Origin: an uncultured Candidatus Saccharibacteria bacterium
GTDB lineage: Bacteria > Patescibacteriota > Dojkabacteria > SC72
Direction: 5' to 3'
Assembly (NCBI GenBank): GCA_964480345.1
Contig: CAYZNW010000002.1
Coordinates: forward strand, 64,524-128,523
Length of the DNA stretch: 64,000 nucleotides
Numbering within the stretch: position 1 is the first letter of the stretch; each line of letters opens with the position of its first letter. Both the position numbers and the translations under genes were made by a program. Under the pieces are notes generated by a model. It worked only from the letters and a program-made list of their open reading frames with translations. It ran no database searches and was not told where the DNA came from. Positions 1 to 64,000 of this stretch are shown piece after piece.

Positions 1-300
1 TGGGTTAATGTGATAGTTCAAAACCACAGAAGAATCTACAGTTTGAAGATCCTTAGTACCTGCACTAGATCTACCATCTACTCTCTTAATCTTCACATCC
101 ATCTTAGTTACACTCTCCATAATAGGTAATTTCCAATTAAAACCAGCACTCATTTCTCTACCTGTAGCTCTACCAAACCTAGTAACTACACCAACCTCTC
201 CCTGCTTAATAATTTCAAATGACCCAAGGAAGATAATGAACAGAAACAAGAATAAAACAACAATTCCAAATCTTTTATCTTTCAATCTATTAGCAATCAT
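1..300 (-). CDS. SPFH/band-7 (HflK/HflC/prohibitin-like) membrane protein, 5' part only (gene runs off window start)
   Basis: Reverse-complement of 1..300 translates from ATG (comp 298-300) to MIANRLKDKRFGIVVLFLFLFIIFLGSFEIIKQGEVGVVTRFGRATGREMSAGFNWKLPIMESVTKMDVKIKRVDG... This is an N-terminal TM helix followed by the GxVGVVxRFGR...GxxFxxP signature of SPFH domains. It is not in the ORF track because the frame has no stop inside the window. Confidence 0.5.
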   Translation of the reverse strand, partial: MIANRLKDKRFGIVVLFLFLFIIFLGSFEIIKQGEVGVVTRFGRATGREMSAGFNWKLPIMESVTKMDVKIKRVDGRSSAGTKDLQTVDSSVVLNYHINP

Positions 301-331
301 ATTTGTATATTTTAAAATTATCTAATATCCA

Positions 332-973
332 TTATATCATGCTCTTAATAGGTTCAAAACTTCTTCTATGAATATCACAAATACCGTATTTCTGAATAGC
401 TTCTAAATGCTTCTTAGTACCGTAACCAACATGACAATCAAATTCATACACAGGATAAAGTTTAGAATACTCTAACATCATCCTATCTCTACATACCTTA
501 GCTAAAACAGAGGCAGCAGCAATACTGTAATGATTCAGATCCCCTTTATCAATACTCTCCATCTCATATCCATCAAGTAAATATATACCCCCATCAGATA
601 TGATATATTCAACAGAAACACCTAGTTTCTGCTCTACTTCTTTAACAGCTTTGGTCATTGCTAGAAGAACTGCATTCTTAATACCTAACTTGTCTATTTC
701 TTTCTCACTTACAATACCTATACCGTACGCAGTAGACTTTTCTCTAATCAGATCATATGCTGTATCTCTCTGTTTTTTTGTCATCTTCTTGCTGTCTCTT
801 ACAGTATCAACTACTTGATTAGCTTTAGTAATTACAACTGCCCCTGCTACTACAGGACCTGCTAAAGGACCTCGTCCTGCTTCATCTAAACCTACAACAT
901 ACTTTTTCCCTAAAGACCACAACTTTTCTTCCAATTTAATATCTGGATATATCATATAAATATATGGTAACAT
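332..973 (-). CDS. rnhB: Ribonuclease HII
   Basis: VVGLDEAGRGPLAGPVVAGAVV and DSKKMTKKQR motifs with the DGG...D acidic residues typical of RNase HII; about 200 aa. Confidence 0.9.
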   Translation of the reverse strand: MLPYIYMIYPDIKLEEKLWSLGKKYVVGLDEAGRGPLAGPVVAGAVVITKANQVVDTVRDSKKMTKKQRDTAYDLIREKSTAYGIGIVSEKEIDKLGIKNAVLLAMTKAVKEVEQKLGVSVEYIISDGGIYLLDGYEMESIDKGDLNHYSIAAASVLAKVCRDRMMLEYSKLYPVYEFDCHVGYGTKKHLEAIQKYGICDIHRRSFEPIKSMI

Positions 974-979
974 ATATTT

Positions 980-1297
980 ATGAAAATTATTCTTAAAACC
1001 ATAGCGATAGCCACAGTATTCCTTTTACCAGCGACACTCACTCTTGCTCAAGAGCAACCTACTACTCTACAAGGTCAAACAGCTGAAGTAGAAATAGAGA
1101 GTAAAGAAAGTATTGATGTACAGGAGGATGAAACTACAACTAATCAAGTTACTGAAGAACCTAAACAAGAGGAAGTAGCAAAGCAACAAGTAGTAGAGGA
1201 GAGGAAATACTCTCTTGGAACATTACTTGTAGCCTTCTTGATTCCTGCGTTTTTTCTGATAGTATTTTATTTAATACTTAAAACCGTTAAGTTCTAA
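980..1297 (+). CDS. Hypothetical secreted/membrane-anchored acidic protein
   Basis: N-terminal signal-like hydrophobic segment, E/Q/T-rich low-complexity middle, C-terminal hydrophobic anchor (LLVAFLIPAFFLIVFYLIL). No recognisable catalytic motif. Confidence 0.35.
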   Translation: MKIILKTIAIATVFLLPATLTLAQEQPTTLQGQTAEVEIESKESIDVQEDETTTNQVTEEPKQEEVAKQQVVEERKYSLGTLLVAFLIPAFFLIVFYLILKTVKF

Positions 1298-1322
1298 TAT
1301 CTAAATTTTAAATATTTAACAT

Positions 1323-1688
1323 ATGGCAGAAAACGGAAAATCTTTTGCAAAGGGAGCAATCTTCGGAGTAATTAGTGGTGCATTAGCTGGTATTCTTCTT
1401 GCACCAAAATCTGGTAAAGAAACTAGGGAGGATATTAAGAAGTTATCTGTAGAGTTACAAGATAAAGCTGAGGAGATATATACTAATGCCAAGAAACAGT
1501 TAGCTACAAAGGTAGAAAATGTAAAGAAGGCAGGTAAATCTATTGATGAGACTAAATACAAAGAATTAATAGCTGAAGTAGTTGACGATTTTAAAACTAA
1601 CCAGAAAATCACTCAACAAACGGCAGTAAAGTTAGGTGAAATATTAAGGAAAGACTGGGAGAAAGTAAAGAAACAGATAGCTAAGTAG
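1323..1688 (+). CDS. YtxH-like (DUF948) membrane-associated protein
   Basis: GAIFGVISGALAGILLAPKSGKETREDIKK matches the YtxH GxxxGxxxGxLxAPKSGKETR signature, followed by a coiled-coil K/E-rich tail. Confidence 0.6.
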   Translation: MAENGKSFAKGAIFGVISGALAGILLAPKSGKETREDIKKLSVELQDKAEEIYTNAKKQLATKVENVKKAGKSIDETKYKELIAEVVDDFKTNQKITQQTAVKLGEILRKDWEKVKKQIAK

Positions 1689-1758
1689 CTTCCTAGCAAT
1701 AAGGTAATGTAGAAGAGGAGTAGAAATACTCCTCTTTTTCTAATATACTTCAAACATT

Positions 1759-1831
1759 GCGAGAGTAGTTCATTTGGTAGAATGTCTCCTTCCCAAGGAG
1801 AAGGTAGCGGGTTCGAGTCCCGTCTCTCGCT
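1759..1831 (+). tRNA. tRNA-Gly (anticodon CCC)
   Basis: Cloverleaf read by eye: acceptor GCGAGAG/CTCTCGC, anticodon stem TCTCC/GGAGA with loop TTCCCAA, T-arm GCGGG TTCGAGT CCCGT. CCA is not encoded. Confidence 0.85.
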
Positions 1832-1843
1832 TAGAAAATCTGA

Positions 1844-2548
1844 TTAGTTAACTCTCTCACTCTTCATACTTTCGCTATACTCTTTTGTAAGCATTTCCTC
1901 TGCAGTTTCAGTGGGAATATAATTTTCATCAAAGAGATGATAGGCAGGAGTGAAATTATCCTTAACCCGATCTAGATAATGATCAAACTCCTCTTGAGTT
2001 CGACGATCTTTATATGCCCTATATCTAATAGATTCTCTAATATTCGCAGGATTATAGTTATCAATTGCAAAATGTTCCTGTTTCGAGAAGTAATTAAAAT
2101 CATCTGTGAGTTCAAGATCGACAAGTGTATCAATTTCACTATCATATGAATAATCTGCCACCCTTTTAACACAATCCATAGCATGAAATCCTCCAACAAC
2201 TAAACTTTCAACTTCTCCTAGTTGGTCTAGTAAAAACTTCTCGTTAGGATATTTCACCTCATTTGAATGTTTAACAGTTCCATTTTTGTGATATCCACTC
2301 GCTTCCTCAAAGGTTACATCTGTAAAGATGATTTTGTCTTCACTTTTAACTTCAACATTCTTTATGTTTCTGTCTGGATATACAGCAAAGACAACTTCAT
2401 AGCCTTTCTCTCTATACCTTTTCTGGATACATTCGTTTAGAGTAGATATGGGGTCTCTGTACCCATGTCTTCTGCAAAACTCCGCACTAATAAAAGAGGT
2501 GTCGAAGAACTCTTCAATTGGATATAAAAATAAAAAAAACTTCCTCAT
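1844..2548 (-). CDS. Hypothetical protein; weak resemblance to the isochorismatase-like cysteine hydrolase motif
   Basis: 234 aa with no strong motif. SLVVGGFHAMDCVKRVA resembles the VxVxGxxxxxCV nucleophile region of isochorismatase/PncA-family hydrolases. It sits between the tRNA-Gly 3' region and its duplicated copy. Confidence 0.45.
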   Translation of the reverse strand: MRKFFLFLYPIEEFFDTSFISAEFCRRHGYRDPISTLNECIQKRYREKGYEVVFAVYPDRNIKNVEVKSEDKIIFTDVTFEEASGYHKNGTVKHSNEVKYPNEKFLLDQLGEVESLVVGGFHAMDCVKRVADYSYDSEIDTLVDLELTDDFNYFSKQEHFAIDNYNPANIRESIRYRAYKDRRTQEEFDHYLDRVKDNFTPAYHLFDENYIPTETAEEMLTKEYSESMKSERVN

Positions 2549-2619
2549 AGGGCAATATTATACTACAAAAGCACCATTGATTTTCCACAATCTCTTTGTT
2601 ACAATTCCTGTTACGAAAT

Positions 2620-2674
2620 GCTGGTATAGCTCAGTCATAAGGAGAAGGTAGCGGGTTCGAGTTCCGTCTCTCGC
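2620..2674 (+). pseudogene. Chimeric tRNA remnant: 5' 16 nt of tRNA-Thr fused to the 3' half of tRNA-Gly(CCC); not foldable as a tRNA
   Basis: GCTGGTATAGCTCAGT (identical to tRNA-Thr 3311-3326, with the same upstream TTGTTACAAT..GTTACGA promoter-like block) joined to GGAGAAGGTAGCGGGTTCGAGTTCCGTCTCTCGC-TTAGAAA. The latter is a 1-mismatch copy of tRNA-Gly 1789-1838 including about 25 nt of its 3' flank. The acceptor ends cannot pair. Confidence 0.6.
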
Positions 2675-2691
2675 TTAGAAATTTTTAATAG

Positions 2692-3231
2692 TTAATCCTG
2701 ACTCTCGTTATTGGATAGATTTATCTTCAAAGAAATCTGTGATTCCTCATCTAACTGTCTATATGTAATACCACATTCATCAAAAAGTCTTTTTGATGCT
2801 TTTATTCCATCTGTATCAGCATATTTGTCACTCAAATACACCACTTCCTTAATACCTGATTGAATTATTTCCTTTGCACACTCGTTACATGGAAAAAGAT
2901 CTACATATATTCTTGCACCTTCCATATCTTTTCTACTACCACGATAGTTTAAAATTGCATTTCTCTCTGCATGTACAACATATGGGTACTTAGTTTCCAA
3001 ATATTCCCCTTCTCTACCCCAAGGAAATTTACTATCTTCAAAACCATTTGGAGCACCATTGTATCCAATTGACAGTATACGATTATCATCACCTACTATA
3101 CATGCACCTACCTGAGTATTAGGATCTTTACTTCGCATTGCTGATAGCTTCGCTATGGACATAAAGTAAACATCCCAACTTATTCTCTCTTTCCTCTCTA
3201 AATTGTATTCTTTCTCAGCTCCTTCTTCCAT
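2692..3231 (-). CDS. comEB: Deoxycytidylate (dCMP) deaminase, ComEB-like
   Basis: Cytidine/deoxycytidylate deaminase zinc motifs HAERNAI and PCNECAK; size about 180 aa. Confidence 0.85.
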   Translation of the reverse strand: MEEGAEKEYNLERKERISWDVYFMSIAKLSAMRSKDPNTQVGACIVGDDNRILSIGYNGAPNGFEDSKFPWGREGEYLETKYPYVVHAERNAILNYRGSRKDMEGARIYVDLFPCNECAKEIIQSGIKEVVYLSDKYADTDGIKASKRLFDECGITYRQLDEESQISLKINLSNNESQD

Positions 3232-3310
3232 ATTTATTCACATATTATACCAAATCAATCAAACAATGTTGTACTCCCCTCTCTCATTTGTTACAATACT
3301 TGTTACGATT

Positions 3311-3383
3311 GCTGGTATAGCTCAGTTGGTAGAGCATTCCCTTCGTAAGGGACAGGTCGTTGGTTCGACTCCAACTACCAGCT
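3311..3383 (+). tRNA. tRNA-Thr (anticodon CGT)
   Basis: Acceptor GCTGGTA/TACCAGC, D-arm TAGCTCAGTTGGTAGAGC, anticodon loop TTCGTAA, T-arm GGTTCGACTCC. Confidence 0.85.
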
Positions 3384-3398
3384 AAATATACAAAAACT

Positions 3399-4475
3399 AT
3401 GAAAACACCAAAATATACATTAACAAACCTAATGCTAAGCTACATAGTAAAATATGAGCTTGCCCTAAACGATATGAGGTACAACCCTCTTCCTGAAAAA
3501 TACATATCACCAATACTTGAGAAATTAGCAACGGAGGACTTAGATAACCTCGGAGAACTCATCTCATACCCCATTGGTTACAACAAATCATTAAGTATAC
3601 AAAGAGGACAAGAGATGCCATCAGAGAAAAAGAAATTCAAAATATTTACAAACTTTAGAAATGTTAAAGATTTTGTAAATTCATACAACGATAACAACTC
3701 ACTAAGAGCCTCTATGGAGTTAGCTACACATATAAACAGATTAATAACTAAAGACATTGTAGATGATACTGAGATAGGTAACCTAAGAACATTTTCAGAG
3801 AAGCCAAATGAAATATATGATACCTGGTACAAATGTAGAGATTTCTACCCTAACCTAGATCCAGTATCGTACTTTAATGAAATATTTGAATGGTTACAGA
3901 ATGGAAAAGATAATAACCATAAACTACTTAAAATGGGAGTATTGCTGTATGAATTCATAGACAAAGCTCCATTTACAGCAGGTAATCAAGTAACTGCTCT
4001 TCTTGTTACAGAAACCATCGCTAAAAAATATGGATACAATCCAGACAACATATTTCCATTTTTCAAATCTGTAAACAGCATAGCAGAAGACTTCACATCT
4101 GCATTCAAACTCTCAAAAGGTAAACTCGATCTAACAATATTCCTAGAAGCCTTTCTCTATACAATTTCTAAAACTGCTGTAGAAACATCAAGAGAAATTA
4201 AAGAAACATATATCAAGAAGGTAAAAAAACAGGGAGATTTAGAATTGCATTTAAATCCAAGGCAGATAAAAGTGATAGATTACTTAACAATTAATCAGAA
4301 GGTAACAAGAAGTAACTTTACTAAAATGATGGGAGTATCTTTCATGACCTCCTATAGAGATTTACAAGATATGTTGCAAAAGAAATATATTCTACAAAAA
4401 GGCAAAGGAAGAGGTACTTTCTATATCTTAAACAAAAATCAAAACCAACAAAAAGAGGATGTAGTTATTGAATAA
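3399..4475 (+). CDS. Fic/DOC-like protein with degenerate Fic motif and C-terminal winged-helix-like domain
   Basis: Track ORF starts at 3360 inside tRNA-Thr; the first ATG clear of the tRNA is 3399 (MKTPKYTL). APFTAGNQVTALLV aligns to the Fic HPFx[DE]GNGRxxR motif with H, D/E and R replaced. The C-terminus KVTRSNFTKMMGVSFMTSYRDLQDMLQKKYILQKGKGRGTFY looks like a wHTH. Confidence 0.4.
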   Translation: MKTPKYTLTNLMLSYIVKYELALNDMRYNPLPEKYISPILEKLATEDLDNLGELISYPIGYNKSLSIQRGQEMPSEKKKFKIFTNFRNVKDFVNSYNDNNSLRASMELATHINRLITKDIVDDTEIGNLRTFSEKPNEIYDTWYKCRDFYPNLDPVSYFNEIFEWLQNGKDNNHKLLKMGVLLYEFIDKAPFTAGNQVTALLVTETIAKKYGYNPDNIFPFFKSVNSIAEDFTSAFKLSKGKLDLTIFLEAFLYTISKTAVETSREIKETYIKKVKKQGDLELHLNPRQIKVIDYLTINQKVTRSNFTKMMGVSFMTSYRDLQDMLQKKYILQKGKGRGTFYILNKNQNQQKEDVVIE

Positions 4476-4503
4476 TCGACATAAAATTGCTAGTATTAAC
4501 ACC

Positions 4504-6009
4504 ATGAAATTAGAAGAGAAGTACGATGTAATCATCGGATTAGAGATACATGTACAGACCAAAACAAACTCTAAGATGTTCTGCTCATGTCCCACAGGAT
4601 ACTTTCAGCAAGAACCAAATACTCATGTATGTCCCGTATGTTTGGGCTTACCAGGAGCGTTACCAGTAGTTAACAAACATGCAATAGAGTTATGTATATT
4701 AATGGGGCTAGCAACAAAATGTAAAATAGATAACGAAATACACTTTGATAGAAAACATTACTTCTACCCAGATTTGCCAAAAGGATATCAGATTAGTCAG
4801 GGTAAAAGACCAATATGTTCCAATGGTAAAGTATCACTCCCAAACGGTACTGTTGTAGAGATTGAAAGAATACATCAAGAGGAGGATGTTGCGAAATCTA
4901 CACATCACACAGAGGCAATGACAGGAAGAGCATACACACTCATTGATTACAACAAATCAAGCGTCCCTCTCATAGAGATTGTTACTAAACCTTGTATTAG
5001 AAATGCTAAAGATGCTAAAGATTACGCTACTAGAATTAGACAGATAGCAAGATATTTGGAGATATCTGATGCTGATATGGAGAAAGGACAGATGAGATGT
5101 GAGCCTAACATATCAATACAGGAGAAAGGAAAATGGGAAATGAAAGATGGAAAAATTCTCCCCATTGGTGATTACAAACTAAATCCAAAGGTAGAGGTTA
5201 AAAATATTGGGTCCATAACTGCAGTCGAGAAAGCCATAGAGTATGAAGTTGATAGAATGTTAAAACAGATTGAGAATAATGAGGAGATGAAACAGCAAAC
5301 AAGAGGTTGGAATGCAGATAAAGGTGTAACAGAATTTCAGAGAAGTAAAGAAACAGCTGATGACTACAGATATATGCCAGATCCAGATATTCCAATTATT
5401 GATATTCCTGAAGAGGTAATAAAAAAGATTTCGAAGAACCTCATAGAGTTACCTGACGAGAAGATTGCAAGATATATTAAAGAGTGGGATTTGCCACAAT
5501 ACTCAGCTGAAGTAATATCAGCATCTAAAGAGAGCGCTAAATATTTTGAAGATCTACAGAAGGAGTTAAGTAAAAGCATGAGCGATAGCGAAGCAGCAAA
5601 AGAGGCTTCCAACTGGTTAATGGGGACTGTGTATGCAATAAATAATAAGCTTGGGAAAGAAAATGAAAAAATTGATATTGCAATATCTGAATTAGCTATG
5701 TTAATTACAGCATTTAAAGAAAAAGTATTTACAAAGAATAGAGCCGAAGAGATACTGCTGGAGAAAATAGAGAAAGGTATAGATATAACAAAAGAGATAG
5801 AGAAGATGAAGAAAGAGAGAGAGAGCAGTAGTGGTAATCTTGAGAATATTGTAAAAGAGGTTATATCTAAAAACGAGAAAGCAGTTGTTGATTATAGAAA
5901 TGGTAAATTAGCTAGTATAGGTTTCTTGTTAGGACAGGTTATGCAAAGTACTAAAGGTACAGCTAATCCTGATGAGGTTAAAAATATTTTAGAAAAAGAA
6001 TTAAAGTAA
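4504..6009 (+). CDS. gatB: Asp-tRNA(Asn)/Glu-tRNA(Gln) amidotransferase subunit B
   Basis: KYDVIIGLEIHVQ...KMFCSC...CPVCLGLPGALP GatB N-terminal signature, and a C-terminal YqeY-like tail. Start chosen at the ATG 4504 (MKLEEKYD) rather than track start 4468, which lies 7 nt before the stop of the preceding gene. Confidence 0.9.
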   Translation: MKLEEKYDVIIGLEIHVQTKTNSKMFCSCPTGYFQQEPNTHVCPVCLGLPGALPVVNKHAIELCILMGLATKCKIDNEIHFDRKHYFYPDLPKGYQISQGKRPICSNGKVSLPNGTVVEIERIHQEEDVAKSTHHTEAMTGRAYTLIDYNKSSVPLIEIVTKPCIRNAKDAKDYATRIRQIARYLEISDADMEKGQMRCEPNISIQEKGKWEMKDGKILPIGDYKLNPKVEVKNIGSITAVEKAIEYEVDRMLKQIENNEEMKQQTRGWNADKGVTEFQRSKETADDYRYMPDPDIPIIDIPEEVIKKISKNLIELPDEKIARYIKEWDLPQYSAEVISASKESAKYFEDLQKELSKSMSDSEAAKEASNWLMGTVYAINNKLGKENEKIDIAISELAMLITAFKEKVFTKNRAEEILLEKIEKGIDITKEIEKMKKERESSSGNLENIVKEVISKNEKAVVDYRNGKLASIGFLLGQVMQSTKGTANPDEVKNILEKELK

Positions 6010-6302
6010 TGAAAATAGATGTAAAGAAAATAGCAGAATTATCAAGAATAGCTCTTACGGATAAAGAGCTAAAAGAGTTTACTCCACAGATGGAGGGTAT
6101 ATTAGATTCTGTAGAGGTATTAAAAGAGGTTGATACTACAAATGTAGAACCTATGAAAGCTCATATTAAGTTTGAAGATTTACGAGAGGATGTTCCTGGT
6201 AAAACTTTATCTCAGGAAGAGGTTCTTAAAAATGCAAAACATACAGAAGATGGATATGTCAAAATATATGGAGATGTTTTTGGAAGTGAGAGCGGTGAGT
6301 AG
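6009..6302 (+). CDS. gatC: Asp-tRNA(Asn)/Glu-tRNA(Gln) amidotransferase subunit C
   Basis: 97 aa. IAELSRIALTDKEL...EDVPG matches the GatC family. The ATG overlaps the gatB stop (TAATG). Confidence 0.8.
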   Translation: MKIDVKKIAELSRIALTDKELKEFTPQMEGILDSVEVLKEVDTTNVEPMKAHIKFEDLREDVPGKTLSQEEVLKNAKHTEDGYVKIYGDVFGSESGE

Positions 6303-6303
6303 A

Positions 6304-7050
6304 TTATTTATCTTTAAAGTATCCTACTCTTTGTAATAATAGATACCATCTTTCCCAAAAAGACATAAACTCTTCGTTATTGATTTTTCCTGTGGTATCC
6401 TTTCCTGATATTTTCTCTATAGATTTTCTCACTTTCTTAACTGTAGGTTTTATAAAATATTGAGCATTGATAGTCGCATACTTAATAACATCTACTTTTC
6501 CTAGAAAAGCTATCATTCTAAAGTTTTTTCGTTCCTCTTCATCACTTTCAAGTAAATATCTGGCAACTTTCTGTAGTCTGTGATTACCATCAAGGATATT
6601 ACCTACTTTCAATAATCCTTTGTCTAATAATAATTTCTCATCTTTATTAATCGGAGAAAATAGTAGTGGAGGATCAATATCGCCTTTCCTAATTTTTTCT
6701 TCCACTTCATTTCTGTCATACTCTGAGTTTAGAATACCGTGTACCCAAATTTTTGATTGTTCGGGAATATTCTCTTCTCTTTGAATAACTTCATTAGCAA
6801 CTCCCTCTAACGTAACATTCCTTCCACACTCTTTCCAAAATATGTATGCAGGAGCTACTGTTTGTGATGTTTCTACAAAAGATTGCAAAGACAACACATC
6901 TTCAGCATTTAATTCTACAATGCTCCAATCCTCTATTCCTAATTTTTCAAAACTGTACTGTTTCCCAAATCCTTCTTCCTTCTGAGACTGAATATAATAA
7001 TTGTACTCTGATATTGCACTTGGCGATATTTCACTTTGTACTGTTTCCAT
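6304..7050 (-). CDS. ParB/sulfiredoxin-fold (DGxHR-motif) domain protein, standalone
   Basis: GNILDGNHRLQKVARYL matches the DGxHR + A signature of the ParB/Srx/DndB (DGQHR) nuclease/NTPase fold. No partner genes were recognised around it. Confidence 0.4.
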   Translation of the reverse strand: METVQSEISPSAISEYNYYIQSQKEEGFGKQYSFEKLGIEDWSIVELNAEDVLSLQSFVETSQTVAPAYIFWKECGRNVTLEGVANEVIQREENIPEQSKIWVHGILNSEYDRNEVEEKIRKGDIDPPLLFSPINKDEKLLLDKGLLKVGNILDGNHRLQKVARYLLESDEEERKNFRMIAFLGKVDVIKYATINAQYFIKPTVKKVRKSIEKISGKDTTGKINNEEFMSFWERWYLLLQRVGYFKDK

Positions 7051-7132
7051 ATTGTATTATATCATTTTCTTTTATTAACATTGTAAAAGCTATCAAAATT
7101 CCTAATAATTTAGTAAAATAATCACATCAAAC

Positions 7133-7218
7133 GCCGAGGTGGTGAAATTGGCAGACACGTATGCCTTAGGAGCATATGGGGCGAAATCCCTGTGGAGGTT
7201 CGAGTCCTCTCCTCGGCA
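7133..7218 (+). tRNA. tRNA-Leu (anticodon TAG)
   Basis: Acceptor GCCGAGG/CCTCGGC, anticodon stem TATGC/GCATA with loop CTTAGGA, long variable arm, T-arm GGAGGTTCGAGTCCTCT. CCA is encoded after the discriminator A. Confidence 0.85.
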
Positions 7219-7249
7219 CCATAAAATATAAAACTTAGATTGAAAACAT

Positions 7250-7495
7250 ATGTTAAAGAAAATAATTAAACCATTCCAAGAAGTACTTCTAGAAAGAAAC
7301 CTATGCGTAGGCTGTACTCACAGGTTAGAAAATGCAAAAAAACTAGGCAACCTATCTGATAACAGAAGCATGGTAGAGTGTAAATGTAAAAGAAGATATG
7401 TATACAACAGAGAGCTAGGAATGTTTGAAAGAGCAACATTTGCAGAAGAACAACAACTCTTAAATCAATTAGAAAAAGATAAAACAATTATTTAA
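7250..7495 (+). CDS. Hypothetical small protein with CxxC...CxC (possible zinc ribbon)
   Basis: 81 aa with CVGC and CKC cysteine pairs; lies between tRNA-Leu and tRNA-Glu. Confidence 0.35.
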   Translation: MLKKIIKPFQEVLLERNLCVGCTHRLENAKKLGNLSDNRSMVECKCKRRYVYNRELGMFERATFAEEQQLLNQLEKDKTII

Positions 7496-7549
7496 GAATG
7501 CCCCTCTGCTTCACAAAATACTCCAATTATAGTAGAATAATTCGATTAT

Positions 7550-7622
7550 GCCGCTATCGTCTAGTGGTCTAGGACAACAGGTTTTCATCCTGTAAACCGG
7601 GGTTCGATTCCCCGTAGCGGTA
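7550..7622 (+). tRNA. tRNA-Glu (anticodon TTC)
   Basis: Acceptor GCCGCTA/TAGCGGT (G-U closing), anticodon stem ACAGG/CCTGT with loop TTTTCAT, T-arm CGGGGTTCGATTCCCCG. Confidence 0.85.
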
Positions 7623-7713
7623 CTTTCCTAACCATAATAATGCTGTTTGACAAAAATATGTCATTTTAATACACTGTACTAGTTAATTTCCTCTTAATTT
7701 AGTAAACAAAAAC

Positions 7714-8322
7714 ATGTACGAAACACCGACAGATGCGCAACAAACAAACACAGAGAAAATATCATCTGTTTTCTCTTCAGTAGGACAATTTATGCTCTCA
7801 TTTCTTGAAACAATAGTGGTGGCTCTTGTAATAACAGTAGTACTCTACCTCTTCATAATGACACCACACGAAGTAGTAGGAAACTCAATGCATCCTACAT
7901 ACAAAAATGGAGAGTATCTCATGGCAAATAAAATAACGTACAGAGTAAAACAACCAGAACGAGGAGATGTCGTCATATTTAAATATTCGGACACACAAGA
8001 CTTCATAAAGAGAATCATAGGACTTCCTGGAGATACAGTTATGCTAAAAGATGGAAAGATCTACATAAATGGAAAACAGTTAGATGAGTCTGCATATCTT
8101 AGCTCTACTGTATATACCAATGGTGGAGATTTTCTTAAAGAGGGACAGAGTATAAAAGTACCAGAGGGTGAATATTTTGTTTGTGGAGATAATAGACCAC
8201 ACAGCTCCGATTCAAGAGTATTTGGCCCTATATCATTAAGCAGAGTAAAAGGAAAAGCATGGATAGTATATTTCCCTTTCTCTCAATTTAGAATAGTAAA
8301 GCATCAAAGTTACGGTATATAA
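7714..8322 (+). CDS. lepB: Signal peptidase I
   Basis: N-terminal TM helix; GNSMHPT (Ser nucleophile box), KRIIGLPGD (Lys box) and GDNRPHSSDSR boxes. Confidence 0.85.
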   Translation: MYETPTDAQQTNTEKISSVFSSVGQFMLSFLETIVVALVITVVLYLFIMTPHEVVGNSMHPTYKNGEYLMANKITYRVKQPERGDVVIFKYSDTQDFIKRIIGLPGDTVMLKDGKIYINGKQLDESAYLSSTVYTNGGDFLKEGQSIKVPEGEYFVCGDNRPHSSDSRVFGPISLSRVKGKAWIVYFPFSQFRIVKHQSYGI

Positions 8323-8357
8323 GTAGAATAAATAACCAAAAGATGTTAATCTGAACT

Positions 8358-9152
8358 ATGAAAGTTTTTGTAATAGCAAATCAAAAAGGAGGAGTTGGCA
8401 AAACAACTACAGTGATGAATTTGGGAGCTAGTTTGGCAAATAAAGGGAAGAAAATCTTAGTCGTAGACTTAGATCCACAATCCAATCTCTCCTCAGGATT
8501 AGGATTTACACAGCAGTTTGATAAACAGAGCTGGAATTCAACAGACCAAGCACCTTACAAAAATATATATGATGTATTAGTAGAGGGAGATCCAATATCA
8601 TCAGTGTTTGTTACTACAAATACAAAAAATCTTTTTCTACTTCCATCTCACCTCTCCTTAGCAGGAGCTGAAATAGAAATGGTAAACATGATATCAAGAG
8701 AGACACTTCTTAAGAAAGCACTTGAAGCTACCACAGAGAAGTTTGACTACGTCCTTATAGATTGCCCTCCTTCTTTAGGATTACTAACATTAAATGCATT
8801 AAGCGCCGCACAGAAGTTAATAATTCCAATACAGTGTGAATACTTTGCTTTAGAAGGATTAGGACAGCTAATAGAGACTACAAAATTAATAAAAGGCATC
8901 AATCCTGTACTAACTGTAGGAGGAGTAATCTTAACAATGTATGATAGCAGAACTAAGCTCTCAGAGAATGTTGTAAAAGATGTAAAAGACTTCTTTGGAG
9001 AGGTTGCATTTGATACAATAGTACCTAGAAATGTAAGACTTTCAGAAGCTCCATCATATGGAAAAACTATCTTCCAATATGACAATAAGTCTACAGGCGC
9101 TTTAGCTTACAAGAAACTGGCATCTGAATTTATAAAAAGATTTGAAAATTAA
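8358..9152 (+). CDS. parA: Chromosome partitioning ATPase ParA/Soj
   Basis: Deviant Walker A KGGVGKTTT at the N-terminus; ParA/MinD family length and layout; immediately upstream of parB. Confidence 0.9.
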   Translation: MKVFVIANQKGGVGKTTTVMNLGASLANKGKKILVVDLDPQSNLSSGLGFTQQFDKQSWNSTDQAPYKNIYDVLVEGDPISSVFVTTNTKNLFLLPSHLSLAGAEIEMVNMISRETLLKKALEATTEKFDYVLIDCPPSLGLLTLNALSAAQKLIIPIQCEYFALEGLGQLIETTKLIKGINPVLTVGGVILTMYDSRTKLSENVVKDVKDFFGEVAFDTIVPRNVRLSEAPSYGKTIFQYDNKSTGALAYKKLASEFIKRFEN

Positions 9153-9169
9153 ATTAATATAAAAGAAAT

Positions 9170-10030
9170 ATGGCAGAGAAAACAAGATTAGGTAAAGGAT
9201 TAGCTGCTCTCATTAGTTCTAATGAAATTGATAACTCGTCTAGTTCATTTGTACTAGAATTCCCAATATGGAAAATTGAAGTTAATCCCTACCAGCCAAG
9301 AATGAGAATAGATCCAGAGGAGTTGATAGAGATAGCAGATTCAATTAGGGCTCACGGTGTGATTCAGCCTCTCATCATAACAAAAAAAGAGGGAACTGAC
9401 TCCTACTACTTAATAGCAGGAGAGAGAAGATTAAAAGCCTCTCAGCTTGCTGGTCTAAATCATGTTCCTGTTGTAATCAAAGATACCTCTCCTCAAGAGA
9501 TGCTCGAAATAGCAATCATAGAGAATATTCAAAGAAAAGATCTTAACCCTCTTGAAGAGGCGTATGCATTTAAACAGATGCAAACAGAGTTTGGTCTTTC
9601 TCAAGAGGACATAGCAGACAGAATTGGAGTCAGTAGAGTATCTGTAACAAATAAGTTAAGACTTCTCTCTATACCAGAACCAATTAAAGAAGAGATTATG
9701 AACGATAGACTCTCGGAGGGACATGCTAGAGCATTACTCGGTATTAAGGATGAGACTTCAATGATTGCTGCTGCTGATCTTGTTTTGAAAAGGGAGCTTA
9801 GTGTTAGAGAGACAGAGGCGTTAGTTAGAAAGATAACATACGGTAAGACAGTAAGTACAAAAGATTGGACAAAGAGCGATGCTAGATCAAAGATGTACGG
9901 TGAACTACTTAGTCAGAAGCTAGGTTACTCTGCACATATTAAAAGGATGACAAAAGGAGGACAGGTGATAATTAGATACAATACTGTAGAAGAGCTCTCA
10001 GACTTAATGAAGAAGTTAATTAACTCTTAA
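9170..10030 (+). CDS. parB: Chromosome partitioning protein ParB/Spo0J
   Basis: PYQPR, IAGERRLKAS (ParB box) and an HTH region (EDIADRIGVSRVSVTNKLRLL). Confidence 0.9.
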   Translation: MAEKTRLGKGLAALISSNEIDNSSSSFVLEFPIWKIEVNPYQPRMRIDPEELIEIADSIRAHGVIQPLIITKKEGTDSYYLIAGERRLKASQLAGLNHVPVVIKDTSPQEMLEIAIIENIQRKDLNPLEEAYAFKQMQTEFGLSQEDIADRIGVSRVSVTNKLRLLSIPEPIKEEIMNDRLSEGHARALLGIKDETSMIAAADLVLKRELSVRETEALVRKITYGKTVSTKDWTKSDARSKMYGELLSQKLGYSAHIKRMTKGGQVIIRYNTVEELSDLMKKLINS

Positions 10031-10766
10031 CTTCCTGTCTAAGTTTTTCATATACCAATATAGCGGCACTTGAGCTTACATTTAATGAACCAATTCCTTC
10101 TCGCATAGGTATAGATATCTTTCCATCTACTCTCTCCATTATTCCAGTTGATATACCTACATCCTCTGCACCCATTACAAATGCTACGGGTCCTCTTAAA
10201 TCTTTCTCAAAATATATCTCACCATCCATATCTACTGCATAGATTGCAATACCGTTCTTCTTCAAGGTCTTAAGAGCGTTAAATAGATTTGTTTCAACAA
10301 GCGGTACTCTTTCAGCAGCTCCCATAGATATTCTAATTGTCTCATCAGAAATCAAGCTCTTGTCCTGAGTATTTACAATGATTCCATTTACTCCAGCAGC
10401 GTATGCTGTTCTCATAATCGCAGCTATATTCTGAGAGTATTTCAAGTTATCTAATACTAGAAAAAAGGGTTGTTTCTCCTCCTCATAGATGGTCTTTAGA
10501 AGTTCATCTAAATTCCAATCATTTTGAGAATACATTAAACCGATGATACTCTCTGAGGAAGATGATCTTAATCTTCTGTTAATAGCTCTCCTTGATACTT
10601 TGACAATTGGAATCTTTTTTTTAGAAGCTAATTGGAATATCTCTACACTCTTTGCATCCTTGAAAGCATTACCTACTGCAAAAATCTTTTCAAAATCTCT
10701 TCCCTCTTTTAAAAGCTCAAGAAGAGCATTTTTACTCTCTATCTGTATGAATTTGGACTTTGGCAT
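10020..10766 (-). CDS. TrmH/SpoU-family RNA 2'-O-methyltransferase (RlmB-like)
   Basis: SpoU methylase motifs: NLGAIMRTA-like (NIAAIMRTAYAAGV), AFVMGAEDVGIS and SIPMREGIGSLNVSSSAAILVYE. Confidence 0.8.
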   Translation of the reverse strand: MPKSKFIQIESKNALLELLKEGRDFEKIFAVGNAFKDAKSVEIFQLASKKKIPIVKVSRRAINRRLRSSSSESIIGLMYSQNDWNLDELLKTIYEEEKQPFFLVLDNLKYSQNIAAIMRTAYAAGVNGIIVNTQDKSLISDETIRISMGAAERVPLVETNLFNALKTLKKNGIAIYAVDMDGEIYFEKDLRGPVAFVMGAEDVGISTGIMERVDGKISIPMREGIGSLNVSSSAAILVYEKLRQEVKS

Positions 10767-10773
10767 ATATCTA

Positions 10774-11034
10774 TTATTCTACTACATCAACAAGAAACTT
10801 TCCTCTCTTGAAGCCTGTCATTCTTCTAAATTGAACAACTCCATCTTTCTGTGCGTGTATAGAGTGTGTTTTGCCTACATAGGTATTTCTACCAGAGTGA
10901 TATACTGTTCCGTTTTGTCTTACTATTATATTTCCTGCTTTTACTTTCTCTCCTGCATATTTCTTTACTCCAAGTCTTTTACCTGCGACATTTCCTGTAT
11001 TTGATGTTGTACTTCCTGCTGCAACGTGTGACAT
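10774..11034 (-). CDS. rpmA: 50S ribosomal protein L27
   Basis: 86 aa: KRLGVKKYAGEKVKAGNIIVRQNGTVYHSGRNTYVGKTHSIHAQKDGVVQF is the canonical L27 sequence pattern. Confidence 0.9.
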   Translation of the reverse strand: MSHVAAGSTTSNTGNVAGKRLGVKKYAGEKVKAGNIIVRQNGTVYHSGRNTYVGKTHSIHAQKDGVVQFRRMTGFKRGKFLVDVVE

Positions 11035-11124
11035 TCCGAATTATTCATAATTTATATATATAATCGTGCTGATGATACTATTTTTTGATCTTTATCGCAA
11101 GTACCTAAAACATTTCTTGCTCTT

Positions 11125-11667
11125 CTATATCTTTATACTGCTAAGGAAAAACTCTTTCTCTGTATCAAGAAAGCTACCACACACAGCAGAAGTTTGTACC
11201 TTACTATCCTGCTCAACACCTCTACACCTCATACAATCGTGAATACCTTCAACAACAACAATTACACCTTTCGCTTTTAAGTTTTTGTATATTAGTTCAG
11301 CAATCTCTAAAGTAACATTCTCTTGTAGTTTTGGATAACTAGCTACAGCATCAGCTACTCTAGCAAACTTGCTAAGTCCAAGAACCCAACCATCTGGTTT
11401 ATATCCTATATGTATCTTGTATGTAACTGGTAGTAGATGGTGTGGACACATACTAAAACATTTAATATCTTTCAATATAACAAGATTGTTGTTATTAGAA
11501 GGAAATACTTTAGAAAAATGTATAGTAGGATCTTCTTTTCTAAAAAAGTGATTGTACATTCTACTTAATCTCTCCGGAGTATCTTTCATATCAGAATCAT
11601 TCTCCCAATTAGGATTTAAAATAGAGAGAATATTTTCGAATTCTTTTTTTAACTTTTGATCTTTCAT
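11125..11667 (-). CDS. folE: GTP cyclohydrolase I
   Basis: SMCPHHLLPV (Cys-x-His-His zinc site), GLSKFARV, and C-terminal HDCMRCRGV...TSAVCGSF. Size is about 180 aa. Confidence 0.75.
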   Translation of the reverse strand: MKDQKLKKEFENILSILNPNWENDSDMKDTPERLSRMYNHFFRKEDPTIHFSKVFPSNNNNLVILKDIKCFSMCPHHLLPVTYKIHIGYKPDGWVLGLSKFARVADAVASYPKLQENVTLEIAELIYKNLKAKGVIVVVEGIHDCMRCRGVEQDSKVQTSAVCGSFLDTEKEFFLSSIKI

Positions 11668-11670
11668 AGC

Positions 11671-12876
11671 TTAACTTCTCTCTAATATAAATATATTCCT
11701 TGTAATAATACTATCTTTTCTAAACCATTTAAGCTGTTTATTTGGACTGTAATATGTATTCTTTAAAACCAACCTATTACTTACCAATTCATTAATTCCA
11801 ATAGTTCTCCATCCCTCATATGTTTTGTATGATGGAACAATTATTACAACCTTAATACCCCTCTTCTCTAGCCTATTATCTATCAAATCAAAAAGGCTAA
11901 GATAAAGCTTCTTGACTCCATTTAACAATTCATCTGCTCTTTCTGTAGATACAATATTTTTTTGTGGAGGACCCATAAAAGGCTCACATACAATAGCGGA
12001 AATATTGGTATTTTTTAATTTCTTAACAACCTCAGCATCAGCTCTAGTAACATCAAACTTAAAAGCCTCATACAGTACATCGCCGATTTCACCATCCCTA
12101 TTCAACCATCGTATATTCTCATCAGTAGACTTAACAGCTAAACTATCAATATCAGAAGCTAAAACATTGAAACCCATCATTGCTGATTCCATAGGGATAG
12201 TACCAGAACCACAAAATGGATCCCATATGATTCCACTATTAAGAGCTGTGAAGTTAACCATCATTCTAGCAAGCTTCGGAGGTAGTACACCCATTTTAGT
12301 ATCACTATTTGGTCTATCAATATCTCTATTTACAAAACCTTCCAAGTCTTGAATATATGTTGTATGTGCATATATCTCTTCTCTACTATTTCTAATGATA
12401 TTTAACTCAAAGCCTTTTTCTAAAATATCATTTTTTATTACCTGAGCTGCATTTAATGAAGTATTCTTTCGTATAGGAAGAACAAATCTAGATGACACAC
12501 TATTCTCTCTCAAACCTTTTTTAATCTGATTACCTAACTTTTTCAAAAAAGAGAGATCATCTCTTTTACTCTCTCCTACAATACTAATACCAAAAACAAC
12601 CTTTTTTGTACTCTGTTGATATTCACTTAGATATGTATCTAAATCTTCTATGATATACCCTGCTCTAACACAACCTCCTAATCTTTTAGCTATATTCTCA
12701 AAAAGGATATCTGTTATCTTCTCAGCTTTAATTAGAAAAATTGTATCGGAAAATTTCTGTACTAGTTCCTTTCTAATATTGAAAGATTCAAGTACACAAA
12801 GTAATTCAGTAAGGGATAATTCTGGAAAAGCACCTGCTTCAAAGAAATACTGTTTTAGCATGTTATATTTTAACAA
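11671..12876 (-). CDS. Class I SAM-dependent RNA methyltransferase (THUMP/RlmL/Trm14-like, UPF0020)
   Basis: GVLPPKLARMMVN...DPFCGSGTIPMESAMMG is the UPF0020/RlmL motif I; N-terminal half is consistent with a THUMP-type RNA-binding region. Confidence 0.6.
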   Translation of the reverse strand: MLKYNMLKQYFFEAGAFPELSLTELLCVLESFNIRKELVQKFSDTIFLIKAEKITDILFENIAKRLGGCVRAGYIIEDLDTYLSEYQQSTKKVVFGISIVGESKRDDLSFLKKLGNQIKKGLRENSVSSRFVLPIRKNTSLNAAQVIKNDILEKGFELNIIRNSREEIYAHTTYIQDLEGFVNRDIDRPNSDTKMGVLPPKLARMMVNFTALNSGIIWDPFCGSGTIPMESAMMGFNVLASDIDSLAVKSTDENIRWLNRDGEIGDVLYEAFKFDVTRADAEVVKKLKNTNISAIVCEPFMGPPQKNIVSTERADELLNGVKKLYLSLFDLIDNRLEKRGIKVVIIVPSYKTYEGWRTIGINELVSNRLVLKNTYYSPNKQLKWFRKDSIITRNIFILERS

Positions 12877-13228
12877 CTTTTACCCTGGTAATGCTAGGTC
12901 TAAATCCAAATCTTCTTCTATATCTTGATTTAGATTTAAATACAAAACCATCTATCTTCTTTCCTTTTTTCTGAGAGGTTATCTCTAATTTAACAGAAGC
13001 ACCATCTACAAGAGGATTTCCCATTTTAACATCATCTCCATTTGCAACAAGAAGTACTTCATTAATTTCTAATTTATCTCCTTTGTCTCCTGAGATTTTG
13101 TTAATTTCGTACTCTTTACCTTCATATACTTTTAACTGTACTCCTGATATTTTGATTACAGCAAATTTCTCAGAAACTGGTTCTGCTTTTTCTATCTTCT
13201 TTTCTTCTTTCTTGATTTCTTTTACCAT
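12863..13228 (-). CDS. rplU: 50S ribosomal protein L21 (with short K/E-rich N-terminal extension)
   Basis: FAVIKISGVQLKVYEGKEYEINKISGDKGDKLEINEVLLV is the L21 core; C-terminal RRRFGFRPSITRVKVVKI. Overlaps the methyltransferase gene by 14 nt. Confidence 0.85.
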   Translation of the reverse strand: MVKEIKKEEKKIEKAEPVSEKFAVIKISGVQLKVYEGKEYEINKISGDKGDKLEINEVLLVANGDDVKMGNPLVDGASVKLEITSQKKGKKIDGFVFKSKSRYRRRFGFRPSITRVKVVKI

Positions 13229-13328
13229 AGCCCTGAATTCTATGTTAATATCGCTTAAAAGTCAATGAAATGTATCAAATATATTGAAAAAAAAGCTTCA
13301 TACTGATATTATCTATCCGCAATACACT

Positions 13329-13401
13329 GGGTGTATAGCTCAACTGGTAGAGCAAACGGCTCTTAACCGTTAGGTTCAGGGTTCGAATCCCTGTACACCC
13401 A
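13329..13401 (+). tRNA. tRNA-Lys (anticodon CTT)
   Basis: Acceptor GGGTGTA/TACACCC, anticodon stem AACGG/CCGTT with loop CTCTTAA, T-arm CAGGGTTCGAATCCCTG. Confidence 0.85.
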
Positions 13402-13478
13402 CTTTAATACCCCTAAACCCCACAACATGATCTAAAAGTGTTAATATATACCAACATAATCTCATTACTCACATACTA

Positions 13479-14471
13479 ATGAAACTAATAACTGGAGCAA
13501 ATGGAAGAATTGGAAATGTATTAGTAAAAGAATTAAACAGAAGAGGAGAGAAAGTAAAAGTATTAGTAAGAAAAACATCAGACCTTACATCACTTAAAGA
13601 TTGTAACTGTGAATATATCTACGGAGATATACTTGATATAGCCTCATTTGAGGATCACTTAGATGATGTAGATATGATATTCCATCTAGCAGCACATATA
13701 AACATATCTACACATGACAAAGAGAAAACATACACTACAAATATAGAAGGAACAAAGAATATCGTAGAACTATGCTTAAGAAAAAACATCAAACTAATAT
13801 ACACCAGCTCCATACACGCCATATCCTCTCTTCTACAAGACACAGTCATAACAGAAGACACACCCCTATGTATCTACACAGGAGAAGACATAGGACCTTA
13901 CAACACTTCAAAAGCACAAGCTACCCAAGTAGTACTAGATGCAATATCTAACGGCCTACAAGCCATCATATACTTCCCTACAGGTGTGATTGGACCGTAC
14001 GACTACCAACCATCATATTTTGGTTCTAGCATCATTAATCTAATAAAAGCGGGACTCAATACAACAGTAGAAGGAAAATACGACTATGCAGATGTCAGAG
14101 ATGTAGTAGATGCCATATTAAAAGGAGTAGAATTAGAAAAGTATGGAAAGAAATATATACTCTCAGGAGAGTGTATAGATATGGTAACTATCACAAAATA
14201 TCTAAGAGAGTTTACAGAGAAAAAAGAAAAAAGAAATATCTTAAGACACATAACCGTATTAAACTTCAAATTAGCCACATTTATTGGAAAGATAGCCACC
14301 CTATTTAGCAAAAAGACCCCTATTACCCCATACAGCATGCAAACATTAAACAGTAACTGTAATATCTCACACGATCTAGCAACTAAAGAGTTAGAGTATA
14401 ATCCAAGAGATGTAAAAACCTCTCTACACGATCAATATATTTGGTTTAAAGAAAACGGATATATCAAATAA
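13479..14471 (+). CDS. NAD-dependent epimerase/dehydratase (extended SDR)
   Basis: N-terminal Rossmann motif TGANGRIGNVLVKEL and a YxxxK catalytic pair (YNTSK); about 330 aa. Confidence 0.75.
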   Translation: MKLITGANGRIGNVLVKELNRRGEKVKVLVRKTSDLTSLKDCNCEYIYGDILDIASFEDHLDDVDMIFHLAAHINISTHDKEKTYTTNIEGTKNIVELCLRKNIKLIYTSSIHAISSLLQDTVITEDTPLCIYTGEDIGPYNTSKAQATQVVLDAISNGLQAIIYFPTGVIGPYDYQPSYFGSSIINLIKAGLNTTVEGKYDYADVRDVVDAILKGVELEKYGKKYILSGECIDMVTITKYLREFTEKKEKRNILRHITVLNFKLATFIGKIATLFSKKTPITPYSMQTLNSNCNISHDLATKELEYNPRDVKTSLHDQYIWFKENGYIK

Positions 14472-14492
14472 CTTAAACCCATTTTCAACTAC

Positions 14493-15494
14493 ATGATTAA
14501 TAGTAAAAACATTCTCTTTGGAACATCTTTCTCTCCAGAGCTTACAGAGGAAATATATCAGCAAGATCCTATCCATATTCTAAAAGTCATACATAGAGAT
14601 TTAGACATTACAGATATTCGTTTCGGATTAAGATGGAACAAGATAGAACAGAACAAACAGCTTTCTCTGTCATACTATGATAAATATATTGAGTATCTAC
14701 TAAAGAATAAGGTAAAACTCTGTTTAAATGTAGGACCAATAAAAACATTTAGATGGCCAGAGGAACATATACCTCAATACCTAGTTTCAAAAGTAGAAAA
14801 AAACATATCTCCAGACAGTGAATTAGCAAAGTATGCTAATGAGTACCTACATAAACTTCTTACAATATTAAAAAAGACATATCCTGAAATAGGAGATAGT
14901 ACATCATTGCAAATAGAGAATGAGGGATACAACAGATTTGGACATTTTAAAATGAGAATGACAGACGAGTATCTATTAGAACAAATAGCTGTATTAAAAG
15001 AGTATTTCCCTGCAAATAAACTAATGATAAATAGTGCAGGTAGACAAGATTTAAAAAAAGTTATTGCTCTATTTAAATCCCTTACTGATCAAAATGTCTA
15101 TAAAGGTAATGATCTCATATTAGGATTTAATTACTATTTCAAAATTCCTGATGTACTGAAATATGTACCTTTTATGAATGCGGTAGATCCAATAAAATTC
15201 TCCTTTCCTTTTAACATGGGTATAAAGAGGCTTCATAAATATCAAAAAGATATGCAGTTTGATATGGAGATATCGGAGGGGCAGTTTGAGCCTTGGCATA
15301 CAGAAACCTCTCCTGGAAATATCTATGACGACTTAGAGTATCTGGTTGAAAAATGTTACAGATATTTCCCTGAAGATTTTGATAAGAAATTAATCAGGTT
15401 GTGGGGAACAGAAAAGTTAGCTGTTCGAATGAAAGAGAAAACTGTTAGTGAGGAGCATAGCAAAATGGTAAATAGAATAAAGAGGATAGCGTAA
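14493..15494 (+). CDS. Hypothetical protein, possible TIM-barrel glycoside hydrolase-like
   Basis: Only weak cues (IENEGYN resembling the GH5-type NEP acid/base strand; FGLRWN). No secure assignment. Confidence 0.3.
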   Translation: MINSKNILFGTSFSPELTEEIYQQDPIHILKVIHRDLDITDIRFGLRWNKIEQNKQLSLSYYDKYIEYLLKNKVKLCLNVGPIKTFRWPEEHIPQYLVSKVEKNISPDSELAKYANEYLHKLLTILKKTYPEIGDSTSLQIENEGYNRFGHFKMRMTDEYLLEQIAVLKEYFPANKLMINSAGRQDLKKVIALFKSLTDQNVYKGNDLILGFNYYFKIPDVLKYVPFMNAVDPIKFSFPFNMGIKRLHKYQKDMQFDMEISEGQFEPWHTETSPGNIYDDLEYLVEKCYRYFPEDFDKKLIRLWGTEKLAVRMKEKTVSEEHSKMVNRIKRIA

Positions 15495-15498
15495 TTAA

Positions 15499-16821
15499 CT
15501 ACTCTTCATATACTTTTAAAATATCTTTCTTCTCAGTTCTAAGTTTGAATGTTCCTTTAGAATAGATATTTTGAAGGATACCAAGAGCGGTTAGAGTAAT
15601 TAATATAGATGTACCTCCTGCACTCATCATAGGAAGTGGAATACCTGTAGCTGGAATAGTTCCTAAATTAGTTCCAATATTAATAAATACCTCTAACAGT
15701 ATTTTTACACCTATACCTACAGCAATCAATGAAAGCATAGTATCCCCTGAAAATTTTATAGCTGTCAAAAATCCAGTTATGATTAAAACCCCATACAAAA
15801 AGAAAAGTATCAGACTACCAAGTAAACCAAATTCTTCTGCATATGATGCAAATATGAAATCGGTTTGATACTCAGGAAGGAAGTTTCTCTTACTCTGAGT
15901 ACCGTTACCAAAACCTTTACCAAATAGCTGACCAGAGCCTATTGCTATTCTAGATTGGTTTACATTAAAACCTATATCTTCCTTAGTTTCTTCTGGGTTT
16001 AAGAAAGCTTCTATCCTGTTTCTCTGATAATCTTTAAAGACATCGTTCCATACTAACTTTGCAAATACTCCTAATATTGTTCCTATGACTAAAGCTATTA
16101 TGATGAATGTCTTCCAATTGTTTTTTGAATAGAATCCTAAGATTGCAAAAAGTATTGATGGTACTAATAGTAAGTACCATATTGCCCTACCTGTAATTGA
16201 ACTGATTGTAAATGCCCCAACTATACCTCCAATTATCAATAGGATCACTGTGTTTCTGAAAGGGTTATTTAAACCTAGAAATGCTGTTATGAACCATATT
16301 ATTAAAGTTAAAGTTGCCATACTTCCACTTGGCTGTATATATACTAGAGCAACTACAGGAATTGTAAGTAGAAAAGAGATGAAGAAGAGTAACAGCTCGT
16401 TATATTTATCTTTGTATGAGAGAAGTGTGGCAGTAATTAATACGACAGAAAGCTTGGCTATTTCAGAGGGCTGTATTTGAACTCCTCCTACAACAAGCCA
16501 TCTTTTTACATTAGCAATTGTGGGACCAAATAACAGTGTGGCTATTAGTAATACGATGGTAAATATATATATGAGAAGAATTACCTGCCAATGTTTTAGA
16601 TATGATAGATCTAAGTATGCAAGTATGAAATATGCAAGTATTCCAAATAGTATGAATCCTAGTTGTTTTACAACAATTGATATACTTCCTCCTTCTCCAG
16701 ATGCAGATATTGTTGTTGAATAGAGAGTAATAATTCCTATTATTATGAGAAGAATCATAGGAAGAAATACGCCAAAACTGAAAGGTTTAAACCTTTTTAT
16801 ATCAAACAGGTTAGAGTTCAT
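15499..16821 (-). CDS. ftsW: SEDS-family peptidoglycan glycosyltransferase FtsW/RodA
   Basis: About 10 TM segments. GSGQLFGKGFGNG...LPEYQTDFIFASYAEEFGLLGS...PLPMMSAGGTSIL are hallmark FtsW/RodA/SpoVE motifs. Sits next to ftsZ. Confidence 0.85.
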   Translation of the reverse strand: MNSNLFDIKRFKPFSFGVFLPMILLIIIGIITLYSTTISASGEGGSISIVVKQLGFILFGILAYFILAYLDLSYLKHWQVILLIYIFTIVLLIATLLFGPTIANVKRWLVVGGVQIQPSEIAKLSVVLITATLLSYKDKYNELLLFFISFLLTIPVVALVYIQPSGSMATLTLIIWFITAFLGLNNPFRNTVILLIIGGIVGAFTISSITGRAIWYLLLVPSILFAILGFYSKNNWKTFIIIALVIGTILGVFAKLVWNDVFKDYQRNRIEAFLNPEETKEDIGFNVNQSRIAIGSGQLFGKGFGNGTQSKRNFLPEYQTDFIFASYAEEFGLLGSLILFFLYGVLIITGFLTAIKFSGDTMLSLIAVGIGVKILLEVFINIGTNLGTIPATGIPLPMMSAGGTSILITLTALGILQNIYSKGTFKLRTEKKDILKVYEE

Positions 16822-16847
16822 GAAAATATTATACTAAATATTCCAAA

Positions 16848-18068
16848 CTACTTTTTGTTTCTCATAAATGCAGGAATATCAAATGGATCATCACTTTGAA
16901 TATCCTTTACTTTATTAGAATCATCAAATATATCTTCATCTTCAAAAGTATCCGTTGTTTGAGTACTTGTAGCATCAAAAGAGTCTAATGTTTCTTCCTC
17001 TTCTTTACTTTCTTTTGGAATAGAGATATCTACATTTTCTTTAGGTTCAAAACCAAAGTTTCTTACATTACTTCCTCCAGTAGTAATCTCTTTCTGTTTT
17101 TTAGTAAATGGTTGATCGTTAAATCCTGTTGCTACAATTGTAATAGTTAACTCATCGCCAGCTTCTGGATCTATTTGTGCTCCAAATTTAATATTTGCTG
17201 ATGGGTCAACTGCTTCTTTGATTAACTCTGAAACTAAACTAATTTCTGGCAAGGTTAGGTTTGCTCCAACGACATTGTAAAGTACTCCTTTAGCACCCTC
17301 AATAGACATGTCTAATAGCGGGCTTGTTGTAGCTGCTCTAGCAGCTTCCTCTGCACGGTTCTCTCCTGATGCTCTACCTATGCCCATTAAAGCTGTACCT
17401 GCATTTTGCATAACTGATTTTGCATCGTTGAAGTCTGCATTAATATATCCTGTTTGACTAATCAAATTTGAAATACTATTAACTCCCTCTGCTAGTACTG
17501 AGTCTACCTTTTTCATAGCATCTATAAATGAGAGGTTTTCATTTGGGTCTATTACTTCGAGAAGTCTTTGATTAGGGACTACAATTAATGTGTCTACTTT
17601 GTCTTTCAATGCTGCGATACCCTCTTCGGCGATTTCCATTCTCCTTGAGCCTTCAAAATCAAATGGTTTTGTAACAACAGCTACAGTTAAAGCTCCCATA
17701 TTTCTAGCTACCCCTGCAATGATTGGTGCTGCTCCTGTACCGGTTCCTCCACCCATTCCAGCTGTTATGAATACCATATTAGCTCCCTCTAGTAACTCCT
17801 GTATCTGATCTAAGCTTTCCTCTGCTGCTTGAGAACCCATCTCGGAATTACCGCCAACTCCTAAGCCTTTTGTTAATTCTTCACCTAATTGTAGAGTAGT
17901 AGGTGCTTCAGACATTTTTAATGCTTGTGCATCAGTATTAAATGCCATAAATTCAACTCCAGCTATGTCGTAATCAGTGATCATGGTGTTAATAGCATTA
18001 CAACCTCCACCACCAACTCCAACAACTTTTATTTTTGCCACTGGGTCTACATTTGTAGTTACTAACAT
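16848..18068 (-). CDS. ftsZ: Cell division GTPase FtsZ
   Basis: GVGGGGCNAINTM, tubulin signature GGGTGTGAAP, T7 loop region, and a C-terminal acidic tail ending DIPAFMRNKK. Confidence 0.95.
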   Translation of the reverse strand: MLVTTNVDPVAKIKVVGVGGGGCNAINTMITDYDIAGVEFMAFNTDAQALKMSEAPTTLQLGEELTKGLGVGGNSEMGSQAAEESLDQIQELLEGANMVFITAGMGGGTGTGAAPIIAGVARNMGALTVAVVTKPFDFEGSRRMEIAEEGIAALKDKVDTLIVVPNQRLLEVIDPNENLSFIDAMKKVDSVLAEGVNSISNLISQTGYINADFNDAKSVMQNAGTALMGIGRASGENRAEEAARAATTSPLLDMSIEGAKGVLYNVVGANLTLPEISLVSELIKEAVDPSANIKFGAQIDPEAGDELTITIVATGFNDQPFTKKQKEITTGGSNVRNFGFEPKENVDISIPKESKEEEETLDSFDATSTQTTDTFEDEDIFDDSNKVKDIQSDDPFDIPAFMRNKK

Positions 18069-18095
18069 ATTTTCCTTACTGTAAAATTATTTTAG

Positions 18096-19394
18096 TTAAG
18101 GCAGTAAAGACTTAAACCATTCACCTATCTTACCAAAAAAACCACCAATATCAACCTTACTCTTCTCGTTACCTGTACCAACTTCAACATCGTCTTCTAA
18201 AGCATGTTTAATCAAACCTTGAACACAAGAGTATGATGGATCAGATATCTCTTCTACCATACCAGTTAATCCTGAAGGAGTTCCTATTCTAGCTGCTACT
18301 CCAAACATTTCCTGTACAAATTTAGTAATATTTCTTAGTAATGATGTTCCTCCTGTTAAAACAATTCCTGCTGGCATAGCAATATCGTATCCTGCTTTTG
18401 AAACATTTTCTTTGACCATATCAAGTATCTCTTCACATCTTGCCTCTATAATTTTTTCAACCATCTCTTTAGCAACTACTTTATCTATACCTATTACATT
18501 TAGATCTATTTCTTCACTTTTAGTCTTCTTTGGTTTTGCAGGTTCTCTTCTCCTTAATAGTGCTGGAGTAGAATCTATCTCTTTTGCTCTTTCAACTTCA
18601 AACTTGTTATCAAACAAATCTGAAAGATTAAGTTTAATCTTCTCAGCATCTTCTAATGAGACTTGTAATCCAATTGCAATATCACTTGTAATATTGTTTC
18701 CACCTAGAGGAATTGATGCACTGTATACTATGGAGCCTTCTTGGAAAATAGCTATTCCTGTTGTTCCTGATCCAATATCGAGTAATGTTACTCCAAGCTC
18801 TTTTTCCGTATCTGTCAAAACTGCTAGTGATGATGCCCATGCTGTAAAGATGACATCATATACATTAGAGCCTACCTGCTCTATACATTTTTTAATATTT
18901 TGCCAGTATGAATTTGGTGCTGTAATTATATGTGTTTCTACTTCTAATCTTCCACCACTCATACCGATAGGGTATTTAATTCCTCCCTGTGCATCTACTA
19001 CAAACTCTCTAGGTATTATGTGGATAGGGTTAAGATTATCAGGTAATGAAAGAGTTCTCGCATTTTCAATAGCTCTGTATGTATCATCTATAGTAATCTC
19101 AGAGCCTGCTACTGCAACGACTCCTTTGTTGTTTAGACTCGTTACCTGCTCTCCATTAATTGAAACAAAGACATCTGAAACTGTAACACCTGCCATTCTC
19201 TCTGCTGCTGATACACTTTCTGATATAGCACTTGTGGCATCGTCTATATTAACTACAACTCCTTTTTTAATTCCTTTACTTGGATAAGAACAAACTCCAA
19301 TGACTGCAGGGTTCTTTCCATCTTCTACAGAAGTTATAACTGTAGTGATTTTCGAAGATCCTATATCTATAGCTGTTAATATTTTGCGTGCCAT
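18096..19394 (-). CDS. ftsA: Cell division protein FtsA
   Basis: Actin-fold phosphate-1 motif AIDIGSSKITTVI plus DIGSGTTGIAIF. Start set to MARKILTAIDIG (ATG comp 19392-19394) rather than the longer track ORF. Confidence 0.9.
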   Translation of the reverse strand: MARKILTAIDIGSSKITTVITSVEDGKNPAVIGVCSYPSKGIKKGVVVNIDDATSAISESVSAAERMAGVTVSDVFVSINGEQVTSLNNKGVVAVAGSEITIDDTYRAIENARTLSLPDNLNPIHIIPREFVVDAQGGIKYPIGMSGGRLEVETHIITAPNSYWQNIKKCIEQVGSNVYDVIFTAWASSLAVLTDTEKELGVTLLDIGSGTTGIAIFQEGSIVYSASIPLGGNNITSDIAIGLQVSLEDAEKIKLNLSDLFDNKFEVERAKEIDSTPALLRRREPAKPKKTKSEEIDLNVIGIDKVVAKEMVEKIIEARCEEILDMVKENVSKAGYDIAMPAGIVLTGGTSLLRNITKFVQEMFGVAARIGTPSGLTGMVEEISDPSYSCVQGLIKHALEDDVEVGTGNEKSKVDIGGFFGKIGEWFKSLLP

Positions 19395-19501
19395 ATTTTT
19401 ATTAGGGACAGTAATTTTACTTAATTTATTATATATTAAGAACAAGTTTTTACAAGATTTCTACTCTAATATAGTAAAATTTATCTATTTAATCAAGAAT
19501 A

Positions 19502-20320
19502 TTACCTTATTTTCATCACAGGTCTCTCAAAACGCATATCTAGAGAGTCAAAATTAGTATTGTCTCTCTTAATTCTAGCCATCACTAAATAAAATGCTTC
19601 CAACTGAGTATTAATACCCTCACCAATAGAAAATATGATCTTCCTACTATCTATATCAAATACTGTAACTATATTTTTCTCTAAACTAATACTACTTATC
19701 TGAATATCAAAAAGTTTTATCATCTTACTGATATTCTTAATATCATCCATTGCTAATAATCTGCTTTTCTTCTCTTCCTCTATGATATCTACATCTAAAG
19801 CTTTTAACATATATTTCTTGCTCTCCTTTGCGTACTCTACACAACAGTTTTCTTCTGTAGAGTCTTTACACAATTCTTCAAGAACTATTCCAGAGGATGA
19901 TAGCAAATGACATTTGTTTCCTTTGGTTAAAGCTACTAGTTCTGGAGAGTACTCTTTAAGTAGAACTGTTACTGTATTTGGAATATTTTTCTGGATTTGA
20001 ACAGTATCAATATATGAGATATTTTTTGTAAGTTCCTCTTCTAAATTTTTTATATATATTGTAAAGAAATTCTTTCCTACTACATTCCCTTTAATATACT
20101 GCTCTACCATATTAACCACTTTAGGATCTAGTTCACTTCCGTTGTATGAGTATATATTGTATTTCTGAATATTCCAGAAGCCCAATAGGTACGAAAGAAA
20201 GAAAATGAAAAGAAGAGTAAAGAGGATAATATTTTTCTTTAAGAAGACAATAGGTTTAAATCGAGATATTCTTTCTTTGAGAAAGCTTTTAGGTTTTTTC
20301 TGTATGGGTATATCTGTCAT
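19502..20320 (-). CDS. ftsQ: FtsQ/DivIB-like cell division protein
   Basis: Single N-terminal TM helix followed by a POTRA-like/beta-rich extracytoplasmic domain; positioned immediately upstream of ftsA as in dcw clusters. Confidence 0.5.
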   Translation of the reverse strand: MTDIPIQKKPKSFLKERISRFKPIVFLKKNIILFTLLFIFFLSYLLGFWNIQKYNIYSYNGSELDPKVVNMVEQYIKGNVVGKNFFTIYIKNLEEELTKNISYIDTVQIQKNIPNTVTVLLKEYSPELVALTKGNKCHLLSSSGIVLEELCKDSTEENCCVEYAKESKKYMLKALDVDIIEEEKKSRLLAMDDIKNISKMIKLFDIQISSISLEKNIVTVFDIDSRKIIFSIGEGINTQLEAFYLVMARIKRDNTNFDSLDMRFERPVMKIR

Positions 20321-20346
20321 ACTGTATGTTTTTGAATAACTAATAC

Positions 20347-22683
20347 CTATTTTTCACCGTTTAACAACTCTTGCAATGTCTTCTTGCTGTCTTCGTTATT
20401 TCTCTCATTTAATTTTCCTTCAGCTTTAAGTCTTTCGAACTGATCACCTCCAAATACATTTTTGGTAACCTCTTCTGTGGCTCCACGAGCTATTGGTATA
20501 TTGAAAGTAAATGTACTACCTTTACCTAACTCACTTGTTACTTTCATCTCACCACCGTGTGCTTTAACTAATCCGTAAACTACATAAAGACCTAACCCTG
20601 TCCCACCTGGTCTAACTAATTGTGCTGAGCCGTTATCTTCAGATATGTATTGATCTGTTCTAAAGAATTTAGTACCTAGTTTCGGAATGTTTTCTTCTGC
20701 AATACCTTTTCCAGTATCGGTTACTGAAACAAATACATTTTGATCATCATAGGTTACAGATACTGTCACAGAACCTACATCTGTATATTTAACAGCATTG
20801 TTTATCAGGTTATCAACAATCTCCTGTACTCTTCCCTTGTCTGCTAGGACATATGGAAATTCTTTTGGATTCTCTGGAGTATTAAACAGTAATGAGATTC
20901 CTTTGAGGTCTGCTTTCTTTCTCTGCCCCTCTATACCTAGTTCTATTGTATTTAATATATCAACAGGGGTCTTAAACAGTTCTAATTTCTCACCTTCTAA
21001 TTTCGCAGATACAAGTAAAACATTAATGATTCTAATTTCGTTTTCAATACTTTCCCTAATTCTTTTTGTATATATATCAAACTCATGGAAATGTTTGATT
21101 TCGGCTTCTTCTAATACTGTCTTCTCTTTCCAATTACCAAGCATCTCGACATTTATCTTAACAACAGTAGCGGGAGTTCTTAATTCATGACCCATGATAT
21201 CAATCATATTGCTTTCTTTCTTTCTAGCTTCTTCTAACTCTTTGAATTTTTTCATTAAATCTTCAGTAGCTTTGTTAATTCTTACCTGTAATGTTTCATT
21301 AAAACTTAACACCTCTTGATGCAAGTGAGCTCTTTGTAATGCGACTGATACAAGTAATGCTATGGAGTGAATATAGTCAATATCTTGAATAGAGTAGTTG
21401 CTTGAGTCTTTTTTGTCTCCCATGAAAATATATACTTTCCAATCCATATTTTGAGTAATGTTAATTGGAAATAGACACTGCACTTTTAGTGAAGACAACA
21501 TATTGGTAATCTCATAATCACCTCCCTCTAAATACAGTGATTCATCACGCAGAACTGGATTGTCCAATTTATTCAATATTCCTACATACTCATCATTTAC
21601 CTCATATGTATTAAGAGCTTGGAAATTTTTCATAATTTCACCAGAAGCAACAACTACAATGCCTGTCTTTACTGAGAAAACTCGCTGTAACAGATTCTTG
21701 CTCTCTTCTAAAACCTTGTATGTATCTAGTAAAGTATCAAGATTTTGCATTAACTTAGATTTCTCTTCTTCAGGATCAATACTAGATCCGTAGAATATCT
21801 TCTTAATGAATCCTTCTATACCTTTTGAAGTATACATATATACAAAAAGAAAGATCAGAGCATAGAAATATCCTGATATTAATGCTCCAGTAGCATATAC
21901 ACTCCCCCAAGTAACAGTTTGCAAATATACTAAGAGATGAAATATTGCATACGGAACTAATGCTAGTAACAGTGTGTACAGGAATTTACTAATGAGAAGT
22001 TTAGTACTCAAAAATCGATACCTAATTATTGAGTAGTATGTACCGAATATGAAGAATGACAAACCTAGCGGTCCTAATGAACGAATTTCTTTAAAACCAA
22101 GTATCGGTAGAACTAAGTTAGTTACAAATGTGAAGACAATGGATATCACAGAACCAACAAGTATATACAACATCTGCGTCTTTTTAACTTTGTTCTGTTC
22201 TTTTCTGTAAGCTAAAAAGAAGATTGTTACGGAAATTAGAAACAGTACTCCTGTAAATATACTGAAATACAGATGCATACTGCCTGGCTCCGATTTAAGA
22301 GCATTATCAACAATAGATACACTCTTAACTATCCTATCTGTAAATGTCATTACTACGAAAAACGCAGTTACTATACCCCATATCCACTTAGTAATATTCG
22401 AAGAAGATCCATTTTGATATTTCTTTACAAAAAAGTAGTAACTGTAAGCTATTAATGCTGATGAAGTAAAGGATAGCCTAGATGTCCAAAGGGAGAACTG
22501 TAAAGATTCATAGAAGATATCGGTTAACAGAATAGTTACAACCCAGAATATGATCCAGAAAACCATAAAAGCGAAAGTTCGCCTTTGAATAGAGCTTGAG
22601 TCTTCGTTACTAGATAAGACCCCAAACAAAATATATGAACAGAGGAATAGAATTATTGTTAATAGTAGTACTTCTATAATCAT
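20347..22683 (-). CDS. Sensor histidine kinase with about 10-TM N-terminal domain and GAF-like middle domain; no adjacent response regulator
   Basis: H-box IDIMGHELRTPATVV, N-box LINNAVKYT, and G-boxes DTGKGI / GGTGLGLYVVYGLVKAHGGEM / GKGSTFTF. N-terminal 300 aa are polytopic membrane. Confidence 0.85.
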   Translation of the reverse strand: MIIEVLLLTIILFLCSYILFGVLSSNEDSSSIQRRTFAFMVFWIIFWVVTILLTDIFYESLQFSLWTSRLSFTSSALIAYSYYFFVKKYQNGSSSNITKWIWGIVTAFFVVMTFTDRIVKSVSIVDNALKSEPGSMHLYFSIFTGVLFLISVTIFFLAYRKEQNKVKKTQMLYILVGSVISIVFTFVTNLVLPILGFKEIRSLGPLGLSFFIFGTYYSIIRYRFLSTKLLISKFLYTLLLALVPYAIFHLLVYLQTVTWGSVYATGALISGYFYALIFLFVYMYTSKGIEGFIKKIFYGSSIDPEEEKSKLMQNLDTLLDTYKVLEESKNLLQRVFSVKTGIVVVASGEIMKNFQALNTYEVNDEYVGILNKLDNPVLRDESLYLEGGDYEITNMLSSLKVQCLFPINITQNMDWKVYIFMGDKKDSSNYSIQDIDYIHSIALLVSVALQRAHLHQEVLSFNETLQVRINKATEDLMKKFKELEEARKKESNMIDIMGHELRTPATVVKINVEMLGNWKEKTVLEEAEIKHFHEFDIYTKRIRESIENEIRIINVLLVSAKLEGEKLELFKTPVDILNTIELGIEGQRKKADLKGISLLFNTPENPKEFPYVLADKGRVQEIVDNLINNAVKYTDVGSVTVSVTYDDQNVFVSVTDTGKGIAEENIPKLGTKFFRTDQYISEDNGSAQLVRPGGTGLGLYVVYGLVKAHGGEMKVTSELGKGSTFTFNIPIARGATEEVTKNVFGGDQFERLKAEGKLNERNNEDSKKTLQELLNGEK

Positions 22684-23957
22684 ACTTTTCTATATCTATT
22701 ATATACAAATTTCAAAACTTCACCAGCAGGATCAGAGTATCGTTCATTAAGCCTTAATGAGTACTCCTGAGCATTTCTTGCATAACTTTTATCTTTCATT
22801 AATACTTTAACAGCCTGAACCATCTTTTCTGGAATTTTGTTATCTACAAACTGATAGCTTTCTCTTTTAGAAAAACCTAGAAGACTAGTTTTATTTACAT
22901 TTATACCTACCTTCATCTCTTCTAGACGATTGGCAAAATATGCCTGATCTATGCCCACTGGAAATGCTACAACAGGTTTACCGTATGACAAAGCTTGCAT
23001 AATAGCTCCCTGAGATCCAGTATTAACTATAATATCTGAAAGTTTAGACAGTCTTAAACCTGGTACAAAATTTCTAATAATTAGATCATCCCTATCTTCA
23101 GGAAATTCATCTCTTTTGAAGTTTGGTCCTAGAGCAACTATTTTTTTAGCTTTAATCTTCTCCAAACCATCTAATATTCTGTAATACACATCTTTACTAA
23201 ACACACTTCCACCAAAAGTAACAAACAGTAGATGATCATCACCTTTAAACTTTAAGATGGCTTCCTCTGTTAAATCTCCATCTATTTTCTCAAAGCCTTC
23301 CCAGAATAGTGGACCTATGAATTTAGTTGTATCATTTAAATATAGTTGAGGTTCAAACTCTTCATCACCAGGGATCAGTATACTCATTTTACTGTAAAGA
23401 TCTGCACGGTTTTTGATATCATCATGTTCTATTCCAATGATTCGATAGGCATCTAATACCTCTGAGAGATACTTTTTAAGAAATTCGTAATCAAAGATGG
23501 GGCGAAGAACAGTTCTTAATATTCTACTTCTTAAAGAATCATCACAAAGACATATTCCCATCAATCCTTTTGTAGAAGGAGTATACTGACCGTTCATTAA
23601 TGCGACTGTTGGTATACCAGTAGCGTATGTAACATGAGGACCGAAAAGTGAAGAGCAACCTATGACAACATCAGCTTTAACTTCCAAAGCAGCTTCAATA
23701 TCTGCCTTAAACCACTCAACCATCTCTTTTTTGTGAGAAGCAAGATAGTTGACAGACTGGTCTTTTTCATCGTTAAGATTAAACGACGAGTATGATCGTA
23801 CTACCTTGTAACCTTCTTTTTCAATGAAATCTTTCTTTAAGGTACAAGATGTGAAGAATACTTCATCTCCATTTTCTACAAATCTTTCGGCTAATGCAAA
23901 ACTTCTAATGATATGGGCGATGGAGCTACTAGTAAGAGGAGTAAAAAGAATCTTCAT
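22680..23957 (-). CDS. GT-B fold glycosyltransferase (GT1/GT28 superfamily; possibly MurG-like given dcw context)
   Basis: C-terminal donor-binding region GSQGAIMQALSYGKPVVAFPVGIDQAYFANRL resembles the UDP-glycosyltransferase/MurG signature. The N-terminal half lacks the classic MurG GGTGGH. Confidence 0.6.
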   Translation of the reverse strand: MKILFTPLTSSSIAHIIRSFALAERFVENGDEVFFTSCTLKKDFIEKEGYKVVRSYSSFNLNDEKDQSVNYLASHKKEMVEWFKADIEAALEVKADVVIGCSSLFGPHVTYATGIPTVALMNGQYTPSTKGLMGICLCDDSLRSRILRTVLRPIFDYEFLKKYLSEVLDAYRIIGIEHDDIKNRADLYSKMSILIPGDEEFEPQLYLNDTTKFIGPLFWEGFEKIDGDLTEEAILKFKGDDHLLFVTFGGSVFSKDVYYRILDGLEKIKAKKIVALGPNFKRDEFPEDRDDLIIRNFVPGLRLSKLSDIIVNTGSQGAIMQALSYGKPVVAFPVGIDQAYFANRLEEMKVGINVNKTSLLGFSKRESYQFVDNKIPEKMVQAVKVLMKDKSYARNAQEYSLRLNERYSDPAGEVLKFVYNRYRKV

Positions 23958-24117
23958 GATTGTGGGCTTTTAATTAAAGATTAACAACAACTCATGAAAT
24001 GTAACATTTTCGGAAGAGGTTGTAAACAGGTCCGTCCTAGGTCGGACCTAGGTCTGACCTCTTTTGTAAACGAAAGAAAAGAAGGAAAGAAAGAATAACG
24101 ATTGAGAAACTGCTTGG

Positions 24118-24191
24118 AGCGAGAGACGGGGTTCGAACCCGCGACCTACACATTGGCAATGTGTCGTTCTAGCCAACTGAACTACTCTCGC
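24118..24191 (-). tRNA. tRNA-Gly (anticodon GCC)
   Basis: Reverse complement folds: acceptor GCGAGAG/CTCTCGC, anticodon stem ACACA/TGTGT with loop TTGCCAA, T-arm GCGGGTTCGAACCCCGT. CCA is encoded (TGG on + at 24115-24117). Confidence 0.85.
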
Positions 24192-24194
24192 ATA

Positions 24195-24267
24195 TGCCGA
24201 GACCCAGGATCGAACTGGGGACCCTCTGTTCTTCAGACAGATGCTCTACCAACTGAGCTATCTCGGC
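24195..24267 (-). tRNA. tRNA-Phe (anticodon GAA)
   Basis: Reverse complement: acceptor GCCGAGA/TCTCGGC, D-arm TAGCTCAGTTGGTAGAGC, anticodon stem TCTGT/ACAGA with loop CTGAAGA, T-arm CCAGTTCGATCCTGG. Confidence 0.85.
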
Positions 24268-24291
24268 ATAGGTCACAACGAGAAAATAATA

Positions 24292-25434
24292 TCAAATATA
24301 CACTCCTTTATCAACCAACACCCTCTTAATCTCTTCTTTAAAACTCTCTCTTGTATTGTAATTTCTTAATGAACTCTTTACTTTAGAATACTCCCATTTA
24401 TAATTCCTAAACCTTTCAAATATCTCATCAAAGGTATCTTTTTCAAAAAACATGCCGGACACACCATCTACAACAGTCTCCAAACAACCGCCACTATCAA
24501 AAGCTAAAACAGGGGTGCCACATGACAAAGCCTCCACTACAAAAATACCGTAATCTTCAATACCCGGCATAATATACCCAGATGCATTAGACAAGATGCT
24601 CCATTTCTCTTCCTCTGACACCCACCCCAATATCTCAATATTCTCATACTTAGAATACTTCTTTCTTAAACTGCTCAACATATTCCCTGTTCCTATTACT
24701 TTCAACTTGAAACCTAACTCCTTAGCCTTCTCAAGTAGAAAATCTCCCCTCTTGTTCTTCTCAAAAGGAGCTCCAGAAACAAAATACTCCTCTCTCTTCT
24801 TAACAAGAGCTCCTGTATATAAATTAGTAGGAGGATAGATTACTTCAACATGCTTTTTCCAATACTTCCACACTCTTTTCTTAATATAGTGAGAATTTGC
24901 AATTAAAACATCAGCTCTGTTAGAAGCAGTTACATCCCATATCCTTGCAAAATAGAAAGGAATCTTACTAAAGAAAGACACAAACGAGGAGTGACTACCA
25001 TCCCCATTTCCAAAATACTTCCTATTTAAATCCCAAATATATCTCATTGGAGAGTGAATATATGCTAAATGAAAACAATCTAAAGGTGTAATGACTCCAT
25101 GAGCAACCGAAGATGATGAAGATATCACTAAATCATAGTTAGAGAAATCAAATTTCTCTATTTCTTTAATCCATTTAGAAAAAGTATATTGATAATATTT
25201 TCTAACAAAAGGCAACCTATTTAAGTTAGAGTAAAAGAGCTTATGTTTACATATCTCCTCAGAGAGATTCTCTCTCTTTCTCTTCTCATCACCCCATCCA
25301 AAAAGAGCATAAATATCGGCATTAGGAAACATTTCACAAAAGCAATCTAACACCCTATTTGCTCCTCCCATCTTCCATAGGTGTTCCGTAACAATAGCTA
25401 CTTTGAAATTATCACTGTTTTTTTTCTTCGTCAT
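24292..25434 (-). CDS. GT4-family glycosyltransferase
   Basis: C-terminal GT4 motif EDYGIFVVEALSCGTPVLAFDSGGCLETVVDGVSG (the EX7E-type region); about 380 aa, RfaB-like. Confidence 0.8.
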   Translation of the reverse strand: MTKKKNSDNFKVAIVTEHLWKMGGANRVLDCFCEMFPNADIYALFGWGDEKRKRENLSEEICKHKLFYSNLNRLPFVRKYYQYTFSKWIKEIEKFDFSNYDLVISSSSSVAHGVITPLDCFHLAYIHSPMRYIWDLNRKYFGNGDGSHSSFVSFFSKIPFYFARIWDVTASNRADVLIANSHYIKKRVWKYWKKHVEVIYPPTNLYTGALVKKREEYFVSGAPFEKNKRGDFLLEKAKELGFKLKVIGTGNMLSSLRKKYSKYENIEILGWVSEEEKWSILSNASGYIMPGIEDYGIFVVEALSCGTPVLAFDSGGCLETVVDGVSGMFFEKDTFDEIFERFRNYKWEYSKVKSSLRNYNTRESFKEEIKRVLVDKGVYI

Positions 25435-26146
25435 ATATAACTACAGTACCTTTTCTTCTATTAAATGACCTTGGCTTTGTAAATACCATAAATCCACCAA
25501 ACAAAATCAGAGCAATGCCTGTAAACAAAATATATTTATCTATTGGGATAGCAGTATTAATATTTGAATGATCAAGTTGAGTAACATTCCCTATTTTAAA
25601 TACTGCACTACTCGGTTTAGTTACGAGAATATTTGTATTAGCAGGAGATCCATCTAAAATCATTACTGTCTCAAAAACTCCATTGTTTGTTTCGTACTCC
25701 CAATCCAAAACCGTATCTGCTTGTTTCAATGCTTTGAAATGTAGCCTAGCAAAGACATCAGCTCCACCAGTAGTTGCATACTCGTTACCACTACCACTTT
25801 GGCTAAAACCTTGTAACATCACAACTCCATTATCGTTGTCTACCGTACTTTCATCCTCTGGCCACTGAGCAAACAGTGAGTTATTCTTCTCTACTTTTGT
25901 TAATTGAATCTCTCTTGGATCAAACAGAACTGTGAATTTTGCAGAGAGTATCTGCTCTCCTCCAGTATCAATCATTACATCTACTATGAATCCCTGCGAT
26001 GCATTCACCACAACACCTCCATTAGGATAGAACGAAAAAGATGGAGAGGCTGCAGATATTTCTGATAGAGGTATTAGAAGAAAGAGAAACAGTACCATTA
26101 AAATTTTGAGAAGACCTTTGACTATCATCCTATTTAATATTAGCAT
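25412..26146 (-). CDS. Hypothetical membrane-anchored surface protein (weak cohesin-like beta-sandwich resemblance)
   Basis: N-terminal signal/TM segment, beta-rich middle (SFYPNGGVVVNASQGFIVDVMIDTGGEQILSAKFTVLFDP), C-terminal TM + basic tail (LFGGFMVFTKPRSFNRRKG). Confidence 0.35.
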   Translation of the reverse strand: MLILNRMIVKGLLKILMVLFLFLLIPLSEISAASPSFSFYPNGGVVVNASQGFIVDVMIDTGGEQILSAKFTVLFDPREIQLTKVEKNNSLFAQWPEDESTVDNDNGVVMLQGFSQSGSGNEYATTGGADVFARLHFKALKQADTVLDWEYETNNGVFETVMILDGSPANTNILVTKPSSAVFKIGNVTQLDHSNINTAIPIDKYILFTGIALILFGGFMVFTKPRSFNRRKGTVVIYDEEKKQ

Positions 26147-26176
26147 AATTATATTTAATTCAGGATAGCAAATAAT

Positions 26177-26968
26177 ATGGAAACTTTAAAGATTATATTT
26201 CTCAGCACAGTGCAAGGAGTTACAGAACTCCTCCCTGTATCAAGTTCCGCTCATCTTCTACTTCTTGGCAAAGTTTTTGAAATAGATATGTCTTCAACTC
26301 TACTTGTACTTTTTCATCTTGGTACTACTTTGGCTATTTTGATATTTTTCTGGAAAAAGATTTTTAAAGATTTTCTAACTAGAGACAGATGGAACTTCTA
26401 CTTCAAAGTCGTTGTTTCAAGTATCCCCGCAGCGATAGTAGGCTTCTTCTTTGAAGAAATCATCTCAGAGAAGCTACGAGCTACTTGGATAATATCTGTT
26501 TCATTAATCGTATGGGGAATAGTTATGATATTAATAGAGAGACGGAAGAGTAAAGTTACAAAACCAGTAACAGAAGATGTACAGAGTATTACATGGAAGC
26601 AAGCTGGTATAGTTGGGGTAGCTCAAGTCTTAGCCCTAATACCAGGAACTTCCAGATCAGGCATTTCTACCATTGCTGGAATTTTGACAGGTATGGAGAA
26701 ATATACTGCTTTGGAGTATTCATTTCTCATAGGTCTTCCTGTGCTGTTTGGTAGTTTCCTTTGGGGAGTACTAAAAGGTTCACCGTTAAGCGAGATATCA
26801 CACAATCAGTTAGATGCGTTAATAATTGTAGGAGTAACTTTCGTTGTTGGAGTAATATCATTGCAAATTCTTAAACATAACAAGAAGAAGAATTGGTTAA
26901 CAGTATTTGGAATATATAGGATTGTTGTAGGAGTAGCTATCTTAATCAGTACTTACCTTCTTAAATAA
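26177..26968 (+). CDS. uppP: Undecaprenyl-diphosphatase
   Basis: BacA/UppP motifs ELLPVSSSAHL and PGTSRSGISTIAG; polytopic membrane protein of about 260 aa. Confidence 0.85.
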   Translation: METLKIIFLSTVQGVTELLPVSSSAHLLLLGKVFEIDMSSTLLVLFHLGTTLAILIFFWKKIFKDFLTRDRWNFYFKVVVSSIPAAIVGFFFEEIISEKLRATWIISVSLIVWGIVMILIERRKSKVTKPVTEDVQSITWKQAGIVGVAQVLALIPGTSRSGISTIAGILTGMEKYTALEYSFLIGLPVLFGSFLWGVLKGSPLSEISHNQLDALIIVGVTFVVGVISLQILKHNKKKNWLTVFGIYRIVVGVAILISTYLLK

Positions 26969-28631
26969 TTGATCTCAGATCAACTCCTGTCATATTAGAT
27001 GGAATATCCATACCTAATAGACCAAGTACAGTCGGTGATACATCTGCAAGAAGTCCTGTTGTCTTTGCTTTTTCTCCGGTACCTATCTTCTTTAAAGGTA
27101 TTCCCGCTTTCCCTTCCATCTCACTCATATTCGTTAAAACTGTTAGAGGAACTGGATTGTTTGTATGGGCGATATCTATCTGTTTAGTTACTCTGTTAAT
27201 CATAGTCTCGCAGTTTCCGTGATCAGCTGTTACTACAACTGCTCCTCCTGCTTTAAGTGTAGCTTTTGCAATATCTGCACAACAGCTGTCCATAATTTCA
27301 TTACCTCTAACTGTTGCGTTAAAATTACCTGTATGAGCTAACATGTCAGGATTAGCAAAATTCAGAAGTATAAAATTCACAGGGTTGTTGTGAATATCTT
27401 CAATTCTTCTAACTGTCTCATCACGAATAATCTCTGCACTCATAGCTGGAGTTAAAGCGTAATCATCAACTCTAGGTGATGGAATATTAAAAAATATTTC
27501 ACCAGGATGAGGTTGCTCAATACCACCATTAAAGAAGTATGTAACATGCATAAATTTCTCTGTTTCGGTTAAGTGAACCTGTCTCTTACCATTAACTGAT
27601 AGATATTCAGAAAGAGATTGCTCAATCTCAAGAGGAGGAAATATTACATGTGCTGGCAGACCCTCTTCATAACCTGTCATGGTGGTAAAATATACATTTC
27701 TAGGATAGTTAACTCTTTGGAAATGTGTAAAGTTATCTACCACAAAAACTTTAGTCAACTGTCTAGCTCTGTCCTCACGGAAGTTCCAGAAGAGAACTGC
27801 ATCTTCATCTTTTACAACACCTACTGGTTTTCCATCACTTCCAACACATACTCTTGGTTTAAAAAACTGATCATACTCCTCTCTTTGATATGCCTTCTGT
27901 ATTGCATCTACTGGATCTGTAAAAGTATCGTCTGAGATTCCTACCATAGCATCGTAAGCTAACTTTGTTCTTTCCCAACGACTATCTCTATCCATTCCGT
28001 AAAACCTACCCATCATCGATGCTATTCTTCCAATGCCAAGCTCTTTAATCTTCTCCTTTAATTTACTGATATACAGATATCCCTCCATAGGACCTGTATC
28101 TCTACCGTCTAACATAATATGGATATATGGATTTACTCCATTTGCTTTACATAACTCCATTAATGAAAAAAGGTGCTTAATATGGCCGTGTACTCCTGCT
28201 GCACTAAGAACTCCAGTAAGATGTAAATCACTATTCTTGCTTTTTAATCTTTCAAACATCTCTCGAATAACTGGATTGCTGTTTAATTCATGATCGCTAA
28301 TAGCATCGTTAATTCTTGGGAGAGATTGATACACAACCTGTCCAGCTCCTAGATTCAAATGTCCTACCTCTGAATTACCTGCCTCTTCATTTGGTAATCC
28401 TACATGTGTACCTGCTGCATGAATTAAAGTAGATCTACCGAAAGTCCAAGCAGTATCAAGAAAAGGAGTTTTAGCGGCCCATACAGCATTCCCCTCTCCG
28501 TCAGGATACACTCCTAACCCATCAAGAATAATTAATGTGACAAACTTTCTGTTATCAAATACAGCATCTCCAAATTTTGATACAACAGTTGGCGAATCTT
28601 CATTCTCTTTCTTTTTCAAAAATTCAAACAT
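26961..28631 (-). CDS. gpmI: 2,3-bisphosphoglycerate-independent phosphoglycerate mutase
   Basis: iPGM hallmarks: ILDGLG, MLDGRDTGP, VVTADHGNCE; about 550 aa. Confidence 0.85.
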   Translation of the reverse strand: MFEFLKKKENEDSPTVVSKFGDAVFDNRKFVTLIILDGLGVYPDGEGNAVWAAKTPFLDTAWTFGRSTLIHAAGTHVGLPNEEAGNSEVGHLNLGAGQVVYQSLPRINDAISDHELNSNPVIREMFERLKSKNSDLHLTGVLSAAGVHGHIKHLFSLMELCKANGVNPYIHIMLDGRDTGPMEGYLYISKLKEKIKELGIGRIASMMGRFYGMDRDSRWERTKLAYDAMVGISDDTFTDPVDAIQKAYQREEYDQFFKPRVCVGSDGKPVGVVKDEDAVLFWNFREDRARQLTKVFVVDNFTHFQRVNYPRNVYFTTMTGYEEGLPAHVIFPPLEIEQSLSEYLSVNGKRQVHLTETEKFMHVTYFFNGGIEQPHPGEIFFNIPSPRVDDYALTPAMSAEIIRDETVRRIEDIHNNPVNFILLNFANPDMLAHTGNFNATVRGNEIMDSCCADIAKATLKAGGAVVVTADHGNCETMINRVTKQIDIAHTNNPVPLTVLTNMSEMEGKAGIPLKKIGTGEKAKTTGLLADVSPTVLGLLGMDIPSNMTGVDLRSII

Positions 28632-28666
28632 AAAGATGTAATTAAAATTTTACTAAGTCCAACTCA

Positions 28667-29767
28667 GTGTATAATATATTACATATGAATGATTTACGCA
28701 AAAAAGATATCGTAGATTTACAGAAAGATATTGAAAGTACTATCAAAAATTTAGATCTTGCACAGAAGCAGGAAAGATTAATACAGCTTCAAAATCAAAC
28801 ATTAGACAAAAACTTTTGGTCTAACAATGAGAAAGCTCAACAAACTATGTCTGAAATAACATATATTCAAGAAGAGATAAGTACAGCCGAAGAGTTGAAA
28901 AATGATATTGATACTCTAGTACAGATATTTAATTCAATAAAAAATGAGACAGAACAGAACTTACTAATAGAAGATTATGAATTACTAAGAAAGAAATTGG
29001 ATAAATTTGAATTAAGAAAATTTCTCTCAGGAGAATATGATAGTGCTTATGCAATACTTTCAATACACTCGGGACAAGGAGGAACAGAATCTAATGACTG
29101 GGTAGAGATGCTTTTCAGAATGTACACAATGTATTTTGACAAACAGGGATGGAGATATACTGTATCTGAAATGAGTAAAGGTAATGAAGCTGGAATATCT
29201 ACTGTAACTCTTCTAATTAATCAACCACTCGCTTTTGGAATTCTAAAGAGAGAGCACGGTACTCACAGGCTAGTACGAATATCTCCTTTTAATGCTCAAG
29301 GTTTAAGACAAACAACTTTTGCTGGAGTGGAAGTACTTCCTCAATTAAAAGAAGAAAACAATTTAGAGATACCAGAGAAAGATATTCTATTCAAAGCAGT
29401 AAAATCAGGAGGGCCAGGAGGGCAGAATGTTAACAAGACATCCTCTGCAGTTCAGATAACTCACATACCAACAAATATTACAGTTCAATCATCAAACGAG
29501 AGAAGCCAAGCTCAAAACAGAGAGAATGCTATGAACATACTTAAGGCAAAACTTTGGAGAATAAAAGAGGAACAAAGACTTACTAAAATTTCTGATATTA
29601 AAGGAGAGTACAAAATAGCCGGCTGGGGGAATCAGATTAGAAACTACATACTACATCCATATAAACTGATTAAAGATTTACGAACAGGAGTCGAATTAAG
29701 TAATCCTGAAAGTGTATTAGATGGAAATATAGATGAACTAGTTGAAGCAGAAATCAGAATGAAGTAA
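28667..29767 (+). CDS. prfB: Peptide chain release factor 2
   Basis: GGQ motif (SGGPGGQNVNKTSSAV) and the RF2-specific SPF tripeptide (RISPFNAQG). Reads through in a single frame, with no programmed frameshift. Confidence 0.9.
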   Translation: MYNILHMNDLRKKDIVDLQKDIESTIKNLDLAQKQERLIQLQNQTLDKNFWSNNEKAQQTMSEITYIQEEISTAEELKNDIDTLVQIFNSIKNETEQNLLIEDYELLRKKLDKFELRKFLSGEYDSAYAILSIHSGQGGTESNDWVEMLFRMYTMYFDKQGWRYTVSEMSKGNEAGISTVTLLINQPLAFGILKREHGTHRLVRISPFNAQGLRQTTFAGVEVLPQLKEENNLEIPEKDILFKAVKSGGPGGQNVNKTSSAVQITHIPTNITVQSSNERSQAQNRENAMNILKAKLWRIKEEQRLTKISDIKGEYKIAGWGNQIRNYILHPYKLIKDLRTGVELSNPESVLDGNIDELVEAEIRMK

Positions 29768-29806
29768 TATATACAATGTAATGTAATTAAACTGTCTTTA
29801 ACTGCC

Positions 29807-30775
29807 ATGTTACTGTTCCAAGATGTAACAAAAAAATATTCACAAGATATAACAGCACTAGATGAGGTTACTTTTAATATTGATAAAGGAGAGTTCTCTT
29901 TCTTAGTAGGACCATCAGGTGCAGGTAAAACAACCTTAATGAAACTTCTCATAAGAGAAGAAGTTCCAACTTCAGGAAGCATTTTTTTTGAAGATGTGGA
30001 GATTAATAACTTACCGAAACCTTTAATCCCTCAGTATAGGCAAAGGCTGGGAATAGTCTTTCAAGATATTAAACTTCTACAAACCAAGACATTGGAAGAG
30101 AATATCGCTTTCTCTTTAGAAATATTAGGTAAAGCCGAAAAAGAAATTAAAGAGACTACTGATTACTTACTAAATCTAGTTAAACTAGAGAACAGAAAGA
30201 CACTCTTTCCTGTGCAGCTCTCTGGAGGAGAACAGCAAAGAGGAGCTATTGCTAGAGCATTAGCAAGTAATCCTGACCTATTAGTTGCAGATGAACCTAC
30301 AGGCAACTTAGATCCAGACAATTCTTTCCAAATTCTAGATATATTAAAAAATATTAACAAAAATGGAACAACCGTAATGGTCATTAGTCACGATAAAGAG
30401 ATTGTAGATTTTATGAAAACTAGAGTCATAAGGATGGAAAATGGAAAAATAGTCTCTGACAACAAGGGTGATTACAATACAATCAAAAAACCAAAGAAAG
30501 TAAATATACATATTAAGACAGATAAAGAGGAAGAAAAGAAGAAAGAAGAAGATACAAATCAAAAGGTAGAGGAGAAAGAGATTAAGATAGAGAAAGATAT
30601 AGAAGACTTAGATAAAAAAGTGCTAAAGAAATTAAGTAAAGCAAAAATAACAAATATGGAGATGATATTGAAATTAACAGAGGATGATTTAAAAAACATA
30701 GAATTTAGCAAAGAAGATCAATCTATTTTAGAAGATTTCGTTCGAGAGTATTTAAATAAATCGAAAAACAATTAA
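29807..30775 (+). CDS. ftsE: Cell division ATP-binding protein FtsE with about 95 aa K/E-rich C-terminal extension
   Basis: Walker A GPSGAGKTT, ABC signature LSGGEQQRGAIARAL, Walker B LLVADEP. Canonical FtsE ends near residue 225; here a charged tail continues to 322. Confidence 0.9.
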   Translation: MLLFQDVTKKYSQDITALDEVTFNIDKGEFSFLVGPSGAGKTTLMKLLIREEVPTSGSIFFEDVEINNLPKPLIPQYRQRLGIVFQDIKLLQTKTLEENIAFSLEILGKAEKEIKETTDYLLNLVKLENRKTLFPVQLSGGEQQRGAIARALASNPDLLVADEPTGNLDPDNSFQILDILKNINKNGTTVMVISHDKEIVDFMKTRVIRMENGKIVSDNKGDYNTIKKPKKVNIHIKTDKEEEKKKEEDTNQKVEEKEIKIEKDIEDLDKKVLKKLSKAKITNMEMILKLTEDDLKNIEFSKEDQSILEDFVREYLNKSKNN

Positions 30776-30777
30776 TT

Positions 30778-31698
30778 ATGGCAAACAAACTTATTAACAA
30801 TGCAAAAAATAATATTAAAAGAAACAAGTGGTTATCAATATCAACTGTCTTAGTAACCTCTATTGTCATAGCCATATCATCTTTCTTCATAAGTGCAGCT
30901 ATCATTGCACAAAAAGGAGTGCAGTATTATGAGAAGAAAGCACAAGTAATAGTATTTTTCAAAAAAGACACAGAAGAATCATACATTATGCTTTTCAAAG
31001 ATAAGATATATGATTCTAATTTAATAGAGAGTATAGATTACATCTCACAAGAAGAAGCGCTAAATATATACAAAAATGATTTTGCAGAAAATCCAGACCT
31101 ACTATCTACTGTAACAGCTGATTCGTTACCACCAAGTTTAGAAATCAGAGCTAAATCAGTACAATCTTTACTTAAAGTAATTGAAAATATAAATCAGGAG
31201 AAAAAGACAAATGCAAATATAGATGAGGTGATTTACTTCAAAGATGTAGTAGAGAATCTTAAATCTCTAGCAAGAATAATCAATATTAGCTCGGTAATAT
31301 TAATAGCTTCATTAGTAATAATTACATTTTTCTTGATAAGAATAGCCATAGGATTCAATATTAACTCACATAAAGAAGAGATTAGAATCATGCACTTAGT
31401 TGGAGGTTCTGATAATTTCATAAAACTTCCATTTATATTAGAGGGACTATTCTACGGATTAATTGGAGGAGTAATAGGAGCTTCAATCCTGATAATTCCT
31501 TGGTATGTCATCATCTATTACACACAAGGAACAGATTTCGCTCTCTTCATCAACAGTTTCCTAAAAAGCTTTGGTTTAGACTTCCTACAGAGATTTAATC
31601 TTCTTTTCATTTTACTATATTATATTATTCATATAATTGTAGGAGGATTAGTTGGAATCATAAGTAGTCTTAGTGCAATTAAAAAATATTTAGAATAA
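30778..31698 (+). CDS. ftsX: Cell division permease FtsX
   Basis: N-terminal TM helix, large extracytoplasmic loop, three C-terminal TM helices; directly follows ftsE. Confidence 0.8.
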   Translation: MANKLINNAKNNIKRNKWLSISTVLVTSIVIAISSFFISAAIIAQKGVQYYEKKAQVIVFFKKDTEESYIMLFKDKIYDSNLIESIDYISQEEALNIYKNDFAENPDLLSTVTADSLPPSLEIRAKSVQSLLKVIENINQEKKTNANIDEVIYFKDVVENLKSLARIINISSVILIASLVIITFFLIRIAIGFNINSHKEEIRIMHLVGGSDNFIKLPFILEGLFYGLIGGVIGASILIIPWYVIIYYTQGTDFALFINSFLKSFGLDFLQRFNLLFILLYYIIHIIVGGLVGIISSLSAIKKYLE

Positions 31699-31700
31699 AA

Positions 31701-33014
31701 ATGAAGAAAAGGATAATAATTACAATTTTTGTTCTTCTTGTCTCTACTTTGGCCTTAGTCGTACTCGCATCTTCAAAGCAAGAGCCTGTATCAGCTCAAA
31801 CATCATGCCCACCAAATATAGATCCCAATTCATATGAATGTGTTGAGTATCTTAGAAAGCAATCCGAAATTTTAAGGAAACAGCAAGAGAGTATTCAAAG
31901 ACAATTAAAGAATGAAGAGTATCAACAGTTATCATTACAAGAGAAAATTAACTATATAAAGGATCAGATCATACAATCTGAAAAAGTCATACAATCACTA
32001 CAAGTAGAGATAGCTGCAAATGATGTAGAAATTAAACTTCTAGAGAAAGACCTTACGGAAAAAGAAGATACAATATCATTACTTAAACAAGAAATAGGGA
32101 TTTTAGAAGAAACAGTAAATGAACGAATTACAGAATCATACAAATACTCTTTCCTTGGAACTTTCGAAATATTATTAGATATTAACAATATCTCTTCTGC
32201 ATTAAGAAAAGCTAAATATTTAGCATCAACAAGAGAGAAAGATAAACAGTACTTAGAAAACTACTCAGTTAAAGTAACAGAATTAAAGGAAGAGGAGAAA
32301 GAGTTAGCTGAGAACAAGGCTAAAATTCAGATAAAGAGAAATAGTATTGAAGAAGAGAAGATTAAGCTTGCAGAGAATCAAATAGTATTAGATGGACAGA
32401 AAAAAGAAAGAGAATCTCTATTAGCACAATCTAAAGCAAAGCAGGCACAATTGTTAGCAGAAATGGTACAGAAAAAAGATCAACAGGCAGCTTTAGATGC
32501 AAAGATATTAGCCTACATTAATGCACATATGGGAGAGATGATTAAGGAGGGACCTGTACCAAGAGGTGGATTGATAGGATATCTAGATAAAGGTGTTGGA
32601 ACATGCGGATTCTCTACTGGACCTCACTTACATTTTGGAATTAGTAAATCTACCATGAGCCAAGGGTTCTACTCTAATGTTCCAATATGGAGCAATGGGT
32701 ATTTAACATGGCAGGGACCCGGTACTGCATATGACTGGGATGGTACAACTCCTCCTCAACTTGCAACCTCTGGCTCATATTTAATGCCATTAACTGGCTC
32801 GGTAGTAGTCACACAGAATGTTCACGAAAGAGATCCAAGAAACTATCACGCTGTAGACTTAGTCAGAGCAGATTACTACTCTACAGGAGGAGCAGCTGTA
32901 GTAGCAGCAGCTTCAGGTACTGTCTATAGAAGGCAGGAGTGTGGTCAAGGATATGTTGTAATAGACCACAATAACGGATATAGGACAATATACTTACACT
33001 TGAAGTTACAATAA
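31701..33014 (+). CDS. Coiled-coil M23 (LytM-type) peptidase-domain protein, EnvC/PcsB-like partner of FtsEX; M23 motifs in permuted order
   Basis: Signal peptide, then about 250 aa coiled coil. TGPHLHFG occurs first, then YHAVDL (HxxxD), then GYVVIDHNNGYRTIYLHL at the very C-terminus. In canonical M23 domains the order is HxxxD ... xYxHL ... GPHLHFE. Confidence 0.7.
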   Translation: MKKRIIITIFVLLVSTLALVVLASSKQEPVSAQTSCPPNIDPNSYECVEYLRKQSEILRKQQESIQRQLKNEEYQQLSLQEKINYIKDQIIQSEKVIQSLQVEIAANDVEIKLLEKDLTEKEDTISLLKQEIGILEETVNERITESYKYSFLGTFEILLDINNISSALRKAKYLASTREKDKQYLENYSVKVTELKEEEKELAENKAKIQIKRNSIEEEKIKLAENQIVLDGQKKERESLLAQSKAKQAQLLAEMVQKKDQQAALDAKILAYINAHMGEMIKEGPVPRGGLIGYLDKGVGTCGFSTGPHLHFGISKSTMSQGFYSNVPIWSNGYLTWQGPGTAYDWDGTTPPQLATSGSYLMPLTGSVVVTQNVHERDPRNYHAVDLVRADYYSTGGAAVVAAASGTVYRRQECGQGYVVIDHNNGYRTIYLHLKLQ

Positions 33015-33098
33015 TTCTCTTAATCATATCTATGTCCTTTATTCTTTTAGAATATTTTGCTAAACTTGTCTAACTATTAAATTTACATAAATAACTTA

Positions 33099-33941
33099 AT
33101 GAGCAAATCTAAGAAAGCTAAAAACTACCCAAAGAAGGAATCTGCTCCTAAAAAGTCTTTAAAAACTGAAGTTAAGACTGTTGAGAAGAAGATTGCTAAA
33201 AAGATAGAGGTTAAGAAACCAGATCTATCAGGATTAAAGCAGTACAATTACAAACCTGTATTAAAAATATTAGGTTTAATAATTGTAATCATAGCAACAA
33301 TTGCATTAGTAGACCTTGCAGTACAGTTCTTCAACAATTCATATAGCATCGCTGTTGTTAATAACTCTAGAATACCTAGAAATAAATGGACAAAAGAGAT
33401 AGAGAAAATCTATGGAAAAGCTATGTCAGCAAAAATGATTGATGATGAGATCATTAAGTTAGAAGCTAAGAAAGCTAATGTAGAAGTTACTGAAAAAGAT
33501 ATAGAAGATGAGTTAAATACATATAGAGAGAGGATGGGAGGAGAAGAGAAGTTACAAAGTACATTACTAGCAAATAACTTCACAGTAGAGCAATTAAAGG
33601 AACAGATAAAAACTGACTTGATGTTAAGAAAGATTTTGGAACCATCTCTTCAATATACAGAGGATGATATTAAGAACTTCTTCAATCAGTACAGTGATGT
33701 AATCTTCCCAACTGAGGCAGCAGCTTTAGAAGAGGGAGAGAAATTGGATTATGAGAAGTACAAGGAGCAAACTACTGATTGGTATAAGAGACAGTTGGTT
33801 GAGTCTAATATGAGCGATTGGTTAAATACTAAAAGAAGTGAATACAATATTAGAGATAATGCAAAGAATCAACCAAAATATGGATTCTTAACTACAACTA
33901 TTGATTTGATCAATACAGTAGTAGATAAGATTAAGAAGTAA
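33099..33941 (+). CDS. Hypothetical membrane-anchored protein, possibly SurA/PpiD N-domain-like chaperone
   Basis: Lys-rich N-terminus, one TM helix, then a helical domain with weak similarity to SurA_N-type chaperone modules. No PPIase motif. Confidence 0.35.
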   Translation: MSKSKKAKNYPKKESAPKKSLKTEVKTVEKKIAKKIEVKKPDLSGLKQYNYKPVLKILGLIIVIIATIALVDLAVQFFNNSYSIAVVNNSRIPRNKWTKEIEKIYGKAMSAKMIDDEIIKLEAKKANVEVTEKDIEDELNTYRERMGGEEKLQSTLLANNFTVEQLKEQIKTDLMLRKILEPSLQYTEDDIKNFFNQYSDVIFPTEAAALEEGEKLDYEKYKEQTTDWYKRQLVESNMSDWLNTKRSEYNIRDNAKNQPKYGFLTTTIDLINTVVDKIKK

Positions 33942-33966
33942 GTATTTCTTAATAGGTTAGCAAATG

Positions 33967-33990
33967 AAACCCCGCATATGCGGGGTTTTT
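33967..33990 (+). terminator. Rho-independent terminator (AAACCCCGCATATGCGGGGTTTTT), bidirectionally placed between convergent genes
   Basis: Perfect 8-bp GC-rich stem, 4-nt loop, T-tract on + and A-tract on the other side. Confidence 0.7.
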
Positions 33991-34010
33991 GTTTATCAAT
34001 ATAGACTTCT

Positions 34011-34595
34011 CTACTCTTGAGGTTCTACTAAACCGTAACCTCCATCTATTCGTCTGTATATCATTGTTATTTTATCTGTGCTTTTGTTCTTGAATAGATA
34101 TTGGTCGTATCCTGCCATCTCCATCCTTTCGATAGCCTCAGCTTCTTCTAGTGGCCTCATATCGTCCATTGTTTTTCTTCTTGATATCTTTGGAGTATAT
34201 GAAGTGTCTGTTGGAGAATCTTCATCATCAACTATATCGACCTCTGCTTCTGCTTCCATTATCTTCCATGGTTTCTTTCCACTCCACTGCTCTTTCATCT
34301 CACTGTATCTTGCCAATTTTCTTCCAAGGGTATCGGAAGCTAGATCTATATTGGCATACATATTCTCTCCTCTTTCCTCAACTCTTATTCTAGTCTCAGG
34401 TAAGGTAACATTCATATCAATTCTAAAATCACTACTAACTCCCTTGTTTGATTTACTCTGTTTCAAAAAAATCTCAACAAAGGTAGCATCGTCTAATAGA
34501 TTATCGTGTTTTGATATCTTCTCCTTAACATACTCTTTCAGGGCTTCTGTAGGTTCCATACCTACAAAGGATATTTTGATTTTGTCTTCTATCAT
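34011..34595 (-). CDS. hpf: Ribosome hibernation promoting factor, long form
   Basis: N-terminal YfiA/RaiA domain (MIEDKIKISFVGMEPTEALKEYVKEKISK) and C-terminal dimerisation domain (RPLEEAEAIERMEMAGYDQYLFKN...IYRRIDGGYGLVEP). Start trimmed to the ATG at comp 34595; the longer track ORF adds an implausible 41 aa. Confidence 0.85.
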   Translation of the reverse strand: MIEDKIKISFVGMEPTEALKEYVKEKISKHDNLLDDATFVEIFLKQSKSNKGVSSDFRIDMNVTLPETRIRVEERGENMYANIDLASDTLGRKLARYSEMKEQWSGKKPWKIMEAEAEVDIVDDEDSPTDTSYTPKISRRKTMDDMRPLEEAEAIERMEMAGYDQYLFKNKSTDKITMIYRRIDGGYGLVEPQE

Positions 34596-34704
34596 GTTTT
34601 TTATATTAAAGTTAGATATATTTATATGATATATTGATATTTGAATATATACAAATTGTTGCAGAAATTGGTTTAGATATATATAATGGGGCGACATCGT
34701 TGAT

Positions 34705-34775
34705 CCGCGATAGCTCAATGGTAGAGCAAACGGCTGTTAACCGTTCGGTTCCAGGTTCGAGTCCTGGTCGCGGAG
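34705..34775 (+). tRNA. tRNA-Asn (anticodon GTT)
   Basis: Acceptor TCCGCGA/TCGCGGA, anticodon stem AACGG/CCGTT with loop CTGTTAA, T-arm CCAGGTTCGAGTCCTGG. Confidence 0.85.
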
Positions 34776-34906
34776 TTGTAATCCTCTCAATATAAAACTA
34801 CAAACCCCTATGCTTAAAATACTTTTATACTACTCTATTCTAATATGTATTGCACAATCCAAAGAAACAAATAACATTTAAATAATTAAATTATTATTCT
34901 AAATGT

Positions 34907-35149
34907 ATGAGTATATTATATTGGATCATACTAGGGGTTGTAGCTGGATGGCTAGCAACCAAAATCATGAAGACATCAACAGGATTAATAGGAAATTTAG
35001 TCCTAGGTGTAGTTGGTGCTTTCATCGGAGGATTAATCATGAACCTAATCGGTAAAGTAGGAGTAACAGGATTCAATCCTTACAGCTTACTCGTAGCAAC
35101 CGTTGGTGCTGTTGTATTAATCTACATCGGCAAATTAATAAGGAAGTAA
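34907..35149 (+). CDS. GlsB/YeaQ/YmgE-family small membrane protein
   Basis: 80 aa with two to three TM helices and the glycine-zipper pattern (LGVVAGWLA...GVVGAFIGGLI) typical of this family. Confidence 0.75.
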   Translation: MSILYWIILGVVAGWLATKIMKTSTGLIGNLVLGVVGAFIGGLIMNLIGKVGVTGFNPYSLLVATVGAVVLIYIGKLIRK

Positions 35150-35157
35150 GTATTTAA

Positions 35158-35232
35158 CTGGCACCTCAGGTGGAAATCACTCTAAAAAGAGCAGATTATC
35201 ATACCCTCACAGGTGCCAGTTTTAGTTTTTTC
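35158..35232 (+). terminator. Long stem-loop (9-bp stem CTGGCACCT/AGGTGCCAG, about 44-nt loop) followed by a T-tract
   Basis: Perfect inverted repeat at 35158-35166 and 35211-35219, followed by TTTTAGTTTTTT. Lies between convergent genes. The loop is unusually long for a simple terminator. Confidence 0.35.
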
Positions 35233-35512
35233 TCATCTCTTCTCTTTTAAGTTCGTTGTAATGATCTAAAGCTGTAGTATCTTCATCAGGATTCAGCTTC
35301 AAAGCAAGCAAAAACCTTGGAAAGCTGTCCATTAAATAGGAACAATAAGAAGACTCAGAATTAAAAAATATAGTAACAACATCTGTCGCTACAACATCTT
35401 CTCTACCCACTATCTTAGAGAAAAATTCCTTCCGAAATGGTTTACACTTCTTCTTATCGTCAGGAAAAAACTGATTAAGAGCCTCATTGGCTACATCTTC
35501 AGTAACAAACAT
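35222..35512 (-). CDS. Hypothetical protein
   Basis: 96 aa ORF with no recognisable motif; retained only because it fills an otherwise empty gap with reasonable codon usage. Confidence 0.3.
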   Translation of the reverse strand: MFVTEDVANEALNQFFPDDKKKCKPFRKEFFSKIVGREDVVATDVVTIFFNSESSYCSYLMDSFPRFLLALKLNPDEDTTALDHYNELKREEMRKN

Positions 35513-35639
35513 CTACCCCTCCTTTCACACAGTATTTTGATTCGAAATGAGCTAAAACTAACACTCAAATTTTACAGTAAGAAAACAAAAAATCAATATA
35601 CAAAATACCCTTGTTCTTTGATATGATATTAAGCAGAAA

Positions 35640-37781
35640 ATGGAAAACAAGAAGAAATTTATACACATATCAATCCTAACTTTAATAGCCGTATCACTAG
35701 TATCAGCCATATCCATACTTCTTTACAACAACATAAAACAGAATAATCTAGAAAGAAAAACTCCTACAGACATACAAATAGCTAATACTACTCCAACTAC
35801 TACACAAATATATTGGAAAGCATCAAAAGATATACTGTACACACTCTCTTACAAACAGAAACAAAGTACCCTACCGTACAAAGATATGAAGAATTCAGAT
35901 ATCTTTTACGATATTCTCTCTTCAAAAAATGTTTACAGAGTAAATATAGATAATTTAACTCCCAACACAGAGTATATTTTCCGAATACAGATAAAAGATA
36001 ACACATGGTCGGAGTATTCATTCAAAACAAAAGATGTAAATAATGAAATACATATTCCAAATATAGTAACAGGGAAATCTACTCCTAAAAATTTTCTTCT
36101 TGTAAAAACAGATAGCGATACTTTAATGCTAGATACCCAATATCATGGAACATATGCTTTTGATTCTATGAATAAAGAGTACAGTATTGTTAACTATGCT
36201 GATTACACTCCTCAATTAGAATTAAACAAGAAATTTTGGAGTATGATAAATGGTACTGTTTATGCACAAGCTGGAGCTAACTGCAAAACTAATATAACTG
36301 TAAACTCCACAAGATATCCTCCAACTAAAGTAACTGTAGAACAGGTCCTCAGAAAGTGGGTACAGAACTGTGAAGGAGGCTCATACGGTCAGCAGTGCTA
36401 TGAAGATGTATATTGTAAATCATTAGAAGCTGGTATAAGTCCTGCATTTATGATGACGATCTGGTCAAATGAATCAGGAGGAAGCAACTATGCAGGGTTT
36501 AATTTAGATATTGAAGATTTTGGAATACATGGACTCGCCTCTGTTCCTCCAAAGGATTTCACTGCACAGATAGAGTGGTTTCTAAAGACTATAGCTACAG
36601 AAAAATATATATCTTCCTGCCCTGATGGAGAAGACAAATTAATACTGTGGGCTGCTAAATTCTGGACAGGTAAATGTGATAATGAGCAATCAATATTAAA
36701 AGGAAGAGAGTATATTAGCAGAATTAGTAATGTACATAGTTGGTATACTCAAAAACCTTTAGCATGGCCTTTCACTATAGAAAAAGTCGCTAATCCTTGT
36801 GATTACTCCTCAGCAATAACAAACTCCCAGTATAATAACTGTGATTCTACTTCGACCCCATCTCCTACACCTTCTCCTACTCCTACGCCATCTCCGTCAC
36901 CTACACCAAATCCAACGCCATCACCTGTACCAACTCCAGTACCTTCTCCAACACCTACGCCTCCTACTCCACCTACTCCAGGTCCAATAGATGGTAGTAG
37001 AGATGAGATGATTGTTACAGATAAAGATAGATACTGTTTAGATGCTGATGGATGCCAATGCCTATATGATATGAATAACGGCAATGCAGGATACAGAATG
37101 AACATAGACTTTGGATATACATGTACTCCTGATAGAAAATCAGTAAAAACTGAAGCCGTGTGTTGTGAAAACAACTCTAATAGATCATTAAAAATGCCGT
37201 ATGATTGCAACGGAGAAATTAGAAAAGATATAGATAACAACTCATGCTTCACAGAAACAATCGCATATAACTTTGATGCAGGAATCAATTTCATAACAGT
37301 TGCTGAAATAGTAGACTATTCAAAAACAGCAATAACTACTGCGAAAGGAATAATCCAGTATTCTAACAACAAAATAATAGCTGTAGGTAAATTCACAAAT
37401 GGCTCATGGATAGACATCATTAAATATGAAAATGGAGCCATCAATGGAAAAGACTTTACTTTAGAACCAGGAGAAACATATCTATTCATCTCATCAGAAA
37501 AGTTCTCCATCCAATCTTTAGGACGAAAAGTTCAAAATCAAAAAGACATATCATCTCTGACAGGATGGAATCTCATATCTGCGTCTACTCTGATTCAAAA
37601 TAACAGTACATCTACACAAATACTCGAACAAAACAGTACTTACAATATAGTGCAAGTCGCACTATGGAAAAAAGATAGTGCAAAATTCATATATACACTC
37701 AAAGATTCAGAGAACCAAATATATGGAGATGGAATAAATGTATTAACATCAGACTCTATATTTATAAAATTAGATAAATAA
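35640..37781 (+). CDS. Large secreted multidomain protein: FN3-like N-terminal domains, GH73-like (N-acetylglucosaminidase) region, Pro/Thr linker, one 6-Cys module, conserved C-terminal beta domain (paralog 1)
   Basis: N-terminal TM/signal; FN3-like strands (TQIYWKAS...YTLSYKQK...NLTPNTEYIFRIQ). IWSNESGGSNYAGFN...FGIHG resembles the GH73 ESGWG...N.FGIKG motif. PT linker TPSPTPSPTPTPSPSPTPNPTPSPVPTPVPSPTPTPPTPPTPGP. Cys module DRYCLDADGCQCLYD...GYTCTPDRK...VCCENN...YDCNG. C-terminal 200 aa align with the 39124 protein. Confidence 0.6.
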   Translation: MENKKKFIHISILTLIAVSLVSAISILLYNNIKQNNLERKTPTDIQIANTTPTTTQIYWKASKDILYTLSYKQKQSTLPYKDMKNSDIFYDILSSKNVYRVNIDNLTPNTEYIFRIQIKDNTWSEYSFKTKDVNNEIHIPNIVTGKSTPKNFLLVKTDSDTLMLDTQYHGTYAFDSMNKEYSIVNYADYTPQLELNKKFWSMINGTVYAQAGANCKTNITVNSTRYPPTKVTVEQVLRKWVQNCEGGSYGQQCYEDVYCKSLEAGISPAFMMTIWSNESGGSNYAGFNLDIEDFGIHGLASVPPKDFTAQIEWFLKTIATEKYISSCPDGEDKLILWAAKFWTGKCDNEQSILKGREYISRISNVHSWYTQKPLAWPFTIEKVANPCDYSSAITNSQYNNCDSTSTPSPTPSPTPTPSPSPTPNPTPSPVPTPVPSPTPTPPTPPTPGPIDGSRDEMIVTDKDRYCLDADGCQCLYDMNNGNAGYRMNIDFGYTCTPDRKSVKTEAVCCENNSNRSLKMPYDCNGEIRKDIDNNSCFTETIAYNFDAGINFITVAEIVDYSKTAITTAKGIIQYSNNKIIAVGKFTNGSWIDIIKYENGAINGKDFTLEPGETYLFISSEKFSIQSLGRKVQNQKDISSLTGWNLISASTLIQNNSTSTQILEQNSTYNIVQVALWKKDSAKFIYTLKDSENQIYGDGINVLTSDSIFIKLDK

Positions 37782-37783
37782 AT

Positions 37784-39061
37784 ATGGATACATACAACAA
37801 CTATGAGAAAGAAGATCAAGTTGCCATAGAATTAGAAGATGCAAAGTACCAAGAACAGCTAGGAGCGAGATTAACCCTTTCTCAACTAGCATCTATTTCT
37901 GAAAAGATAACAGCAGGAAACGAAATAAACAAAGAAGAATCTAAAGAGAATCTTAAAGAAGAAGCATCAAGAGAAATCTTTGAACAACAGACAAGAAATC
38001 TTATATACTTCACTCAAATATACCAACGAGCAGGACAGCTAGATAGAGATCCTACAACAAGAGATTTTCTAAATACATTTCCATCTAAAGGCATAGACCA
38101 TATAGCCGATCTTCATAATATTGCAAAACAGAAAGAAGTCAAAAGCCAGTCTACTCCAGAACAGAAAGCAGAGAAATTTTGGGAAGTATGGAAAGATTCT
38201 CAAATATTCCACCCTATAAAAAAGCAATTTACATACTCTGCACCAACAAAAAAAATTAAATTGGCAGAGAGCACAATCCTCTCACCAACTGAAGTAAAAA
38301 ACTCCTGGAATAACAACACATTAATGAGAGAGAAACTAGACAGAATACTTTACAATGCTCATAATCCGAAGAAATTAAAAGATATAGATGTTCATAAATA
38401 CTTAATCATCAACGATGTTAACATTATTTCAAATATCACTTTAGAAAACAGTAGATTACAGATAGTTCCATTAATTCATGGAATACATATACCTATCAAT
38501 TATCCAGAGGAACCTATGGAAATAATCTATTACAAAACTGGTACAGTACCAAACAGAGCAGACAATTTAAAAACATCACAAAAATTACAGCTATTTCTTT
38601 CAACACTCTGTACCAAAATGACAATAGATTCTCTCATAGATAAAGGTATAGTCACTTATACCGCTTGGGATTTATTAGATTCATCAAAAAAAGAATTCCC
38701 ACAATTTTCTAAACATAACATGTCATTTTCAAATCCATTTCTTAATAAGATGAATATAGAAGAGATATTAGAGCACTCCTTAGGGGACAGAAGCATACGA
38801 AATTCAGTAGTTACAACTATGTATAACCCTATTACAAACAGAAAACTGACATTAAGACCTAAAGATATCTTCCTTGGAGACAGAAAAGATATCCTCTGCG
38901 CATTATCAAAAATAGAAGAGATAACAAAATACTATATAGAGCATAAACAAGAATTGAAAAAGCTATCAAAATCGAAAGTAAAACATTACAATATGCCAAA
39001 GTTCACAACAGATAAAGAGCAGAGTGTTGAACCAGTACAATTAACATTAGATCTGTTTTAA
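37784..39061 (+). CDS. Hypothetical cytoplasmic protein (no signal peptide, no recognisable motif) embedded between the two paralogs
   Basis: 425 aa, hydrophilic, long uninterrupted frame starting 3 nt after the upstream stop. Confidence 0.45.
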   Translation: MDTYNNYEKEDQVAIELEDAKYQEQLGARLTLSQLASISEKITAGNEINKEESKENLKEEASREIFEQQTRNLIYFTQIYQRAGQLDRDPTTRDFLNTFPSKGIDHIADLHNIAKQKEVKSQSTPEQKAEKFWEVWKDSQIFHPIKKQFTYSAPTKKIKLAESTILSPTEVKNSWNNNTLMREKLDRILYNAHNPKKLKDIDVHKYLIINDVNIISNITLENSRLQIVPLIHGIHIPINYPEEPMEIIYYKTGTVPNRADNLKTSQKLQLFLSTLCTKMTIDSLIDKGIVTYTAWDLLDSSKKEFPQFSKHNMSFSNPFLNKMNIEEILEHSLGDRSIRNSVVTTMYNPITNRKLTLRPKDIFLGDRKDILCALSKIEEITKYYIEHKQELKKLSKSKVKHYNMPKFTTDKEQSVEPVQLTLDLF

Positions 39062-39123
39062 CATCTACAAGTTCTGAATAAAATATATTAGAATTATATA
39101 AGCTAATAAAATAATTAAAACAT

Positions 39124-41130
39124 ATGAAAAAAAATCTAAAAAAAGTGTGGCCTCGCTTAGGTATTGCTATGTTACTAACAATAGCTTTGTCATTACTGGT
39201 TCCTGATACTCTCAAAAAGTTAAAAACTATGGAAGAGAAGCCTATGCAAATTGTTGTTACTAACATATCGACTGTAGATGCAAAAATATTTTGGCAAACA
39301 GATACCAAATCTTCATACAAAGTTCATTACAAAGACTCTACTAACTCAGGAGTCTTCAAACAAGCAGATAGCATCACAGTATATGGAGATGAATCAAATA
39401 ATAGACCAATAACATATTCGGTAAAGATTGATAAATTAGAACCAAATACTAAATATGATTTTAGAATCTCCTCTTCAAATAAGATATGGGAGGAGAAATA
39501 TACATTTGAAACAGATCAAATTGGAGAGAAAGTAGATTTGCCAAAGACAATAACAGGTAAGGGAGATATTGAATCTCTCTATCTCCTTGATTCTGATGGG
39601 AGTAGATATATGTTTGATACTCAATATCACGGTACTTGGGCTTTTGATGCTAAGGAGAAGGAGTTTACGATAAAGAAATACGCTACATACTCACACAAAG
39701 ATAGCAAATTAACTTTACTAAAGAACAAACTCATTGGTAAATTGCTTGCTCATGAAGATTACAAGACAAAAGACGGTGTAAGAGATGGAATATTAATAAA
39801 TGATGCTAATCCAATAAGGCACTGTGCAGACGCAGATGGTTGTGTATGTATTTTCGGAGATCAGAATTCCACTGATAGAAGAGATATAAATATGGGGGAA
39901 TCATGCTCTAAAGATAGGACAGTGGCTGATTCTATGAGATGTTGTAGATCAGCAGATGGTACAACTGTAAAATGGATGAATGCTAAAGAGTGTTTAAGAG
40001 TTCCAACAAATACCATTAATTTGTATGAGGAACAGAGTGTATGTATAGAGAAGACTCCTACACCTATCCCTACTCCTCGTCCTACCCCTCCATCAAGCGA
40101 GCCTACAGTAATTCCAGGGTTTGATCCAAAGGTATATGCTAAGTTCCCATCAGATGGCTATGTATATGATGCGGAAGATATCTTCTTTAGATTAATTACG
40201 GGAGATTACAAAAACAAAGATAATGATGTTGACACGAATCTAGTAAATGAAGCATGGAGTTGGAGAAGGGTTTGCAAAGATGTTGATGGATGTATCTGTC
40301 AGTATCCAGATGGTTCAACTATCAGAGTAGTTGTAGGAGAGACCTGTATTAAGGATAGGCAGAAGGAAGACACCATGGAGTGTTGTTTGTATGAGAGCAG
40401 AACAAAGAGATCATATATTACAGTTAAAGAGTGTATGCAAAAGAGTGGTTTTGAAATAATAGAGCAATCTACAAAGGAGAAATGTGAGTCAGAGTATGTG
40501 TGTTGTTCACTAAATGGTAATTTGAAATATAAATTAGATGTGAATTGTCAAAAAGCAGGAGGTGTTTCAATATCTGGAGTAACTTCACAGAACTGTAAGG
40601 CTCAAACTAAAGAGATAGTGATATCTAAAGGTGTAAACTTCATCGAAGCATACTATATCCTTTCAGCTAATACCCCTATCAGAACAGCAAAGGAATTAAT
40701 CGTATTCTCTCAGAATAAAGTAACTGCTGTTGGAATATTTAGAAATGATAAATGGGAGAAGTTAGTAGTTCAAGAGAACGGTACTATTAGTGGAGAGGAC
40801 TTCCCTCTTCTACCTAATGAATCGTATTTGATAATTGCTACAGAAGAGGTAAAAATACCTACCTCAGTTGTTGTTTCGCAAAAGAGTATTAATCTAGCAG
40901 ATTATACTGGCTGGAACCTGTTTGCATCTTCATCAGTTACTTCATCTTCAGCAAGAACATCTGAGCAGATATTTAATGATGCTAAATACAATAATGTCAG
41001 GCAGATTGCACAGTGGAGCTCAGACTCCTCTAGTTTTAAATACGCTGTTAGAGATATAGATAACAGTCTTTACGGGGACAAGCTAACAATAACTGATCAA
41101 CAAGGAGTATTCATTAAAACAACGAAATAA
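39124..41130 (+). CDS. Large secreted multidomain protein: FN3-like N-terminus, two 6-Cys modules, short Pro/Thr linker, conserved C-terminal beta domain (paralog 2)
   Basis: Signal/TM. IFWQTDTKSSYKVHY...LEPNTKYDFRI (FN3-like). FDTQYHGTWAFD block shared with paralog 1. Cys modules IRHCADADGCVCIFGD...GESCSKDRT...RCCRSADG...KEC and RRVCKDVDGCICQYPDG...GETCIKDRQ...ECCLYES...KEC. Linker TPTPIPTPRPTPP. C-terminal VNFIEAYYILSAN...GWNLFASSS...FIKTTK parallels paralog 1. Confidence 0.6.
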   Translation: MKKNLKKVWPRLGIAMLLTIALSLLVPDTLKKLKTMEEKPMQIVVTNISTVDAKIFWQTDTKSSYKVHYKDSTNSGVFKQADSITVYGDESNNRPITYSVKIDKLEPNTKYDFRISSSNKIWEEKYTFETDQIGEKVDLPKTITGKGDIESLYLLDSDGSRYMFDTQYHGTWAFDAKEKEFTIKKYATYSHKDSKLTLLKNKLIGKLLAHEDYKTKDGVRDGILINDANPIRHCADADGCVCIFGDQNSTDRRDINMGESCSKDRTVADSMRCCRSADGTTVKWMNAKECLRVPTNTINLYEEQSVCIEKTPTPIPTPRPTPPSSEPTVIPGFDPKVYAKFPSDGYVYDAEDIFFRLITGDYKNKDNDVDTNLVNEAWSWRRVCKDVDGCICQYPDGSTIRVVVGETCIKDRQKEDTMECCLYESRTKRSYITVKECMQKSGFEIIEQSTKEKCESEYVCCSLNGNLKYKLDVNCQKAGGVSISGVTSQNCKAQTKEIVISKGVNFIEAYYILSANTPIRTAKELIVFSQNKVTAVGIFRNDKWEKLVVQENGTISGEDFPLLPNESYLIIATEEVKIPTSVVVSQKSINLADYTGWNLFASSSVTSSSARTSEQIFNDAKYNNVRQIAQWSSDSSSFKYAVRDIDNSLYGDKLTITDQQGVFIKTTK

Positions 41131-41155
41131 AAAGAACTAGATAAGGAGTTACTTC

Positions 41156-42811
41156 TTATCTAGCATTCTTTAGAAGCTTCATTAAAAGATCACCCTCTTC
41201 CTGAGTAGCAAATCTTGGCTGTAGATTACTTCCCATATATATAGGAGTAATTTTAGTCTGAACATATTTCCCATCATAGAAATAGTTAGACAAAACAAGA
41301 CCCTGTCTTGTACCTATCCATATTGACTGATCAAAGAAAAGATTTCCTAAACCGTAGAAAATCATCCCACCGTTGTATGACTCATATGTCTGAGGTTGGT
41401 GAGCTTGAGTCCCAACCACTATATTAGCCCCTAAATCAATTGCTTTTCTAAACACGCCTTTTTGATCTGGATTTCCAATAGGTTTGTAACAGATTGGATA
41501 GATCACATCAGAAGCAGGATAACAGTAACACTCTTGAAACTGAAAAGAGACGGTTACAACATCTGCTTTCTCTTTAGCTTCTTTAATATCCTTTTCTAAT
41601 TTCTCTACTGAGTACCAATTACCTCCTGCAGTTTTCTCTCCAGCTAAAGCGTATGTATGATTATATATAGAATCGTAATAGTTATAGCCAATAAAAGCTA
41701 ATTTTGTACCATTTACCTCTTTGTACAGTATCTTACTTGCATCCTCCTTATTTAAACCACCACCAAAATACTCCATGCCAAGAGCCTTATACATCTCAAT
41801 GCTTCGAGTGTTATTTGAACTACCAAAATCATTATTATGATTACCTGTTAGCTCTACGATATCTACTCCACTCCTTTTCAACACATCAATATGTTCATCT
41901 TTAGTACAAAATCTCATTCCATTACTCGCAGTACAATTACTTACAAAAGAAGCTTCATTGGAAACATGAGTCAAATCAGCATCTCCAAGAAAATCCCCTA
42001 AAACATCAGCAGGATATGTTGTACTTTTAACAGCTACCATCTTACTCAAAAGAGCCCGACTAATTGCTACAACTCCACCCATGTTTACCTTTGCTAACTT
42101 TGTTTCATCTATACTCTTCTCATACATATTTAGATTCTTTTTAATCACATCGAGTATAAATTCATCAGAAGAATCAATATTTGAAGCGTAGAATTTTAAT
42201 GAAACAGCTCCCTCAAAATCATCTAAGAAGTATTTCTCATCCAAAGTTAATATTTTTAAATCAAATCCAATATCTTTGAACTCCAATAAAGCTATCTTCT
42301 CAGTATCCTCTTTTAATTTTGTAATTAATGATTCGGCAGATTCTACAACTTCTGCTTCTATACCGTAAGAACTTTGTAAGAAATCTTTATACAAAGAGTT
42401 AAGAATATATACATGTTTGTTCTTTAATTCATCTAATTTAATAGAATCAGTTAATGAATATGTATGAACAACAGGAATCAAATCCAGTGATGCTAATACC
42501 TTTGCTTTTTCCTTCTCTTCAGTAGAGATAATAATCCCTTTATTGTTATCTACAAAATCAAATCTTTTTTTATCTTTATATTTAATAGGATCAAGAGAAT
42601 CGTAAATCTCTTTTTTAAATCCCTCTGCTACACTGCTGTCAAAAGAGACATCGTAAGTATCATACTTGACAGAGTATCTTCTAAATCCAAGTAGATCAGT
42701 AAAAATAACAGTAGGATTTCTTTTCTCAAAAATCCAAAGATAAAGGAAAGATAGTATGAGAGAGTAAAGAAGAATCTTAAACACTCTGCCAAATGATATT
42801 TTGTTTTTCAT
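41156..42811 (-). CDS. CapA/PgsA-family (poly-gamma-glutamate capsule synthesis-type) metallophosphoesterase-fold protein with N-terminal TM anchor and extra N-terminal domain
   Basis: ADLTHVSNEAS...GVDIVELTGNHNNDFG parallels the CapA ADLTxVNLE...GxDVVSLANNHxxDYG motifs. Has about 250 extra N-terminal residues. Confidence 0.65.
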   Translation of the reverse strand: MKNKISFGRVFKILLYSLILSFLYLWIFEKRNPTVIFTDLLGFRRYSVKYDTYDVSFDSSVAEGFKKEIYDSLDPIKYKDKKRFDFVDNNKGIIISTEEKEKAKVLASLDLIPVVHTYSLTDSIKLDELKNKHVYILNSLYKDFLQSSYGIEAEVVESAESLITKLKEDTEKIALLEFKDIGFDLKILTLDEKYFLDDFEGAVSLKFYASNIDSSDEFILDVIKKNLNMYEKSIDETKLAKVNMGGVVAISRALLSKMVAVKSTTYPADVLGDFLGDADLTHVSNEASFVSNCTASNGMRFCTKDEHIDVLKRSGVDIVELTGNHNNDFGSSNNTRSIEMYKALGMEYFGGGLNKEDASKILYKEVNGTKLAFIGYNYYDSIYNHTYALAGEKTAGGNWYSVEKLEKDIKEAKEKADVVTVSFQFQECYCYPASDVIYPICYKPIGNPDQKGVFRKAIDLGANIVVGTQAHQPQTYESYNGGMIFYGLGNLFFDQSIWIGTRQGLVLSNYFYDGKYVQTKITPIYMGSNLQPRFATQEEGDLLMKLLKNAR

Positions 42812-42873
42812 GCTATCATAGTAACATGAAATTAGTAGTTAAGCTATGCTAACTGTACACTATAGGCCTAATA

Positions 42874-42882
42874 TGGTATAAT
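42874..42882 (+). promoter_or_regulatory. Extended -10 promoter element TGGTATAAT upstream of the GH73-like gene
   Basis: TGnTATAAT at 42874-42882. Its position (5 nt before the track ORF start at 42887) implies translation starts at the downstream ATG 42920. Confidence 0.4.
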
Positions 42883-42919
42883 GTAGTTGTATTGCTTAAT
42901 TAATTTTAAAAGCAAACAT

Positions 42920-43507
42920 ATGAAATTCTTGCTCTTAAAAAGTAAAAGATTACTAGCAATTGCAACTGGAATTATATTTGCTGGAGTACTTGTTGTTACC
43001 TTTTCTGAGAAAATGACTATGGAGCTTGCAGAAGCTCATCAAACAGAGAATATTACTGAGTCCGTTCTTTCAGTAACAGAGGTAAATGTTAATGAAGATA
43101 TGAATATTGCTGAAGTTGAGAAAGAACCAGGTTATATTCCTGATGCTGAGAAGGTAGAAAGAGTACGAGTATATCTTGCAAACAGAAAATCTCCACTTGC
43201 TGATTATGCATTAGAATTTGTAAAAGCTTCTGATTTCTACGGTATTGACTACAGATTAGTAGCTTCGATATCTATTATGGAGTCAGGTGGTGGTAAACAC
43301 TGCTTTAAGCCTTACAATGCATGGGGATGGGGTAAAAAAGGTTTTGCTAACTGGACAGATGGTATCTGGACAGTATCAAAAGGTTTGGCTAAGTATTACC
43401 AAAATGGTCTTACTACACCAAAACTAATTAGTAAATTCTACTGTCCTTCTAATGCAGTAAACTGGGCTAACAAAGTTCAGTTTGTAATGAATGAAATTGC
43501 TAAGTAA
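42920..43507 (+). CDS. Small secreted GH73-like (FlgJ/AcmA-type N-acetylglucosaminidase) domain protein
   Basis: Signal/TM at N-terminus (MKFLLLKSKRLLAIATGIIFAGVLVV). SISIMESGGGKHCFKPYNAWGWGKKG matches the glucosaminidase ESGWG...N.FGIKG catalytic region. Start chosen at 42920 because of the promoter position. Confidence 0.45.
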   Translation: MKFLLLKSKRLLAIATGIIFAGVLVVTFSEKMTMELAEAHQTENITESVLSVTEVNVNEDMNIAEVEKEPGYIPDAEKVERVRVYLANRKSPLADYALEFVKASDFYGIDYRLVASISIMESGGGKHCFKPYNAWGWGKKGFANWTDGIWTVSKGLAKYYQNGLTTPKLISKFYCPSNAVNWANKVQFVMNEIAK

Positions 43508-43516
43508 AATTTTCAA

Positions 43517-43549
43517 AGGCCTAGTCTTATACTAGGCCTTTTTTTTTGT
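43517..43549 (+). terminator. Rho-independent terminator (AGGCCTAGT-CTTAT-ACTAGGCCT + T9)
   Basis: Perfect 9-bp stem with 5-nt loop followed by nine T residues, directly after the 42920 gene stop. Confidence 0.7.
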
Positions 43550-43551
43550 TT

Positions 43552-44232
43552 ATGGAACCAAAGACATTTCAATTCAAAAAATATCAGATAACTTTTTTTT
43601 GTAAGGAGGAGCTTAAGACTCTTATTAAAGAGATCTTCTCCCAGAGAATATATGATATAAAGCTTGATTCTAAAACTCCTATAATTATAGATGCAGGAGC
43701 TCATATTGGATTAAGTACTATATATTTCAAAGAACAATATCCTCAAGCAACTATTTTAGCTTTTGAGCCTAATCCCAATACTCTCCCTATATTAGAAGAG
43801 AACATAGAAATGAATTCGTTACAGAATGTACAGATATACGGTATCGCACTAGGGAAAAAGAAATGTAAGAGAGAATTTTATATTGATTCTTCAGGTAATT
43901 GTGCTTTCTCTACATCTAGCTTTAACAAAAATGCATGGAATGGTAAACAGCAAACAGTTCCAATTGAGGTTGAGGTTCATAAACTAAGTGAATATATTAA
44001 TACAGATATTGATTTACTAAAAGTAGATATAGAGGGTGCAGAAGAAGAGGTTTTAAAAGATTTAAAGCAAAGTGGGAAGATTAAATATATTAAGAATATA
44101 GTAGTAGAGTATCATCCTAATAAAAGGAAACCTTTAAACAAGCTGCTATCTGAATATTTTTCCGATATGGAAATAGAGACGAGAGAGCTAGGAGAGGGTT
44201 TAATCCTTATACTGGGAAAGAAAAGATTTTAA
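43552..44232 (+). CDS. FkbM-family SAM-dependent methyltransferase
   Basis: IIDAGAHIGLSTIYF...ILAFEPNP corresponds to the FkbM-domain motif (DxGAnxG...xFEP). Start set to the ATG at 43552 (the track uses an upstream TTG inside the terminator). Confidence 0.7.
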   Translation: MEPKTFQFKKYQITFFCKEELKTLIKEIFSQRIYDIKLDSKTPIIIDAGAHIGLSTIYFKEQYPQATILAFEPNPNTLPILEENIEMNSLQNVQIYGIALGKKKCKREFYIDSSGNCAFSTSSFNKNAWNGKQQTVPIEVEVHKLSEYINTDIDLLKVDIEGAEEEVLKDLKQSGKIKYIKNIVVEYHPNKRKPLNKLLSEYFSDMEIETRELGEGLILILGKKRF

Positions 44233-45231
44233 GAAAGAGAGAATCTTATTTCTATCTCTATTAAATATATTCATCAAAGCTTTAGCTAACTTATCACTAT
44301 CATGTCTAACGAGACTTCTAACGAGAACATCTCCTTTATCTTTCTTAATTGTTCCACTAGCGACTAAATCCTCTCTTATCACAACTGATTTTCTATTATC
44401 ACTCAAGTCATCTTTTATTAAATCTTCTCCATCTTCTAAATATCTCTCATATGCTTTTTGTGGAATCATTCCGTTATTAACAAGAACAAAATCAACTTTC
44501 CTTCCAATATATCTTTCCATTATCTTCAGACACTCTGACTGACCTTTACCACGAGTCTGTCCAATTTTACTCATTAGATTAGCAATATATATGATCTTTC
44601 CTTTAGATTCACAAATAGCATCCGATATTCCATTTACCAAAATATTTGGAATTGTTGTTGTATATATATCACCAGGACCAAGTATAATATAATCAGCTTT
44701 GAGGATTGCATCTATTGCATTTTGAGTAGGTTTAGCAGGAGAATCTAATGATACTTTAGTAATATTTTTATGCTCACTCGGCTCATCTATTAGATGCTCA
44801 CCTACTACACTACTTCCATCATCATACTGCGCAACTAATTTAACTTTATCTACTGTAACTGGAAGAATATCCCCTCTCACACCAAACATATTCTTAAACA
44901 TCTCGATAGATTCAATCTCCGAGCCTAAAGTATCTGCCATCGCTATCATCAACAAATTACCCAAAGTATGCCCCTTTATACCCTCCCCATTAGCAAATCT
45001 ATACATGAATAGTTTTCGAAGTACTTCGTTATCTCCATTAGTAGAAAGAGCTAGTATGGATTTACGCACATCGCTTAAAGGAAGAAGACCAAATTCATCT
45101 CGAATTACTGCATTACTACCCCCATCATCCATCATTCCCACTATGACTGAAAGACTTAAATCCTTATGCTTCTTTAATCCTTCTAATACTACAGAAGTAC
45201 CTGTTCCTCCACCAATTATAGTAATTTTCAT
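44200..45231 (-). CDS. YvcK/CofD-like (UPF0052, gluconeogenesis factor family) protein
   Basis: N-terminal MKITIIGGGTGTSVVLEGL plus GMMDDGGS and later GPGDIYTTTIPNIL motifs typical of the YvcK/CofD family. Start trimmed to comp 45231. Confidence 0.75.
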   Translation of the reverse strand: MKITIIGGGTGTSVVLEGLKKHKDLSLSVIVGMMDDGGSNAVIRDEFGLLPLSDVRKSILALSTNGDNEVLRKLFMYRFANGEGIKGHTLGNLLMIAMADTLGSEIESIEMFKNMFGVRGDILPVTVDKVKLVAQYDDGSSVVGEHLIDEPSEHKNITKVSLDSPAKPTQNAIDAILKADYIILGPGDIYTTTIPNILVNGISDAICESKGKIIYIANLMSKIGQTRGKGQSECLKIMERYIGRKVDFVLVNNGMIPQKAYERYLEDGEDLIKDDLSDNRKSVVIREDLVASGTIKKDKGDVLVRSLVRHDSDKLAKALMNIFNRDRNKILSFLKSFLSQYKD

Positions 45232-45293
45232 CAGGGCAAGTATAACATCTTTTATGGTATAATACGATAATAAAATAACCACAGACACGATAT

Positions 45294-45818
45294 ATGACAC
45301 TCAAGATTGGTTCTAAAGTATTCTATCCTTCACACGGTGCAGGAAAGATTAAAGATGAAAAAGATATTGAATTTAATGGGCAGAAGAAAAGATATTTCGA
45401 GTTTGAGTTAATTACAAATCCCTTAACTATTTCGACTCCTGTAGAAAATATAGAGTCTCTTGGAATCAGACCTGTCATGTCAGTTAAAGATATAACAGAG
45501 GCTATTAAAGTCCTAAAGAAGACTCCAGCTGTAGACCCAAAGGTTAAGGATTTCAATATTATGCTAAATATTTTTAAAGAGTTAGAGAGTAGCTCAGATA
45601 TAAATGATTCAATCAAGATAATTCAATACTGTAATTTTGTTAAGAAGAATAGAGAGAAAGATGGAAGATTAATTCCTGTAAGTATTGAAAAGCAGTTAGA
45701 GGCTGCTACAAAAAACATTGTAGGTGAGTTAGCTATGTCTAGCGGAGTAACTCTCAAGACTGCTTCAGCTAATTTCACTAAGATTACAGGTATTAAAGCA
45801 GAAATAGATCAGTATTAA
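45294..45818 (+). CDS. CarD/CdnL-family RNA polymerase-binding transcription factor
   Basis: LKIGSKVFYPSHGAGKIKD matches the CarD_CdnL_TRCF N-terminal Tudor-like signature (KxGDxVVYPxHGxGxI); about 170 aa. Confidence 0.7.
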   Translation: MTLKIGSKVFYPSHGAGKIKDEKDIEFNGQKKRYFEFELITNPLTISTPVENIESLGIRPVMSVKDITEAIKVLKKTPAVDPKVKDFNIMLNIFKELESSSDINDSIKIIQYCNFVKKNREKDGRLIPVSIEKQLEAATKNIVGELAMSSGVTLKTASANFTKITGIKAEIDQY

Positions 45819-48736
45819 TTTATTTCTACTCCTACATCTTTACCATTTACAGAGATTTTCAGCTTTAATGGTTCTGTCGAGAAGGAAACTTCTTTTGCAT
45901 GCAATTCTTCAAGATTCTCTTCAGCATACTCTTTCAATGAATCTAGTGTATCTTTATCCTCTACATAAAGTTTCAAAACAACTAGATCAGACATCTTAAG
46001 ACCCTCTTTCTTCCTTAAATCTCTATATCTTCTCATAAACTCATTAATCAAACCCTCTTTTCTCAATTCATCAGTTAAATTACTATCAATTGTAACTAAT
46101 TTAGAGCCCTCTCCTGAAGAGAACATTCCCTCTCCTTTTACCTCTTTTTCAGAGTATTCAATATCTCTTACATTTAGCTCTTCTTTTACAATAGATTTGG
46201 TTAACTCATCATCAGAACCTATGTATGCTTTAGATAAAGGCTGACGCAAGCTCGTTCTTGCGATTTCTCTAGCTTTCAATCCGTTAGAACATATCTCTCT
46301 AATATCTTTCATTCCATTTAATACCTCCATATCTAAATCTTTCTCTTCAAATAGAGGATACTCCTCTAAATGAACTGATTCTTTCTTTTCACTTAAATCT
46401 ATATTTACAACTAGGTTTTGATAAATTTCTTCAGAAACAAACGGCATAAATGGAGCAAGTATTTTTGAAAGTAGAACTAAGCTGTAATGTAAAGTTCCTA
46501 TTGCATCAACATCTCCACTCTTAAATCTATTTCGACTTCTTCTGATATACCACTGTGATAGATCTTTCACATACTCCTCAATATCTCTGGAAGCCATAGC
46601 CATGTTATAGCTATCGAGTGATTTTCTACTCAGCACCACAAGTTCTTTCCCTCGCTCAACTATCCATTTGTCCATAGGGTTTGATAAGCTGTTAACAGAG
46701 TATTTATCTATATCAAAATCATGAAGTTTCGCATAAGTTACCAAGTAGTTGTATGAATTCCACAGAGGTAAATAGAATCTTCTTCTTACATCTTCTAAGA
46801 TAGACCAGCCAAATCGCATATTTGAACCAACCGAAGCTCCAGCATAGTTCCATCTAATAATATCAGCTCCTATTTTGTCTGCTGCATCATCAAATTTAAT
46901 ATAGTTTGGTTTAGTCTTGCTCATCTTTTCATTCTTTTCATCTCTTAACTCAGCTGAGCCCAAAACCTCTTTGTAAGGAGCTTTCTTCTCAAGCACTACT
47001 CCAAAAACAAGCATAGAGTAAAACCATAATCTAACCTGTTCTATCATCTCAGTAATAAAATCAGCAGGGAACCACTTCTCCCAATATTTTCTGTCTTCAA
47101 GATATTTCAATGTAGAGAAAGGAACCACTCCTGCATCCAACCAACAATCTCCAACATCTGGAATCCTTTTAACACTCTCTCCACACTTTGGACATTTAAT
47201 TTCGATTTCATCTATCCAAGGTCTATGTATACTCTCCAATTTATCAACCATCTCAGGCTTAACAGCAAGCTTCTTTAACTCTTCTAAACTTCCTACAACA
47301 TGGAAAGTACCACACTTCTGACACTCATAGAAAGGTAATGCAAGACCGTAAAATCTTTTTCTACTAATCATCCAATTGCCCATACTCTCAAGCCACCCTA
47401 ACATTCTTTTGCCTACAAATTCAGGATTCCACTTAACCTCCATTGATGCTTTCTTCAGATCTTCTTTGATACTCTGTACATCCAAGAACCAGTTATCTTC
47501 AAGTCTAAACAAACACTTTGTCTGACATCTCCAACAGTGAGGATAGCTATGCTCGTACTCCTCTTTTTTGTAAAGAGAACCTTGCTTCTCAAGCATATCT
47601 ATTACCATATCCTTAACATCATGAGCGTACATACCATCTAATTCACCAAAACCCTCAGTGAAATTTCCTGCAGTATCAATCGGAGAAATCATATCAGCAT
47701 TTAACTTTAAGCCTAGCTCAAAGTCTTCCTGACCACAACCAGGAGCAATATGTACAACTTCTGATCCACTTGTAGATTCAACCAATTCCCACTCTACAAT
47801 ACTGTGTTTAATTCCTTTCTGTGCAGGGATATCAAATAGAGATTCATACTCTTTACCTACAAGTTCTTTCTTTACATCTATGACATTATATTTAGAGATA
47901 TTTAATCTCTTTGCCGCATCCAGACCTAAATACACCGTCCTACCATCTATATCTGTTCTCACATATTCCAAAGCAGGATTTACTGCCAACAATACATTCG
48001 ATGTTAATGTCCAAGGTGTAGTTGTCCAAGCCAAAACATACTCATTCTCTTGCCCTTTCAACTTAAAGAAGACATACAAAGCAGTATCAGTTACCATTTG
48101 ATAACCATCAGCTTGCTCATGTTGAGAAAGCCCAGTCTCACATCTAGGACACCATGTAGTTGCTGATTTGTTTTTGTAAAGCAAACCCTTATCTTGACAT
48201 ATCTTCAAAAAATTCCAGATGTAGAGGTTATTCTCTCGAGACATTGTATAGTAGCTGTTATCCCAATCCATAAACATACCTAGCCTCTTAGACTGCTCTG
48301 TTTGAATACCAGCAAACATCTTCACTCGCTCAATACATTTTTTAGTAAAGTTATCCAAGCCGTACTCTAAAATATCTTTCTTACTATTGAAACCAAGCTC
48401 CTTTTCCACACCAACCTCTACCCAAAGACCCTGACAGTCAAAACCGTTCTGAAATCTCTGCTCATAGCCCAACATATTTTTGTACCTTTGCACAATGTCC
48501 TTATATGACCTGCCCCATGCATGATGAATCCCCATAGGATTATTTGCTGTAATTGGTCCATCTATGAAAGAAAACTTCTCCTTTGCACTCTTATTTCTAT
48601 CAAGATATTTCTGCACTATCCCATTTTTATTCCAAAACTCCATAACAGCTTCTTCCATTTTTACGATATCCACATTAGGCTGAACCTGCTTAAGATTTTC
48701 TAGCTTGCTCATATGTTTTTCCATTAATTTAAACAA
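45815..48736 (-). CDS. ileS: Isoleucine--tRNA ligase
   Basis: Class I aaRS: HIGH-region variant PMGIHHAWG, WTTTPWTL (IleRS-specific), KMSKT (KMSKS), Zn-finger cysteines CWRC...C..C and C..C; 973 aa. Track start is a TTG at comp 48736; in-frame ATGs 12 and 24 nt downstream are alternative starts. Confidence 0.85.
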   Translation of the reverse strand: MFKLMEKHMSKLENLKQVQPNVDIVKMEEAVMEFWNKNGIVQKYLDRNKSAKEKFSFIDGPITANNPMGIHHAWGRSYKDIVQRYKNMLGYEQRFQNGFDCQGLWVEVGVEKELGFNSKKDILEYGLDNFTKKCIERVKMFAGIQTEQSKRLGMFMDWDNSYYTMSRENNLYIWNFLKICQDKGLLYKNKSATTWCPRCETGLSQHEQADGYQMVTDTALYVFFKLKGQENEYVLAWTTTPWTLTSNVLLAVNPALEYVRTDIDGRTVYLGLDAAKRLNISKYNVIDVKKELVGKEYESLFDIPAQKGIKHSIVEWELVESTSGSEVVHIAPGCGQEDFELGLKLNADMISPIDTAGNFTEGFGELDGMYAHDVKDMVIDMLEKQGSLYKKEEYEHSYPHCWRCQTKCLFRLEDNWFLDVQSIKEDLKKASMEVKWNPEFVGKRMLGWLESMGNWMISRKRFYGLALPFYECQKCGTFHVVGSLEELKKLAVKPEMVDKLESIHRPWIDEIEIKCPKCGESVKRIPDVGDCWLDAGVVPFSTLKYLEDRKYWEKWFPADFITEMIEQVRLWFYSMLVFGVVLEKKAPYKEVLGSAELRDEKNEKMSKTKPNYIKFDDAADKIGADIIRWNYAGASVGSNMRFGWSILEDVRRRFYLPLWNSYNYLVTYAKLHDFDIDKYSVNSLSNPMDKWIVERGKELVVLSRKSLDSYNMAMASRDIEEYVKDLSQWYIRRSRNRFKSGDVDAIGTLHYSLVLLSKILAPFMPFVSEEIYQNLVVNIDLSEKKESVHLEEYPLFEEKDLDMEVLNGMKDIREICSNGLKAREIARTSLRQPLSKAYIGSDDELTKSIVKEELNVRDIEYSEKEVKGEGMFSSGEGSKLVTIDSNLTDELRKEGLINEFMRRYRDLRKKEGLKMSDLVVLKLYVEDKDTLDSLKEYAEENLEELHAKEVSFSTEPLKLKISVNGKDVGVEIN

Positions 48737-49010
48737 AAAGCCCCTTAATGAATATTACTACATCACGTACTAATACACATCAAGGGGCGAATTATCGCGT
48801 TACCACCCTATTTTCAGAATTTCATTACTGAAATTCCCTTCTCAGCCAAACTTTGCGAGCCGTGCCTGGCATAGTCTATGATCTCGGAGACCTACCGTCG
48901 GATTCTACTTGCCTAGCAGCTTTCTTTCCGATACTCACCAGCGATACTGGGTCACAGTGTTACCACGATTATACCACATAACCCCATCTTACGTCGGACC
49001 TAGGTCCGAT
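48737..49010 (-). promoter_or_regulatory. T-box-like riboswitch leader of ileS with intrinsic terminator, plus promoter (-10 TATAAT at + 48968-48973 read on minus)
   Basis: Minus strand reads ...AAAATAGGGTGGTAACGCGATAATTCGCCCCTTG...CATTAAGGGGCTTTTTG. AGGGTGGTAACGCG matches the T-box consensus AGGGTGGNACCGCG at 13/14. It is followed by a GC stem CGCCCCTT/AAGGGGC and a U-tract immediately 5' of the ileS start. Region GC is well above the local average. Confidence 0.55.
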
Positions 49011-49015
49011 ACAAG

Positions 49016-50797
49016 ATGGAGTGGTATAATCTTCCCATGGTTTGGAATTTCGAAAAACTTTACAAAGGTACATCGGATCCTCAAATAGCAAAAGACATCA
49101 AACTCTCGGAGCGTCAGAATTTTCTCTTTGTTTCAAAGTGGACAAAGGATCACAGGTATTTAAACAATCCCAAGGTTTTGTTGTCAGCGTTGACTGAGTA
49201 CGAGGATTTGCAGCGTAGATATGGTCAGTGTACCAAACCTCATTACTACTTTTTCCTTTTGAATTCGCTGGATCAGACGAATACGGAGGTAAAGGCGAAA
49301 CTAAATCAGATTTCGGAGATTGCTACAAGGCTTGAGAATCAAATTCAATTTTTCGAGTTGAATATTTCTAAGATAAGTGTTGCCCAACAAAGGAAGTTTC
49401 TCACTTCCCCCCTTTTGAAGAATTACAAGCATTACTTGGAGCGGTTATTTGCTGTATCAATGTATCTTCTCTCGGATAAGGAGGAGCAGGTTTTCAATTT
49501 GACTTCAAAGACGTCTTACTCCAATTGGGTGAATATGGTTTCGGAGTTGTTGGACAAGCAGAAATTAACTGTCATAGATGAAAAGAGCAAGAAGAAAGAT
49601 ATTTCATACAATGAGATTGGGAAGTATTTAGACAGTAAGAGTAGTAAGGTTCGAAGATATGCATCAAAGCAGTTTAATTCTGTAAATGAGAGATATTTAG
49701 AGATAGCTGAGTTTGAATTGAATTCTATTCTTGAGAACAAGAAGGTTTCAGATGAGTATAGAGGTGTATTTAGGCCTGATTTAACAAAATATATTGCTGA
49801 TGATATAGAGACAGATATTGTTGATACCCTTTGTTCTGTTGTTACAAAACATTTTGATATTTCTCAGCGATATTATGCTTACAAAGCAAAACAGCTTAAG
49901 CAAAAAAAGATTAAATACTATGAAAGAAATGTACCTGTTGGAGCTATTGAGTTGGAGTATTCATACGATCAAAGTATGAATTTGGTGAAGAGAACTTTTG
50001 AGAATTTAGATAGTAGTTTTTTGAATATTGTTGAAGGTTTTCAGCGAAATGGACAGTATGATGTGTTTCCGAAAGAGGGTAAATGTGGAGGAGCTTTTTG
50101 TGTTACCGTTGGTAATAATTTGCCTACATACATTCTCCTTAATCATACAAATAAACTTAATGATGTTTTAACGATTGCTCATGAGAGTGGTCATGGGATA
50201 CATTCTGAATTTTCTAAATCACAGAGTGAACTTAATTCTGGTTATCCGACTTCTCTAGCAGAGGTAGCTAGTACTTTTTTTGAGGATTTTGTATTAGAAG
50301 AGATTTTAAAAGAAGCTCCTGAGAATCAACAAATGACTATTTTAAATCAGAAGATGAATAATGATATTTCTACAATATTCAGACAGGTTGCTTTTTTGAA
50401 TTTTGAAAAGGAGTTGCATTACGAGTTTAGAAAGAAAGGGTATCTAAGTAAAGAGTATATTTCTGAGCTTTTTGTAAAGCATATGAAGGCATATTTGGGA
50501 GAGGCGGTAGTAGAGGATGATTCTATGCGATACGGTTGGATTTATGTTAGTCACTTTAGAAGTTTCTTCTATGTATATTCTTATGCTAGTGGATTGCTTA
50601 TATCAAAAGCACTGCAAAGTATGGTGAGAGAGGATGGGAAGAATATAGAATTGGTGAAGAGATTTTTAAGTTCTGGAAGTACTAAATCACCTAAGGATAT
50701 TTTCAGTGATATGGGTATTGATATTACAAAGAAAGAGTTTTGGTTAAAGGGTATTAAAGAGATAGAGAGAAACTTGCCGGACCTAGATTCGAACTAG
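49016..50797 (+). CDS. pepF: Oligoendopeptidase F (M3B family)
   Basis: Zinc motif TIAHESGHGIHSE (HExxH) with downstream E; about 590 aa, M3-family layout. Confidence 0.85.
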   Translation: MEWYNLPMVWNFEKLYKGTSDPQIAKDIKLSERQNFLFVSKWTKDHRYLNNPKVLLSALTEYEDLQRRYGQCTKPHYYFFLLNSLDQTNTEVKAKLNQISEIATRLENQIQFFELNISKISVAQQRKFLTSPLLKNYKHYLERLFAVSMYLLSDKEEQVFNLTSKTSYSNWVNMVSELLDKQKLTVIDEKSKKKDISYNEIGKYLDSKSSKVRRYASKQFNSVNERYLEIAEFELNSILENKKVSDEYRGVFRPDLTKYIADDIETDIVDTLCSVVTKHFDISQRYYAYKAKQLKQKKIKYYERNVPVGAIELEYSYDQSMNLVKRTFENLDSSFLNIVEGFQRNGQYDVFPKEGKCGGAFCVTVGNNLPTYILLNHTNKLNDVLTIAHESGHGIHSEFSKSQSELNSGYPTSLAEVASTFFEDFVLEEILKEAPENQQMTILNQKMNNDISTIFRQVAFLNFEKELHYEFRKKGYLSKEYISELFVKHMKAYLGEAVVEDDSMRYGWIYVSHFRSFFYVYSYASGLLISKALQSMVREDGKNIELVKRFLSSGSTKSPKDIFSDMGIDITKKEFWLKGIKEIERNLPDLDSN

Positions 50798-50844
50798 GAT
50801 TAACGGTTCCAGAGACCGTCGTCCTACCATTAGACGATCCGGCA
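50774..50844 (-). tRNA. tRNA-Gln (anticodon CTG)
   Basis: Reverse complement: acceptor TGCCGGA/TCCGGCA, anticodon stem ACGGT/ACCGT with loop CTCTGGA, T-arm CCTAGTTCGAATCTAGG. Overlaps the last 24 nt of pepF on the opposite strand. Confidence 0.75.
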
Positions 50845-50858
50845 ATATTACAGAGATA

Positions 50859-52520
50859 TTATATCATCTTGGATATATACTGTTCCAACCTTTCTTTAAC
50901 TTTCTTCTCGCCTAATACTGTCATTACCTGACACAAATCAGAAGTTTTAGTTCTACCTGTCAGAGCAACTCTCAAAACCATAGCGACATCTCCCACGACT
51001 CCCTTGTATTTTTCACTGTGTAACTCATACTCTTTTCTGTCATCACAATATCCTAACTCTCTAGAAATTTTCTTAATATTTTCAAACCAAGCATCAGAAT
51101 CATCTGTAGAGAAGTAATTAGATAGATACTCTTTAACTATCCTAACCTGTTCATCTTTAGCAATCCTGTCTGATATATCTTCAAACTCCATCAGTTCGTC
51201 AAAAAACATTTTGAATTGACTGTATATATCCTCATATTTAACAATATCTTTCCTAATCTTGTTACCTGTTCTCTCTATGTTAAGGATAGATATACTGTAC
51301 TCTCGATTCTCAGCAAGTAATGTATGCAACTCTTTATGATATTTCTCAGCCCAATTCAAAGCTTTGTTGTACAGATCTTCAGCAGAGAGAGTTGCTATGT
51401 ACTCTTTACAAGTATCATCTAATTTAACAATATCAAACAAAGCTCCAGATTTATTTAATTTTTCTACTGAAAGATGAAATTCTTTCAAATCTTTATCTGG
51501 ATTCTGTTTCCTCCAGTCGTAGAAATTAGAATTTGCTAGATTCAAAAGATACTCTATGAATCCTTCTGTTGGATATCCATGTTTACTGTAATACTCTATG
51601 CTAGCTTCTGGATCCTTCCTTTTACTTAGCTTCCGTTTGCCTCCGTTTTCCATTTTCATCAAAGGAGAGATATGAACATAGGGAATCAGTTTGAATCCTA
51701 GCTTTTCAAACAATTCAACATGTAAAGGAACAGATGAGAACCATTCATCTCCTCTAAATATATAGGTTATACCCATCAATGTATCATCTATAGGGTGAGC
51801 AAAGTGATAGGTAGGAAATCCATCTGATTTAAGAAGTACTGCGTTCATATCGTTTTGATGAAGTGTTACTCTACCCTTTACTAAATCGGTCAATTCAAAT
51901 GTTCTCTCAAAATCACCTGTAGAGTTCAATCTAATTACATACTTTTCTCCTTTATTTAACTTTTCTGATATTTCATTAAATGATGCATCTTTCCATTTAG
52001 CCCAATCACAGTAGCAACCTGTTCTTACTCCTAACTCTGTTTGTTTCTTTCTAATATCTTCTAGTTCCTCTTCTGAAAGAAAACATGGGTATGCATAACC
52101 CTTCTCTACGAGATCTTTGGCAAACACATGATATATATCCAATCTTTTACTCTGCATGTATGGGCCGTAATCACCTCTCTCTTCTTCTTCATTAAGCATA
52201 CCTTCGTCAAATGATATTCCAAATTCATTTAAACCATTAACTATTAATGAAACTCCATTTTCTACCTCTCTGTTTTTGTCTGTATCTTCAATTCGTAGAA
52301 TAGAGATTCCTTTTGTTTGTCTAGCAAGCCATGTAGAAATTAAGCTAGTAAATACTCCCCCTATATGCAAAAACCCCGTAGGACTAGGTGCAAATCTTAA
52401 AACCATAGCTCCTTCATCAACGTTTCTTTGAGGATACTTTTCTAAGATATCATTAACTGTTTTAGTAACATCTGGAAAAAGTAGTTCTGCTAACTTTTTG
52501 TTCTCATCGTTTGTTCTCAT
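50859..52520 (-). CDS. gltX: Glutamate--tRNA ligase (likely non-discriminating)
   Basis: RFAPSPTGFLHIGG (HIGH region) and GGKRKLSKRK (KMSKS) with GluRS-type catalytic core. tRNA-Gln lies immediately downstream and gatB/gatC are in the window. Confidence 0.85.
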   Translation of the reverse strand: MRTNDENKKLAELLFPDVTKTVNDILEKYPQRNVDEGAMVLRFAPSPTGFLHIGGVFTSLISTWLARQTKGISILRIEDTDKNREVENGVSLIVNGLNEFGISFDEGMLNEEEERGDYGPYMQSKRLDIYHVFAKDLVEKGYAYPCFLSEEELEDIRKKQTELGVRTGCYCDWAKWKDASFNEISEKLNKGEKYVIRLNSTGDFERTFELTDLVKGRVTLHQNDMNAVLLKSDGFPTYHFAHPIDDTLMGITYIFRGDEWFSSVPLHVELFEKLGFKLIPYVHISPLMKMENGGKRKLSKRKDPEASIEYYSKHGYPTEGFIEYLLNLANSNFYDWRKQNPDKDLKEFHLSVEKLNKSGALFDIVKLDDTCKEYIATLSAEDLYNKALNWAEKYHKELHTLLAENREYSISILNIERTGNKIRKDIVKYEDIYSQFKMFFDELMEFEDISDRIAKDEQVRIVKEYLSNYFSTDDSDAWFENIKKISRELGYCDDRKEYELHSEKYKGVVGDVAMVLRVALTGRTKTSDLCQVMTVLGEKKVKERLEQYISKMI

Positions 52521-52599
52521 ATATGCATAGCTAGGTAATTTTGTGTTTGAATTATACCATGGTATTTTTCACTTTCATATTGATATGTGAATGAGAAGT

Positions 52600-52646
52600 A
52601 AGGTGAGATATGTAACTCTATTTAGAGAGAATATCTCACCTTTTTT
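52600..52646 (+). terminator. Perfect 12-bp hairpin (AAGGTGAGATAT/ATATCTCACCTT) with T-tract on the + side
   Basis: Lies between the SPFH-like gene stop (52665, minus) and the gltX start (52520, minus). Orientation of the U-tract fits + strand transcription, yet no + strand gene precedes it. Confidence 0.35.
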
Positions 52647-52664
52647 AAAATCAAATAGCTTCTT

Positions 52665-53291
52665 TTAAATCTTCTGAAGACTTACCATTCCATCTTCGGT
52701 CAGCATAGTAATCAAATGAATTGAGTGACTAATTACTTTAAATCCTAAAGTCTCAAAATGATGCTCAACTTTTTTGAATATTTTTTGGTTAAAGGCTTCC
52801 CTATCAGTACGAATTTCTTCTAAAGAAAACTCCTTAGTTATATCTGACACGACGGAATCAATTGCAAGATCTAACAACATCGGCAAGTCTAATTCATCTT
52901 TATTAGAGTAGAGTAAGAATGCTTTATCACAAGCACTTTCCGTGCGCTCTATTTGTGCTTTAACACCACCCCAGATATTAAGTTTTATGAGGTCTGCCGT
53001 TTTTGAAAAACTACCGTAAGGGACAGTAACTACTCCTGCATAGAGAAAGTCTTCCCTCTCCAGCGGATGGATATAGATAGCTATCTCATTAGTCACATAA
53101 CGACGTTTTCGTCCACTAATAACAATAACTTTATCTAGTTCTGGCACAGCGAACTTAATAAAAAAAGAAAGTATTATTATACAGAATAATACAATGAATA
53201 CTACCTGCATAATTAACCAAATTTCCATCAACATTTTCTCCTCCATATTTACTATTTGATTTTTGAATGATCGTATGAACATAATGTCCAA
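52665..53291 (-). CDS. Short SPFH/band-7 (flotillin/slipin-like) membrane protein
   Basis: N-terminal TM helix then VPELDKVIVISGRKRRYV...AGVVTVPYGSF and a C-terminal ...TLGFKVISHSI pattern resembling SPFH cores. The true start is probably an internal Met. Confidence 0.45.
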   Translation of the reverse strand: MDIMFIRSFKNQIVNMEEKMLMEIWLIMQVVFIVLFCIIILSFFIKFAVPELDKVIVISGRKRRYVTNEIAIYIHPLEREDFLYAGVVTVPYGSFSKTADLIKLNIWGGVKAQIERTESACDKAFLLYSNKDELDLPMLLDLAIDSVVSDITKEFSLEEIRTDREAFNQKIFKKVEHHFETLGFKVISHSIHLITMLTEDGMVSLQKI

Positions 53292-53407
53292 TACACCTAT
53301 ATTTTATCACAAATACAACTGTCTTACTATAGGACAAACAAGAGCTTTGCCATTTAGAAAGAGAAGACAAATTTGATAGTTAATTCAACTACTGCTAAAA
53401 TCATATT

Positions 53408-54739
53408 ATGACATTAACAGAGGCAGCGTTCTGGACAAAAAGGTTTGGAGTAATAGCAATAGTAGCGGTAGTTGTATTCTTCATAGTAATATTAATCATC
53501 ACATTACAACCCAAGCAATCCTTACCCCCTGAGTATTTAACAGCTAATTACGCATGCACTGAAACAAGAGAGCAGTTTCTAAGTGAAGCTGAGCTTAAAA
53601 TACCATCTTTACCCCTCGCATCTGGATCAGAAATGGTATTTGAAATAAGTACAGATACAGGAAAGATTGACTCCTTCCAAAGAGTTGTAAATGTATATCG
53701 ATTTAATAATCCAACACAATCTCTTAATTCCATAGGAGATTCTAAAGCTTTAGCAAACAAAATGGGATTTGATCCAGAAAAAATGGTAAGAAATGGAACT
53801 AAAAGCTATATCTGGGAAGATAAAGTATCTGGTAGAACTTTGGAGATACAAGCAAAAAACCTCAACTTTAATATGAAGACTTCAGTAGATGTAATGAAGA
53901 AAATGACAAGCACAGCATCTGTGCCATCTGAACAAGAAGCAAAAACTTTAGCCGCAAGCGCACTGAGAGCAATAGGAAGATATACCGCTGACTATATGGC
54001 AGGTACTCCAGCAACTACATATATTAGAATTGCTCCTGATGGCTCATTTACTAGAGCTGGCTCTGCTTCAGAGGCTCATTTAATAAAGGTAGATTTCACA
54101 AGACAGAAATCACTAGCAACAATTCCTTCAAATCTAGTTGGAGCAGATGATATGGTAGATAACTTAACGAAAAGATTTTCCATAAAAGCAACAAAAAGCT
54201 CGCAGATTGTTAATGAGAAAAAGATTGAGATGTTTACATTTGATACCCCTGTAGCACTACCTAATTCACAGAATTCAAACATCTCTGTATATGTAGGTGT
54301 AGAGAACAAACCAGAAGATGATAGGAATGAGATATCCCTATCTAATATCTACCAAATAGATTACATATATTGGCCAGTAGATATAGAAGCATGTGGTACA
54401 TACGAGTTAGTTTCTCCGCAATACGCTTTAGAAATGATACAGTCAGGGAATGGAAGTTTAGTATATCTATATGAGAAAGATGGAGACTACATCTCCGATT
54501 ATCAACCAAGAAGTGTAAAGAAATTCATAGTTAACAAGGATATCTTCGTCGTATATTATGAAGGGTATGATGAGCTACCGTATATGGAGCCTGTATACTT
54601 AATCTCTGGGGAAGCAATATTCTCAAATGATACAAAAGGAGAGTTTGAATTCTACTATCCAGCTATTAACTACGGAGTTGTCCAAAACAAGATAGTACTA
54701 CCTAAACCTCAGATAAAAGAAAGTTCCAGTATACTTTAA
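53408..54739 (+). CDS. Hypothetical membrane-anchored extracytoplasmic protein
   Basis: One N-terminal TM helix (GVIAIVAVVVFFIVILIITL) then 400 aa of mixed alpha/beta sequence without recognisable motifs. Confidence 0.45.
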   Translation: MTLTEAAFWTKRFGVIAIVAVVVFFIVILIITLQPKQSLPPEYLTANYACTETREQFLSEAELKIPSLPLASGSEMVFEISTDTGKIDSFQRVVNVYRFNNPTQSLNSIGDSKALANKMGFDPEKMVRNGTKSYIWEDKVSGRTLEIQAKNLNFNMKTSVDVMKKMTSTASVPSEQEAKTLAASALRAIGRYTADYMAGTPATTYIRIAPDGSFTRAGSASEAHLIKVDFTRQKSLATIPSNLVGADDMVDNLTKRFSIKATKSSQIVNEKKIEMFTFDTPVALPNSQNSNISVYVGVENKPEDDRNEISLSNIYQIDYIYWPVDIEACGTYELVSPQYALEMIQSGNGSLVYLYEKDGDYISDYQPRSVKKFIVNKDIFVVYYEGYDELPYMEPVYLISGEAIFSNDTKGEFEFYYPAINYGVVQNKIVLPKPQIKESSSIL

Positions 54740-54747
54740 TAAAGTAA

Positions 54748-56496
54748 CTACTTTTTCTTCTTAATATCAATACTTAATATATCCAAATCAGCTTTATCAA
54801 CCTCTCTAGGAGCACCTGTCATTAACTCCTGTGCATTACTCTTTGGGAAAGCATAAACCTCTTTGATATTCTTTTCATCAAACAGAATCATCATGAATCT
54901 GTCATACCCTACTGCAAAACCACAGTGTGGAGGTGCACCGTACTCAAAAGCAGAAATCATATGACCAAACTTTGATCTAGTTTCTTCTTCTGAATAACCA
55001 CAAACTTTAAAAGCTTCTATAAACGAATCAGGATGATAGTTTCGAACAGAACCACTAGCTAATTCATAACCATTACATGCTACATCATACTGCTGAGCAA
55101 ATATCTTGTCTGGCTTCTCTTTCTTTAATGCTTCCAAACCACCCTTTGGCATAGAAAACGGATTATGAGCAAAATCCCACTTCTTGTTCTTCTCATCCCA
55201 TTCAAACATAGGGAAATCTACTATCCATGCAAAAGCAATCACATCAGGATCTTTCAATTCCAATAAATCTCCCATCTTACTTCTCAAAATACCTGCTAAC
55301 TTACATGCCTTCATATACTCATCTCCAAATGCAAAAATATACTGCTTCCCACTAAGCTTGTATCCACCTTTCTTGAACTTTTCGATTATCTTCTTCTGAG
55401 TATCATCATTGAAAAGTTTAGCCATAGAACCTGAAAGCTTGTTATCTTCTAATGCAAACCACACCATACCTTTAGCTCCCTCTAATTTCATATCTGCTGT
55501 TAATTTATCAATCTCTTTCTTACTAAACTCTCTATCAACCATAATTCCTTGTACACCTTCAATATCTTTGAAAATATTTACGCCTGAATTTTTGAATTCA
55601 TCAGTAAGATCTACAAGCAACATCTCATATCTTAAATCAGGCTTGTCTGTACCATACTTTTCCATTACCTCTTTGTAAGGAATCTGAGGAAATACTTTGC
55701 TTTTTACTTTCTTTTTAGTCAAGTTTTCAACTATATATGTGAAGTAAGGCTCCATAGTTTCAAAAAATTCTTGCTGGCTCAAAAAAGAAGTTTCTACATC
55801 TACCTGATAGAATTCTCCTGAATGCCTGTCTGCTCTAGGATCTTCATCTCTAAAACATGGAGCTAACTGGAAATATTTATCCACACCACCAACCATTAAT
55901 AGCTGTTTGTACTGTTGAGGAGCTTGAGGTAAAGCATAAAATTTACCAGGATAGATTCTGCTTGGTACAAGATAGTCTCTTGCTCCCTCTGGAGAGCTAA
56001 CTGTCATTAAAGGAGTCTGAACCTCTGTAAATTCTGCATCAGAGAACCATTCTCTTGTAGCCATCGCCATCTTATGACGATACTCGATTAAGTCTCGAAG
56101 TCTCTTTCTTCTGATATCAATATATCTGTATTTTAATCTCATACCCTCATCAATATCAGTTCCCTCTGTTTCCAAAGGAAATGGAGGAGTTTTTGATGCA
56201 TTTAGAATCTTAACCTCTTCCACTACTACTTCTATATCTCCTAGCTCCATATTTTTGTTAACCAGAGCCTTATCTCTTTTCTTAACTGTACCCTCTACAT
56301 CTAACACATACTCCAACCCTATTTTTCCTGCATCACCCAACTTACTTGAATCTAGTACTAGTTGTAATTTGCCGCTCCAATCTCTAAGATCAACAAATAC
56401 TAAAGATCCATGATCTCTAATTTTAGAAGCCCAGCCACAAAGTCTAACTTTCTCTCCTACAAATTCGGGAGTTCTTTTTACTAAGATTCTTTTCAT
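54748..56496 (-). CDS. aspS: Aspartate--tRNA ligase (bacterial type)
   Basis: N-terminal OB-fold (VRLCGWASKIRDHGSLVFVDLRD), class II motif 2 FRDEDPRADRHSGEFYQVDVE, motif 3 GAPPHCGFAVGYDRFMM; about 580 aa. Confidence 0.9.
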   Translation of the reverse strand: MKRILVKRTPEFVGEKVRLCGWASKIRDHGSLVFVDLRDWSGKLQLVLDSSKLGDAGKIGLEYVLDVEGTVKKRDKALVNKNMELGDIEVVVEEVKILNASKTPPFPLETEGTDIDEGMRLKYRYIDIRRKRLRDLIEYRHKMAMATREWFSDAEFTEVQTPLMTVSSPEGARDYLVPSRIYPGKFYALPQAPQQYKQLLMVGGVDKYFQLAPCFRDEDPRADRHSGEFYQVDVETSFLSQQEFFETMEPYFTYIVENLTKKKVKSKVFPQIPYKEVMEKYGTDKPDLRYEMLLVDLTDEFKNSGVNIFKDIEGVQGIMVDREFSKKEIDKLTADMKLEGAKGMVWFALEDNKLSGSMAKLFNDDTQKKIIEKFKKGGYKLSGKQYIFAFGDEYMKACKLAGILRSKMGDLLELKDPDVIAFAWIVDFPMFEWDEKNKKWDFAHNPFSMPKGGLEALKKEKPDKIFAQQYDVACNGYELASGSVRNYHPDSFIEAFKVCGYSEEETRSKFGHMISAFEYGAPPHCGFAVGYDRFMMILFDEKNIKEVYAFPKSNAQELMTGAPREVDKADLDILSIDIKKKK

Positions 56497-56541
56497 ATCC
56501 TCAAAGGTATTTTTGAAATTAACTGCTCCGATTTTAGCAGT

Positions 56542-58245
56542 TTAATGGGCAAATTTCCACTCTTTCACATTAAATTGGATATTCGCAATTCCGTTCCATG
56601 TATTGATGTCAGGATACCCTACTACATCTAAGACACTGTTTTCATTAATCTTCTCAATATCCTCTCCACAATTGAACAGAGTAAGTGTAAGTAAATCTAT
56701 ACCGTTTCCTTTAACTAGAAGCTTCATATGGTTTTTCTCCTGTCCCATTATCTGTTTTTTGAAAACGATTAGTTCAGTTAGACCGATTAAAGGTTTAGAG
56801 TTTCCATATCCAAAAGGTTCTAGCTTTGTAAGCGAATCTATTAAACTAATATTAATATCATCACTTTCAAGTAGTGCATCAATCCTTAACTCACCCTGTA
56901 GCTGTTCATCTGATATTTTTTTGTTAGCATACTTAACCAATGCCTCTTTGAAAGAATCTACACTCTCTTTTTTCAGAGTGAAGCCAGCAGCTAGTTCATG
57001 GCCTCCGTATCTTTCTAAATATTTAGAATATTTCTCTAGTACTTTAGTTATATTGAAGCCAGATATGCTTCGTGCAGATCCTTTTACTACTCCGTTGTTG
57101 TTTGACGCTACAAGAACTGGTCTGTGATATCTTTCTAAAAGTTTTCCTGCAACTAAACCTATTACTCCTTCATGCCAATTATCTCCAAGTACAAAAATGA
57201 GCTTGTTATCTAAATCTTTCTCTATTTGTTTCTCTGCTGATGTAAGCATATCCTCTGTCATTCGTTGTCTGTCAAAGTTTAAGCTCTCTAATTCATTTGC
57301 TACTTCTGAGCATAGCTTTTCGTTATCACTTACTAAAAGTTTAACAGCATTAAGTGGGGAGCCTATTCTACCAGCAGCATTTATTCTTGGCCCAAGAACA
57401 AAACCTAAATGATATGAGGTTATATTTTGAGGATCTAGTTTTGCTCTTAAAGCAAGCATCTTCAAGCCGAATCTCCCACCTTCCTGTATCTGTTTTAATC
57501 CTAGTTTTACAAAGCTCCTATTTGCACCTAATAGAGGCATCATATCGGTAACTGTTGCTAATGCAACTAGATCTAATCCTTTTGTAGATGCAGTGATATT
57601 TGAATCTAATCCGTATTTATCTTTAATAGCTTGGGTAAGTAGAAAGACAACAGCTGTACCACACATTTCTCTCTCAGGATACTCATGAGAAGGATACAGT
57701 TGATGTACTAATGGATACTTTACATTTTTTGGTAAGTCAGATGGAGGTTGATGATGGTCTGTAATTACAAAATCCAATCCCTTTTTCTTATACTCTTTTA
57801 TTAATTCAAAATCTCGGACTCCACAATCTACAGATATTACTAAATTAGCTCCGAGAGATATGACATCATCCAAAGACTCTTTTGTTAATCCGTAACCTTG
57901 ATCTATCCTACTAGGGATATATGGAACTACATCTATTTTTCTGTTTAACTGTTTTGCCAGATCTCTATACAGAAATTCCCAAAGTATACTTGAAGCACAT
58001 ATCCCATCAGCATCAAAATCTCCATGTATAACTATCTTAGAACCTTTATCTATATGTTTAGCTATTTCATCTGAAGCTGACTTAGTATCAAAGAGCTCTT
58101 TAAATGACGGTATGTCTTCAGGATTAGATGAGAAGAAGGTATCTAGATCATCTATATCTCTACTTTTCAAAATATATTCAATTATTTTTTCCTTCTCCCC
58201 TATCTTTTCAGGAAGAATCCATTTTCTTCTACTCTCTAGTGTCAT
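56542..58245 (-). CDS. recJ: Single-stranded-DNA-specific exonuclease RecJ
   Basis: DHH phosphoesterase motifs IVIHGDFDADGICA and ITDHH, plus DHHA1-like GGH..AAG region; about 570 aa. Confidence 0.85.
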   Translation of the reverse strand: MTLESRRKWILPEKIGEKEKIIEYILKSRDIDDLDTFFSSNPEDIPSFKELFDTKSASDEIAKHIDKGSKIVIHGDFDADGICASSILWEFLYRDLAKQLNRKIDVVPYIPSRIDQGYGLTKESLDDVISLGANLVISVDCGVRDFELIKEYKKKGLDFVITDHHQPPSDLPKNVKYPLVHQLYPSHEYPEREMCGTAVVFLLTQAIKDKYGLDSNITASTKGLDLVALATVTDMMPLLGANRSFVKLGLKQIQEGGRFGLKMLALRAKLDPQNITSYHLGFVLGPRINAAGRIGSPLNAVKLLVSDNEKLCSEVANELESLNFDRQRMTEDMLTSAEKQIEKDLDNKLIFVLGDNWHEGVIGLVAGKLLERYHRPVLVASNNNGVVKGSARSISGFNITKVLEKYSKYLERYGGHELAAGFTLKKESVDSFKEALVKYANKKISDEQLQGELRIDALLESDDINISLIDSLTKLEPFGYGNSKPLIGLTELIVFKKQIMGQEKNHMKLLVKGNGIDLLTLTLFNCGEDIEKINENSVLDVVGYPDINTWNGIANIQFNVKEWKFAH

Positions 58246-58885
58246 CGTTAATTAACTGTTCAATTAAATCCCAATTAAATCCTTTTCTTAACAGATACCC
58301 TATCTTTTTAGTATCGTTTTTTGTAATCTTCCCATCTTTAAACTTCTTCATAAATACATTTTTCAATACTGTATACTCATCATCCACACACTCATCTATT
58401 TTTTCCTGCGCAACTGATTTTTCTACACCTTTTGAAAGCAATTCACCAAGTAATACGGATTTTCCTCTCGGTTTGTTTTTTAATCTTGAATTAATAAAAG
58501 ACTCTGCATATTTCTCATCATTTATGTATCCATATTTCTTCAAATTCTCTATGACTTTTTCTGTTAACTCTTCTATCTCAGGTTTGCTAAGATCAGCATA
58601 CCACTCTCCCTTTTTCTTAATTAGAGTAATTAGTATATATTTTTTGACTTGCGTTTCTGTCTTCTGAGCATCTGCTAGATATGAGATGACTCGCAAGGTT
58701 AATCTCTCACGAAGATCATCTTTAAATATATGATCTAGTTCCTCGTCATGAAGTTCTTTTCCATCGTAAAGTGAGTATTTAGCAAAGGTACTTAGTGATA
58801 GGCCACAAAAGAAATTGCCATCAATGAATATATTAACCCTAGACTTATCCTTCTTCTGTATAGAAACTTTAGTAATCTTAGCCAT
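58229..58885 (-). CDS. recX: RecA regulator RecX
   Basis: Directly downstream of recA on the same strand. Tandem helical repeats with YINDEKYAESFINSRL, characteristic of RecX. Confidence 0.65.
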   Translation of the reverse strand: MAKITKVSIQKKDKSRVNIFIDGNFFCGLSLSTFAKYSLYDGKELHDEELDHIFKDDLRERLTLRVISYLADAQKTETQVKKYILITLIKKKGEWYADLSKPEIEELTEKVIENLKKYGYINDEKYAESFINSRLKNKPRGKSVLLGELLSKGVEKSVAQEKIDECVDDEYTVLKNVFMKKFKDGKITKNDTKKIGYLLRKGFNWDLIEQLINDDTRE

Positions 58886-58886
58886 C

Positions 58887-59909
58887 CTACTTCAGCTTAC
58901 CTTTAATATCTTTAACAATCTTCTCTCTTAATTTAGTATCGTTTTTTAGAAGCTCGGAAGTGGCATCTTTTCCTTGAGCTAACTGTTGATCTCCGTATTT
59001 GAACCAAGCTCCAGATTTCTGAACAACATCTAATTGAAGAGCAGCATCAAGAATACTACTCTCTTTATCAATACCCATAGGGTAGATCATGTCAAAAGTA
59101 GCCTCTTTAAACGGAGGAGCAACTTTATTCTTCACTATTTTAACCTTCCTAGAGTGTCCAATAACTTCACCATCTTTCAAAATCTTATCCTTCTGTCTAA
59201 TATCCATCCTTACAGACGCATAGAACTTTAATGCATTACCACCTGTTGTAGTTTCTGGATTTCCAAACATTATTCCTATTTTCATCCTTAACTGGTTAAG
59301 GAAAATTATTGTTGTACCTGTCTTGTTGCCAATTGCTGTGATCTTTCGCAAAGCTTGAGACATAAGTCTTGCTTGAAGACCCATATGACTATCTCCCATA
59401 TCTCCTTCTATCTCTGCTCTAGGAGTTAAAGCAGCAACAGAGTCTACAACAATTACACCAAACGCTGCAGATCTAACCAATGTTTCTAATATTTCCAAAG
59501 CCTGCTCTCCAAAGTCCGGTTGAGCCATATACAGCTCATCTATATTTAAACCAATATTTTTAGCATACACAGGATCAAAGGCATGCTCTGCATCTATGAA
59601 CGCAACTGCCTCACCCATTTTCTGAGCTTCTGCAAGTATATGTATAGCCAGTGTAGTTTTACCAGAAGATTCAGGACCGTAAATCTCAATAATCCTACCC
59701 TTTGGAATACCTCCTACACCAAGAGCAATATCTAAAGACATAGCTCCTGTAGGAATTACATCAATATCTACCTTCTTCTGCTCTCCTAGCTTCATGATGG
59801 AGCCTTTACCAAACTGTTTCTCTATCTGAGCTACCGCCATCTCTATAGCTTTTTTCTTTGGAGATTCTACTTTACTGTTAACTTCGGTTTTTTGTGTATC
59901 TTCTTTCAT
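58887..59909 (-). CDS. recA: Recombinase RecA
   Basis: Walker [11 protein letters not shown]1/L2 loop regions, and [19 protein letters not shown]...VVDSVAAL, the classic RecA core. Confidence 0.95.
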
Positions 59910-60007
59910 AATTATGGGATAGAAAATTTAGATCTTAGTAGAGAATATCAAACAGCAATACTTCAGTCAAAAAGCAAAAACTGTTTTTTAATTAACCGAT
60001 AATATTT

Positions 60008-60598
60008 TTATACAAACTCTTTATTTACAATATCGGAGAGGTTTTCAACAAAAGCTTTAAACAGTACCTCATCCTCTCTAATATATTTAGCTACCTCTAT
60101 TTGTATTGCAGGAACACGTAATTTAGAAGCTACAAATTCAGCTAAGGATTCCCCCATACTGTTTGGAAGCTTAAATATCTGAGTATTTAAACCTAACAAC
60201 TTTCTTCTCCCTATCTTTTCAGATATTAACCTAGCTATCTTCATAGATTTGGAGTACTTTGTTGCACAAAAAATACCTATATCATAGCCACAATCATCAA
60301 GTACGCCATGTATATCTATGAAATATTTAATCTTGTTCTCTTCTATAATTTGCCTTACCTCTTTTTTGTAAACATTTCTTCTCTCCTTGTGATAGTTCGG
60401 GTCGTATTCAAGTTCAGAATCTAGTATTATTCCAAAAGATTTAGTATTAGCACAAAGCTCTCTAACTATAGTATCGGTGTACGGCTCTGGCTGTTTATAC
60501 CCCATACTAAGTTTCGGTCTTTTATGAATCTTACAGTGTGGTGCTGAAAATAGAACTGGTCTCTTTCCTTCTATTAATATTACTGAACTCTCTTTCAT
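60008..60598 (-). CDS. Hypothetical protein (possibly N-formylglutamate amidohydrolase-like fold; unsupported)
   Basis: 196 aa with no clear motif. Only its neighbourhood and frame length support it. Confidence 0.35.
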   Translation of the reverse strand: MKESSVILIEGKRPVLFSAPHCKIHKRPKLSMGYKQPEPYTDTIVRELCANTKSFGIILDSELEYDPNYHKERRNVYKKEVRQIIEENKIKYFIDIHGVLDDCGYDIGIFCATKYSKSMKIARLISEKIGRRKLLGLNTQIFKLPNSMGESLAEFVASKLRVPAIQIEVAKYIREDEVLFKAFVENLSDIVNKEFV

Positions 60599-60697
60599 AT
60601 TAATAACTTATCATACTTTGTTATCTCTTTTCAAATACCTATATTTAAGTTGTGATATACTTAAAAAGTTAAATATAATTTAATTATTTATTTAAAA

Positions 60698-60910
60698 ATG
60701 AAAAAGTTACTACTTTCATTTTTCCTAGCATTAACAATGCTTCTACCTTTATCTTCTCTAACATATGCACAAGGAAGATATCCATATAGATATGATTATG
60801 ACTATGGATACAACTATCAGTATTCTCAAAGTGATTTAGAGGATTCTATAGCAGTCTTCCTACTAATATCATTTGTATTTGCTCCTATACTGCTTGCCAC
60901 ATATGTATAA
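60698..60910 (+). CDS. Small secreted/membrane protein with Tyr-rich repeat (RYPYRYDYDYGYNYQY)
   Basis: Signal peptide, aromatic YD/YG repeat, C-terminal hydrophobic anchor. Confidence 0.35.
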   Translation: MKKLLLSFFLALTMLLPLSSLTYAQGRYPYRYDYDYGYNYQYSQSDLEDSIAVFLLISFVFAPILLATYV

Positions 60911-60925
60911 TACTCATTTACATTA

Positions 60926-61216
60926 ATGAAGGTAGCTAAGAAATTAGAAGATCCAAATCCATGGTTTGCTTGGATACCAATTTTAAATGTCATATTACAG
61001 TTTAGATTAGGAGACAAAAGTCCGTACTCAATATTCCTTGTATTAGTACCATTCATTGGACCTGTTGCTGTTTTTGTAGTCTCTATCATGGCATATATGA
61101 ACATATGTGAAAAGTTAGGAAGAGATAAGATGCTTGGATTACTAAAATTAGCTCCTATTGGAGAAGCTGTACTGCTTGGAGTATTAGCCTGGGGTAATCC
61201 TGAGGAGAAGAAATAA
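60926..61216 (+). CDS. Small integral membrane protein, family unassigned
   Basis: 96 aa, three predicted TM helices (NPWFAWIPILNVILQF...). Confidence 0.35.
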   Translation: MKVAKKLEDPNPWFAWIPILNVILQFRLGDKSPYSIFLVLVPFIGPVAVFVVSIMAYMNICEKLGRDKMLGLLKLAPIGEAVLLGVLAWGNPEEKK

Positions 61217-61219
61217 CTC

Positions 61220-62362
61220 CTACTGATCAGAATCTATGGGATAATCAAGGATACTATTTATACCAGTATCCTTATTTTCCAACCCTTCATCTCTTACCTT
61301 GTCTATTCTTCTTGTTAATTGATTAAATCTTGTTGTACTCACAGTATCATACTGCTTCTGTAAAGCTCCTATTCTCTCACCAATCTTAAAGAAAGAATCC
61401 GAAAAGTTGTCAAACTCTTTCTCAAAAGCTTTTACATGACCAATAATATGATAGATATTTTTCTGTACCCTGAAATTCTCATACGCCTGCTTAATCATTC
61501 GCAGTATAGCTGTAAAACTAAATGGTCCTGCTAATACTACCCTGTTTGCCATAGCAGCTTCAGAGATCTCAGGCATCTTGTCATAGACATAGGAAAAGAT
61601 CATCTCATTAGGAATAAACAAAATTACGAAATCTACAGTCTTGTCTTCTGGATTAATATAGTCTCTTGTTGTTACCTGCTTAATCTTCTCTTTTACATCT
61701 CGGGCAAAATCATTCATATACTTCTCTTTCATACCTTTATCCTCCGTCTCAGACATCTTCTGTAAGTTAGCATAAGGAAACTTAGAATCAACATTCACCC
61801 TAGTCTTGTCAGGTAGAAATATGGCAAAATCAGGTCGTGTTTTAGATCCTGCCTGCTCCTTGTTAAATTCATAATCAACACCTCGTACAAATCCAGCCAT
61901 CTTTAGAAGATCATCTGCAACTTTTTCACCAAATTGACCTCTTACAGAGTTGTCCGACAGAACTTTCTTCAAACCCTCTGTACTCACCGATAGCTGCTCA
62001 GTTATTTTTCTACTCTCTTCTACTGAAGTTTTCAAAGTAGCATACGAATCAATTCTCTCCTTTTCAGCAATCTTCAAATACTCCTCCAAATTCTTCACCA
62101 TCCTGGATATCTCCTCTCTCTTATTCTCTAAATCAATCCTGTTCTGCTTAGTTTCAGAAGATAGCTTCTCATTTGCCATACGAACAAGATCCTCATTAGC
62201 TTGATTAAGAACTACAGGAAGAAGCTCAGTTAGCTTACCTTCAATAGTTTCGGTTATCTCTTCACTACTACCTGATTGATTTTTTCTCAAAAGATAGAAG
62301 ATTCCAACACCTAATAGCACTCCTCCAATTAAACACACAACTCCTATTATTACTTCTGTCAT
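61220..62362 (-). CDS. rmuC: DNA recombination protein RmuC
   Basis: N-terminal TM helix, long coiled coil, C-terminal RmuC nuclease-like domain (DFVILFIPNEMIFSYVY). Start trimmed to MTEVIIG (ATG comp 62362). Confidence 0.75.
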   Translation of the reverse strand: MTEVIIGVVCLIGGVLLGVGIFYLLRKNQSGSSEEITETIEGKLTELLPVVLNQANEDLVRMANEKLSSETKQNRIDLENKREEISRMVKNLEEYLKIAEKERIDSYATLKTSVEESRKITEQLSVSTEGLKKVLSDNSVRGQFGEKVADDLLKMAGFVRGVDYEFNKEQAGSKTRPDFAIFLPDKTRVNVDSKFPYANLQKMSETEDKGMKEKYMNDFARDVKEKIKQVTTRDYINPEDKTVDFVILFIPNEMIFSYVYDKMPEISEAAMANRVVLAGPFSFTAILRMIKQAYENFRVQKNIYHIIGHVKAFEKEFDNFSDSFFKIGERIGALQKQYDTVSTTRFNQLTRRIDKVRDEGLENKDTGINSILDYPIDSDQ

Positions 62363-62430
62363 AATGTTACAATTCATCCAATTTAAGTATATGATTATAT
62401 ATAACTTTAAGAAGAAAAACACTAAAGAAA

Positions 62431-63660
62431 ATGAAATTACTAAAAGAAAGAGAACTCATATTTGTCCGTAATCTATTCTTCACAACAGTACTTGGAGGTA
62501 TAGTGGGAGTGCTAAACTATCTCTTCAATATCTTCGTAGTTAAATATACAGACAGAGAGATATTTAGTACATTTACAGCAGCTTTAGGAATCATATACTT
62601 AGTACAGATTCCAGCTATATCCATACAATCTCTACTTACAAAGATAGTTGCTAAAAATGACAAGAACAACCTGAATAAATATAAGTGGAGTTCTCTTCTT
62701 CATCTCACTATCATTGGTATAGCCCTCTCACTCTTTTTCTTCTTGCTAAAAGGTCCAATATCCTCTCTAGCCTCTATACCTACAGATATTGTCATATATC
62801 TTGCAATCACTCTTTTTTTCTCTTTCATATCTCCAATATCAAAAGCGTTTCTTCTTGGAGAGGAGAAAATCATCTCTGTTAATCTTCTGCTTCTTTTGGA
62901 AACAGTACTTAAATTTGCAATTGGGGCAGTAGCTATCAAGCTTGGAGGAGAGATTTCATTACTCATTTTAGCTAACTCAATACCTCAAATTCTTACTACA
63001 CTTGTAATCTTACCAAAACTGAAAGTAAACAAAACAGGAAAAGAGATTAAAACAGATTTCAAGGAATTAATACTTATCACTATATTTATGTTACTTCTAA
63101 CAGTACCGTATACGATTGATTTGGTATTAGTAAATCAATCATTTAGAGCAGAGTACGGTGCGGTTTCCCTTCTAGGGAAACTAGTATATTTCAGCTGTAT
63201 CATGACAGCCTCTGTTATGTTTGCAAGGGTATCCAATGAACAGGAGCATAGAAGTAAAAGAAAGAGTTTAATAATATCGCTCATGTTAGCTTTAGGAATC
63301 GGTTTAGTAATATCACTTGCTTACTTTGTTATGACAAATTTCATAATTTCATTAACTGTAGGAGAGCAGTATCTATCCATTGGAAAATATCTTGGTATAT
63401 TTGGACTATGTATGACTGGTTTCGCAATGGTATATATGATAGCAAACTACTTCATCTCTCAAAGTATATACAGATATATGTTCATACTACTGTTAGTCTC
63501 ATCTCTTCAAGTCCTGTTATTCTACTACCGCAATGATTCCTTGGAGCAGGTTATTCGTAACCAAGTCATTGTTTATGGTATATTACTCCTGTCGACTATC
63601 ATATTTTTAATATATAAATTTAAAACAAAAAAAGATGGAGAAACAGAACGTAAATTTTAG
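62431..63660 (+). CDS. MOP-superfamily flippase (Wzx/MurJ/polysaccharide biosynthesis protein-like)
   Basis: About 12 predicted TM helices, about 410 aa, typical size and hydropathy layout of oligosaccharide flippases. No catalytic motif expected. Confidence 0.55.
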   Translation: MKLLKERELIFVRNLFFTTVLGGIVGVLNYLFNIFVVKYTDREIFSTFTAALGIIYLVQIPAISIQSLLTKIVAKNDKNNLNKYKWSSLLHLTIIGIALSLFFFLLKGPISSLASIPTDIVIYLAITLFFSFISPISKAFLLGEEKIISVNLLLLLETVLKFAIGAVAIKLGGEISLLILANSIPQILTTLVILPKLKVNKTGKEIKTDFKELILITIFMLLLTVPYTIDLVLVNQSFRAEYGAVSLLGKLVYFSCIMTASVMFARVSNEQEHRSKRKSLIISLMLALGIGLVISLAYFVMTNFIISLTVGEQYLSIGKYLGIFGLCMTGFAMVYMIANYFISQSIYRYMFILLLVSSLQVLLFYYRNDSLEQVIRNQVIVYGILLLSTIIFLIYKFKTKKDGETERKF

Positions 63661-64000
63661 AGAAAGATCTGGTAATTTCTTACAAGAGTTTAAGAAATTT
63701 GCACTGAAAGACTCAACATTAACAATAGCTATCGGACTTATGTTAGCTACTGCAGTTAAGAGTGTCATAGATTCATTAGTACAGGATGTTCTGACTCCCC
63801 CTATTGCGAAATTAATATCAGGTATAGATTTTAGTAATCTATATATTTCATTAAGTTCACAAAAATACGAATCTTTACAAGCAGCTCAAGAAGCAGGTGC
63901 AGTTGTGATTACTTACGGTAATTTCATTAACGCATTAATCTCTTTCATCATTACAGCTTTAGTACTTTTCTTAATAGTTTCTGCAGCACAGAAATTTAGT
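63635..64000 (+). CDS. mscL: Large-conductance mechanosensitive channel MscL (3' end beyond window)
   Basis: Not in the ORF track, because no stop occurs before the window end. Translation from ATG 63635 gives MEKQNVNFRERSGNFLQEFKKFALKDSTLTIAIGLMLATAVKSVIDSLVQDVLTPPIAKLISGIDFSNLYISL...GAVVITYGNFINALISFIITALVLFLIV, matching the MscL TM1/periplasmic loop/TM2 pattern. Overlaps the upstream gene by 26 nt. Confidence 0.75.
   Translation, partial: MEKQNVNFRERSGNFLQEFKKFALKDSTLTIAIGLMLATAVKSVIDSLVQDVLTPPIAKLISGIDFSNLYISLSSQKYESLQAAQEAGAVVITYGNFINALISFIITALVLFLIVSAAQKFS

Follow-up and report, generated by a model that had tools for sequence, protein, structure and literature searches.

A predicted ultrashort Stem I T-box riboswitch coupled to an intrinsic terminator upstream of ileS in Candidatus Dojkabacteria

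In the 64-kb stretch of DNA analysed here (the window), the gene ileS is preceded by a leader which, judged by its sequence, is a T-box riboswitch of the "ultrashort Stem I" (Class III) type and which is almost certainly functional. The leader ends in a stable hairpin followed by a U-run. We propose, with a probability of about 0.8, that it regulates ileS through transcription attenuation, with uncharged tRNA-Ile as the signal, where both tRNA binding and actual termination are what we infer from its architecture. The combination of a Class III decoding module with an intrinsic terminator, in a phylum without described T-boxes, is regarded by us as a new variant; our literature search found no report of a T-box in CPR, Patescibacteria, Saccharibacteria or Parcubacteria. 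The elements of the leader and the gene that it precedes are the following:

48968 to 48976, minus strand: extended -10 promoter TGgTATAAT (TATAAT at 48973-48968, preceded by TGg), read from the sequence
48932 to 48959, minus strand: ultrashort Stem I, from the RF00230 alignment, model R1 (76 bits) and covariation
48943 to 48945, minus strand: predicted specifier codon AUC (Ile), followed by the purine G48942, from its position in the apical loop (context AGUAUCGC)
48899 to 48930, minus strand: Stem II with putative S-turn motifs predicted from the sequence (GAAAGAAAG at 48928-20, AGUAGAA at 48909-03)
48873 to 48897, minus strand: Stem IIA/B pseudoknot, with IIA CGG/CCG (48897-95 with 48887-85) and IIB GGUCU/AGACU (48892-88 with 48877-73)
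48845 to 48870, minus strand: extra variable hairpin GCCA...UGGC between IIA/B and Stem III, assigned by homology, its pairing in the window being a prediction
48816 to 48837, minus strand: Stem III, 9 bp with a GUAA tetraloop (48828-25), from covariation
48796 to 48809, minus strand: T-box sequence AGGGUGGUAACGCG, conserved in all related leaders
48783 to 48809, minus strand: antiterminator AGGG-UGGUAAC-GCGA-UAAU-UCGC-CCCU, from the RF00230 alignment (fold of the fragment alone, -7.5 kcal/mol)
48740 to 48788, minus strand: terminator hairpin GCCCCUUGAUG...CAUUAAGGGGC (dG -27.4 kcal/mol)
48731 to 48739, minus strand: U-run UUUUUGUUU, read from the sequence
45815 to 48712, minus strand: ileS, encoding a type 2, MupA-like isoleucine--tRNA ligase (TIGR00392, 687.7 bits; cutoff 621)

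A first-pass annotation had proposed a T-box leader upstream of ileS and had suggested a covariance model search of positions 48737-49010. When Rfam was run with permissive filters, positions 1-219 of the T-box model RF00230 aligned to 48964-48780 on the minus strand, covering the whole model length, with a score of 45.8 bits and E-values of 6.4e-9 on the region and 6.8e-7 over the whole window. The proposal is thus borne out by a significant E-value, though the score is under the gathering threshold of the family (93 bits), because this leader has 3 nt in place of 74 model positions of Stem I. At the gathering threshold, Rfam returned tRNAs only and no T-box from the window, while at the E-value threshold the RF00230 match was the sole non-tRNA hit in the 64 kb. 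No second T-box was found in the window, either by Rfam at the E-value threshold or by the discriminator model R2 with filters off. A check of other aminoacyl-tRNA synthetase genes had also been suggested; in the window, gltX (50859-52520) and aspS (54748-56496) are without such a leader. No tRNA-Ile gene was found in the window or in 24 further loci.

The ileS gene is contained in an open reading frame of 973 codons (45815-48736, minus strand). Its start was placed at ATG 48712 (MSKLENLKQ...), which is conserved with the relatives including the closest one, L001; an alternative in-frame ATG at 48724, 10 nt past the five-U run (48739-48735), is missing in the closest relative. The earlier description of a U-run that ends a few nt before the ileS start had to be corrected, as the conserved ATG 48712 is actually located 22 nt beyond the five-U run. 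The TATAAT -10 box reported for the leader is present at 48973-48968 with TGg upstream of it, and transcription is predicted to start near 48961, about 7 nt past this extended -10 box. The motif TGNTATAAT is conserved 6-9 nt before the Stem I base helix in Dojkabacteria leaders. A simple promoter and terminator scan listed neither the ileS promoter nor the ileS terminator: the former, which has a poor -35 region, was skipped because the rules of the scan demand a good -35 hexamer, and the latter was missed because the scan wants an uninterrupted stem and the terminator stem carries two 1x1 internal loops. The upstream region of gltX also has a promoter of the extended -10 type. Some promoters in the window are situated about 7 nt from the AUG, and a Shine-Dalgarno-like motif, even a weak one, was found for 2 of 20 large ATG-initiated open reading frames of the window.

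Scanning of the IleS protein against one genome per species yielded 79 loci. The closest relatives (60-87% identity) are metagenome-assembled genomes of Candidatus Dojkabacteria, a CPR/Patescibacteria lineage, which places the organism in this group and agrees with the previous guess of a reduced genome. Among the 79 loci, a T-box core 95-150 nt upstream of ileS was detected in 18 Dojkabacteria loci as well as in L055 and L056. The leader of L044 was found later by R1, a model of the 5' domain (Stem I and Stem II) built from 10 Dojkabacteria leaders. T-boxes were absent from the Shapirobacteria/Microgenomates, archaeal and most other loci of this set, and four Dojkabacteria relatives are leaderless, with TGATATAAT followed after 7 nt by the ileS AUG. 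R1 gave one hit in the window (76 bits) and recovered the leaders left out of its build, except L056. R2 does not detect L055, L056 and L044, which are known from the motif and by eye; the variants of L055 and L044 are about 150 nt long and have neither pseudoknot nor Stem III. Canonical long-Stem-I T-boxes precede the more distantly related ileS genes of Halanaerobiales and Caldisericota (L047, L048, L049, L074) and score 117-134 bits with Rfam. The 15 CPR-type leaders tested all stayed below the Rfam gathering threshold, and routine annotation therefore misses the group.

For the 5' domain, a model-based alignment replaced that produced by MAFFT, in which one nucleotide at the Stem I/Stem II junction was misplaced in the L004-type rows. 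Across 20 sequences, 96.3% of the cells were paired and 11 of 15 pairs were compensatory, values that none of 500 shuffles reached; model-based alignments are biased towards the modelled structure, a concern lessened by slid registers, in which pairing drops to 23-44%, and by an independent metagenomic set (see below).

The first-pass annotation was unable to assign Stem I by eye because this element is ultrashort. Its base helix comprises 2-3 bp (48959-57 with 48934-32) and is followed by a K-turn, a three-dimensional motif predicted from the 3-nt bulge UGU and the succeeding G48953.A48935 and A48952.G48936 pairs. An upper helix of 4 bp, CCAG/CUGG (48950-47 with 48941-38), carries the apical loop UAUCG of 5 nt (48946-42). 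Both helices are 98-99% paired with two compensatory pairs each (e.g. CCAG/CUGG, GGAG/CUCC, GCAG/CUGC) and they hold also in the independent metagenomic set. At the end of the apical loop, AUC is followed by a purine in 20/20 aligned genome leaders, four of which have a loop of 5 nt and sixteen one of 6 nt, and the same loop end is seen in 23 of 29 metagenomic leaders. Among the remaining six, four have a visible AUCA loop that was misplaced by the alignment, and in L093 and L099 the specifier loop was not placed. In M. tuberculosis, the T-box of ileS likewise has AUC as its specifier (PMC11297988). Two other AUC contexts had been listed as candidate specifiers. Both exist, GAGAUCAUAG at 48885-48876 and AGUAUCGG at 48935-48928, and neither is the specifier: the first was ruled out as linker/loop inside the IIA/B pseudoknot and the second as the 3' base of Stem I entering Stem II. 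A long Stem I with a distal tRNA-elbow platform (AG bulge/distal loop T-loops) is absent from the ileS leader. There is also no room for it, as only 6-9 nt separate the -10 box from Stem I and as the divergent gene pepF starts at 49016. Such a distal platform is a defining feature of T-box Classes I and II and not of the family as a whole.

Downstream of Stem I, both putative S-turn motifs of Stem II are kept in 18 Dojkabacteria leaders (GAAGAAAG in L018), and variant forms occur in L055, L044 and L056. The lower helix of Stem II is 98.8% paired with compensatory changes in 4/4 pairs, the upper one 90% paired with such changes in three of four. Since MAFFT had misaligned L012 and L013 in the pseudoknot, a reduced alignment was used for this element; in this small sample (n = 7), 100% pairing and 4 of 8 compensatory pairs were observed (e.g. 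GGUCU/AGACC versus GAUCU/AGAUC). Relatives of the L004 type are devoid of the pseudoknot. At the position of the extra hairpin, 16 of the 18 Dojkabacteria leaders have a hairpin closed by RCC/GGY, which is variable in length and is absent from L012 and L013. Stem III is 99.3% paired in 15 distinct sequences, with 6 of 9 pairs compensatory, and jointly Stem III and the antiterminator are 99.6% paired (9/17 pairs compensatory).

At 48809-48796 on the minus strand, AGGGTGGTAACGCG matches the T-box consensus AGGGUGGNACCGCG at 13 of 14 positions, exactly as annotated. With at most one mismatch, AGGGTGGNACCGCG has a single match in the 64 kb; no match was obtained in any of 100 shuffles (0.00 expected). 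The antiterminator consists of the outer helix AGGG/CCCU, a 7-nt bulge UGGUAAC (48805-48799) and the inner helix GCGA/UCGC with the loop UAAU. Its outer helix is invariant, as it is in T-boxes generally, and three of the four pairs of the inner helix show compensatory changes (AUGU/ACAU in L018). The GC-rich stem and U-run that had been noticed after the T-box correspond to the hairpin 48788-48740 and to UUUUUGUUU at 48739-48731, and the 82-nt 3' segment of the leader has a folding z of -5.5. The strand GCCCCU (48788-83) is at the same time the 5' strand of the terminator and the 3' strand of the antiterminator, so that the two folds are mutually exclusive. A missing covariance model hit and a T-box unable to form an antiterminator with the 5' side of the terminator had been named as grounds against the T-box assignment; neither applies, because RF00230 matches and because antiterminator and terminator have a strand in common.

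A hairpin with U-run is found in every Dojkabacteria leader, with free energies of -24 to -32 kcal/mol and differing stem sequences. As the stem sequences vary between lineages, it is the hairpin itself and not its sequence that is conserved. The antiterminators of these leaders amount to about -5 to -9.5 kcal/mol, as compared with -24 to -32 kcal/mol for the terminators; weaker terminator hairpins are present in L055 (-12 kcal/mol) and L056 (-17 kcal/mol). In each of the 20 related leaders tabulated from genomes, the hairpin is followed by a U-run of 4-9 residues. In Dojkabacteria, the ileS AUG is located 18-51 nt beyond the U-run, behind an A/U-rich spacer without a Shine-Dalgarno motif. Intrinsic terminators are also present elsewhere in the window; a clear one at 43515-43541 is followed by the same tail, TTTTTTGTTT.

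In a metagenome scan for a linker-plus-T-box motif of the L055/L044 type, 34 loci were obtained, 29 of which were matched by R1, a model built from Dojkabacteria only. In 23 distinct metagenomic sequences, all outside the model build, 91.1% of the cells were paired and 11 of 15 pairs were compensatory. The apical helices of these leaders are GGGG/CCCC-like and their loops have the form N(1-2)AUCA. At least five U residues within about 120 nt of the T-box were present in all loci but L108, which is a canonical valS leader; for L086, L088 and L109 the script picked up a U-run inside a hairpin and the terminator was thus not located. Apart from these three loci, a hairpin with U-run closes every leader of the CPR type. 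The downstream open reading frame in the metagenomic loci tested encodes IleS (TIGR00392, 853-878 bits). In addition, the T-box upstream of proS in the metagenomic locus L092 has a truncated Stem I whose apical loop contains CCC. This recurrence indicates that the combination of an ultrashort Stem I and a terminator is recurrent in uncultured lineages and not a quirk of one genome.

We envisage the following course of events. Transcription would start about 7 nt after the extended -10 box, and the K-turn stem would present the AUC specifier in its 5-nt apical loop to tRNA-Ile. The IIA/B pseudoknot would orient Stem II with its S-turns, which would hold the codon-anticodon helix laterally like a clamp. 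As Stem I lacks a distal platform, the tRNA elbow would not be docked. Further downstream, the UGGU bulge, offered by Stem III and the antiterminator, would pair with the free ACCA-3' end of the tRNA. Binding of uncharged tRNA-Ile at both sites would let the antiterminator keep the GCCCCU strand and the polymerase read through; when uncharged tRNA-Ile is absent, the more stable hairpin with its U-run would form and transcription would stop before ileS. Transcriptional T-boxes generally need an elbow-docking platform for fast tRNA capture (PMC7583486), which makes a platform-less transcriptional T-box kinetically questionable.

It appears possible, if unlikely, that control is exerted at two levels, the hairpin terminating transcription and in addition hindering 30S loading or altering mRNA stability in full-length transcripts. 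The U-run abuts the AUG (0 nt) in L055, L044, L102 and L103, such that the hairpin would be inside the ribosome footprint, and the freed strand GAGGACGG in L044 resembles a Shine-Dalgarno sequence. In the window and in the other Dojkabacteria, however, an A/U-rich spacer of 18-51 nt lies between U-run and start codon. We consider it still less probable that the leader acts purely on translation, with the apparent terminator being a sequestrator helix which hides a ribosome-binding site until tRNA-Ile binding sets it free. The decoding module is of a type tied mostly to translational control (PMC10482949, PMC7583486) and the 3' strand of the hairpin, AAGGGG, is purine-rich and Shine-Dalgarno-like. 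Nevertheless, AAGGGG ends 28 nt before AUG 48712, too distant for a Shine-Dalgarno function, and in Dojkabacteria the AUG is found 18-51 nt outside the hairpin. Furthermore, a sequestrator has no need of the 4-9 U residues which follow the hairpin in 20/20 genome leaders, and with Shine-Dalgarno motifs in 2/20 genes of the window and leaderless ileS genes in some relatives there is nothing obvious to sequester. Given this lack of a target and the distant AUG, a translational platform is implausible and a terminator is the economical reading. That the leader is a decaying or chance T-box remnant without a regulatory role, or a canonical long Stem I mis-assigned by us, is highly improbable in spite of the score under the Rfam threshold and the four Dojkabacteria loci that manage without a leader, given the compensatory changes in every variable helix, seen in lineages with as little as 60% IleS identity as well as in the independent metagenomic set, the invariant AUC wherever the loop aligns and, for a long Stem I, the exclusion by space, with the -10 box 6-9 nt upstream and the pepF start at 49016. 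Transcription attenuation in response to uncharged tRNA-Ile is hence the reading we retain.

Class III ileS T-boxes of Actinobacteria (M. tuberculosis, M. smegmatis, Nocardia farcinica) were reportedly described by Sherwood et al. in 2015, and we take PDB entries 6UFG and 6UFM to be structures of such elements. Class III, or US, T-boxes are characterised by a short, platform-less Stem I, the apical loop of which has five or six nucleotides and contains the specifier, and they require Stem II (PMC10482949). All known members reportedly regulate ileS and respond to tRNA-Ile (bioRxiv 10.1101/2023.02.28.530422). As far as can be predicted from sequence, the decoding module of the ileS leader shows every architectural feature of Class III. 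Like the actinobacterial elements, for which we relied on the published descriptions, it belongs to an ileS gene and combines AUC, a short K-turn Stem I without platform and a penta- or hexanucleotide loop with an S-turn Stem II, the IIA/B pseudoknot, Stem III and a UGGN bulge. In N. farcinica, Stem I contains a K-turn, and the third codon base, C18, is followed by the purine A19 (PMC10651847, PMC7583486); in the leader studied here the codon likewise lies at about nt 17-19 from the predicted start. In contrast to actinobacterial Class III, the predicted expression platform is a hairpin with U-run and not a Shine-Dalgarno sequestrator, the element occurs in a CPR bacterium whose genes are poor in Shine-Dalgarno motifs, an extra conserved hairpin is placed between IIA/B and Stem III, and some relatives of the leader have lost the pseudoknot or Stem III. 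The closest relatives by IleS lie outside the Actinobacteria, and an independent origin of the short Stem I is therefore possible. Actinobacterial leaders were also sought by tblastn of IleS against plasmids, which returned almost only staphylococcal MupA matches.

With Class I T-boxes (B. subtilis tyrS type; L047, L048, L049 and L074 in our set), the leader shares the competition between terminator and antiterminator, the T-box 14-mer, the K-turn, Stem II, IIA/B (with an F-box-like CCGUUA in L010) and Stem III, and presumably also the logic by which uncharged tRNA leads to readthrough. Unlike in Class I, the distal two-thirds of Stem I, i.e. the specifier internal loop, the AG bulge and the T-loop platform, are missing, the specifier is apical, and the Rfam score is 45.8 bits as opposed to 117-134 bits for the canonical ileS leaders. 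The Class II glyQS T-box is also a naturally reduced element that acts via a terminator; it has retained the platform of a long Stem I and dispensed with Stem II and IIA/B, the reverse of what is seen in the leader described here.

Fast tRNA capture before the polymerase meets the terminator, as against a slower and reversible translational control, is the rationale for linking the length of Stem I to the mode of regulation. Currently, the ultrashort Stem I is paired with translational and the long, elbow-docking Stem I with transcriptional control; most translational T-boxes have an intermediate or ultrashort Stem I, and transcriptional ones generally require a long Stem I (PMC7583486). Class III and Class IV T-boxes are stated to "mostly" regulate translation (PMC10482949), and given this wording single cases of a transcriptional Class III T-box may have been recorded before. 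In the database TBDB, T-boxes with a truncated Stem I count as 'translational', and the dedicated search for them was limited to Actinobacteria (PMC7778990). As the Rfam threshold misses the group and TBDB searched Actinobacteria only, the distribution of T-boxes in uncultured phyla is probably underestimated.

If an ultrashort Stem I that is widely conserved and covarying indeed works together with an intrinsic terminator, the current pairing would have a naturally occurring exception. Tentatively, and as something we hold to be possible rather than probable, we suggest that ultrashort-Stem-I T-boxes serve as transcription attenuators across several Patescibacteria/CPR-like lineages which largely do without Shine-Dalgarno-led initiation. 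If this is true, elbow docking would be unnecessary for co-transcriptional tRNA sensing, and the ultrashort architecture would be confined neither to ileS, as illustrated by the proS leader of L092, nor to Actinobacteria. Regulation in Patescibacteria has been described as virtually unknown (PMC11665869). The ileS T-box would represent a concrete native regulatory element in this group and suggests that reduced CPR genomes still monitor the charging of tRNA-Ile.

The ileS T-box leaders of the Dojkabacteria relatives vary in the segment that separates Stem II from Stem III. In a subgroup comprising the ileS loci L004-L009, L011, L017 and L077, the IIA/B pseudoknot has been lost and a plain hairpin, ACCUA...UAGGU, alone is kept in its place. 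In Nocardia farcinica, where tRNA binding drops 1,200-fold, exchange of the pseudoknot for a hairpin reportedly rescues 200-fold of the loss (PMC7583486). The pseudoknot-less leaders may thus be a natural counterpart of this experiment. Additional hairpins were found in leaders from the metagenome scan, either within the Stem I loop, 5' of the AUC specifier (L090, 8003-8088; L098, 3090-3188), or at the junction from Stem I to Stem II (L085, L105 and L093). Such an arrangement resembles the 'intermediate' Stem I described for Class IV T-boxes, whose specifier is located in a side bulge.

Minimal T-boxes of about 150 nt are present at two further genome loci and also at the metagenomic loci L102 and L103:

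L055, 1350-1503: minimal T-box, about 150 nt
L044, 218-382: minimal T-box, about 150 nt

All four have a Stem I of the ultrashort type as well as Stem II, are devoid of both the IIA/B pseudoknot and Stem III, and have the conserved linker AUGAGAAG(U/C)AAAC in common. The U-run of their terminator abuts the AUG, and since this leaves a spacer of 0 nt, the hairpin could additionally influence ribosome loading.

The genes downstream of the metagenomic T-boxes included the following, together with a proS gene preceded by its own T-box:

L081, 5215-8727: IleS ORF, 3' of the T-box
L083, 2319-5879: IleS ORF, 3' of the T-box
L100, 1977-5303: IleS ORF, 3' of the T-box
L087, 1872-2132, minus strand: hydrophobic ORF of 86 aa (MDKKEKTIKFLGTLGTVIAIIMFVALLE...)
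L092, 2692-2880, minus strand: T-box with truncated Stem I, 5' of proS (Rfam, 36.7 bits)
L092, 982-2691, minus strand: proS ORF (ProRS, 575 bits against NF006625, above the cutoff)

The three IleS proteins are 1108-1186 aa long and carry an inserted domain of the histidine-phosphatase/phosphoglycerate-mutase family at approximately residues 520-690, which divides the IleS match into two parts. At one metagenomic locus, L087, the first ORF after the ultrashort T-box is not ileS but the 86-aa ORF, for which NCBIfam gave no match. In L044 the first gene, before ileS, is a small ORF (MAKKKETIYAFIDSQNLNLG...). In the Rfam alignment of the L092 T-box, found at this single proS-linked locus (n=1), 18 nt stand in for 86 Stem I model positions. 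The predicted short hairpin, GAUUAU-CCCC-AUAAUC, has an apical loop that would display CCC (Pro) plus A; further downstream is a terminator carrying U6. According to the literature, ileS is the gene controlled by all ultrashort T-boxes (bioRxiv 10.1101/2023.02.28.530422).

The ileS leader in the window is flanked on its promoter side by an inverted repeat that is nearly perfect, CCATCTTGTATCGGACC T AGGTCCGACGTAAGATGG (48983-49019), containing the perfect 16-bp palindrome TCGGACCTAGGTCCGA. It is situated between the start of the divergent pepF gene (49016) and the ileS promoter, overlaps the -35 region and may be an operator site. At the other end, GUUUAAAUUAA (48734-48724) directly follows the terminator U-run and is conserved at the equivalent position in L001, L003, L010, L012, L013 and L020; its distance to the AUG is constant in these leaders (22-23 nt).

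The T-box is absent from four Dojkabacteria relatives (L014, L015, L016 and L019). In the 40 nt before their ileS genes, UAUGAUAUAAU is followed after 7 nt by the ileS AUG and the mRNA is therefore essentially leaderless; the riboswitch is lost from this sublineage or was never acquired. In the window itself, with start codons taken mechanically from the ORF list, a Shine-Dalgarno-like motif precedes only 2 of 20 large ORFs (15499-16821 and 20347-22683 were among those examined), in both cases a weak AAGG. The upstream regions of these ORFs are A/U-rich, and for at least one (15499-16821) a TATAAT box ends about 7 nt before the AUG. Taken together, the scarcity of Shine-Dalgarno motifs, the A/U-rich upstream sequences and the closeness of this box to the start codon suggest that Shine-Dalgarno-independent or leaderless initiation is common in the organism.
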